Origin: a virus | Lineage: Duplodnaviria > Caudoviricetes | Reading direction: 5' to 3' (one strand) | DNA: 38,194 nt | Virus record (IMG/VR): IMGVR_UViG_3300027804_000013 | Span: 1-38,194 of that record | Shown here: one piece after another, positions 1 to 38,194 of the stretch | Layout of the letters: each line of letters begins with the position of its first letter | Position numbering within the stretch: position 1 is the first letter of the stretch | Translations under genes and position numbers: made by a program | The notes under the pieces: generated by a model | What the model was told of the DNA's origin: nothing | Databases searched by the model: none | What the model saw: only the letters and a program-made list of their open reading frames with translations

Positions 1-127
1 AGCCAAGAAATCTATTGAAGAGATCGAGGACGACGTATTTGGTTTCTTGTTGAAGAGAGCCGACGAAACTCGTTCCAACATCGACGAACAGCGGACATTC
101 ACAAGCAGGTTCAATAGGCTGTCTGAG
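1..127. repeat. Terminal direct repeat copy 1 (circular assembly overlap)
   Basis: nt 1-127 are identical to nt 38068-38194. The repeat lies inside a CDS, and 127 is a typical assembler k-mer size. Confidence 0.95.
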
Positions 128-3100
128 GCCCAACGGCGCTCTCAAGAAAAAGCCGTTTCGCTTCGTGCCGAACTCAAGAACATTGAAGATGGTCGTCTAA
201 GGCGTCAAGCGCAACAGGGAATCATTGAGGCACAGCGGTTGAGTGAAGCCGAGCGTTTGGCACGTGGTGGAACTCGTCAGGAAATAGTGTTCGGAGAGTA
301 TTCTCGTCCTGCTGATCAGAAGTTGTGGGATGAGATAACCGAGAAGGTGAAGGCTGGTCGTACTGGTGGCTCTCGTGGCAAGATGACCCCCGAGAAGGAG
401 TCGTTGGTTGCTCAACGCTATGAGGCTGCTGGTGGCGATTGGACTGGGGTCGAGAGTGTCGGCGTAATCGGTCAGGCGTGGTGGAAGGAAGCGAATCGTT
501 CTGCTCCTATTTCTGCCACCAAGGTTGTCGACATGATGAACCCAGACACCTTGGTGTCGACTATTTATCGTGGTGTTCGTGATGAGGCATCGCTCGCAGA
601 ACTTCGTACTGCGGCGATGGCTGTTCTTGCCATCAATGATGATGTCATTCTGTCTCCCGCTGTGTCGAATGAGTTGAAGTCGATCTTGGCTGAGGCTGCT
701 GATGCGGATGACTTCTATCAGAAGTTGTCTCGTGCGACGACAGACAAGTTTGGTCGTATGCGTCTTGAGGCGATAGTCGATAATTACGATCGTGTTGAGT
801 CGAAGATTACTGATTCGATTTATGAGTTTGCTGCGGCAGCGAAACTTCGTGCTCAGATCTTTAGCAATGATGCGTTTGATCCGACGATGATGGTTCCTCG
901 GAACTTGTTGAACTCTTTGTTGGAGAAGCCCGAGTATCAGGCGTTGAGCAAGTATTTCACTACGGGTGATTCGATCGAAGATATCGCTGGCATGAGGCAG
1001 GCGTTTGATGCGGCTGGCATGGATGCTGCGACTATTACCGATGTCGGTGCGACCATGTCGATCCGTGAGGGTAGCGCAGCCACTAAGGCTGGCGTTCTTA
1101 GTGGTGGAGAGTCGTTCGATCAGTCGTTGAGCGGTGTTGTCGTCGGTGGCGACGACATGACGTTTGGTGACTTTGCTGCTGCTCTTGGCACGATCATCAA
1201 CGATGCTCAGGGACGTGAGTTCGATGTTGCTATTCCTGTGTATGGCAAGTTTGGTGTAGAGGCTGGTTCCGAGACTGTCAAGGTCATCAAGATGGAAGAC
1301 ATCTTCGAAACCTACACCGCTATGGGCGACAAGTTGGCTCGTGGTGAGATGACGTTGGATGAGGTGTCGCAGTTCGTTGAGGATGCTGTGACTGGTAAGG
1401 GCGCCGCCAAGGTTACTGCGACTGGTGAGCCAGCACCTAAGTTCCTGACTGCTGATGCAATCAGCAAACTGCAGCCCGTGCAGGATCTGCGTGGCATGAA
1501 CAAGCGTGTCGCTTCGCTGACACGATTGTTGAAGTCCCGCAATGTTGACGAACGCATGATCAAGTGGTTGTCTGACGCAGGCGATGCTAAGCCGTATGCG
1601 TCCATGAACCGTGATCTTGATGCGGTGCAGAAGGTTGTTCAGGATCGTCTTGCCGCCATTACAAAGCGTTTGCGAAATATCCCTGAAGCAGAGTGGTCTG
1701 ACGTTGATCGTCTGGCGCTTGACAACCTGACGGCTGCTTCACGCCAGATCGATGACGCTAGTCGATCGATCAGGGGTGAGATCCCTTTTAGGCCGAGCAA
1801 GAAGCAACGTTTCGAAGGCGTTGCTCGCATGGATGCTCGTGTCATTGAGGATGATTCTCTGCGTGCGCAGATGGACGAAGTGCGTGAGCAACTGTACGAA
1901 CGGTACGGTATCGATCGTCGAGGAACGTTTGCGAGTATTGCTGATAGCGGTGTGATGGGCGCTATCGCTGATGTGGGTGCGGGACGTGGCGGCAGGAAGG
2001 GTGTTGCTACTGCCAAGCAGACTGCGAAGCAGCGTATTGTGCGTGCTGGTCAGGAAGAGATTCGTGCCCGTCTGTCGAATGCTTTGATGGAGGGATGGTT
2101 TAGGTCGGAGGTGCAGACACGTTTCGCTCGCCTGTCTGACACCCTGTTCAAGGAGGGGTTGATCCCCGATATGGACTTGTTCCGTAAGGTTGTGAACATG
2201 GTCGCCACGCAGCACGGTGACGTGCTGGAGGCTGACGTTCTTGTTTACGGGATAGCAAAGCGCAAGTTGCAAGGTCTGATCGAGCGTGTTGATGGTTGGA
2301 GCGGTGATGCCGCAGACTTGTACATTCTGATTGATGACGCTTTGTCGGAGACTGTTGGCGACGACATTGCGGAGTGGACGCAGTTGGTGTCGAAGACCAA
2401 CGGTCGTGATGATGTTTCGAACTTGTACCGTGAGTTTCTGCGTCTTGGTTCCGAAGAGGGCAACACGGGTATCCCGAAGCGTAAGCGTGTTATTGCTTCG
2501 GAGTTGCGTCGTAAGGATTTGACTGTTGAGCAGCGTGGTGCGTTGGAGGCGGAGTTGGCTGCGTTGCCTGATGCTGCTGCTTTGAAGCGTCAGAAGGTGA
2601 ACGCTCAGAAGCGTTTGCGTGAGTGGTATCAGAAGAATGTCGATGCCGCTAATGAGTCTGCTTCTTATCAGGAGATCGGTTCCGCTCTTCGTCAGTTGAC
2701 GAAGGTCAAGGGTGCTGGCGGGCGTATCGCTGAGGATGCTTCTGCTCGTGAGATGATCACGTGGTTGAAGTCTTCGCTTGATCGTTTGGAGACTGCTGCT
2801 CGTAAGCAGCGTGCGTCAACGAGATGGTTGACGCAGGCTGCAGATCCGTTTGTTGATCCTGAGAAGATGGTTATTGGTGGTCGGACGATCGGTCAGGATC
2901 TTCCGTCGATGTATTCGGCAAGCATGCGAAATCTTGCTGATGAGTATCAGAGAACAATCGATGCTGTTATGAAGCAAAGCGATATTGCGGCTCGGGCTGA
3001 GGCTCGAGCGGCGCAGGCTGAGGTTCCGTTGAAGATGTTGACGGGCAAGCGTGAGGCTTTGTTGTCTCGTGGCGGCACTTCTCGCATTGCTCCGTTTGTT

Positions 3101-6100
3101 GAGTCGCCTGAGGAGTCCGCCGCTCTTGTCGAGGCTCGTCGTGCGCATCGACGTCTGATGGATTTGACGGACAGTATCGAGTATTTGGGTGCTGTTGAGC
3201 GTGAGGATTTGCATCGTCTGATCAAGATCTTCTTGCCGTATGAGATTACGGGTGATGTTGACTTTGCGATTACGTCTAGTGCTCGTGGAGTAAAGAGTGC
3301 TTTGGAACTAGAGGGAGAGGTGTTCTCTCGTGTTGTGAAGAAGAAGGCTGGCAAAGAAGACTTTGTTGTGTACGAAAGTATTACTGATCCGTCGAAGATT
3401 GTTGAGGGGCAGAGATATTATCGTCGCAATCCGAATGCGCTTCGTCCGACACTTGGCGACAACGTGCCGCAGGCACGTCGTGCTGATGACGGGTTCACTC
3501 TGATTGAATCCACAAAGAAAGATTTGCGGATGCAAACTTATCTTGGTGCTGGCCCGATTCGTGAGAGCGCCGACATGGAGAAGTTCTCGATTACTCCATA
3601 CGAGTTCGAGGCTTTGTTCGCCCCCGACATGACGAAGTTTGCTTCTGCTCGACAGTCTGAACGTATTGCGATTGATAAAGAGATCTACGAGATTGAACGT
3701 GAACTGGTAAAGCGTGATCCTCAGGATGCAATTACGCAGAAGACGGTTGATCGCCTATGGGAACTTACAAACGAGTACAAGTTGTTTGAGAGATACAGAA
3801 GTGGTCAACTTCCCGACAACGAAGTTCCCAGTCGTTTCATCAAGATGACTGGGGATGAGTTGAATAATTATGCGAAGAAGATTGTGGACGAGTATGTGGA
3901 CATACGCAAACGTGGCCCGATTCAGAACGAACGTGCCAACAAAATCATGCAGTTGCGTAATCAACTCAAAGAATTGCAGGAACGCCGTGCAAAGTTGGGT
4001 TTCAAGTTTGTAACAAAGGAAAAGGAAACTCAGGCTGTTGCTCTTCAGAAATTGCACGGCTTGCTGCAAAGCATCAAGCGTGGAGATATCACTTTCGAAG
4101 AGTTGGAAAGCGGTTTGCGTATGAAGGCCGCTTCTGTTGCCGACCAGAACTTCAATCGCATTACGAACACTCGTAAGTGGGGTGAACGTAAGAAGTTCAT
4201 CGATGGCGCATGGGAAACGTCTACCGAGAAGAAGTACCTTGACAAGGTTCGTGAACTTGAGGCTTCTGTCGAAGCGCAACGGTTCCGTGCTGCTCTTGGG
4301 AATACTGAAGAGGCTTTGGGTTGGGTGCGTGAGATGCGCTCTAAGGCTGACGTACAAACGACTAGGCTTCGTCGTGGTCAGCAAATCGAAGCGATGGCTG
4401 CGGCTGCTGTTGTCACTCCTTCTGGCCCGTTCCCCGAGAATGTTCGTGCTGGCATCCTGAATCGTCTTGATGTGGCACTCAAGGGTCAGTACAACTCGGT
4501 GTTGAGGTTCGAACAGTTGACTGCTCAGGGTGAGACAGCAATTGGTGCGATGGACACGATCCTCGATGAGGTTCGTGCCCTTCGCCCTGAGGGTGAACGG
4601 TTCTTGCGTGCTGCTGGTGGCGACGACATCGACGTGGCGACTAAGGCTGTCCGTGATGCTGTTGAGCGTGCACGTGAGATCGAGTCTGCTAAGGCTACGG
4701 TTGGTTTCTTCTCGTCTGCTATCGACACGATCGATGATCTGTACTGGCGTGGTACGGAGCGTGCTGATTCGATTGGTCAGCGTCTATTGTATGGTCAGCG
4801 TTATGCGGATCAGGTGAAGTCGACGTTGGATGAGGAGACTGCGAAGTGGGCCGATTCGCAGGCGTGGCTGATTGCTGGTGCTGAGGGCAAGGTTTCTGAG
4901 ACCGCTAGGAAGATCCATGATGCCGAGCGGGTGCTGCTTGCGGCAGCAACCGCTTATGATTCGGCTGCGACTTTGAAGATGGAGTTCGGCCCGTGGTATG
5001 CGTCGGTTGTTCCGATGTTGCGTCGACGGTTGGAGAAGGCTGAGGCGATTCTGGCACGTTCGAAGAATGTGTCTGAGTTGCCGATCGGTGATACGGCTGT
5101 TGCTCGTGCCGAGTATTTGAACTGGGTTGATGAGGCGACAGCGACGTTGGAGGATGCTGGGGCTGGCGATGATGTGTTGACTCGTCTGCGCACGGATTAC
5201 ATCAACTCGTCTCAGAAGTTGTTGAATGCTGAGATGAGTGTTGTCGATGCGCAGAATGTGCTCGACATGTTCAAGAGCGGCAAGTGGGGTGGCGAGGTTA
5301 TCAACGAAGTGTCTAAGGGTTGGACGCAGTTGACGAAGTTCGGCATGCCTTCGTATCAGGCTCGTAGTCAGGTCGCTGAGATCTTTGCGAACGTGAACCG
5401 TATGCGTGAGCCAGAGTTTGTGCGTGGCTTGAACCGTTTGATCGGTCGGTACACGGGCTTCTTCAAGGCGTATGCAACTGCTAGCCCAGGATTTGTGGTT
5501 CGTAACACGATGAGCAACACGTTCTCGTTGGTTGCTGCTGGTGCTGATCCTCGCTACTTGTATGAGGGTCTTGGCTACTATCAGGCGTGGCGTCAGGCTG
5601 TGCGTGGTACTGGTGAACTGGCGTTCTTCGAGTCGCTTCCTGCGGAGCGACGTGCGCTTGTTGAGAATGCTGTGCGTGCGATGGATGCTGCTGGTAGCGG
5701 TCGTGGGTCTGAGGCGATGAAGTTGTGGGCGCCGAAGCGCAAGTGGCTTTCGGAGAACAAGTGGATTCGTATTTGGCAGAATGCCAACGAGGTGACGGAG
5801 AACAGCGCACGGTTCATGTTGGCGTACGACTCTGTTCGTAAGGGTGCTTCCTTCGATCAGGCGACTGCGACTGTGAAACGCTTTTTGTTCGATTACGTCG
5901 ACGTCGGGCAGGCCGACGTGACGATGCGTGCCATCGTCCCGTTCTGGTATTGGATGAGCCGCAACCTTCCGTTGCAGATCGTCAACCGTTACGCCAACCC
6001 TCGTGCCTACAACATCTACAGGAATGCGATGCAGAACTTCGGCGCTGATGTCGAGGAGGACGAGAACGTTCCGTCGTGGCTGGTGCAGAGCGGTGGCATC

Positions 6101-6601
6101 AAGATTTCGGACAACTGGTTCTTCGCACCTGATCTTGGCTTCAACCGTGTGAATCAGCAGTTGAACGAGTTCAAAGATCCGAAGCGTCTACTGTCGTATG
6201 TGAACCCGATCTTGCGTGTGCCGTTCGAGACGATGGTGTCAGACAAGCGGTTCTACAACGATGTGCCGTTCACGAACCGTCCGCAACAGACTCTTGGTGG
6301 CCCTGCTGCTCCTGCTCTCGAGATGCTCGCTGGCCTGTTGGGCCAGCAGCGTGAACTTCCTGAGGGTGGTACTGGTGTGACGGATCGTTTCAACTATGCG
6401 TTGATGGGAATGGTTCCGCCGCTCGGTCAGGCCGAGCGTCTGATCCCTGCGACGGATCTGTACAAGGGTCGTCAGACTGGTTCGATCTTGTCGTATCTCG
6501 GTGTGCCGTTCCGTCAGGTGAGTCCTGAGATGCGTGACGCTGAGCGACGACGTCGAGTGTTGGAGCAGGAAGCATTGAGGGAGAGGGCGTCGGGAGGCTG
6601 A
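2..6601 (+). CDS. C-terminal part of a ~2,981-aa giant virion/ejection protein (large polyvalent protein-like); gene begins at 35723 and crosses the join
   Basis: In frame with the ORF from ATG 35723 (unit length 38067 is divisible by 3). Helical, Ala/Arg/Glu-rich. The C-terminal FFKAYATASPGFVVRN...FLFDY...VPFWYW motifs resemble large polyvalent/ejection proteins. Last structural gene of the operon. Confidence 0.8.
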   Translation, partial: AKKSIEEIEDDVFGFLLKRADETRSNIDEQRTFTSRFNRLSEAQRRSQEKAVSLRAELKNIEDGRLRRQAQQGIIEAQRLSEAERLARGGTRQEIVFGEYSRPADQKLWDEITEKVKAGRTGGSRGKMTPEKESLVAQRYEAAGGDWTGVESVGVIGQAWWKEANRSAPISATKVVDMMNPDTLVSTIYRGVRDEASLAELRTAAMAVLAINDDVILSPAVSNELKSILAEAADADDFYQKLSRATTDKFGRMRLEAIVDNYDRVESKITDSIYEFAAAAKLRAQIFSNDAFDPTMMVPRNLLNSLLEKPEYQALSKYFTTGDSIEDIAGMRQAFDAAGMDAATITDVGATMSIREGSAATKAGVLSGGESFDQSLSGVVVGGDDMTFGDFAAALGTIINDAQGREFDVAIPVYGKFGVEAGSETVKVIKMEDIFETYTAMGDKLARGEMTLDEVSQFVEDAVTGKGAAKVTATGEPAPKFLTADAISKLQPVQDLRGMNKRVASLTRLLKSRNVDERMIKWLSDAGDAKPYASMNRDLDAVQKVVQDRLAAITKRLRNIPEAEWSDVDRLALDNLTAASRQIDDASRSIRGEIPFRPSKKQRFEGVARMDARVIEDDSLRAQMDEVREQLYERYGIDRRGTFASIADSGVMGAIADVGAGRGGRKGVATAKQTAKQRIVRAGQEEIRARLSNALMEGWFRSEVQTRFARLSDTLFKEGLIPDMDLFRKVVNMVATQHGDVLEADVLVYGIAKRKLQGLIERVDGWSGDAADLYILIDDALSETVGDDIAEWTQLVSKTNGRDDVSNLYREFLRLGSEEGNTGIPKRKRVIASELRRKDLTVEQRGALEAELAALPDAAALKRQKVNAQKRLREWYQKNVDAANESASYQEIGSALRQLTKVKGAGGRIAEDASAREMITWLKSSLDRLETAARKQRASTRWLTQAADPFVDPEKMVIGGRTIGQDLPSMYSASMRNLADEYQRTIDAVMKQSDIAARAEARAAQAEVPLKMLTGKREALLSRGGTSRIAPFVESPEESAALVEARRAHRRLMDLTDSIEYLGAVEREDLHRLIKIFLPYEITGDVDFAITSSARGVKSALELEGEVFSRVVKKKAGKEDFVVYESITDPSKIVEGQRYYRRNPNALRPTLGDNVPQARRADDGFTLIESTKKDLRMQTYLGAGPIRESADMEKFSITPYEFEALFAPDMTKFASARQSERIAIDKEIYEIERELVKRDPQDAITQKTVDRLWELTNEYKLFERYRSGQLPDNEVPSRFIKMTGDELNNYAKKIVDEYVDIRKRGPIQNERANKIMQLRNQLKELQERRAKLGFKFVTKEKETQAVALQKLHGLLQSIKRGDITFEELESGLRMKAASVADQNFNRITNTRKWGERKKFIDGAWETSTEKKYLDKVRELEASVEAQRFRAALGNTEEALGWVREMRSKADVQTTRLRRGQQIEAMAAAAVVTPSGPFPENVRAGILNRLDVALKGQYNSVLRFEQLTAQGETAIGAMDTILDEVRALRPEGERFLRAAGGDDIDVATKAVRDAVERAREIESAKATVGFFSSAIDTIDDLYWRGTERADSIGQRLLYGQRYADQVKSTLDEETAKWADSQAWLIAGAEGKVSETARKIHDAERVLLAAATAYDSAATLKMEFGPWYASVVPMLRRRLEKAEAILARSKNVSELPIGDTAVARAEYLNWVDEATATLEDAGAGDDVLTRLRTDYINSSQKLLNAEMSVVDAQNVLDMFKSGKWGGEVINEVSKGWTQLTKFGMPSYQARSQVAEIFANVNRMREPEFVRGLNRLIGRYTGFFKAYATASPGFVVRNTMSNTFSLVAAGADPRYLYEGLGYYQAWRQAVRGTGELAFFESLPAERRALVENAVRAMDAAGSGRGSEAMKLWAPKRKWLSENKWIRIWQNANEVTENSARFMLAYDSVRKGASFDQATATVKRFLFDYVDVGQADVTMRAIVPFWYWMSRNLPLQIVNRYANPRAYNIYRNAMQNFGADVEEDENVPSWLVQSGGIKISDNWFFAPDLGFNRVNQQLNEFKDPKRLLSYVNPILRVPFETMVSDKRFYNDVPFTNRPQQTLGGPAAPALEMLAGLLGQQRELPEGGTGVTDRFNYALMGMVPPLGQAERLIPATDLYKGRQTGSILSYLGVPFRQVSPEMRDAERRRRVLEQEALRERASGG

Positions 6602-6602
6602 G

Positions 6603-7079
6603 ATGGCGAAGAAGCGTAAGTACACGGGCTTCGATCGTATTGCGAGCGGGTATTTGGCTGGCACCGAGAAGTTCAAGAACTGGGTTCTGTTTCTGCATGG
6701 TGGCAAACTGAAGAACTATGGTTCGTTTCAGGTTCGAAAGATCAGAGGCTCCGACAAGATGTCTGTGCATGCGACTGGTCGGGCGATCGATTTCGGGTAC
6801 GTCAACCGTGAGGATGGTTTGGCGTTTGCGGATTTCTGTGTGCGGAACGCTGAGGCGTTCGGCATCGAGGCGATCCACGATTACCGTTTCGGTTCGTGGG
6901 GTCGTGGCTGGTATTGCAATCGTGGTGATTGGACTGTCTACAAGAAGAAGAGCATTGGCAACGGCGGGAACTGGATTCATGTTGAACTCAGTCCCGCCGT
7001 CGCAAACGATGCTGCTTATGTTGATGCGGTGTTTGGCTGTCTGTTGAAGCCTGTTCAGCCGTCTTCGCCTTCGGCGTAG
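6603..7079 (+). CDS. Endolysin, Zn peptidase M15-like
   Basis: SVHATGRAIDF (SxHxxGxAxD) and WIHVE motifs; located at the end of the late operon. Confidence 0.8.
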   Translation: MAKKRKYTGFDRIASGYLAGTEKFKNWVLFLHGGKLKNYGSFQVRKIRGSDKMSVHATGRAIDFGYVNREDGLAFADFCVRNAEAFGIEAIHDYRFGSWGRGWYCNRGDWTVYKKKSIGNGGNWIHVELSPAVANDAAYVDAVFGCLLKPVQPSSPSA

Positions 7080-7318
7080 TCGCCTTCCATCGCTTCGACA
7101 AGCGAGGTGCCGAGGATGTGCAGGATTTGCCAGAGGAAGACGATGGAGTCTTCGTCTCCGTCAAGTCCGTCGTTGTAGGCGTCGATGAACTGCTCTGCCC
7201 CTTCGTGGGGGATGAGGATGTTCATGCTGTAGAAGGTTTGTGCGTCGAGTACGACTTTCTCTCCGAGGGCTTGCAGTTCTGCGATGTCGTTGGGGTCGAT
7301 GCCTTCGAGATCGCTCAT
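7055..7318 (-). CDS. Acidic hypothetical protein
   Basis: ATG overlaps the upstream stop, GGAG RBS; overlaps the endolysin 3' end convergently. Confidence 0.7.
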   Translation of the reverse strand: MSDLEGIDPNDIAELQALGEKVVLDAQTFYSMNILIPHEGAEQFIDAYNDGLDGDEDSIVFLWQILHILGTSLVEAMEGDYAEGEDG

Positions 7319-7578
7319 GTCCACTCCTGATCGAATCGGAGGATCGGGATGCACGGGTCGTCGTACTCATCGAACATCTCGTGTTCTTCTTGGGTGTAGT
7401 AGTCGTCGTGCATGGCGCAATGCTGGGTGACCCAGCCTTGCCTGAGGCCGTATGACAGCCACGAGTATTTGTCGATGCGCATCTCGTCAGACTCGGCTTC
7501 GGTGCGGATCATGCGGCTGAGTCCGATGATGAAGCCGATTGCTGCTGCGATGACGATCAGGGTTGAGATTGCTTCCAT
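7315..7578 (-). CDS. Small membrane-anchored hypothetical protein
   Basis: N-terminal hydrophobic helix; C-terminal C..H...D.C motif; AAGGAG RBS. Confidence 0.7.
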   Translation of the reverse strand: MEAISTLIVIAAAIGFIIGLSRMIRTEAESDEMRIDKYSWLSYGLRQGWVTQHCAMHDDYYTQEEHEMFDEYDDPCIPILRFDQEWT

Positions 7579-7730
7579 GCTTTGCTCCTTGCTTTGCTGA
7601 CTGCGGTGAGTGTCTTCTGACGTAGGTCGTGGATGTTGTGGATGTGGCTCTTCGGTAGCCCGTGGCGGGCTACCTCGATGATGAGTTCGGACAGCAGGGC
7701 GTCGAGTTGTTTGAGTTCATTCTCCCGCAA
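7557..7730 (-). CDS. Hypothetical protein (57 aa, MRENELKQLDALL...)
   Basis: TTG start after AAGGAG; fills the gap in the leftward operon; not in the ORF track. Confidence 0.55.
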   Translation of the reverse strand: MRENELKQLDALLSELIIEVARHGLPKSHIHNIHDLRQKTLTAVSKARSKAWKQSQP

Positions 7731-7887
7731 GGAACTGCTCCTTGAGTTTGTCTGCCATGTCTCCGATTTCCAAGATGGCTTCGGGGTACTTGTTGCCGAG
7801 CCAGATGGCTATGCCCATTGCGAGGGCGGCGACATCGACGAACTCGATGCTGTCGGTTTCGGGTGTGGTTTCGGGTGTGTCGCTCAT
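7717..7887 (-). CDS. Hypothetical protein
   Basis: ATGA overlap with the upstream gene; AAGGAG RBS. Confidence 0.65.
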   Translation of the reverse strand: MSDTPETTPETDSIEFVDVAALAMGIAIWLGNKYPEAILEIGDMADKLKEQFLAGE

Positions 7888-8657
7888 GCTGCTTGCTCCT
7901 TCAGGTTTAGTGGGAATGTGTTGTTCCACAGCATCAGTCCGATGACGCTGTAGCCGACGAGGTCACGCCACGTGTCGAGCAGAGACTCGTTGGTGGGGTC
8001 GAGACCTTCGGAGGTGAGTGTCTTGAGGCGTGCGATCTTGTCGCACATGCGTACGGCAACTCCTGTGAGTCCGAACAGCATGATGTTCTCATGCCCGTAG
8101 TCACGCTGCTTTCCGACGAGGAGGCGATGCATCACGTCGGCACGCCACGTGCCGTCGTGCTTCATCTGCGAGCAGGCGTGGTCACCGATGTCGGTGATCA
8201 GGGAGAGGGGAACCTCAAGTGAATCACGGACGCATTTGGCGAGACGCTGCTGCAAGCCGTGAAGCATGTCGATGCTTACGGGTGCTGCAGGGTTGAATGC
8301 GTCCATGTCGTTGACGATCGCTTCTGCTGCGTCGTCCCAGTTGGTGAACATGTTGTACCTCATGTTGATGGAGTAGTTGTTGTGGAGTATGCGCTCGAGA
8401 TGTGCGAGCGCTTTCTTGGTGAGTCTCCAAGCGTGAACCTTGGAGAACCCGAGCCGAGGCCCGAGTTCGCTGTACGGAATCCGCTCGTAGAAGATTGCTT
8501 CGATGATAGAGCGTTCTTCGGGGCTGAGACTCTGCACAGCATCGTACACCACGTCGATGTGTACATCGGATAGGTCGGGTTCGTCACCCAACTGGAGCAG
8601 CCAGTCGTTCTTGCTGAACTTCTGCTGCGATCGGAATCGGTCGAAGTCATAGTTCAC
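7884..8657 (-). CDS. Sigma-70 region 4-like HTH fused to DUF1599 (nucleotide modification associated domain 1)
   Basis: N-terminal LSPEERSIIEAIFYERIPYSELGPRLGFSKVHAWRLTKKALAHL (sigma4 pattern); C-terminal KQRDYG...VRMCDKIARL...ESLLDTWRDLVGYSVIGL (DUF1599 pattern). Confidence 0.75.
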   Translation of the reverse strand: MNYDFDRFRSQQKFSKNDWLLQLGDEPDLSDVHIDVVYDAVQSLSPEERSIIEAIFYERIPYSELGPRLGFSKVHAWRLTKKALAHLERILHNNYSINMRYNMFTNWDDAAEAIVNDMDAFNPAAPVSIDMLHGLQQRLAKCVRDSLEVPLSLITDIGDHACSQMKHDGTWRADVMHRLLVGKQRDYGHENIMLFGLTGVAVRMCDKIARLKTLTSEGLDPTNESLLDTWRDLVGYSVIGLMLWNNTFPLNLKEQAA

Positions 8658-9111
8658 AGCGGATCGGCTCCGAGGGGAAGTCGTCGATGTGCAAAGCGAA
8701 GTAGGGCTTCTTGTTGTCAGGAAACCGTGACACGTCGGCGTACTTGTGGCACGCCTTTGTCCAGTCCTGCAACGAAGATTCCCAGTAGCGCTTCTTCGAC
8801 GAGTCGTACACAAACAGGTTGACGGGGCCGATACACATCCACGTCGACAGCGAGGTCAACTTCTCGAACTTGATCTTGAGAAGTGAGTCGCCTCGTGAGG
8901 CGACACCCATGACTTCGTACAGCCCGTCAGGCAGCATGTAGTCGGGTGCGTAGCGGAGCGTGTCTGCCATCCCTCGTACGTCGAAGTCGGGTCGGTTCAG
9001 ACCGATGCGATGCGCTTCGGGATGAACGTTGGTGAACGCTCCCTCTGCGATGTCTCCCATCGTGCTGAAACGGTTGTTCCACTTCTTCTCGTTGAAGTTG
9101 GATGCGTTCAT
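8647..9111 (-). CDS. Putative PD-(D/E)XK-fold nuclease-like protein
   Basis: G..AE...YAPDY...YEV pattern; ATGA overlap with the RusA-like gene. Confidence 0.5.
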   Translation of the reverse strand: MNASNFNEKKWNNRFSTMGDIAEGAFTNVHPEAHRIGLNRPDFDVRGMADTLRYAPDYMLPDGLYEVMGVASRGDSLLKIKFEKLTSLSTWMCIGPVNLFVYDSSKKRYWESSLQDWTKACHKYADVSRFPDNKKPYFALHIDDFPSEPIRCEL

Positions 9112-9524
9112 ACTTTCACCGCCGTGATCTTGACGACCTGTGAGTCGTCCACCCATGCGACACCGTTCAGCCCGTCGAGGACGGTCTTCACGTAGTTGTC
9201 GAGGTCTCCTCGCAGACTGGACTTGTTGTCGAGATCGATGCGTTCGACGATGATGGCTGTGCCCTCTTTGTCGACGACGACATGGACTGCGACTTCGCCT
9301 TCGAACATGGGGCCATCCCATGCGGCAGCGATTGCCTTCTCTGCTTCGACCGTCTTGGACGGTGTGTACATGAACGTCTTCCCCGCCTTGGATGTGGCGG
9401 CTCGTGGACGTTCCTTCGGGTGCGGTCTTCCTTCTATGTAGACGGAATGTGACCGTACGCTCGAACCAGCAACTTCTCCAGTTCGATTCTCCCCGCTTCT
9501 CCTCGTGCTAGGTACTTTCCCCAT
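9108..9524 (-). CDS. rusA: RusA-family Holliday junction resolvase
   Basis: PHPKERPR and DLDNYVKTVLDGLNGVAWVDDSQV signature motifs; start codon uncertain. Confidence 0.88.
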   Translation of the reverse strand: MGKVPSTRRSGENRTGEVAGSSVRSHSVYIEGRPHPKERPRAATSKAGKTFMYTPSKTVEAEKAIAAAWDGPMFEGEVAVHVVVDKEGTAIIVERIDLDNKSSLRGDLDNYVKTVLDGLNGVAWVDDSQVVKITAVKV

Positions 9525-10327
9525 CTGATATCAGCATCCTCCAGTAGTGACATGGCATCCTTCGGGTGAAGGCTTGCCTTACGGCATTCGTGTGCAAGGT
9601 GCGTGAGCGTTGTGGAACGGTCACGTCCTTCGATCGGGCCGTCACGGAAGATCGTTCTGCCAAGTGGCGTCAGTTTCCGTGCGGCTTCTGTCATGTCATG
9701 TGATGGTGCGCTCGCCGTGTAGTGAACGACGGGCGGCTTGTAGTAGTTGGCGAGACGTTCGATGGTCTCGGGTTCTGTGCGGCTTCCCAACGCAGCATGG
9801 ACGAAGTCTTGAATCCATTCCTGCTGACCATCACGTGTGATGATGATGCGTTCGGGCTTGCCGTGGTTCGGGTAAGGGAGGCGAACGTAGTTGCCGACCT
9901 GACCTTGTGCGAGAGTTTCCTGCTTCGGGTTGACCTCTTTCGCTGGCAGGTCTGCGACCTGATGGGCGGCGAGGAACATGCGACGCATGTTGCGAGCGGG
10001 AACGAGGTCGGTTGCGAACACCCAGATGTGGTATCCACGTCGGGTCTTCTCAACCCACGACTTCACACCTGCCGCTTCGAATGCGTCGTGTAGCAGCCAT
10101 GCGTGTTCAGGGTTGTCGTAGTCGATGTCGGTGCAACCCCAGATACACCACGTTTCCCCTTTGTGAGGGAACGCAGGGTACACGCCGATCCACTTGTCAC
10201 CTTCGAGGTGTTGCCTGAACGTGTCCTCGGTGAGTGGCTCTCGAACGCATCCGCCGTCCCACGATCCGTAGCAGTCGCCACGTCCACGGAACAGCGTGAT
10301 GAAGTCGGAGAGGGTGTCAGCCACCAC
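9434..10327 (-). CDS. Archaeo-eukaryotic primase-polymerase (TOTE-like AEP) with C-terminal helical domain
   Basis: LFRGR, HLEG..IGVYP, DxD (TDID), GYHIWVF and VRLPY motifs; adjacent to the helicase. Confidence 0.85.
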   Translation of the reverse strand: MVADTLSDFITLFRGRGDCYGSWDGGCVREPLTEDTFRQHLEGDKWIGVYPAFPHKGETWCIWGCTDIDYDNPEHAWLLHDAFEAAGVKSWVEKTRRGYHIWVFATDLVPARNMRRMFLAAHQVADLPAKEVNPKQETLAQGQVGNYVRLPYPNHGKPERIIITRDGQQEWIQDFVHAALGSRTEPETIERLANYYKPPVVHYTASAPSHDMTEAARKLTPLGRTIFRDGPIEGRDRSTTLTHLAHECRKASLHPKDAMSLLEDADIRWGKYLARGEAGRIELEKLLVRAYGHIPST

Positions 10328-11360
10328 GCACCTCGTTCAGGAACTGCTCAGGCAAGTCGCCGTCACGCAAGCGTGTGAGGCGACCTGTGCCCTGCTCGAT
10401 CTCGAAGTCGATGTCGTCGATGAGCGTGCCAGCGGGACGCTTGTTCTTCACGAGGTTGAGCGTGAGCGTGTGCGCATGGATGCGTGACTCGTAGCGCAGA
10501 CTGTCCAACTGTTCCATCGCACGTTCAGACGCAGATGACTTGTCGAGTTTCGCTTCCAACTCTCGGATCTGGAAGTCGATCTCGAACCTCTTGCGACGCA
10601 CACCGATGATGTGGGTCGCCTGCTGTTCACCACCGAACGATCCAGACGAGATGGTCATGCGCTTGCCGTCCGCACCTGCGGTGCGTGACGTCTGGTGCAG
10701 GACGAGCAACGGGACGTCGTGACGTCGTCCCCACGCCTTGATCGTGTTCGCTTTTGACGGCACGTCCTCACCGCCACCTTGAAGGAGTTCGAGGTAGTCA
10801 AACACCACGAGGTCGGGCTTCTGTCCCCACATGTCGGACACTTCTCCGAGCGCCTTCTCCATGTCGGACAGCGCCATGTTCTGATCGAACACGGCGAGGT
10901 TCGGGAAGTGTTCGAGTGCGGTGGATCGCAGGATGTCGATCGCTTGCGGTTCGTCTGCAGCGACAGCACGTTCGAGGTCGATGGCGTTGATGCCGTGGGT
11001 GACGCACGCCAACTTGATCAGCACGAGTGTTCGTGGTTCGTCGGGGACGAAGTAGATCACGTTCTTGTTGCGGTTCGCCTTGAGCATCTCGAGCGTCACG
11101 AGCGTCTTGCCGCTGTGGCTGTATCCAAGGATGAGGCACAGTTCGCCTGCGGCGATGCCTCGCATCTCACGGTCGAGGTCGGTGAATCCTGTGTAGATGC
11201 GTTCGTGTGGGGACTGTGCCCAGCGCACGAACTCGTGGGCTGCTTCTTCAAGCGGCTTGTAGTACATGTGCGGTTTCGTGTCCAGAGACGACGAGGGGGC
11301 GGGCGATTGCTCGCCCACCCCCAGAGCGTCCCAGCGTGCTGCTAGGTCGACGATCGTCAT
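10317..11360 (-). CDS. DnaB/RecA-fold replicative helicase
   Basis: TGFTDLD, Walker A GYSHSGKT, Walker B VVFDYLEL, LHQ and KNKR motifs. Confidence 0.88.
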   Translation of the reverse strand: MTIVDLAARWDALGVGEQSPAPSSSLDTKPHMYYKPLEEAAHEFVRWAQSPHERIYTGFTDLDREMRGIAAGELCLILGYSHSGKTLVTLEMLKANRNKNVIYFVPDEPRTLVLIKLACVTHGINAIDLERAVAADEPQAIDILRSTALEHFPNLAVFDQNMALSDMEKALGEVSDMWGQKPDLVVFDYLELLQGGGEDVPSKANTIKAWGRRHDVPLLVLHQTSRTAGADGKRMTISSGSFGGEQQATHIIGVRRKRFEIDFQIRELEAKLDKSSASERAMEQLDSLRYESRIHAHTLTLNLVKNKRPAGTLIDDIDFEIEQGTGRLTRLRDGDLPEQFLNEVRGG

Positions 11361-11845
11361 CAGTTGCTGCCCCTCGGGGGCCAGAAGGCGACAGGCTCCT
11401 GTCCGTCGACGACGTCCGCCTGCTTGAACCACGGGCGCTTGGTGCCGACAGCCTTGTCACGGTTGTCCCACACCTTGTTGACGCCAGCCTTCTGGCAGGC
11501 GGCGATCAGCCAGTTGGGGAGATCGCCGTGCTGCTGTCCTGCGACACGGACGGTGGTGACGGTCGCCTGCGGTGCGGACACAGCCTGCAAGCGGGGAGCG
11601 GGTGCGTTCGCTTCGGTGGTGGTTTCCATCGTTGCGGTCGGGAACGCTTCCTGCAGGGCGGCTTCGCCGTTCTTGCTGTTGAACCCGTGGGTGGTGTTCA
11701 GCACTTCGCACACGAAGTCGTAGTGGCTGAGGTACAACGCCTGAATCGCCTCGGGCGTGCGCTCGGGGATGGCGGTGGTGTTGGTCAGTTCGCTCGCAAT
11801 CTTTGCGGCGACCTGAGTGACGATGGACTGGTCTTTGCTGATCAT
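11360..11845 (-). CDS. Hypothetical replication-module protein (possible ssDNA-binding)
   Basis: Lies between exonuclease and helicase; C-terminal VWDNR...KRPWFK aromatic/basic motif. Confidence 0.6.
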   Translation of the reverse strand: MISKDQSIVTQVAAKIASELTNTTAIPERTPEAIQALYLSHYDFVCEVLNTTHGFNSKNGEAALQEAFPTATMETTTEANAPAPRLQAVSAPQATVTTVRVAGQQHGDLPNWLIAACQKAGVNKVWDNRDKAVGTKRPWFKQADVVDGQEPVAFWPPRGSN

Positions 11846-11850
11846 GGTGA

Positions 11851-12669
11851 TCACTTCCCTTCTGTGTTTGGTGTGATGTCGGCGGGTGCCAACTTGCTTC
11901 CTTTGCAGACGCTCCAGTAGGAGCACCACGTCGAGTTGCACAGGTAGTGCGTGTCGTTGCGTGTCCAAGGGTCGTCTGTGCCGAGCAAGATCGTTGACCG
12001 AATGAACGGTCGAACGATCTCTCGCAGCCACTCGACATGGCTCTCGTTGCGGTGGACGGGCACGATCTGTGCCTTGCCGCTTCGAACTAGAACGCCGTAG
12101 TTGAAGGTGGCTGGGAACTCCAGCCATCCGTGTGCAACTGCGGCGGCGGTGTACATGGTGGGTTGCACCGCTTGAGACTGCTTGTCACGGGCGTTGTACT
12201 TCTTGCCCGATGTCTTCCAGTCCCAGATCGCTGTGTCTGTCACACAGTCGATTGTACCAATGCCGTACACCTTGGTGTCACCAAACTCATCGAGCAGGAA
12301 GGTGAACGGCTTCTCGACTGCGACGACATTGCCGAGGACGGGAGCGATGTTCTTCTCCCATTCACGGATGAGTTCGTGCAGATGGTCGTACAGTTCTTCG
12401 TTCGTGTACTTGACACGCTGGAACGGTTCGTCGAGGAGACGGTTGAGTTCGTCGAGCGCCACCTTCTTCGGTTCACCTTTGCCTTCGAGAACGCTGGCGA
12501 TGCCAGCGTGCACAGCGGTGCCGAGGATCGTTGCGTCGTTCGGCATCGACCATTCGGGGCGGATGATTCCCTGTCGTCCTCGTTCGTTGCACATGATGGC
12601 ATCGTTGATCCACGACTGCCGTACGTACACCTCACGTGTTCCGTCTTCTTCGTTGTATCTGATCTTCAT
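11851..12669 (-). CDS. Cas4/RecB-like PD-(D/E)XK exonuclease with probable Fe-S cluster
   Basis: GTAVH, E..F, GTIDC..DWKT and Q..MY motifs; one N-terminal Cys plus C-terminal C...WC..W..C. Confidence 0.88.
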   Translation of the reverse strand: MKIRYNEEDGTREVYVRQSWINDAIMCNERGRQGIIRPEWSMPNDATILGTAVHAGIASVLEGKGEPKKVALDELNRLLDEPFQRVKYTNEELYDHLHELIREWEKNIAPVLGNVVAVEKPFTFLLDEFGDTKVYGIGTIDCVTDTAIWDWKTSGKKYNARDKQSQAVQPTMYTAAAVAHGWLEFPATFNYGVLVRSGKAQIVPVHRNESHVEWLREIVRPFIRSTILLGTDDPWTRNDTHYLCNSTWCSYWSVCKGSKLAPADITPNTEGK

Positions 12670-13124
12670 TTCCTTCCTTTCTGTTTGGGCAACGTCCGCT
12701 TGCGCAGGTGGGCTGCATACGATTTGGACACTTCGATCCCCCAGTTGTCGATGGCGTGCTGCATCACGTCTTTGTAGGACGCTCCGAGCAGAATGATTCT
12801 GCGCAGTTCGTTCCGTTGGTATTCGCTCAGAAGACCACGTGACAGGCCGACTGCGTTTCGTGCGATCAGGGCGCCGTTGCGGTGACGGAAGTACCCTTCG
12901 TTGATCTCATCGTGAACCTTGAGGATGTCTTCGAGGTAGTTGATGATCTGGTCGTCGTCCCACGTTTGTGTGTATCCACGTAGGCGGCAGATGTCTTCTC
13001 CGTATCTGAAGTCGACGACGAGGTTCTTTACAAGAATGGGAACCTGTTGCGACGACACCTTGACATCACAGAGACACTCTTCGCCGTGTGTTTCGACACC
13101 GCAACCAATCTGTTTCTTTGCCAT
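12666..13124 (-). CDS. Hypothetical protein with N-terminal Cys/His cluster and C-terminal HTH-like region
   Basis: Strong GAAAGGAG RBS; C....H...CxC; ...WGIEVSKSYAAHLRKR. Confidence 0.7.
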   Translation of the reverse strand: MAKKQIGCGVETHGEECLCDVKVSSQQVPILVKNLVVDFRYGEDICRLRGYTQTWDDDQIINYLEDILKVHDEINEGYFRHRNGALIARNAVGLSRGLLSEYQRNELRRIILLGASYKDVMQHAIDNWGIEVSKSYAAHLRKRTLPKQKGRK

Positions 13125-13232
13125 GTATCTCCTTTCCTGTCGTTGCTCCGTGTTCCCGTCCTAGCGGAGCGGCGGACGGGAACACTCTTGTACCGTTCCC
13201 CACCCCCCTTTATCCCCCCTCCCCGTGAGGGG

Positions 13233-13264
13233 AGTATAAGAGAGGTGGGGTTGATCGGTGTCAA
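13233..13264 (-). promoter_or_regulatory. Candidate sigma-A promoter for the replication module (TTGACA-N20-TATACT)
   Basis: Near-consensus hexamers in an intergenic region, but the spacer is 20 nt. Confidence 0.45.
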
Positions 13265-13276
13265 CACTTATGCGTA

Positions 13277-13420
13277 TCAGCGCTTTCGCTGTACCTGTTG
13301 CATCTTACGTCCGCCTCCCGTGTGCTTCATGCATCTCGGGTCTTCTTTGAGTGGGACGTGAGTGGTGAGGCGTTGTCCGCAGGCTGGGCATTGCCAATGT
13401 TGATCGTCAGAACGGCTCAT
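13277..13420 (-). CDS. Small zinc-ribbon protein (MSRSDDQHWQCPACGQRL...)
   Basis: 47 aa with CPACG and C..H motifs; not in the ORF track. Confidence 0.55.
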   Translation of the reverse strand: MSRSDDQHWQCPACGQRLTTHVPLKEDPRCMKHTGGGRKMQQVQRKR

Positions 13421-13685
13421 TCTCGTAGTCCACGATCTGGTAATACTCGACGAGTTTGAGGCTGTCGATCAGGTTGTTGATCTCTTGCGTCTGCTCACGA
13501 AACATTTCAAACTCAGACGTGTTCACACCGTCCTGCGTGTTGTGGACGTAGGCGAATGAGTCGCTGAAGTCGCAATGCACGTCGGGTACTACGTGGAAGG
13601 TTCCGTCCTCATGTTCCTCGACCGTCACGGTGACGATGGGTGTGAACAGGACGTGGTGCACGTTGACGACCTCCTTGTCGCTCAT
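13407..13685 (-). CDS. Hypothetical protein
   Basis: ATGA overlap; GAGG RBS. Confidence 0.7.
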   Translation of the reverse strand: MSDKEVVNVHHVLFTPIVTVTVEEHEDGTFHVVPDVHCDFSDSFAYVHNTQDGVNTSEFEMFREQTQEINNLIDSLKLVEYYQIVDYENEPF

Positions 13686-13891
13686 GATCCGACCTCGATG
13701 ATCATCGACAGCAACTGCTGTTGGATTTGTGCGAGTGCAGCCAACTCTTCCTGCGTCGATCGTGCGAGCGAGCGGTTGTCGACCGTCCGTAGCAGTTTCG
13801 TTTGCAGGTTGTCGAGTGCGATGCCGATCGTCTTGAGCAGCGCCTGCGCTTGTGCGAGTGTGATGTTGATGGTGTAGTCATTGGGTTCCAT
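13682..13891 (-). CDS. Small helical hypothetical protein
   Basis: AAGGAGG RBS before ATG 13891. Confidence 0.7.
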   Translation of the reverse strand: MEPNDYTINITLAQAQALLKTIGIALDNLQTKLLRTVDNRSLARSTQEELAALAQIQQQLLSMIIEVGS

Positions 13892-13929
13892 TTCTTCCTC
13901 CTTGTGTATTGGGTTTGGTTTGCTGTCAG

Positions 13930-13967
13930 GTGCGAGTGACGGCACCATGCGGTGCCGTCACCCACAC
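13930..13967 (-). other. 17-bp RNA stem-loop in spacer (possible RNase III site or terminator)
   Basis: GTGTGGGTGACGGCACC-gcat-GGTGCCGTCACTCGCAC; fully paired only when G-U pairs on the minus strand are allowed. Confidence 0.6.
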
Positions 13968-13974
13968 GAGAGTA

Positions 13975-14976
13975 TCAGGAGAAGACCGAGACGGCCTTCT
14001 GCGTGAGCGGGAACTTGTCGTCGAGAACTCGACGGATGGCGGCGATGTCACGCCCGTTGTTGCGCACGATGGAGCGGTGCTGCTCGTAGCCCTGCACCGC
14101 CATCACCGCATCGAACGCAGACTCGCCACGAGTCTTGTCGTTCCACTCTGCGACGATGCCGCCCCATGCGTTGTCGTACATGGTCTGCGCACGACCCTCT
14201 TTGTTGGGGCGCTTGCCGATCACAGCGGGGATCACCTGCTGTGTGAGCGTGCGCTTGTCCGCCTCCATCATCAGGAGACGATCCAGTTCCACGTCGAAGT
14301 CGTCGAACGTCGACATCATCAACTCGAGCGACTTGGTCGCCTCGACAGCAATGTCGTTGGCGTTGCGAGTGTGACGGATCACGAACCCCGTGTCTGCACG
14401 CCACGGCGTGAACGTGTTCTGGCAGACCCACAACTGGTTCATGTACTTGACGCCGAGCGGGTACATGCCGTTGTGCGACGTGTACAGACCCATGTAGCGG
14501 GTCATCTTGTCCGTCTCGTCTCCGTCCTTGCGCACGACCTTGACCATGTCACGGAACTCGATGACGATGAACACGACCTTCCCGCCCCACAGTTCGACAG
14601 CGGACACAGGCTGAGCGTCACCACGCACCTTCATCAGCACATCCATGTACTGACCGAGCACCTCGTTCTGCACCTCGCCGTACTTCTCCGAGTGCATGCC
14701 GAGGATGCTCCCCTTGTCGGTGCGGATGATCGCAGCGTGATCTTCGGCGTTCTCCATGTTGATGCCGAGGTCACGGAGGGTGTGCTTCTTCACCTGCCAG
14801 TCGAGGCCAGCGGTCACGAGCAACTCACGTCCGTCTCGGATGTTGTCGCTGATCTGCACCTTGGTGCCGACGACTTCACCCTTGCTGTTGCGGGACTCAC
14901 CGAGTCCATGCCACGGAGCCTCACGAAACGCACCGCTGGTAACTCCTCCGATAACACCATTCTTGTCGATTCCCAT
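13975..14976 (-). CDS. DUF932/DUF945 (TIGR03299-like) phage/plasmid protein
   Basis: PWHGLG, AGLDWQV, Y..VQN, SHNG and VCQNT...IRHT motifs; alternative GTG start at 14985. Confidence 0.85.
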   Translation of the reverse strand: MGIDKNGVIGGVTSGAFREAPWHGLGESRNSKGEVVGTKVQISDNIRDGRELLVTAGLDWQVKKHTLRDLGINMENAEDHAAIIRTDKGSILGMHSEKYGEVQNEVLGQYMDVLMKVRGDAQPVSAVELWGGKVVFIVIEFRDMVKVVRKDGDETDKMTRYMGLYTSHNGMYPLGVKYMNQLWVCQNTFTPWRADTGFVIRHTRNANDIAVEATKSLELMMSTFDDFDVELDRLLMMEADKRTLTQQVIPAVIGKRPNKEGRAQTMYDNAWGGIVAEWNDKTRGESAFDAVMAVQGYEQHRSIVRNNGRDIAAIRRVLDDKFPLTQKAVSVFS

Positions 14977-14981
14977 GATGA

Positions 14982-15410
14982 TCACTTCCCTTCGTTGTTG
15001 TTGTTGATGTTGTTGATGTTGCTTGCACTCACCCGAGCCTTGTAGCGCTTGGGCAAGACCTTCTGCGTCTGGAGACGCTTGATGACGGTACGCACCGATG
15101 GTGCGGAACGTCCGAGTTGATCAGCGATCTGTACCGCTGTGCGACCACGGACGTAGAGACGCTTCAGCGTGTCGATCTCGTTCTCGCTGTAGCGAGGACG
15201 CTTTCTGGCGGTCTCCTCTTCGTCTTCGTCGACGTGTTCGTCTTCGAACAGTTCGTGGTGTCCCGTGAGCACCATGCCCTTGATGAGGAACTTGTAGAGC
15301 ATCTTCGCATTCTCCGTGGGCATGCGTCCTTCACGCCACATCACGAGGACGTGGTCGAGATGCGTGACGATGGCGGTGTTGCGGTTGATGATTGACTGAT
15401 TGATCTGCAT
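14982..15410 (-). CDS. HTH DNA-binding protein (Myb/GcrA-like)
   Basis: RYSENEIDTLKRLY..GRTAVQIADQLGRSAPSVR. Confidence 0.7.
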   Translation of the reverse strand: MQINQSIINRNTAIVTHLDHVLVMWREGRMPTENAKMLYKFLIKGMVLTGHHELFEDEHVDEDEEETARKRPRYSENEIDTLKRLYVRGRTAVQIADQLGRSAPSVRTVIKRLQTQKVLPKRYKARVSASNINNINNNNEGK

Positions 15411-15488
15411 GTTGTTCTCCTTTGTTTGTGTTTGATTCTACTTCAGATGTGTTGACAAGTTTGTGGGCTGTACGCAGGGACGATGTGA

Positions 15489-15650
15489 TTACCACCTCCT
15501 TTCGAAAGTCGTCGAGCGGCGCTCACGCAAGCGACGACGCTCATCCAAACGACCCTGATCGTGACCGACGTAGTAGGCGACGATCACCGACGCCACCCAG
15601 ATGAATGCCCACAGAACGAGCAACGAATAGAACAAGGCGGTGGTGCTCAT
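15489..15650 (-). CDS. Small membrane protein
   Basis: Hydrophobic helix followed by an Arg-rich tail; ATGA overlap; GGAG RBS. Confidence 0.65.
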   Translation of the reverse strand: MSTTALFYSLLVLWAFIWVASVIVAYYVGHDQGRLDERRRLRERRSTTFERRW

Positions 15651-15982
15651 GACTCCGACCAATCGATGCGGTAGGCGACACTCGGTTCGCAGTCGATCAT
15701 CCCGCATTGATGGAAGCACGAGTGATCGGTGTCCTCGTAACCCTCGTCATCGGTGAACTGTCGGTAAGCGGTGACATACACCGCACCGTCGTCCTCCATC
15801 CACACCTCGCAGTCTGCTTTCGTCCCATCGGGGAACACGTATGTGAACCAGTCACACCCGTCCCAACCGAACGACATCAGTTGATCTCGCAACGTCTTGC
15901 CGACGAGAGCGATCGAGTCCTCGTGCTCCTCCGCATTCGCAAGGAACTTGCCTGTGATTTCTTCGTTGATGGTCATGTTCAT
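15647..15982 (-). CDS. Acidic hypothetical early protein
   Basis: AAAGGAG RBS. Confidence 0.7.
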   Translation of the reverse strand: MNMTINEEITGKFLANAEEHEDSIALVGKTLRDQLMSFGWDGCDWFTYVFPDGTKADCEVWMEDDGAVYVTAYRQFTDDEGYEDTDHSCFHQCGMIDCEPSVAYRIDWSES

Positions 15983-15990
15983 TTCTCCTT

Positions 15991-16377
15991 TCACTTGGTC
16001 TTGTTGGTCTTGGGCTTGATGGTCGGACAGTTGTGATAGTGGAAGAAGTTGCTCCCACTCCACCGCTTGATCCACTCGGTGCGCTTCTTCGTGAGGACGT
16101 TCGTGCGCAGTCCGATCGCACGCTGACACGTCTCGAGAGACAGCAGGCTGTTCCCATCCTTGTCGTAGTAGATCGCACCGAACAGGCTCTCGTAGAACCT
16201 GCCACGGTCGTAGAACTCCTGCGCCATGATCTCATCCTTGATGTGCCCGATGTCCACCACGAGTGTGAGCCACACGAGTTGGTCGTACTTCGGTGCGAGC
16301 CGATAGCCGACGTCGTCTTGCACCCACAGTTCGTCTTCGGGAAGGTTGCATGCTTGGAAATTGAAGTCGAGTGACAT
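15991..16377 (-). CDS. Hypothetical early protein
   Basis: AAAGGAG RBS; begins MSLDFNF; contains a C-terminal IGLRTNV motif. Confidence 0.75.
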   Translation of the reverse strand: MSLDFNFQACNLPEDELWVQDDVGYRLAPKYDQLVWLTLVVDIGHIKDEIMAQEFYDRGRFYESLFGAIYYDKDGNSLLSLETCQRAIGLRTNVLTKKRTEWIKRWSGSNFFHYHNCPTIKPKTNKTK

Positions 16378-16438
16378 GTTGATTTCTCCTTTGTTTGTTG
16401 GGTTATTTGCTGTTGTGATGACCACCCGTCCGACGAAA

Positions 16439-16456
16439 CTGAAACGCACGTTTCAG
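16439..16456. repeat. Palindromic repeat CTGAAACG-CA-CGTTTCAG, copy 1 (inside a longer stem at 16421-16469)
   Basis: Identical copies at 18719 and 19269; variant at 18050. Confidence 0.9.
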
Positions 16457-16483
16457 TCGGACGAGTGGTGCACCGACATCTTG

Positions 16484-17071
16484 TCAGAGGATCGTGACGT
16501 CCACGTCTTCGGTCTCTTCCGAATCGGTGTGCATGTCGATCACCTCAAAGATCGAGTCCTCAAAGCAGAGGTGATTCGCATCGGGATCATTGCTGAAGAC
16601 ATCCTTGATGTGATCCTCGATCTCATCGGGATCGGTTTTGCCCTGCATCGTCTTGATGTTCAACGTGATGCGCTTCTTCACCAGCACCTCGATGTCGATC
16701 TCCAACTCACGACGACGAGGGTCGTGCACCTCACCGACATCCCAGCCGAAGTGCATGTTGAACAGCGAAGAGAACGCTTCGATGATGTCATCGTCCTCCT
16801 CGTAGTCGGGCAGGAACTCGTTGATCACACGCACCACATGCTTGAGCAGAGACGACTGCTTCTGATGCATGATCTCCAACTGCTCGATGCGAGCCTGCTT
16901 CACACGGTCACCCTGCGTCACCATCTCGACGTACTTCTCCGAGTACCAGTTGCCACCGCTGAACTTGGCGACCTGACCGCCCTCGCTCATCCCATTGAAC
17001 CGCATGAGTTCAAACGGGTTGCGTTCGATGTAGTCGTTGTTGATGTTGTCGTTGCTGTTGTTGTTCTCCAT
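16484..17071 (-). CDS. Acidic hypothetical early protein
   Basis: AAAGGAG RBS; strongly Asp/Glu-rich C-terminal half. Confidence 0.75.
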   Translation of the reverse strand: MENNNSNDNINNDYIERNPFELMRFNGMSEGGQVAKFSGGNWYSEKYVEMVTQGDRVKQARIEQLEIMHQKQSSLLKHVVRVINEFLPDYEEDDDIIEAFSSLFNMHFGWDVGEVHDPRRRELEIDIEVLVKKRITLNIKTMQGKTDPDEIEDHIKDVFSNDPDANHLCFEDSIFEVIDMHTDSEETEDVDVTIL

Positions 17072-17129
17072 GATTGTCTCCTTTGTTTGTTGGTTGATGT
17101 TGTTGTCACCGACGACGTGAAACACGGCG

Positions 17130-18062
17130 TCAGACCTTGTCAGCGTAAACACGCTGAACGATAGCGGGCATCTTGCTGATCGCATAACCCTTCATGCGCA
17201 GATCGACGATGCACCCGCTCGGATCACCGAAACGGAAATCGTCCTCATCGCCCGAGATGACAGGCACATTCTCGTTGAACTCATCGAGATCCATGCGACG
17301 CATCACGTCATCACCCTTGCGACGATCAGTCACCACAGCGATGCAACCGCCATGACCACGCCACCCTGCGACACGCTTCTGCAACTCACGATCACGAGCG
17401 ACACGCTCGCTGTACGAGAACGTGAGACGATAGTTCTCCGTCATCCACGACGAACCCGTGAAGTGCTTGCCCTGAGGCAACACGTCCTCGTTCTTCGTGT
17501 AGTCGTACGCATTGACAGCGAGATCACCGAACAAATCCTCGGCAACCAGCCACCACGGAATGTCACTATTCACGTTGAGGCGAAGAGCAATCTCATTCCA
17601 GTTGCGAGTCGCCCAACGCAACTCTGCACGAAGCAGAACAGCGAACTCAACAGGATGAGTGATGAACGCCTCGCTACGCCACGCACGAGCCTTCTGCACC
17701 GACGTGAGTTCACCCTTGCCATGCTTGCCGACACACGTCTGCACACACGACCCAGCATTCGGACACATGTTGACCTTGCGACCATTCAACATCTCGTGAA
17801 CGAACGACGACATCGTGAGTGAATACGTATCCATCTCATTCTTCGCCAGTTTGGCGTTGTGCTTGCCCTTGCCGAGCAACGACCACGAATCAGTCGTGTA
17901 CCCGTACTGTCGTCGCACGTCACCGATCACACGACGAGCATGAGCCATGCCCGACGCAGTCAGATCCACGTTCGCACGCAACGCCTCACGAATGGCAGGC
18001 GCCCACGATTCCATGAACGCATCCACGGACTGAACCTTCTTCAACGAAACTGAAACGCTCAT
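17130..18062 (-). CDS. Gp88-domain protein (Cys-cluster, radical-SAM-like fold)
   Basis: CPNAGSCVQTC, RLNVNSDIPW, YDYTK, NYRLTFS and GDEDDFRF.D...IVDLRMKG motifs typical of phage gene product 88. Confidence 0.8.
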   Translation of the reverse strand: MSVSVSLKKVQSVDAFMESWAPAIREALRANVDLTASGMAHARRVIGDVRRQYGYTTDSWSLLGKGKHNAKLAKNEMDTYSLTMSSFVHEMLNGRKVNMCPNAGSCVQTCVGKHGKGELTSVQKARAWRSEAFITHPVEFAVLLRAELRWATRNWNEIALRLNVNSDIPWWLVAEDLFGDLAVNAYDYTKNEDVLPQGKHFTGSSWMTENYRLTFSYSERVARDRELQKRVAGWRGHGGCIAVVTDRRKGDDVMRRMDLDEFNENVPVISGDEDDFRFGDPSGCIVDLRMKGYAISKMPAIVQRVYADKV

Positions 18063-18069
18063 TTCAGTT
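18048..18069. repeat. Palindromic repeat, variant copy 2, containing the upstream stop codon and the Gp88 start codon
   Basis: Minus strand reads AACTGAAATG-AG-CGTTTCAGTT. Confidence 0.8.
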
Positions 18070-18219
18070 ACCCTCCTCTTCCAGTTGTGCCTGCAGTTCG
18101 CAGAGCAACAGAGCGATGCGACCCGCACGATGCGGGTTGCGAGCGCTGTGATGCCGATGCGCCTTCTTGCTCTTCGCCACCTCACGAACGAGGCGGTTGT
18201 TGTGCTGATTGATGTTCAT
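18064..18219 (-). CDS. Small hypothetical protein
   Basis: AAGGAG RBS; H..H...N.H...C pattern. Confidence 0.65.
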   Translation of the reverse strand: MNINQHNNRLVREVAKSKKAHRHHSARNPHRAGRIALLLCELQAQLEEEGN

Positions 18220-18229
18220 TTCATTCTCC

Positions 18230-18291
18230 TTGTCCTGTCTCATCAGACCCACGGCGGACACCCGTGGATTATGCCTCACGGCATTTCGACT
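18230..18291 (-). ncRNA. Type II hammerhead ribozyme
   Basis: GUC-GAAA-UGCC(GUGA)GGCA-UA^-AUCCACGG(GUGUCCG)CCGUGGGU-CUGAUGA-GAC-AGGACA. All core nucleotides and three stems are present, plus a loop I UGUCC / 3' GGACA pseudoknot. Confidence 0.88.
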
Positions 18292-18295
18292 GTGA

Positions 18296-18619
18296 TCAAT
18301 CCTTGTGGAACGGATTGCTGTTGCACGTCACGCAACAGTTGTCGTGCACGATCTTGTCGCCGTCCTCATGCCACGAGAACTCGTCCCAGATGTCCTCGTC
18401 GCACTCATCGCACACGTTGATCACCTTGATCAGAGGATGACCGCCCATGCGACCACCATCCATCCCCGACAACGTGTCACACAGCGAGAACAGAGCGAAC
18501 GTGGCAACATCCATCAACATCTTTGCATCGCCAGCGAACACGTTCTTCAGATAGTTGCGCAACAGATCATTGCAAGCATCCTCAAGCGTCCTCACGTCGT
18601 TGTTGAAGTAACGGGTCAT
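18296..18619 (-). CDS. Hypothetical protein with C-terminal Cys/His Zn-finger
   Basis: CDEC...H..CC..C; GAAAGGA RBS. Confidence 0.7.
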   Translation of the reverse strand: MTRYFNNDVRTLEDACNDLLRNYLKNVFAGDAKMLMDVATFALFSLCDTLSGMDGGRMGGHPLIKVINVCDECDEDIWDEFSWHEDGDKIVHDNCCVTCNSNPFHKD

Positions 18620-18737
18620 TTCATTTCCTTTCAAACACCGATCAGTTGTTCACGGTGTAGCGCCTCGCCGTGCAACGAACACGGCGCAAACACGCTTTGC
18701 GAATGCGTGCTAGGCAAACTGAAACGCACGTTTCAGA
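18620..18737 (-). ncRNA. Structured leader RNA element, copy B (unrecognised motif)
   Basis: Same architecture as 19182-19300, with compensatory base changes. Confidence 0.65.
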
Positions 18738-19181
18738 TCAGGCGAACTCCTCCTGAAGAGCGAGGAACAGCGCACGACGCTGACGCTTGTCCATCTTCGC
18801 CAACATCTTCTCGGCCTCAGCCTTCGGCGTCGTCTTCTTCTCCGACACCGCACGCTGACCCGAACCCTTCATCGTCTCACGAACATGATCGATACCCATG
18901 TCGGTGCCGAAATCCTCACGGACATAGCCAGCCTTCAGAGCACGAACCACCACACCGACAGTCGTGCGAATCGTGCCCTCCGTGTTGCGCTTCGCACCCA
19001 AGAAAGTCGCCGCTTCGGCGTACTTGCTCGCATTGCCCTTGTAGTTCGCCACGCACTCCTCGCCCGCATGCCACCACCAATCCAACGACAACGCCTCGCC
19101 CGCTTGAACGTTCTGCTCAATCGCAACGAAGTTGTTCTTGTTCGGGTAGTTCTTCGGGCACCACTTCATGATCTTGTTCAT
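18738..19181 (-). CDS. Basic hypothetical early protein
   Basis: GGAGG RBS; clean ORF between two leader elements. Confidence 0.75.
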   Translation of the reverse strand: MNKIMKWCPKNYPNKNNFVAIEQNVQAGEALSLDWWWHAGEECVANYKGNASKYAEAATFLGAKRNTEGTIRTTVGVVVRALKAGYVREDFGTDMGIDHVRETMKGSGQRAVSEKKTTPKAEAEKMLAKMDKRQRRALFLALQEEFA

Positions 19182-19300
19182 TTCATTTCCTCCAAACGCC
19201 AATCAGTTGTTCATGGCGTAGCGTGCAGTCGGGGAACGACCCCGAACGATTCACTCTCTGCACCCAAACTGAAACGCACGTTTCAGTTTCAGTTTCGGAC
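19182..19300 (-). ncRNA. Structured leader RNA element, copy A (unrecognised motif)
   Basis: Palindrome hairpin, then a tRNA-elbow-like domain, then a covarying hairpin with loop UGAACAACUGAU, then the RBS. Confidence 0.65.
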
Positions 19301-19301
19301 A

Positions 19302-19568
19302 TCAGTAACCACGAGCACCAGCGACGTACTCAATCTCGCCCACCACATACTCACGCACCAACACACCACCACGCATCTCGCACATCTCAAGATCCACGAA
19401 CGCCTGCAACGCACGACGAACATCATCACCACGACCCAACGGCTCCGTGCGACTCTGCACCATCGTCAACGACCACGCACCATCATCGTCGTTCACCGAC
19501 AGAGTCCACTCGTAGTCACGACTCTCAAGCGTGCGACGCACGCAACTCACGAACCATACCGCATCCAT
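19302..19568 (-). CDS. First early gene, hypothetical
   Basis: AAGGAG RBS before ATG 19568. Confidence 0.65.
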   Translation of the reverse strand: MDAVWFVSCVRRTLESRDYEWTLSVNDDDGAWSLTMVQSRTEPLGRGDDVRRALQAFVDLEMCEMRGGVLVREYVVGEIEYVAGARGY

Positions 19569-19798
19569 CTCATATCTCCTTGATCTCTTGTCTCGGGAAC
19601 ACCCTGCTCCCACCTATTGGGGAGACGGGAAATCCTGCCCGAATCCCCTTGTGCCTGTACAGGGCGACTGTTCGTCCTGTGCACCCCGATCGGGACGATG
19701 GAGGGGGTGCATGGCCCCCCACCCGTACAGCGCTATAAAGGAGTCTCTCTGTGGAGGGCCGAATTGGTGTGCGCTGATATGTTGGGGGGTAAATGAAG

Positions 19799-19828
19799 GA
19801 ACCCCCCGTATGGGGGGTTCTGTTTGTG
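19799..19828. terminator. Intrinsic terminator-like hairpin (possibly bidirectional)
   Basis: GAACCCCCC-gtat-GGGGGGTTC with T-rich tails on both strands; downstream of the leftward gene ending at 19842. Confidence 0.6.
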
Positions 19829-19841
19829 GGACTCCTGCTGG

Positions 19842-20093
19842 TCAGGATACGTTTATGGTGTGTTTGTCGCTGCGACTGTCGATGCAGGGTTTGTAGACGG
19901 CGATGGCTGTGGTGTATTGTTCGCTGTGGGTGTCCCATGTTGCTGCAATGTGGACGTAGTTGGGGGTTTCTCCGACAAGGAATCCTGTGGTTTCGAGGAT
20001 TCGGTCGTGGTGTGGGGTTTCGAGGTCGTACCAGTTGTCTTCGATGGCGTAGGTGTCCCACCAGCGGATGGTGATGCGGGGCGGGGTCACCAT
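19842..20093 (-). CDS. Small hypothetical phage protein
   Basis: I.W.D....W...TTGFLVGE pattern; overlaps the upstream stop. Confidence 0.65.
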   Translation of the reverse strand: MVTPPRITIRWWDTYAIEDNWYDLETPHHDRILETTGFLVGETPNYVHIAATWDTHSEQYTTAIAVYKPCIDSRSDKHTINVS

Positions 20094-20377
20094 TTCACCT
20101 TGTTCGCCCAGTAGGCTGCGGACATGGGGCCACGGGCGATGTTCTTGGCGTGGCGTGCTTTGAACGACTCACGTTTCTGGGTCATGCGAGCGGATTCCCC
20201 TGCTTTGGGTTTCCCTGCTGTCGACGCACCTTGTTCACCGAATCGGATGGTCTTGATCTGTCCGCCTGATTTGGCGACTACGATGTGGGACTTCTTGGGG
20301 TGGTCTGGGGTGCGCTTAGGCTTGTTGTAGCCTGAGACTCCTGCACGTGCTAGGCGGGGGTCTTTCTTGGCAGCCAT
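20087..20377 (-). CDS. Basic conserved phage protein (DUF5754-like)
   Basis: KPKRTP.HPKKSH.V...KTIRFG...FKARH...SAAYWA..VKW, a family widespread in viruses. Confidence 0.75.
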   Translation of the reverse strand: MAAKKDPRLARAGVSGYNKPKRTPDHPKKSHIVVAKSGGQIKTIRFGEQGASTAGKPKAGESARMTQKRESFKARHAKNIARGPMSAAYWANKVKW

Positions 20378-20541
20378 CAGGACTTCTTGCCGTACTCACG
20401 GCGGCGTTCCGCCGCACTCTCGGTCTTCTCATGGCCCTTCTTGGGGACGACCATCTTCTGACCTGTCTTCTTTGCCGCCTTCTTGGCGGCAGCATAGCCA
20501 GCCTTCGTGTACGGGAACTCTTTCTTTCCAACCTTCGGCAT
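20377..20541 (-). CDS. Small Lys-rich protein (MPKVGKKEFPYTKAGYAAAKK...)
   Basis: 54 aa; AGGAG RBS; TGATG coupling to the next gene; not in the ORF track. Confidence 0.75.
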   Translation of the reverse strand: MPKVGKKEFPYTKAGYAAAKKAAKKTGQKMVVPKKGHEKTESAAERRREYGKKS

Positions 20542-20662
20542 GTTCGCTCCTGTCGTCGCAACTTGTTACTAGATCAACGGCTGCGATGCTACGCAGCAGC
20601 CGTTGATAACTGGGTGGCCCCTAACAAATAGTTACCTCGTTACATCGTGAACAAGTGAACAG

Positions 20663-20684
20663 GTAACGAAGTTGCCTGTTGGTG
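20663..20684 (+). promoter_or_regulatory. GTAAC-type late promoter motif (further copies at 22820, 25257, 27099, 32761, 35702 and minus-strand 20643)
   Basis: GTAAC recurs at gene boundaries, 16-17 nt before start codons that lack a Shine-Dalgarno sequence. Confidence 0.6.
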
Positions 20685-21112
20685 TGAGCATCGAGGAGAA
20701 CGTGCTGGACGCCCGCCAAGAGGCATATGTTGTATGGCTTTGCACGCCCCCGTCCGAACGTGACCCTTCCTCCAAAGAGAAGTACGCCGAGTCGATCGGG
20801 GTGAACGTCACCACCCTCCGCCGCTGGGAGAAGAAGGACGTCTTCCGTAAGAAGTGGCAGGAGAAGGTCGACGACATCCAAGGGTCGCCTGAGCGTTCTC
20901 AGCGCCTTCTGGACACCTTGTACAACGCCGCTTTGGGCGGCGACATCAAGGCGGCACAGTTGTATCTGCAGGCTACGAATCGGATGGCTCCGCCGTCTGT
21001 GACGGTGAAGTCTGAGACGTCGGTCGCTCAGTTGTCTGACAAGGATTTGGACGCCCTCATTGCGGCGGCTGCCGCTAATGAGATGGAGTCCCGTCGTCTT
21101 CGTGCTGTATGA
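20684..21112 (+). CDS. terS: Terminase small subunit (phBC6A51-like HTH)
   Basis: YAESIGVNVTTLRRWEKKDVF HTH and GDIKAAQLYLQ; upstream of the large terminase. Confidence 0.8.
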   Translation: MSIEENVLDARQEAYVVWLCTPPSERDPSSKEKYAESIGVNVTTLRRWEKKDVFRKKWQEKVDDIQGSPERSQRLLDTLYNAALGGDIKAAQLYLQATNRMAPPSVTVKSETSVAQLSDKDLDALIAAAAANEMESRRLRAV

Positions 21113-21243
21113 GCGAGATGGTGGAATGTCCGTTGTGTGGGATGGAGTATCCGCCTGCGGCATGTCATTGGCAATGTCCTGCCTGTGCGGGTGAGGGCGA
21201 GCAATATCCTCAGAGGATGAGGGACGAGGATGGAACTGACTGA
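21109..21243 (+). CDS. Small CPxCG zinc-finger protein
   Basis: MSEMVECPLCG...CHWQCPAC; ATGA overlap with terS. Confidence 0.6.
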   Translation: MSEMVECPLCGMEYPPAACHWQCPACAGEGEQYPQRMRDEDGTD

Positions 21244-22816
21244 ACTGCTGAACGAAAGGGAGTGGCGGCGTTGCCGTGGCCCTGAAGATGCCAGCATCGA
21301 CGAACTTGTAGACGCATTCGCTTACTTCTGCGAGAACTACTGGCACATCAAGCATCCTGAGCAGGGGCGTATCAAGTTTGAGATGCGTGAGGCGCAGATC
21401 GAGACGATTCGTGCTTGGATGTCGAACCGTTATTCCGTCGTGCTGAAGGCACGACAGATCGGGTTCTCGACTTTGGCTGCCGCTTATGCGTTCTGGTTGA
21501 CGTTCTTCTGGGCTGACCGTTTCGTTGTCATGCTGTCACGTACGGAACGTGAAGCAGCCAAGTTGCTACAGAAGTCGAAGTACGGGTACAAGTTCATTCC
21601 CATGTGGATGAAAGAGCGTGGCCCCGACTTGACGTCGGACAACCAGTTGAAGATGACGTTCTCTAACGAGTCTGCAATTGAATCGTTGCCTTCGGGCAAC
21701 GATCCTGCTCGTGGTGAGTCGGTGTATCTGGTGGTTGTGGACGAGATGGCGTTCTTACCGAACTCCGAAGAGGCGTGGGCTTCTATCGAACCGATTGCTG
21801 ACGTGGGTGGTCGGGTTATCTGTCTGTCTACGGCAAACGGATCAGGTAACTTCTTCCACCACCTCTGGGTTGGATCTCAGAACGGCACCAATGCGTTCAC
21901 GGGCATCTTCTGGCCTTGGTCGGCTGGCGACCGTAACGACGACTGGTACGAAACCAAGTTGAAGACGATGCCGTCATGGCAGTTGCATCAGGAGTACCCA
22001 CGCAACCATGATGAGGCGTTCATCAAGTCGGGTAACCCCGTGTTCGATCTGGACGCTCTAGTCGAGTATGAGACGGAGGAACCTCGTCGAGGATTTCTTC
22101 ACAAGTTCACAAAGAAGCAGGTCGAGTATCGGGTGACGCCCGATGGCGAGTTTGCTGTGTGGGAAGAACCGCATCCCGAAGGCGTGTACGTGATCGGCGC
22201 TGACGTTGCTGAGGGTCTGGGTCATGGCGACTACTCGTCGGCCCATGTCATTGACGCCCGCAACGCTCTTGTCGTCGCCCATTGGCATGGGCATATTGAG
22301 CCAGACTTGTTCGGTGAAGCGCTGGCTGAAGTCGCTTGGTGGTACAACGGCGCACTTCTGGGCGTCGAGAACAACAACCACGGTCTGACAACGCTGAAAG
22401 CGTTGCAGCGCTACGGATACAAGAATCTGTATCGCACCCGCCGTTTGCAACAGCGCAACCCTGAGGCAACGGAGATTCTGGGCTGGCGAACTACAGCGGC
22501 GACAAAGCCGTTGGCTATCGATGAGTTGGCTGCCTCGATCCGTGACGGGGCGATCGACCTGCGTGATGAGCGGACGATTGCAGAGTTGCGAACGTTCGTC
22601 CGTGACCCTAACGGCAAGATGCACGGTTCTCCTCATGACGACCGTGTGATGTCTCTTGCTATCGCCCATCAGATGTTGAAATACGTTTGGCTGCCAGAGT
22701 ACATGGCTGAAGCGCCAGCCCCGCAATACAGTTTGGATTGGTTCTCGAGACTGTCTCTTTCGGGGAAGATCGGTGACGATCGTGTACCTTTGGGCGCATT
22801 CAACGTCAGATCGTAA
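21230..22816 (+). CDS. terL: Terminase large subunit
   Basis: LKARQIGFST, VVVDEMAF, STANG, IGADVAEG..GDYS and HDDRVMS motifs. Confidence 0.95.
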   Translation: MELTELLNEREWRRCRGPEDASIDELVDAFAYFCENYWHIKHPEQGRIKFEMREAQIETIRAWMSNRYSVVLKARQIGFSTLAAAYAFWLTFFWADRFVVMLSRTEREAAKLLQKSKYGYKFIPMWMKERGPDLTSDNQLKMTFSNESAIESLPSGNDPARGESVYLVVVDEMAFLPNSEEAWASIEPIADVGGRVICLSTANGSGNFFHHLWVGSQNGTNAFTGIFWPWSAGDRNDDWYETKLKTMPSWQLHQEYPRNHDEAFIKSGNPVFDLDALVEYETEEPRRGFLHKFTKKQVEYRVTPDGEFAVWEEPHPEGVYVIGADVAEGLGHGDYSSAHVIDARNALVVAHWHGHIEPDLFGEALAEVAWWYNGALLGVENNNHGLTTLKALQRYGYKNLYRTRRLQQRNPEATEILGWRTTAATKPLAIDELAASIRDGAIDLRDERTIAELRTFVRDPNGKMHGSPHDDRVMSLAIAHQMLKYVWLPEYMAEAPAPQYSLDWFSRLSLSGKIGDDRVPLGAFNVRS

Positions 22817-22841
22817 TAGGTAACGCACGCTATTAGATGTG

Positions 22842-23069
22842 ATGGGAATGTTTCTATGCGAAGAATGCGGAAAAGCCGAGGTTGTGGATATTATTCCACG
22901 TCGTGGCAAGATCTGTTTTGGATGCCACATCAAGGGCATTCGTTTGGGATTTGCCCACGGGAAGGAAGACTTCCACGGGCCAACCATCAGGGAACGTCAA
23001 CGTCTGCAGGAGCAGCAAGCGGCTGACGCTGGCATCAAGGCCGAACCCGTAGGACAGCGGTGGGTGTGA
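22842..23069 (+). CDS. Small Zn-ribbon protein
   Basis: CEEC...CFGC. Confidence 0.7.
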   Translation: MGMFLCEECGKAEVVDIIPRRGKICFGCHIKGIRLGFAHGKEDFHGPTIRERQRLQEQQAADAGIKAEPVGQRWV

Positions 23070-23075
23070 TCTGAC

Positions 23076-23267
23076 ATGTGGTGGGTTCCTATTGTCGTCG
23101 CCGTCATTGGCGGCCCCATGATGTGGGGTCTCAGTAGGTTTGACAAACGGAACACCCAACAGCATGCGGAGAACCAGAAGGTTCTCCTGCGGATCGAAAC
23201 CAAAGTCGATCACATCGACGAACGACTCGACAACCATATCGACTACCACCTCAAGGAGGGGCTATGA
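23076..23267 (+). CDS. Small membrane protein with coiled coil (holin/antiholin-like)
   Basis: N-terminal TM helix, then IETKVDHIDERLDNHI. Confidence 0.65.
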   Translation: MWWVPIVVAVIGGPMMWGLSRFDKRNTQQHAENQKVLLRIETKVDHIDERLDNHIDYHLKEGL

Positions 23268-23440
23268 CTTACAAGGATGCTTTCAAGCGGGCAGTTGCGA
23301 CGTTTGTGGCTGGCGCTACCGCCAGTCCGCTCACGTCGGCTGTGTTCAACATCGGATTCCTCAAGGCTGCTGGCATCGCTGGCCTCATTGCTGTGTGGAA
23401 CCTTGTTGCTCGTTCCGCTCAGGCTTGGAATGAAGCCTGA
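23264..23440 (+). CDS. Putative holin (r1t-like, 58 aa)
   Basis: MTYKDAFKRAVATFVAG... with two hydrophobic segments; AAGGAGG RBS; TGATG coupling to the portal gene. Confidence 0.6.
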   Translation: MTYKDAFKRAVATFVAGATASPLTSAVFNIGFLKAAGIAGLIAVWNLVARSAQAWNEA

Positions 23441-25260
23441 TGGCCCGTCCGTCTAACGCCGACATTCTCGGCAAGTACAAGAAGAAGATTTCCGTCGCCA
23501 AGAAGTGGCGACGTGAAGAGGACTATGACGGCACTTGGCGCCGTCTGATCGACTTGTACCGTGGACGACACTTTGAAGACGTGTCGCCCGACGACCGTCT
23601 TCTGGTCAACATCTCGTTTTCGACCGTCAACGTGATTGCTCCCGCTGTAGCGGTGAACTATCCGAAGATCGCCGTGAATGCCCGCCGACCTGATTCGGCG
23701 GCACAGGCTCTGATCACAGAAGCAGTCATCAACTACTGGTGGCGTCACTACAAGGTGCGCCCCCAGTTCCGTCGTGCCGTCAAGGACTTCCTTGTTGTCG
23801 GTCACGGTTGGCTGAAGGTCGGCTACCGCTATGTCGAGGAAGAGCAGATCTCGGAAGATGGCGATCAGTCGGAACAGATTGCTGGTAACGAGATCACGCC
23901 AACAATCGTTGTTACAGAAGACAGACCGTTTGTTGAACGTGTATCGCCGTTTGACGTGTTTGTTGATCCTGATGCCACTTCGATCGACGACGCACGGTGG
24001 ATCGCCCAGCGCATCCGCCGTTCGGTGAAGGACGTCAAGTCTGACAAGCGGTATTCAAGGTCTGCTCGTGACATGGTGGAAGCCACGTCGTGGGGTCGGT
24101 ATGACGCTGACGAGCCTACGTCACGTCAGCCGAAAGACAAGGAAGAGGGCTACGTCGAGGTCTGGGAATACTACGACATCCCGAAGAACATGATGAGCGT
24201 GTTCTCGGATGGATGCGAACAGTTCCTTGTCAAGCCGATGAAGATGCCGTATGCGTTCGGTCATCCGTTCGTGATGATTCGCAACTACGACGTTCCCGAC
24301 CACTTCTACCCGTTGGGTGATCTTGAGGCGATCGAGCCGTTGCAGCGTGAACTGAACGAGACTCGTACGCAGATGATGAACCACCGTAAGCGGTACGCAC
24401 GTAAGTACCTCTTCAAGGAGTCTGCGTTTGACGCAGACGGTCGTGATGCGCTCGAGTCGGACTACGACAACACGATGGTGCCCGTTGCCAGCGACGAGCC
24501 GTTGACCAACGTTGTTCAGCCGTTCCCTGCGGTCGTCACTCCGCCCGAGTTCTACCGTCAGTCCGACATCATCGAATCTGACATCAACATGGTGTCGGGT
24601 GTGTCGGAATATCTGCGTGGTTCGCTGCCTGAGATTCGTCGTACGGCGACGGAAGCGGCGATTGTGCAGGACGCTGCGAATGCTCGTGCTGCTGACAAGT
24701 TGGCGACTATCGAGCAGGCGATTGCCGAGGTTGCTTCACGACTTGTGCAACTCGCCCAGCAGTTTATGACTGGCGAGCAGGTTGCTCGTGTGGTCGGTCG
24801 TGAGGGTGACCCTGTGTGGGTGACGTTCGATGCCGACTATATCTCAGGCGAGTTTGATTACGAGGTTGAGGCTGGTTCTACCGCTCCGATCAACGAGTCT
24901 TTCCGTCGTCAGATGGCATTGCAGATGGTTGATGCAATGGCACCGTTTGCGCAGATGGGAATCATCAACATGCAGGCGTTGGCGACGCATGTTCTGCAGT
25001 TCGGTTTCGGTGTCAAGAACCCCGATCAGTTCATGCAGGCTGCACCGCAGCCGCAAGGCCCAGAGATGGGTGGCGGCATGCCGCCCGAAATGGGTGGAGG
25101 AATGCCACCCGAGATGGGTGCTCCTCCGATGTCGATGCCCGATATGGGTGGCGCTATGGCTCCGCCAGCGGCGACACCTGAGGCGTTGTCTGGGATCGAT
25201 CCGTCAGTTCTTGCGGCGTTGACATCTCGTATGAACATGGAATTGCCCAACTCGATGTAA
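23440..25260 (+). CDS. Portal protein (P22/podovirus-like)
   Basis: 606 aa after terL; VSPFDVFVDPDA, HPFV and RTATEA motifs; Pro/Met/Gly-rich tail. Confidence 0.9.
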   Translation: MARPSNADILGKYKKKISVAKKWRREEDYDGTWRRLIDLYRGRHFEDVSPDDRLLVNISFSTVNVIAPAVAVNYPKIAVNARRPDSAAQALITEAVINYWWRHYKVRPQFRRAVKDFLVVGHGWLKVGYRYVEEEQISEDGDQSEQIAGNEITPTIVVTEDRPFVERVSPFDVFVDPDATSIDDARWIAQRIRRSVKDVKSDKRYSRSARDMVEATSWGRYDADEPTSRQPKDKEEGYVEVWEYYDIPKNMMSVFSDGCEQFLVKPMKMPYAFGHPFVMIRNYDVPDHFYPLGDLEAIEPLQRELNETRTQMMNHRKRYARKYLFKESAFDADGRDALESDYDNTMVPVASDEPLTNVVQPFPAVVTPPEFYRQSDIIESDINMVSGVSEYLRGSLPEIRRTATEAAIVQDAANARAADKLATIEQAIAEVASRLVQLAQQFMTGEQVARVVGREGDPVWVTFDADYISGEFDYEVEAGSTAPINESFRRQMALQMVDAMAPFAQMGIINMQALATHVLQFGFGVKNPDQFMQAAPQPQGPEMGGGMPPEMGGGMPPEMGAPPMSMPDMGGAMAPPAATPEALSGIDPSVLAALTSRMNMELPNSM

Positions 25261-25310
25261 CGCATACTCCTTCTGGTAGAGCAACCAAATAGGACTCAGG
25301 AGGAACATAG

Positions 25311-26081
25311 GTGGATACCACCGATTATAGCCCCGATGTAGACCCCGTTGAAGACGGACAAGTCGACGAGATGGGCGGAGCCGATGATGCACCCGTCATT
25401 GATGTCAATGAGTTTGGCGATCACTATGTGACTGTCAAAGTCGATGGGATGGATGTGCGTGTGCCCCTATCGGAGGCAATTGCTGGTTACAGCCGTCAAG
25501 CGGACTATACCCGCAAGACGCAGGAACTAGCGTCGCAGCGTCAGGAACTTCAATGGGCTTCTGCTATCAGGCAGGCTTTGGAGAACGATCCTGCTGGAAC
25601 CATTGATCTGCTTGCGGATCATTACGGTGTGAGCCGTAAGGAAGCGCAACGTATGATTGATGATGACCCGTATTTCGATTCGGGTTTCCAGATGGACGAT
25701 CCATCAGCCAAGCGCATTCAGGAGATGGAGGGTCGAATCTCCGCCTTCGAGAAAGCGCAAGCACAGCAGGAACTCGAACGGGAGATCTCGAGGTTGCAAA
25801 CAACCTACGGCGACGATTTCGATGCTCAGGAGGTTGTGGCTGCTGCCGTTGCGCAGGGGTCTACGAATCTTGAGGCAGTCTTCAAGCAGATCGCCTTTGA
25901 TCGTGTTACTGCCCGACAGAAGGTCGAGGCTAGTAAGGCGGCTGCAAAGGTCGAGGGGAAGCGTCAGGCATCTGTGGTGTCTGGTGCGTCTTCTGCGAAG
26001 ACGGCGAGCGACGACGTGGGGACAATCCGTTCAATCGCAGACGCTTGGGCTGCCGCCAAACGGCAGCACGGGGTCTCATAA
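25311..26081 (+). CDS. Capsid scaffolding protein
   Basis: VKVDG...V.LSE...GYSRQADYTRKTQELA motif; between portal and major capsid genes. Confidence 0.88.
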   Translation: MDTTDYSPDVDPVEDGQVDEMGGADDAPVIDVNEFGDHYVTVKVDGMDVRVPLSEAIAGYSRQADYTRKTQELASQRQELQWASAIRQALENDPAGTIDLLADHYGVSRKEAQRMIDDDPYFDSGFQMDDPSAKRIQEMEGRISAFEKAQAQQELEREISRLQTTYGDDFDAQEVVAAAVAQGSTNLEAVFKQIAFDRVTARQKVEASKAAAKVEGKRQASVVSGASSAKTASDDVGTIRSIADAWAAAKRQHGVS

Positions 26082-26100
26082 GTCCTAAGGAGGACACATC

Positions 26101-27039
26101 ATGGCTATTCACGGAGACGCTCTCCAGACACTTCTCGCAACCACGGTTGCGAACTACCGCAAGACGCTGACGGACAACGTGTTCAACGCACGTCCGCTGA
26201 CCTACTTCCTCATGGACAAGGGTCGCATCCGCATGCTGAACGGCGGAACCAACATCGTCGAGCCGCTGATCTACGGTGAGAACACCACCGTGGCTTCGTA
26301 CTCGGGCTACGACACCATCTCGCTCACCCCGCAATCGGGCATCACCGCTGCCGAGTTCGATTGGAAGCAGTACGCTGCTTCGGTCGCTATCTCGGGCATC
26401 GAGGAGGCTAAGAACAACGGTGAGCAGGCGATGGTGAACCTGCTCGAAGCGAAGATCATGCAGGCCGAGGAGTCGATGAAGGAAGGCTTCAACGCCATGT
26501 TCTTCGGTGACGGCACGGGTAACTCGGGCAAGAACTGGAACGGTCTCGGCAACCTCGTCGAGTCGGGCAACAGCGTCGGCGGAATCGATTCGTCCAGCGA
26601 GACTTGGTGGCGTTCGTACGAGGAGAACACCGCTGGTGCTTTGACCCTCGCTCAGATGACCACCGCCTACAACACCGTGTCGGTCGGAAACGATCATCCC
26701 GACATGGTGCTCGGCACCCAGACCCTGTTCGAGAAGTATGAGAGCCTGCTGCAGCCGCAGTTGCGCTACACGGACACCAAGACTGCAGATGCTGGCTTCC
26801 AGAACCTGCTGTTCAAGGCTGCTCCCGTGGCGTACGACGTGGACTGCCCCGCTGGCACCATGTACTTCCTGAACAGCAAGTACATCACGCTGGTCGGTCA
26901 CAGCGACAAGTGGTTCGAGGTCACGCCGTTCGTGAAGCCCGAGAACCTCGATGCTCGCTACTCGCTGATCCTGTGCTACGGCAACCTGACCGTGCGCAAC
27001 CGCAAGAAGCAGGGCAAGTTGACGGCGAAGACCGCCTGA
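26101..27039 (+). CDS. Major capsid protein
   Basis: Position after the scaffold; strong RBS and codon bias; AEFDWKQ, GFQNL.F and YFLNSKY motifs; followed by a terminator. Confidence 0.9.
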   Translation: MAIHGDALQTLLATTVANYRKTLTDNVFNARPLTYFLMDKGRIRMLNGGTNIVEPLIYGENTTVASYSGYDTISLTPQSGITAAEFDWKQYAASVAISGIEEAKNNGEQAMVNLLEAKIMQAEESMKEGFNAMFFGDGTGNSGKNWNGLGNLVESGNSVGGIDSSSETWWRSYEENTAGALTLAQMTTAYNTVSVGNDHPDMVLGTQTLFEKYESLLQPQLRYTDTKTADAGFQNLLFKAAPVAYDVDCPAGTMYFLNSKYITLVGHSDKWFEVTPFVKPENLDARYSLILCYGNLTVRNRKKQGKLTAKTA

Positions 27040-27059
27040 TTCTTCCCGACAAGAACATG

Positions 27060-27093
27060 GAAGCCCGTCCCTTTGGGGGCGGGCTTCTGTGTT
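27060..27093 (+). terminator. Intrinsic terminator after the major capsid gene
   Basis: GAAGCCCGTCCC-tttg-GGGGCGGGCTTC-TGTGTT. Confidence 0.75.
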
Positions 27094-27117
27094 CGTAGGT
27101 AACGAAATTGGCTATTG

Positions 27118-27351
27118 ATGATGGCTGGAACACCCGCATACGCCCTGTACGGAGTACCTGCAACTGCAGCGTCTCGACCCTACGCTACCGCCGACGCATC
27201 ACCTGCGCCTGCGGGTGGCATGCCGTACCTTGGGCACACACGCTGCATGGCAAACGAAGGCACCTGCCAAGGTGCCCGAGCAAAGGAAACGATGTACTGC
27301 ATCGGTCATTTGCGTCAGATGGCTAAGGAGCAGGCACGTGAATCTGAATGA
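27118..27351 (+). CDS. Small CCCH zinc-binding protein
   Basis: RC.....TC.....MYCIGH. Confidence 0.65.
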   Translation: MMAGTPAYALYGVPATAASRPYATADASPAPAGGMPYLGHTRCMANEGTCQGARAKETMYCIGHLRQMAKEQARESE

Positions 27352-28030
27352 GATCCGTTCCAAGATCCGTGAGATCGTCGACCTTGACCAGCAAGATGTC
27401 TCTGACACGTTGTTGACGATGTACATCAAGGACGGCTTTGAGCGCATTATTGCGCTCGAGCGCCGTTGGCCTTTCTTCCAGAAGACGTACGCGCTGAACA
27501 CCACGTCTGGGCAGCGTGCCTATCCGATCAACCTTATCGGTGACGGAGACTTGCGTGAGGTCACTTCTCTCGTCGACACGTCGGCTGTCGGTCGTCGTAT
27601 CGAGTTGATCTCGTACGACGATGCTGAGCAGATTTGGATCGGTTCGTTTGATCAGGCTCAGCGTCCGCTGTACTTCTCGTTGTGGCAAGACAATGTTCAT
27701 CTGTGGCCCAAGCCTGATGCGGTGTATCCGCTGATTGTGCGTGGGTATCGGAAGCCGACTGATTGGACTGTTTCTAACTCGATTGAGGTAGATGCCGACG
27801 AGCGGTTGCATCAGGCGCTCGTCTACTATGGCGTCGCTCAGGTGTACCAGTTGCAGGAAGATGTCGAACTGGCGACGTTCTACCGTCGCACGTTCGACGA
27901 GGCTGTCCGTCTTGCTACCGCAGACATTATGCGTCCGCCGTCTCAGCGTCCGCTGGCTTTCGCTGATGGCGTTCCGCACATGTCTAGCCGCTGGTGGTTG
28001 CAGAGCCTTGGCAGGACTCTTGGTCAATGA
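27338..28030 (+). CDS. Head-tail adaptor / tail tubular protein A-like
   Basis: GTG start after AAGGAG; WPFF, LWPKPD.VY and HQALVYYG motifs; synteny. Confidence 0.8.
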   Translation: MNLNEIRSKIREIVDLDQQDVSDTLLTMYIKDGFERIIALERRWPFFQKTYALNTTSGQRAYPINLIGDGDLREVTSLVDTSAVGRRIELISYDDAEQIWIGSFDQAQRPLYFSLWQDNVHLWPKPDAVYPLIVRGYRKPTDWTVSNSIEVDADERLHQALVYYGVAQVYQLQEDVELATFYRRTFDEAVRLATADIMRPPSQRPLAFADGVPHMSSRWWLQSLGRTLGQ

Positions 28031-29640
28031 GCCGTCTGTCGTTGCTTCGTACCGACGATTTTACGGGCGGTTTGAATCTTCGTGCTGACCCGTTTCAGTT
28101 GGGTGTAAGCGAGTCTCCTGATTTGTTGAACGTGGATATTGATCCACGTGGCGGGTTCGCTATGCGTGGCGGTATGCAGAAGTTGAATGCTTCTGCGATT
28201 GGTGGGATTGCGAACGGTTCGTTTGCTCCGAAGAGGGTGTGGGCTTGGAATGCGGCTACGCCGCAGTTATTGTTGGCTGCGAATAATGCTGTCTATTATG
28301 CGACGACAACAGCGTTTGCTTCTTGTTCGATTGCTACGACTGCACCGTTTGGCGGGTCGTTTGCAGAGTGGACTACTGGGTCGGCAAGTTCTGTGTATGT
28401 GGCGACTGGTACTACTTCGAAGAAGTGGAATGGTTCTACGTCTACTTCGTTGACTGCGTCTGGGGCGGGTCAATGGCAGGAGGATTTGTCGAACTCGAAT
28501 GGCACCCACATGCCGACTGCCCGCTTTGCGGCGTCGCATGTGGATCGCATGTGGGTTGGTTATACGACTGAGGATGGCACGGATTATCCAAACCGTGTGC
28601 GTTTCTCGCATCCGTTCTTCCCTGAGTCTTGGCGGTCTGACGATTACATCGACATCGTTGAGGGCGGTTCGGGGATTACGGCTGTTGTGCCGTTCAATGG
28701 CAATCTTCTGGTGTTCAAGAAGCGTGGTGTGTTTGCGATCCTCGGGTATTCGACTGACACGTTTCAGGTGGTGACGTTGTCGACTGAGGTGGGTGCGGTG
28801 AACCCTCAGGCTGTTGCTGTGTCTGAGCGTGCTATCTATTTCTTCTCGTGGCCCGATGGTTTGATGATGTACGACGGGCAGAAGTTTCTGGATTTGTTTA
28901 CGCAGATCCGACCCGCCATTCAGGATGGGTCGATCTTTGAGGGTTCTCAGGATTCGATTGCTGTGTCGTGGACGAACCGCAAGGTGTGGGTTGCTGTGCC
29001 GTGGGGCGATAGCACGAAGGCGAAGTATTCGTTTGTTTATGACCCGTCGTTGGGGGAGCGTGGTGCTTGGACTAAGTATCAGACGTCGGATGAGTTTGGT
29101 GTCGGTTTGGGCGCTGATTTTGCTACGTCGACTGGCAGCACTTATCGGATCATGGCTCATCCGAGTAACCCGTATCTTCTCAAGGTTGATTTGCAGTTTG
29201 TTTATCAAGATGATGTCGGCGCTGGTGCTTCGAACTTTGGCTCGTACTATGTCACGAGATGGCATGATGCGGGCAGTATCTCTGCTCGAAAGATGTGGCG
29301 TCGACCCGACTTTGTTGCGAAGCAAACAACAGTCGATACGACGCTGACAATGCAGGTGTACCACGACTGGGAAGAGTCTGTAGTGTCACGAGTATTCCAG
29401 TTGTTCCTTGATGGTTCGTCAGATGCTTTGGTGTGGTCGCCTCTGGGGACAGAACCTGACGGCATCGAAGGTTGGAACGAAGCGAACTGGGGCGAGTCTG
29501 CAACTGGTGCAATCTTTGTGAAGGGTTCAAATCTTGGTTTGGCTCGTTCTATCCAGTTGAAGATTTCGTCGAGCGGCGGGAAGCCATGGGGAATCAATTC
29601 TGTTACATATAAGTTCAACCCTCGAAAGGTGCGTGCCTGA
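28027..29640 (+). CDS. Tail nozzle / tubular protein B (stabilisation protein)
   Basis: DFTGGLN...NVDI..RGG start; beta-propeller-like sequence; synteny. Confidence 0.8.
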   Translation: MSRLSLLRTDDFTGGLNLRADPFQLGVSESPDLLNVDIDPRGGFAMRGGMQKLNASAIGGIANGSFAPKRVWAWNAATPQLLLAANNAVYYATTTAFASCSIATTAPFGGSFAEWTTGSASSVYVATGTTSKKWNGSTSTSLTASGAGQWQEDLSNSNGTHMPTARFAASHVDRMWVGYTTEDGTDYPNRVRFSHPFFPESWRSDDYIDIVEGGSGITAVVPFNGNLLVFKKRGVFAILGYSTDTFQVVTLSTEVGAVNPQAVAVSERAIYFFSWPDGLMMYDGQKFLDLFTQIRPAIQDGSIFEGSQDSIAVSWTNRKVWVAVPWGDSTKAKYSFVYDPSLGERGAWTKYQTSDEFGVGLGADFATSTGSTYRIMAHPSNPYLLKVDLQFVYQDDVGAGASNFGSYYVTRWHDAGSISARKMWRRPDFVAKQTTVDTTLTMQVYHDWEESVVSRVFQLFLDGSSDALVWSPLGTEPDGIEGWNEANWGESATGAIFVKGSNLGLARSIQLKISSSGGKPWGINSVTYKFNPRKVRA

Positions 29641-30677
29641 TGGCTACTGCTTCTGTCACTTACGTGTTTGCCAACGGCACTAACGCCGATGGCACACAAG
29701 TCAATGCCAACTTCACTTCGGTGCTCAACTTTCTGAACACCGAAGTTGTCCAGCGTGACGCTTCTATTGCTTTCACCTCGATCCCGACGTTGCCTGCGAC
29801 GACACCTACGTTGGACAACCATGCTGTCCGCAAGGCATATGTCGATGCGTTCATTCCTGCTGGCATCATCACTCAGTATGGTGGTGCTGTTGCGCCGAGC
29901 GGATGGTTTATTTGCGACGGTTCGGCTGTGTCACGCACGAACCCGACTTACAGTCGGTTGTTCGCTGCGATCGGAACCACCTACGGCGCTGGTGACGGTA
30001 GCACCACGTTCAATGTTCCGAACCTGAAGGGTCGTGTGCCTGTAGGTTTTGATTCTACGCAAACCGAGTTTGACGCTTTGGCTGAGACTGGTGGTGCGAA
30101 GACTCATACTTTGGTTCAGAGCGAAATGCCTGCCCACACGCATACTCAGGATGCTCACAACCATACGCAAAATGCGCACACGCATGTTCAGGATGCGCAC
30201 ACGCATACGCAAGATGCGCATAACCATTCGCAGAACTCGCATAACCATGCTCAAGATGCGCATGGGCATAGTGCTAATGCGCATAATCATTTTGTCTATA
30301 TTGAGACTGGCTCTAATGGTTCTCATAGCCATAGTGCATTCTTGTCAGCATCAAATAGTGGTAGATCTAGTGGTAGTACTTTGACTGCAAACCTTGGTGG
30401 CACTGACAACACTAGTTCTGCTGGTACTCACTCACACCTTGTTGCAGGATACACAGGAGATACCACTCCAACTGTCAACGCCAATACTGCAACGAACCAG
30501 GCCACTACTGCAACAAATAACGCTGCTACTGCTACCAACCAGTCCAATACTGCAGTTAACCAAAATGCTATAGCCGTGAACTTGGCGGCTACAGCCACTA
30601 ACCAGTCAACTGGTGGTGGCGGAGCGCACAATAACCTTCAACCTTATATCGTGGTGAATCACATCATCAAACTCTGA
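29640..30677 (+). CDS. Tail-collar domain fibre/needle protein with HxH repeats
   Basis: PSGWFICDG.AVSRT...LFAAIGTTYGAGDGSTTFNVPNLKGR collar domain; HNNLQPY C-terminus. Confidence 0.88.
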   Translation: MATASVTYVFANGTNADGTQVNANFTSVLNFLNTEVVQRDASIAFTSIPTLPATTPTLDNHAVRKAYVDAFIPAGIITQYGGAVAPSGWFICDGSAVSRTNPTYSRLFAAIGTTYGAGDGSTTFNVPNLKGRVPVGFDSTQTEFDALAETGGAKTHTLVQSEMPAHTHTQDAHNHTQNAHTHVQDAHTHTQDAHNHSQNSHNHAQDAHGHSANAHNHFVYIETGSNGSHSHSAFLSASNSGRSSGSTLTANLGGTDNTSSAGTHSHLVAGYTGDTTPTVNANTATNQATTATNNAATATNQSNTAVNQNAIAVNLAATATNQSTGGGGAHNNLQPYIVVNHIIKL

Positions 30678-32659
30678 TGGAGAAGTGGACTGCGCCCGCA
30701 ATTGCATCCCTGAGGGGTGACAATACGATCCCCCTTCAGCGCACCTTCGGGTCGCTGACGGAGTATCTGTCGTTGCTGGCTGATTCCTATTTGCCTGCTG
30801 GAGGTACTGCGGGTCAGATTCTTTCAAAGATTGATGGAACAGATTACAACACGCAATGGATTGATAACTTTGCTGAGAAGACGAAGGCGTTGGTGAAGAG
30901 CGATAACGCCGCAACCCTTCCGAAAGGTGCGGCTGTTTATACGTCTGGTGCGAACGGCACAAACATTCTTGTGAAAGGGGCCATCGCTACAAGCGATGCC
31001 ACCTCTGCTACCGTTCTGGGTTTGTTGGATCAGTCACTAGCCTACAACGGTCAGGGTTATGTAGTTACTGAAGGTCTTGTGACTGGCATCGACACGAGTG
31101 CGGCTGTTGCGGGTGATCCTGTGTGGTTGTCACCTACGGTTGTTGGTGGTCTTCTGTTTGGTTTGGCGAATAAGCCGCACGCTCCGTACCATCTTGTTTA
31201 TTTGGGTGTTGTGACTCGTGCTCATGCGATCAATGGTGAGATCAATGTTCATATGTTGAATGGCTGGGAGTTGGAGGAGTTGCACAACGTCTCGGCTTTG
31301 TCGCCTTCGACTGGTGATACGATTGTTTACAATGCGTCGACATCGTTGTGGGAGAAGGGTAAGTATCCTGCTGGGCAGTTGTCTGGTACCGCTTTGCCTG
31401 CGGCTATTGTTTCTTCAAGTCTGACGTCTGTTGGCACGTTGACTACTGGTTCAATTCCCGCAACTTTGTTGACTGGAACTATTGCGTCTGCCAGATTGTC
31501 TGGCTCCTATACGGGCATAACCTCAGTCGGCACACTTGGATCTCTTTCTTCTAGCGGAACTATTAGCGGACTAATAATTACTGGCGACGACACTTATTCG
31601 CCAAGCATTTCCTTGAAGGGTTGGTCTACCGATGGCGGTTGGGCTGCCGTCGAATCCAACAGAGGATATTTGCTATTGGGCCATCCAAGTTCTAATGGTG
31701 TTTACCTGAGGTCATTTTCGACATCAGCGGCTGTACGCATCGGGGCCAACAACCAAGACACATTGACTCTTGGATATGACGGGGCTTCCTATACCGCAAC
31801 AATCAATGGTCTTGCTTATTGCAATGGCTGGTGGAGAAGTACGGGCAATAGCGGTTGGTATAGCGAAACATACGGTGGCGGAATCTACATGATTGATTCT
31901 ACGTGGGTTCGTGTGTACAACGGTAAGAGTTTTTATGTCGGAGGCGGACAACTACACAACGCCAGAACAAGTGGTGGCACATACGATACTGGTACATATT
32001 ATGCCCACGGCAACGGTGGACAGACAGGAATTGGTTTTTACCACATTACTGGAACAACAATAAACTTGGCTTCCAGCGACACAACTTTTTATTTCAGAAA
32101 CTCCAACAACACTCAGTATGTTGGAGTAGCCGCAATTATCTACAACCAGTCCTCTAGAGAACTGAAGCAAGACATAACAAACTTCCCACAAAAAGTGAGA
32201 AGTGTCGGTGCCGCCGCAAACACTCTGCTTGAAAATAGTGCCCTAGATATTGTCGACAAACTACAACCAAGGTTTTACAGATGGGATTGGGAAAAAACCT
32301 TTGGGGATGAGTTGCCTCGTGATGAACGAAGGCGAAAGGCTTTGAGCCGCCTAAATGAAATCAGGAGACAAAAAGGTCTTGACCCGTTTGTGAGTGACGA
32401 AACAATACATACATGTGGCAGGGACTGCGATGCCCCCGAGGGCGATACTTGCAATCGTGTGAAGGATTGGGAGTTCGGTTCCATCGGCTTTGTTGCCGAG
32501 GAAGTCGGAGAAGTGATCCCACAAGCCGCTCGTTTTGATATGCAGGGAAAGTTTACATCAGTTGATTCCGTGGCTCTGAATGCAATATGTGTCGCCGCCA
32601 TCAAGGAACTGAAGCAACAATTGGAGGAATTGCGTGGAACAGCAACAACAGCAGGTTGA
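30677..32659 (+). CDS. Tail fibre with C-terminal peptidase S74 intramolecular chaperone
   Basis: Gly/Ser/Thr-rich shaft; SSRELKQDI cleavage motif; GFVAEEV..VIP; terminal coiled coil. Confidence 0.85.
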   Translation: MEKWTAPAIASLRGDNTIPLQRTFGSLTEYLSLLADSYLPAGGTAGQILSKIDGTDYNTQWIDNFAEKTKALVKSDNAATLPKGAAVYTSGANGTNILVKGAIATSDATSATVLGLLDQSLAYNGQGYVVTEGLVTGIDTSAAVAGDPVWLSPTVVGGLLFGLANKPHAPYHLVYLGVVTRAHAINGEINVHMLNGWELEELHNVSALSPSTGDTIVYNASTSLWEKGKYPAGQLSGTALPAAIVSSSLTSVGTLTTGSIPATLLTGTIASARLSGSYTGITSVGTLGSLSSSGTISGLIITGDDTYSPSISLKGWSTDGGWAAVESNRGYLLLGHPSSNGVYLRSFSTSAAVRIGANNQDTLTLGYDGASYTATINGLAYCNGWWRSTGNSGWYSETYGGGIYMIDSTWVRVYNGKSFYVGGGQLHNARTSGGTYDTGTYYAHGNGGQTGIGFYHITGTTINLASSDTTFYFRNSNNTQYVGVAAIIYNQSSRELKQDITNFPQKVRSVGAAANTLLENSALDIVDKLQPRFYRWDWEKTFGDELPRDERRRKALSRLNEIRRQKGLDPFVSDETIHTCGRDCDAPEGDTCNRVKDWEFGSIGFVAEEVGEVIPQAARFDMQGKFTSVDSVALNAICVAAIKELKQQLEELRGTATTAG

Positions 32660-32780
32660 CGTCAACAAGGTGATCGAATCGTTGACCCGCCAAATATCCG
32701 AATACGCCCAAAAAGTTGCTTTGCTGGAGGCATATGTGGCCTCCCAGCCAGAAACTTCGAGTAACGAAAAAGCAGATTAG
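32634..32780 (+). CDS. Small coiled-coil protein (possible fibre chaperone)
   Basis: GGAGG RBS and GTG start; MEQQQQQVDVNKVIESL...; 48 aa. Confidence 0.6.
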   Translation: MEQQQQQVDVNKVIESLTRQISEYAQKVALLEAYVASQPETSSNEKAD

Positions 32781-32782
32781 TG

Positions 32783-33214
32783 ATGACACTTGCCAATCTT
32801 GGACTGCAATATGAACCACGTCGCCGTGCCGCTGCTGGGCAGCGGGATGCGATGCTGGCCCAGAACGCCTTCAGTCGTTTCCTGTCGCAACAGCGTGGGT
32901 CACGTCAGATCTCGGATCTGGATCGTGGTATGGCTCGTGGTGTTGAGGGTGTGTCCGCTGGTTACGGTCGCCGTGGGCTACGTAACAGCGGCATTATGGG
33001 TGAAGGCATGCGGGAGTATGCCAGAGGCTGGCAGACGAACCGCAACGACATGATGCAGGTTCTGGCTGACAAGTTGAATGAGTTGAACTTGTCTGATGCT
33101 CGAGCAAATGCTGACTTTGCGGCGATCGAAGCGGAGATTGAGGGGCAGAAGCAGCGTGACATTCTTGCGACTGCTGCGAGTTTGGCGGGCATGCGTCCGT
33201 TCTTGGGAGGTTGA
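32783..33214 (+). CDS. Putative internal virion/ejection protein
   Basis: Helical, with an RRGLRNSG motif; position before the large helical proteins. Confidence 0.65.
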   Translation: MTLANLGLQYEPRRRAAAGQRDAMLAQNAFSRFLSQQRGSRQISDLDRGMARGVEGVSAGYGRRGLRNSGIMGEGMREYARGWQTNRNDMMQVLADKLNELNLSDARANADFAAIEAEIEGQKQRDILATAASLAGMRPFLGG

Positions 33215-33216
33215 TC

Positions 33217-34440
33217 ATGGCACGCCGTTATGGTTCTGCGGATGCTGAAGAGCGTCGTATCAATGTGGGTCGCACTCAGCCGACTCAGCCGACTCCGCCG
33301 TCGTCTGGTTCGACTCGTGTGCGTGCAGGTCTTCCTGCTGCTCTTGACATGTATGAGGGTCAGTTGCCGTGGAAGGAGATTGCTTCTGGCAATCAGGACT
33401 TTGTGAATGCTGCTGCCGAGTGGGATGCGATGCCCACGAAACCTGCTGGCATCGACAAGTGGACGTGGATCTATCACAATGCTCAGGCTGGTCGTCGGGC
33501 TGCTGGAACTGCTGCCAATGAGTTGAACAACCCGTTTGGCGGTAGTGGTGGTGGCGGTGGCGGTAGCGGTAATGCGCCGTTGATGTCGACGTTGAGTTCT
33601 CTTGTTGCTGGCATGGGCGGTGGTGGGAACGCTGCTGATATCACGTCTGGTTATGGCGGTCTTGTGGGTGGTGCCCGTGAAAACGCTGCTGCTCAGCGTG
33701 CTTTGATCGACCAGTATTTCGGTGGCGAGGAGGGGCGTGCTCAGACTCGTTTGAATGAGACGTTGGCTCGTTTGCAGTCGTTGATTGGCGGTGCTCGTGG
33801 TGAACTCGACACGCAGACGGCTGAAGGCCGTCAGCGTATTGATGAGACGACACAGCGAACGTTGGACATGCTTGCAGGTCAACAGAATCCGTTTGCTTCG
33901 TTGCAGGCTGTGTCTGCTCCTGTGGCGGAGTCGCCGTTGATGGCGAACTTGCAGGCGTTGGGTCAGAACACGCAGGGCTTGTCTGCTTTGCAGAACATGT
34001 TTGCTTCTGATGCTGCGGCTAATCGGAATGCTACGCAGGACATGATCAACATGATGGCTGCTTCTGAGACTGCTGGTCAGCAGGGACGCCGTTTGGATGT
34101 TGAGGCTGCTCGTGGTGGTGCACAGCAGGATTTGGCGGCGGCTCAGCGTGCTGCCGCACAGTTGTTGACTAACCAGAGTTTGCAGGGCGAGCAGGCTGCC
34201 CGTGATGCATTCGATCAGGCGATGTCTGGTTTGGGTCAGAGTGCGTTGCAGGCTCGCCTTGGTGTGGGCAACCAGTTGTCTGATGTGTTGAACCAGTTGG
34301 GGTTGGGGCAGTTGCAGGCGACGTTGCAGGATCGTCAGGGTCAGCAGGCTCGTCGTGATGCGCTGGCTGAACAGTTGTTGGCTTTGGCTGGCAATGGTAT
34401 TGATGTTTCAGGGTTGATGCGACAGTTGTTGGGGGCGTAA
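33217..34440 (+). CDS. Putative internal virion/ejection protein
   Basis: Ala/Gln/Gly-rich helical protein; GGAGG RBS. Confidence 0.7.
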   Translation: MARRYGSADAEERRINVGRTQPTQPTPPSSGSTRVRAGLPAALDMYEGQLPWKEIASGNQDFVNAAAEWDAMPTKPAGIDKWTWIYHNAQAGRRAAGTAANELNNPFGGSGGGGGGSGNAPLMSTLSSLVAGMGGGGNAADITSGYGGLVGGARENAAAQRALIDQYFGGEEGRAQTRLNETLARLQSLIGGARGELDTQTAEGRQRIDETTQRTLDMLAGQQNPFASLQAVSAPVAESPLMANLQALGQNTQGLSALQNMFASDAAANRNATQDMINMMAASETAGQQGRRLDVEAARGGAQQDLAAAQRAAAQLLTNQSLQGEQAARDAFDQAMSGLGQSALQARLGVGNQLSDVLNQLGLGQLQATLQDRQGQQARRDALAEQLLALAGNGIDVSGLMRQLLGA

Positions 34441-35705
34441 TGAGCGACGTCGGTATTACTTCGAATCAGTATGGCTACGGGCTTGATCCCGTGTTTCTGT
34501 CGTTGCTGTCTTCGTTGGCAAATAAGGGCCAGAGTCAGCAGACGGACTATATGCAGAACTTGTTGTCGCTTCTGCTTGATCCGAAGTTTGCCGCTACGAG
34601 CGGCAACTTCGATCCGATGTTGGTTCAGCCGCAAGAGTTTAGTCCGACGTATGGGCCGACGTTGTTGGGTGCGCTCAATAGTCCGACACCCATTCTGAGT
34701 CAGATCGCTCAGTCAATTATTGCTGGACAGATCGACCCAATGAATGCAGCCGCCGAAGTAGCGGCTGCGTTGAATGTGAAGCGTGACGAGTACGGCGACA
34801 CACCAAATGCTCAGGGTCTCACTTATGCCTCGGTTGAGGACATGGTGTCGAAGATGTTTGCTGAAGCGGGCGATGTTCGTGAGGCTGAAACAAACTTCTA
34901 TGCGGATCAGCAGAAAGCAATTGCTGACAATGTGTTCAGTAAGGCTGGGTTGCCTCAGCCGACTGAGCGGTACACGATGGAGACTGTGCCTCGGACTTCG
35001 TCTCAGTCCGCCATGTTGCAGAGCATCATGTCGGAGGGTGACAGGCTTGCTCGTGAGCGTGCTGATATTTCGGAGACTGCTTCTGAGGCTGAGAAGGTTG
35101 CTCGTGGTCGCTTCGACAAGGCGGCACGAGAGAATCCTTCTAAGTCTGTCATTCTGGAGTTGGGTGTTCCGAGAGATCTTCGGGAAGCCCGCAACTATGC
35201 GAACCAGTTGGGTATCGATGAGGACTGGTATGTGACCAAGTGGCAGAGGGCGTACAACAAGTCAACTGATTCTGAGGCGGGTGAAGGCAGCACGGATTGG
35301 AATGCGTTGAAGTCTTTCCTTGCTGAAGATATTGAAAACGAGATTTCTGGCAGCGCAGAGAACTTTGCTGAGTGGGCTAACTTCTCGAATCTTGACAAAG
35401 ACCGTGCTTTGAAGGTTCGGGCTGCAATGGAAAGCGGCAAGTTCGAGTTGAAGCCTCGTCAGATGAAACCATCCGAGGAGGAGGCTGGCGAGGTTCAACG
35501 GTTCAGGAACGTTGCTGGGGTGCAGGCTGGTCGAGATGCCACTCAGAAGCAGCGTACGGAGACGCAGCGCCGTCAGGATGCGTTTGACTTCAAGAGCGGG
35601 CTGGCTTCCGCCATGCTGGCTGGGTCTGCTCGAGGTCGGAATACTGTCACCAGTCCCCTTCAGGATGCTCTGTTGAGCAGGCTGAGGGCTGGTTTGGGCA
35701 TGTAA
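34440..35705 (+). CDS. Putative internal virion/ejection protein
   Basis: TAATG coupling to the upstream gene; synteny. Confidence 0.7.
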   Translation: MSDVGITSNQYGYGLDPVFLSLLSSLANKGQSQQTDYMQNLLSLLLDPKFAATSGNFDPMLVQPQEFSPTYGPTLLGALNSPTPILSQIAQSIIAGQIDPMNAAAEVAAALNVKRDEYGDTPNAQGLTYASVEDMVSKMFAEAGDVREAETNFYADQQKAIADNVFSKAGLPQPTERYTMETVPRTSSQSAMLQSIMSEGDRLARERADISETASEAEKVARGRFDKAARENPSKSVILELGVPRDLREARNYANQLGIDEDWYVTKWQRAYNKSTDSEAGEGSTDWNALKSFLAEDIENEISGSAENFAEWANFSNLDKDRALKVRAAMESGKFELKPRQMKPSEEEAGEVQRFRNVAGVQAGRDATQKQRTETQRRQDAFDFKSGLASAMLAGSARGRNTVTSPLQDALLSRLRAGLGM

Positions 35706-35722
35706 CAACCACCCTATTGTTG

Positions 35723-38194
35723 ATGGCTGTCTACAACCCTCGTCTCGATATGTCCCGTCAAGTCGGGGCTTCTCCGCAGGTTCAGAATCTGCGGGGCATC
35801 CTTGCTCAACAAGCCGAACAGGTTCAAGGCGGTGTTCGTCGGCGGGACATGTTTGCCCAGTCTGCTGCCGAAGCACGCCAACCTGACCTTGGTGGATGGA
35901 AGGGGTTCCTGACTGATGTTCTGGAATCGCCGTTCGGCAAGGTCGTCACTAAGGCTGGCGAGATCATCTCTGTTCCGAACAGGTTTATTGTTTCGGGTGT
36001 CCGTGAGATTGTCGACGCACTTGACGGTGACGAGAACACGAATGCGTCGTGGGGTGACCTGACACGCCAAACGCTCGACCCAACCTTCGGGTTCGGTAGA
36101 GCGTTTGTTAGCCCGACTGGCAACAAGTGGGTTGACCGCATCATCGGCTTTGCAGGCGATGTTGCACTCGACCCTCTTACCTATGTCACGCTTGGTGCAG
36201 GCAGTATTTCGAAGGGCATGAAGGCTCTCGACGAGGCAGGCAATGTCATCAAGGGTGCCAAGGGCGTGTCGGTCGCTGGCAAGGAAGGCAGGCTTGCTCT
36301 TTCCAAGCGCCTTCTTGAGATCGGCGCCCCCGACGACGTTGCTGTGAATGCGGCACGCTATGGGCGTGTAGCAGTCAAGGACGCTGACCTTCTTGCCAAG
36401 GCTGGCGTAAATCGTGCGGGCCTGTACTTCATGGGTCGCCGTGTTGCTGGCACCACTCGTGTCGGTGAGGGTCTTGAGCGTGGTTTGGTGACGATGCGTA
36501 CGTGGAGCGGAGATCATCTGTTCAAGCGTGCATCAGAGTTGTTTGATCCCCGTGATGTCGCCGCCGCACGTCGTGCGTTGGCTCGTGGCACCGTCGACAC
36601 CGAGAATGGTGTCGACTTCTTGCACATGGTTGTGTCTCGCAACACGGAACGTGCTGCTGAAGGTGCCGCTAAGAGGCAAGCCCAGTTGTTGCAACGACAG
36701 TTGTTGGGTGCGATCAGCGAGAACGATTTGCGTGATACTCGTAAGACTGCCTACAAGTTGTTGGATATGGCTGGCCCTGAGGCGTTGCAGCAGGTGTCTG
36801 CTGACGCTCGTGTTGCTGGGCCTGTCCGTGATTTCTTGCAGCAGTTGATTGATGGTATCGAGGGTGCTGCTAAGGCTGTTGATGAGGCTGCGCCTGTTGG
36901 TCGTGTGACGAACTATTTCCCGCACTTGCCGACCAACGATGCGTATCGGTTCATGTCGAACACGGAGAATCCGACTGCAGTCAAGTTGCAGTCGTTGTTG
37001 TACAACCCGTTGACTGACGAGGGCACCTATCGTGCCCGTATGGTGGCAGGTGACGAGTTCTTCGGCTACACGTTGAAGCAGTCCGATATTGATGGTGGCA
37101 TCGATCGTCTGAATGAGATCGCTGCCCAGTATGGCAAGATCAAGTTCGATTTCTTTGAGAAGGATCTGCCTACGGTTCTTGACCGATACATCGACATGTA
37201 TGCGGCCCAGATGGGCAAGATTGCTCGCAAGAAGTATCTCGTCGACAAGGGTGTGTTCAAGCGTCTTGAGGAGCGTCTGCTTGTCAATGATGATGCTGTC
37301 AAGGCTGCTAAGGAAGCGTTGAAGAATGCGGTGAAGGCACGCAAGACTGCGATGACTCAGTCTGCGAAGAATCTGGAGTCTTTGAATAAGCAGTTGGACA
37401 CGATGCTTGGTGCTCGTGTCGCCAGTATTGGTGATGAGATTGCGGGGATGACGGATGAGGCGAAGCGTGTTCTTGCTGATACGACTGTGTCTCGTCAGGC
37501 TGTTTTCACGGCTCAGCGTACTCTTGGGACTCTGATTGATGAGTTGACTTTGCATCAGGACTCTCTCGCTAAACTTGTTGGTGAGCGTCCTGCGATTCTC
37601 GAGTCGCTTGAGAACGAGTACACACGTATCATTGATGATCTCAAGGAACTGCAGGAGCAGTCTGGCGAGATCATGCAGTTGCGTGGTGATGTTCGTGGAC
37701 GTCTGGATGATGTGCAGAAACGTTTGCAGGGTCTTGAGAGGATGCAGGACAGGCTTGTCGAGTTCGGTGATGTTGTGCAGGCACGGTGGGATGACATCAT
37801 GTCTGGTGCTGATCTTCCGAATGCGAAGCAGTTCTCACAGGATTTGCGTAAAGCAATGTTTGGTGATGTTCGTGTTGGCGATGCACGACGACTTGGTGCG
37901 GCTGCACGAAAGGGCGAAGCCGCCGCACCGAAGGTTGCACAACTTACGCCGATAGAAGCGGCAAAGAGTGCGGGACTTCAGAAGGAACTTCAAACAATTG
38001 AAAACTCGTTTACTGAAGCGCTGCTGAAAGAACATAAAGAACTGCTTGGAAGCACAGACGAAGTCCTAGCCAAGAAATCTATTGAAGAGATCGAGGACGA
38101 CGTATTTGGTTTCTTGTTGAAGAGAGCCGACGAAACTCGTTCCAACATCGACGAACAGCGGACATTCACAAGCAGGTTCAATAGGCTGTCTGAG
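35723..38194 (+). CDS. N-terminal part of the giant virion/ejection protein (continues at the window start)
   Basis: Open frame MAVYNPRLDMS... with GDVALDPLTYV and NYFPH motifs. It has no stop before the window end, so the ORF track missed it. Confidence 0.85.
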   Translation, partial: MAVYNPRLDMSRQVGASPQVQNLRGILAQQAEQVQGGVRRRDMFAQSAAEARQPDLGGWKGFLTDVLESPFGKVVTKAGEIISVPNRFIVSGVREIVDALDGDENTNASWGDLTRQTLDPTFGFGRAFVSPTGNKWVDRIIGFAGDVALDPLTYVTLGAGSISKGMKALDEAGNVIKGAKGVSVAGKEGRLALSKRLLEIGAPDDVAVNAARYGRVAVKDADLLAKAGVNRAGLYFMGRRVAGTTRVGEGLERGLVTMRTWSGDHLFKRASELFDPRDVAAARRALARGTVDTENGVDFLHMVVSRNTERAAEGAAKRQAQLLQRQLLGAISENDLRDTRKTAYKLLDMAGPEALQQVSADARVAGPVRDFLQQLIDGIEGAAKAVDEAAPVGRVTNYFPHLPTNDAYRFMSNTENPTAVKLQSLLYNPLTDEGTYRARMVAGDEFFGYTLKQSDIDGGIDRLNEIAAQYGKIKFDFFEKDLPTVLDRYIDMYAAQMGKIARKKYLVDKGVFKRLEERLLVNDDAVKAAKEALKNAVKARKTAMTQSAKNLESLNKQLDTMLGARVASIGDEIAGMTDEAKRVLADTTVSRQAVFTAQRTLGTLIDELTLHQDSLAKLVGERPAILESLENEYTRIIDDLKELQEQSGEIMQLRGDVRGRLDDVQKRLQGLERMQDRLVEFGDVVQARWDDIMSGADLPNAKQFSQDLRKAMFGDVRVGDARRLGAAARKGEAAAPKVAQLTPIEAAKSAGLQKELQTIENSFTEALLKEHKELLGSTDEVLAKKSIEEIEDDVFGFLLKRADETRSNIDEQRTFTSRFNRLSE
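38068..38194. repeat. Terminal direct repeat copy 2
   Basis: Identical to nt 1-127. Confidence 0.95.

Follow-up and report, generated by a model that had tools for sequence, protein, structure and literature searches.

A tRNA-top-half-like RNA motif shares gene junctions with type II hammerhead ribozymes in a leftward phage operon

The window, all 38,194 nt of virus record IMGVR_UViG_3300027804_000013 from an uncultured phage, contains a leftward operon whose genes lie on the minus strand. It opens with an 88-aa ORF (19302..19568) and a 147-aa ORF (18738..19181), neither of which has a Pfam match; orthologues of the second anchor the synteny of the two spacers designated sites A and B. There follow a 107-aa ORF between element B and a hammerhead (18296..18619), a 51-aa ORF after the hammerhead (18064..18219), a Gp88-family gene (17130..18062; PF17338, E 1e-18), a 142-aa protein whose weak helix-turn-helix match falls below Pfam cut-offs (14982..15410), and a DUF932 gene (13975..14976; PF06067, E 1e-20), through which related loci were collected. 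The operon would be early and transcribed as a single message; a promoter scan returned one site against 2.6 expected, a scan for U-tailed terminators found none at any of the stems listed below, and no DNA match to the window was found among GenBank phages. A sequence-only reading had proposed that a suite of RNA devices punctuates this operon. All of its coordinates hold the sequences described, and its hammerhead and two leaders stand, but the suite was over-counted: the leaders represent one motif, the hairpin said to cover the Gp88 start belongs to a repeat that is phage-specific and DNA-like, and a weak interrupted hairpin at 17109..17133 (minus strand) is no better than chance.

The type II hammerhead at 18229..18291 (minus strand) is real, with an intact core, a pseudoknot and one compensatory change in a relative. 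It matches RF02276 with 33.3 bits, short of the 37-bit Rfam gathering score; its E value was 1.3e-4 when 1.3 kb was scanned and 9e-7 on the scale of the genome, and it was missed in a whole-window scan. CUGANGA, GAAA and A15.1-U16.1 are all present, the stems of 3, 4 and 8 bp are in type II order, and the triplet is AUA (NUH type), with the predicted cut between 18270 and 18269. Five complementary bases in loop I and the tail (18260-18256 with 18235-18231) form a pseudoknot that abuts the ribosome binding site (RBS) and is also possible in both ribozymes of the related locus L009, where the orthologue of this hammerhead has two changes (37.4 bits) and a compensatory pair in stem III. The element likely self-cleaves. 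It is like the tandem hammerheads described in the cited parts of Perreault et al. 2011 (PMC3088659) in its type II form, its loop I-tail pseudoknot and its place just upstream of an RBS; hammerheads flanking prophage genes are reported there to cleave in vitro, and were proposed to process long phage transcripts into gene-length mRNAs.

Elements A (19196..19263) and B (18635..18715), both on the minus strand and recognised by folding and comparison with relatives, are two copies of one motif resembling the top half of a tRNA: an acceptor-plus-T-arm-like stack of 11–12 bp with G first, then R-C-U, a hairpin and the RBS. In element A, P1 (19263-19258/19228-19223) and the T-like arm (19245-19229, loop UCGUU) are followed by the linker GCU (19222-19220), hairpin P4 (19219-19196) with its 12-nt loop, and the RBS (19193-19189). 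Element B has a P1 of 18715-18712/18665-18662, an extra arm (18711-18689), a T-like arm (18686-18666, loop UUCGUUG), GCU (18661-18659) and P4 (18658-18635). The sequence-only reading had suggested an Rfam scan of each spacer, and for the two leaders this gave no match. Neither element is a tRNA gene: there is no cloverleaf with D-stem, anticodon arm and canonical T-loop, ARAGORN predicts none in the window and none at the elements in relatives, and Rfam gives no tRNA match. An HDV-like reading was also rejected, no strand after P4 pairing back ahead of the T-like arm by eye, as was the notion that the P4 loop is a collapsed hammerhead core, since the C of CUGA is not conserved.

Folding energies lend partial support to the claim that most of the longer spacers are structured. 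On the mRNA strand, four of the seven early spacers of at least 57 nt fold with z ≤ −2 (A, −3.4; B, −2.0; 16378-16483, −4.6; 13892-13974, −4.7), and the hammerhead spacer reaches −1.8 in a model that leaves out the pseudoknot; two others are unstructured (17073-17129, +0.6; 15411-15488, +1.9), and the Gp88 hairpin lies outside any spacer. Energy alone does not prove A and B, because z ≤ −2 is also seen in 4 of 22 coding windows used for comparison, and their support is comparative. Among the five distinct copies of the exact A/B subtype, covariation of the kind that the sequence-only reading had proposed to look for is present, with double (compensatory) changes at 4 of 10 pairs; a double change in the T-like arm separates L044 from L042; 96% of 50 cells in the alignment are paired, and only 1 of 500 shuffles scored as high, a figure inflated by kinship, as the five copies come from two phage groups. 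A strict motif descriptor, made after most of the examples had been seen, matches 9 of 35 spacers, none of 7000 shuffles and, in 506 kb, a single site elsewhere; L016, L211 and L214 escape it. A covariance model built from A/B places wider members in register with E values that are not significant (L035, 0.38; L037, 0.42; L016, 1.1; L211, 7.1).

The geometry of the 12 elements parsed by hand fits the earlier guess of a tRNA mimic. P1 begins with G in every one; P1 and the T-arm together make 12 bp in seven, A among them, and 10–13 bp in all (11 bp in B). R-C-N stands directly after the stack in ten and one base later in the other two, and the base at −1 is U in three (B does so; A has G). In two wider members, L035 and L037, a 7-bp acceptor and a T-arm of canonical form precede the same A-C-U plus hairpin. 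The T-like loop keeps U-C-R and is canonical only in these two; A58 is absent from A, B, L042a and L042b, and A and B depart from the U54-A58 T-loop consensus. The 3′ motif is R-C-U or R-C-G rather than RCCA, matching at the first two bases, and its third base could pair with L15 by wobble. According to the cited parts of three reports (PMC10731613, PMC4919913, PMC11143913), RNase P gauges a 12-nt stem, a T-loop and RCCA, and its substrates include phage RNAs and RNAs other than tRNA. Like its tRNA-like substrates, A and B have stacked acceptor and T-like helices of about 12 bp, G at +1, an R-C that follows the helix as a single strand and no D-stem; unlike them, they have a loop lacking A58, a tail of RCU followed by a hairpin and RBS, and a position repeated within early mRNA rather than in a stable RNA, and the cut is a predicted one.

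At its first junctions the operon carries one type II hammerhead, which is intact, and the tRNA-top-half-like motif in two copies, and the transcript is likely cut at all three. Our best explanation, offered tentatively, is self-cleavage at the hammerhead and cutting at A and B by an enzyme of the host, most likely RNase P. We think it probable that a cut of some kind takes place at A and B, and put a host tRNA-processing enzyme as its agent at slightly under an even chance; RNase P specifically is a possibility well short of that, and RNase Z an improbable one. RNase P would cut directly 5′ of the first G of the motif, which would dock in the enzyme with R-C-U paired to the L15 GGU, U75 forming a G-U wobble. 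Each cut would leave an upstream piece with a hairpin at its end and a downstream mRNA whose 5′ end is enclosed by a helix upstream of the RBS; this enclosure would set the stability or translation of that mRNA.

The best-conserved sequence of the A/B motif is the P4 loop beside the RBS. All five copies have a tandem G-A plus U-U pattern there, which is K-loop-like (the K-loop consensus being tandem G-A next to U-U on a stem, loop-closed). The conserved 12-nt loop is not explained by RNase P mimicry. It would be accounted for if A and B caused no cutting and were protein- or ribosome-responsive leaders in the slots of a hammerhead cassette, acting in translational control, antitermination or as an exonuclease roadblock, a reading that we regard as rather unlikely. 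The degenerate tRNA identity features of A and B also agree with it, as does the folding of isolated A, in which the RBS is paired with the hammerhead remnant (the probability of being unpaired is 0.06–0.12 at three positions), an arrangement that could act as a switch. It leaves unexplained the fixed 11–12-bp stack, G+1 and R-C-U spacing and the canonical T-arm of L035 and L037; the wider members have a short loop in place of the P4 loop, and bacterial L7Ae homologues are reported, in a paper listed by PMC5539422, not to bind K-loops. Computed folds count against cutting at A and B: with 60 or 150 nt of flanking sequence, the pairing probability of P1 drops from about 0.8 to 0.01 in element A and from 0.88 to about 0.4 in element B.

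Comparison with relatives bears out the claim that the unrecognised leaders occupy positions equivalent to those of hammerheads, with direct swaps at both sites. L009 is 92% identical to the window over 12 kb and has at site A a full hammerhead (52.4 bits), of which the window retains the dead 5′ half (19266..19300, minus strand), comprising the 5′ strand of stem II, GAAA and stem III. In the first 44 nt compared, this half departs from the intact L009 allele at three places; the triplet that comes next is GUG instead of GUC, and no CUGAUGA core follows. At site B, the spacer after the 147-aa orthologue, the motif is present in four of eight loci (the window, L009/L033, L217 and L219) and a hammerhead or hammerhead-like variant in the other four: L037 (E 4.6e-6), L017 and L216 (U15.1-A16.1 type, by descriptor) and L221 (a one-base core insertion, by eye). 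RF02276 gives no match at site B in three of these four hammerhead loci, and finds no hammerhead in five records carrying tRNA-like elements. Variants of both kinds, U15.1-A16.1 and core insertion, are described in the cited parts of PMC3088659; unlike the case described there, the hammerhead here alternates with a tRNA-like motif at the same junctions, and a half hammerhead records one swap. Because related phages have either the motif or a hammerhead at one gene junction, the motif is likely a second way of cutting a long early message into pieces.

That a hammerhead is directly replaced at site A could also mean that A and B are themselves self-cleaving ribozymes of a new class, with a three-way junction that docks on the P4 loop and a tRNA-top-half scaffold, the elements being hammerhead-interchangeable cassettes bounded by phage-specific DNA palindromes; we consider this doubtful. 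On paper the T-like loop pairs with the P4 loop in A and L042a (GUUC with GAAC), and earlier new classes were found near ribozyme-associated genes, although, in the cited part of the same report (PMC5737381), several similarly promising motifs failed to self-cleave when assayed. The invariant stretches are only short, the P4 loop is absent from wider members, and in 18100-19400 the hammerhead is the sole ribozyme that Rfam models detect at E < 10. Theta ribozymes, as presented in the cited part of PMC10879173, are HDV-like and lie beside real phage tRNAs; they are similar in linking phage ribozymes to tRNA-shaped RNA, whereas A and B do not have the HDV topology and are not tRNAs.

We think it quite unlikely that the elements are captured tRNA gene relics or generic stabilising hairpins moved by palindrome recombination and lacking a specific processing role. 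L035 and L037 do resemble degenerate tRNA genes, real tRNA genes are present in 3 of 23 related loci, and palindromes bound most junctions; compensatory changes between near-identical strains, geometry conserved across unlike sequences and confinement to the first early spacers nevertheless argue for selection.

What is new here is the A/B motif and the fossil swap at site A. In a literature search made up largely of openly available papers, no description of the motif was found; the motif drawings that supplement PMC5737381 could include a similar RNA. A viral pattern scan gave nine loci, six known members and three chance matches, and no wider homologue; a metagenome scan gave 121 loci with 122 matches, and among the matches listed only L102, the window's own sequence, shows the element by eye. 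Six of the better-looking chance loci reach no more than 30.4 bits, and members score 62.8 or higher. None of 30 candidates was confirmed in prokaryote genomes scanned with a DUF932 alignment, model R1 found nothing in five further whole records, and 80 loci fetched through a 96-aa protein gave no hammerhead, A/B hairpin or T-arm match; a loose tRNA-geometry descriptor was unspecific (89 matches in 1.05 Mb). RNA run X1 contains one 203-nt contig identical to 18741-18943, possibly DNA carry-over and of a kind that shows no transcript ends, and run X2, perhaps the same sample, contains the L009 hammerhead allele with no difference over 1366 nt.

According to the cited part of PMC6765202, what the many ribozymes close to phage genes are for is still an unsettled question. 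Sharing a position does not prove a shared function; the window and L009, with a tRNA-like element and a hammerhead before the same gene, make a natural control pair. If both hammerhead and motif cut, the selected function would be the cut itself, and phages would be applying the strategy of tRNA punctuation to mRNA through a host enzyme; a motif that cuts protein-free would be a new ribozyme class.

An 18-bp quasi-palindrome has four copies in the window, with eight strand matches against 0.07 expected. They lie at 19269..19286, at 18719..18736 (one base after a stop codon), at 18050..18067, where a stop codon and the start codon of Gp88 are both overlapped, and at 16439..16456. The repeat makes up the first hairpin of each leader and the middle of the 16421-16469 stem; the third copy is the supposed RNA device over the Gp88 start. 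The repeat of relatives often consists almost wholly of A-T; it varies among phage groups and is constant within a genome. Three to 13 copies were found in 12 of 14 loci and one to two in the remaining two, for which the motif was supplied. A dyad repeated at gene boundaries, constant per genome and free of RNA-type bias, it likely serves a phage protein as a DNA site, and the swaps probably crossed over there. Among candidates for the binding protein, orthologues of the 142-aa helix-turn-helix protein occur in just 3 of 16 loci, and those of a 152-aa protein in 9 of 16. T4-type PeSL elements are short phage-group-specific repeats at early gene boundaries. So too, in the cited parts of PMC3203893 and PMC12266134, are mycobacteriophage stoperators and start-associated sequences; the palindromes here differ from all of these in being dyad-symmetric and directly before or inside RNA elements, with a putative binding protein.

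We judge it very improbable that the palindrome acts as an RNA device in its own right and that the long stems are RNase III sites. The palindrome does fold well in the window (pairing 0.83–0.99 in five of six tests, 0.24 in one) and lies inside RNA stems in the window, L009, L210, L211 and L213; its A-T-rich, group-specific character and the 12 copies in L210, with six A-C mismatches against one G-U, speak against a role as RNA. Selection on RNA had also been read from an excess of G-U pairs. Across 121 pair positions of 16 hand-picked helices on the mRNA strand there are six G-U and no A-C pairs, an asymmetry with p = 0.016 against 50:50 and p = 0.07 against the 25:14 ratio of coding hairpins on the same G-rich strand; this sign is suggestive only. 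One of the six G-U pairs is forced by the Gp88 ATG.

The early mRNA of T7 is processed by RNase III at structured signals between the early genes of one transcript. The operon here is similar in having structured signals between early genes of one putative transcript; unlike those of T7, the candidates are ribozymes and tRNA mimics, and no RNase III feature was identified. In particular, the proposal that double-stranded stems serve as RNase III sites found no RNase III-specific sign in the two long stems, a 14-bp outer stem at 16421..16469, after a stop codon, and a 17-bp hairpin at 13930..13967, after the DUF932 stop, both on the minus strand and with no U tract. Long stems do recur at matching junctions, one of different sequence standing at the junction matching 16421-16469 in all five relatives shown; the orthologous post-DUF932 hairpins are of 11–16 bp in six of ten relatives and absent in four. 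The two stems are likely 3′-protective or partial-terminator hairpins.

The genome in the window is complete, at 38,194 bases with a terminal repeat of 127 nt. Its leftward operon starts at about 19570 on the minus strand and encodes, in order, Gp88, a weak HTH protein, DUF932, a PD-(D/E)XK nuclease, a DnaB-like helicase, a primase and RusA; from this gene content we take the operon to be early. The host is probably an actinobacterium, because 82 of the 84 GenBank phage records with a DUF932 match carry actinobacterial genus names, the best of these matches being only about 25% identical. The non-coding stretch ahead of the operon (19575-19830) probably holds the early promoter; sequences with G/C runs within it look conserved in relatives, and a terminator-like hairpin lies at 19820-19799. 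Further along, the unstructured spacer at 15411-15488 has −35-like and −10-like hexamers separated by just 12 nt and might be an internal promoter; a promoter scan of the window made no call there.

A hammerhead had been proposed in this operon by the sequence-only reading, and it is upheld: at positions 18229-18291 (minus strand) the type II core is complete, the triplet is AUA, and a pseudoknot of 5 bases adjoins the ribosome-binding site (RBS). With RF02276, the Rfam type II model, it reaches 33.3 bits, short of the cut-off of 37, and its orthologue in the related phage locus L009 scores 37.4 bits and differs by one compensatory pair. Self-cleavage is predicted from sequence. Passages in Perreault et al. 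(PMC3088659) describe cleavage in vitro by hammerheads flanking prophage genes and propose mRNA segmentation by them, so that hammerhead segmentation of transcripts is an already published hypothesis. A more distant phage (L063, minus strand, 1732 and 1423) has two further type II hammerhead-like sequences, likewise in early spacers.

Leaders A (19196..19263) and B (18635..18715), both on the minus strand, are two copies of a single motif, in which helix P1 encloses a variable arm and a T-arm-like hairpin. The 3′ strand of this hairpin continues directly into P1; R-C-U, a P4 hairpin (6 bp, 12-nt loop) and the RBS come next. The Rfam check that recovered the hammerhead, albeit below cut-off, gave no match for A or B; Rfam holds no ribozyme or tRNA model matching them, and no description was found there or in the literature searched, which was mainly open-access. 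The L042/L044 group of related loci contributes three more distinct copies. Among the five, double changes are seen in 4 of 10 pairs and 96% of cells pair, against at most 47% in slid controls, in a comparison limited by kinship and the small number of copies; beside these figures a relic or generic structure seems quite improbable.

A wider set has a short P4 loop (L016, L035, L037, L210, L211, L213 and L214); the L016 element was picked up through a loose descriptor rather than by eye. The elements of L035 (456-375) and L037 (about 2115-2019), both on the minus strand, have a canonical T-arm, a 7-bp acceptor and an 11-nt pyrimidine-rich loop, without CCA; ARAGORN calls no tRNA at either, and Rfam has no match for that of L035. 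In all 12 hand-parsed elements P1 begins with G and R-C-N follows within one base of the stack, which is 10-13 bp long (12 bp in seven). A strict descriptor, composed after the fact and missing three members, matched 9 of 35 spacers; among 7000 shuffles it matched none, and 506 kb gave one false site. With the covariance model of A/B, four of the wider members (L035, L037, L016 and L211) align in register, but at E values of only 0.4-7, so that relatedness of the two subtypes can be called likely at most.

At the sites of both leaders the motif exchanges with hammerheads. L009 and L033 share 92% identity with the window across 12 kb, and at site A, the junction of the 88-aa and 147-aa ORFs, they carry a hammerhead of 52.4 bits whose stem III is an 18-bp quasi-palindrome. 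Of the L009-type hammerhead the 5′ half survives in the window, where the motif takes over just past the palindrome; on the simplest reading the motif would have replaced the hammerhead through recombination at the repeat. Site B is the spacer after the 147-aa gene, which has an orthologue in eight loci (three near-duplicate pairs, hence about five lineages); four have the motif there and four a hammerhead or variant. RF02276 scores the hammerhead of L037 but, at this site, none of those of L017 and L216, found by descriptor, or L221, found by eye; the variant cores match kinds that passages of Perreault et al. (PMC3088659) report as active at lower rates. The proposal that the unrecognised leaders occupy the same kind of position as the hammerhead gains from these swaps, although A and B are one motif and not several devices. 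A new ribozyme would suit the exchange with hammerheads, but we consider it unlikely.

Substrate recognition by bacterial RNase P involves, according to sections of PMC10731613, a stem of 12 nt, a T-loop and a 3′ RCCA pairing with GGU in L15; portions of that source and of PMC11143913 describe its cutting of some mRNAs and phage RNAs, and a part of PMC4919913 treats the D-loop as dispensable and a T-loop or similar loop as required. Cutting of tRNA-like phage RNAs by this enzyme is already known. The motif agrees with the ruler and with G+1, its RCCA match is partial, and A and B depart from the T-loop consensus. Were RNase P to cut before G+1, the downstream RNA is predicted to fold exactly as the proposed structure with the RBS free, and the upstream RNA would end in the palindrome hairpin, the arrangement that a hammerhead cut would also give in L009. 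Against this, P1 of A is out-competed in equilibrium folding once flanks are included, and RNase P leaves the conserved P4 loop unexplained. A leader that works without cutting is the next most probable reading, though a doubtful one. Cutting of A and B by a host tRNA-processing enzyme remains our preferred, tentative reading, at a little under an even chance.

All four copies of the palindrome in the window lie within the leftward operon. Relatives have their own repeat, placed on or close to early stop codons; of the 14 loci examined, for which 11 different motifs were supplied, 12 have 3-13 copies. Several of these repeats are almost entirely A-T, and mismatches in that of L210 are A-C in six cases and G-U in one. 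The palindrome behaves like a DNA site, so neither the hairpin over the Gp88 start, one of its copies, nor the hairpin that opens A and B is a separate RNA device. A candidate binder is a 152-aa protein (12666-13124) whose N-terminus bears a C/H-rich motif and whose helical C-terminus varies; it is present in 9 of 16 related loci. The Gp88 N-terminus (window 17130-18062; L009 9117-10040) is exchanged just past the palindrome-overlapping start, another exchange adjoining a palindrome copy.

Stems follow the DUF932 stop in 6 of 10 relatives and recur, with different sequences, at the 16.4-kb junction in all five relatives shown, where orthology of the upstream gene is weak (E 0.03). These stems are probably selected as RNA structures, and a terminator scan found no U tracts at them. 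Their recurrence at matching junctions favours the idea of dsRNA processing signals, but RNase III is no better an explanation of them than 3′ protection or partial termination, and the combination of RNase III with the palindrome as an RNA device is highly improbable. The broader picture of structured spacers across 13930..19300 holds in part: four of seven long operon spacers reach z ≤ −2 on folding and that of the hammerhead −1.8, but two have no fold, and 4 of 22 coding windows also reach z ≤ −2. The stem at 17109-17133 is at chance level. The excess of G-U over A-C, 6 to 0, offered as a sign of selection on RNA, is significant against 50:50 (p 0.016) but not against the strand's own background (p 0.07).

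Two other RNA elements were seen in relatives. A 26-nt pseudoknot-like motif, often in tandem and with covarying loop-tail pairing, is repeated in early spacers on the plus strand (L011 4560 and 4678; L012 about 900, 1017 and 1127; L014 4293; L018 7020), with no Rfam match at gathering level and, in L012, none at E < 10. The other, without a credible Rfam match in L221, consists of two stacked long hairpins, G-C-U and a short hairpin (L221 5634-5757, L217 6603-6749, L219 6610-6754), and its junction sequence is conserved. In the structural region of the window, tandem repeats of 21 nt occupy 30131-30277 within a 345-aa ORF.
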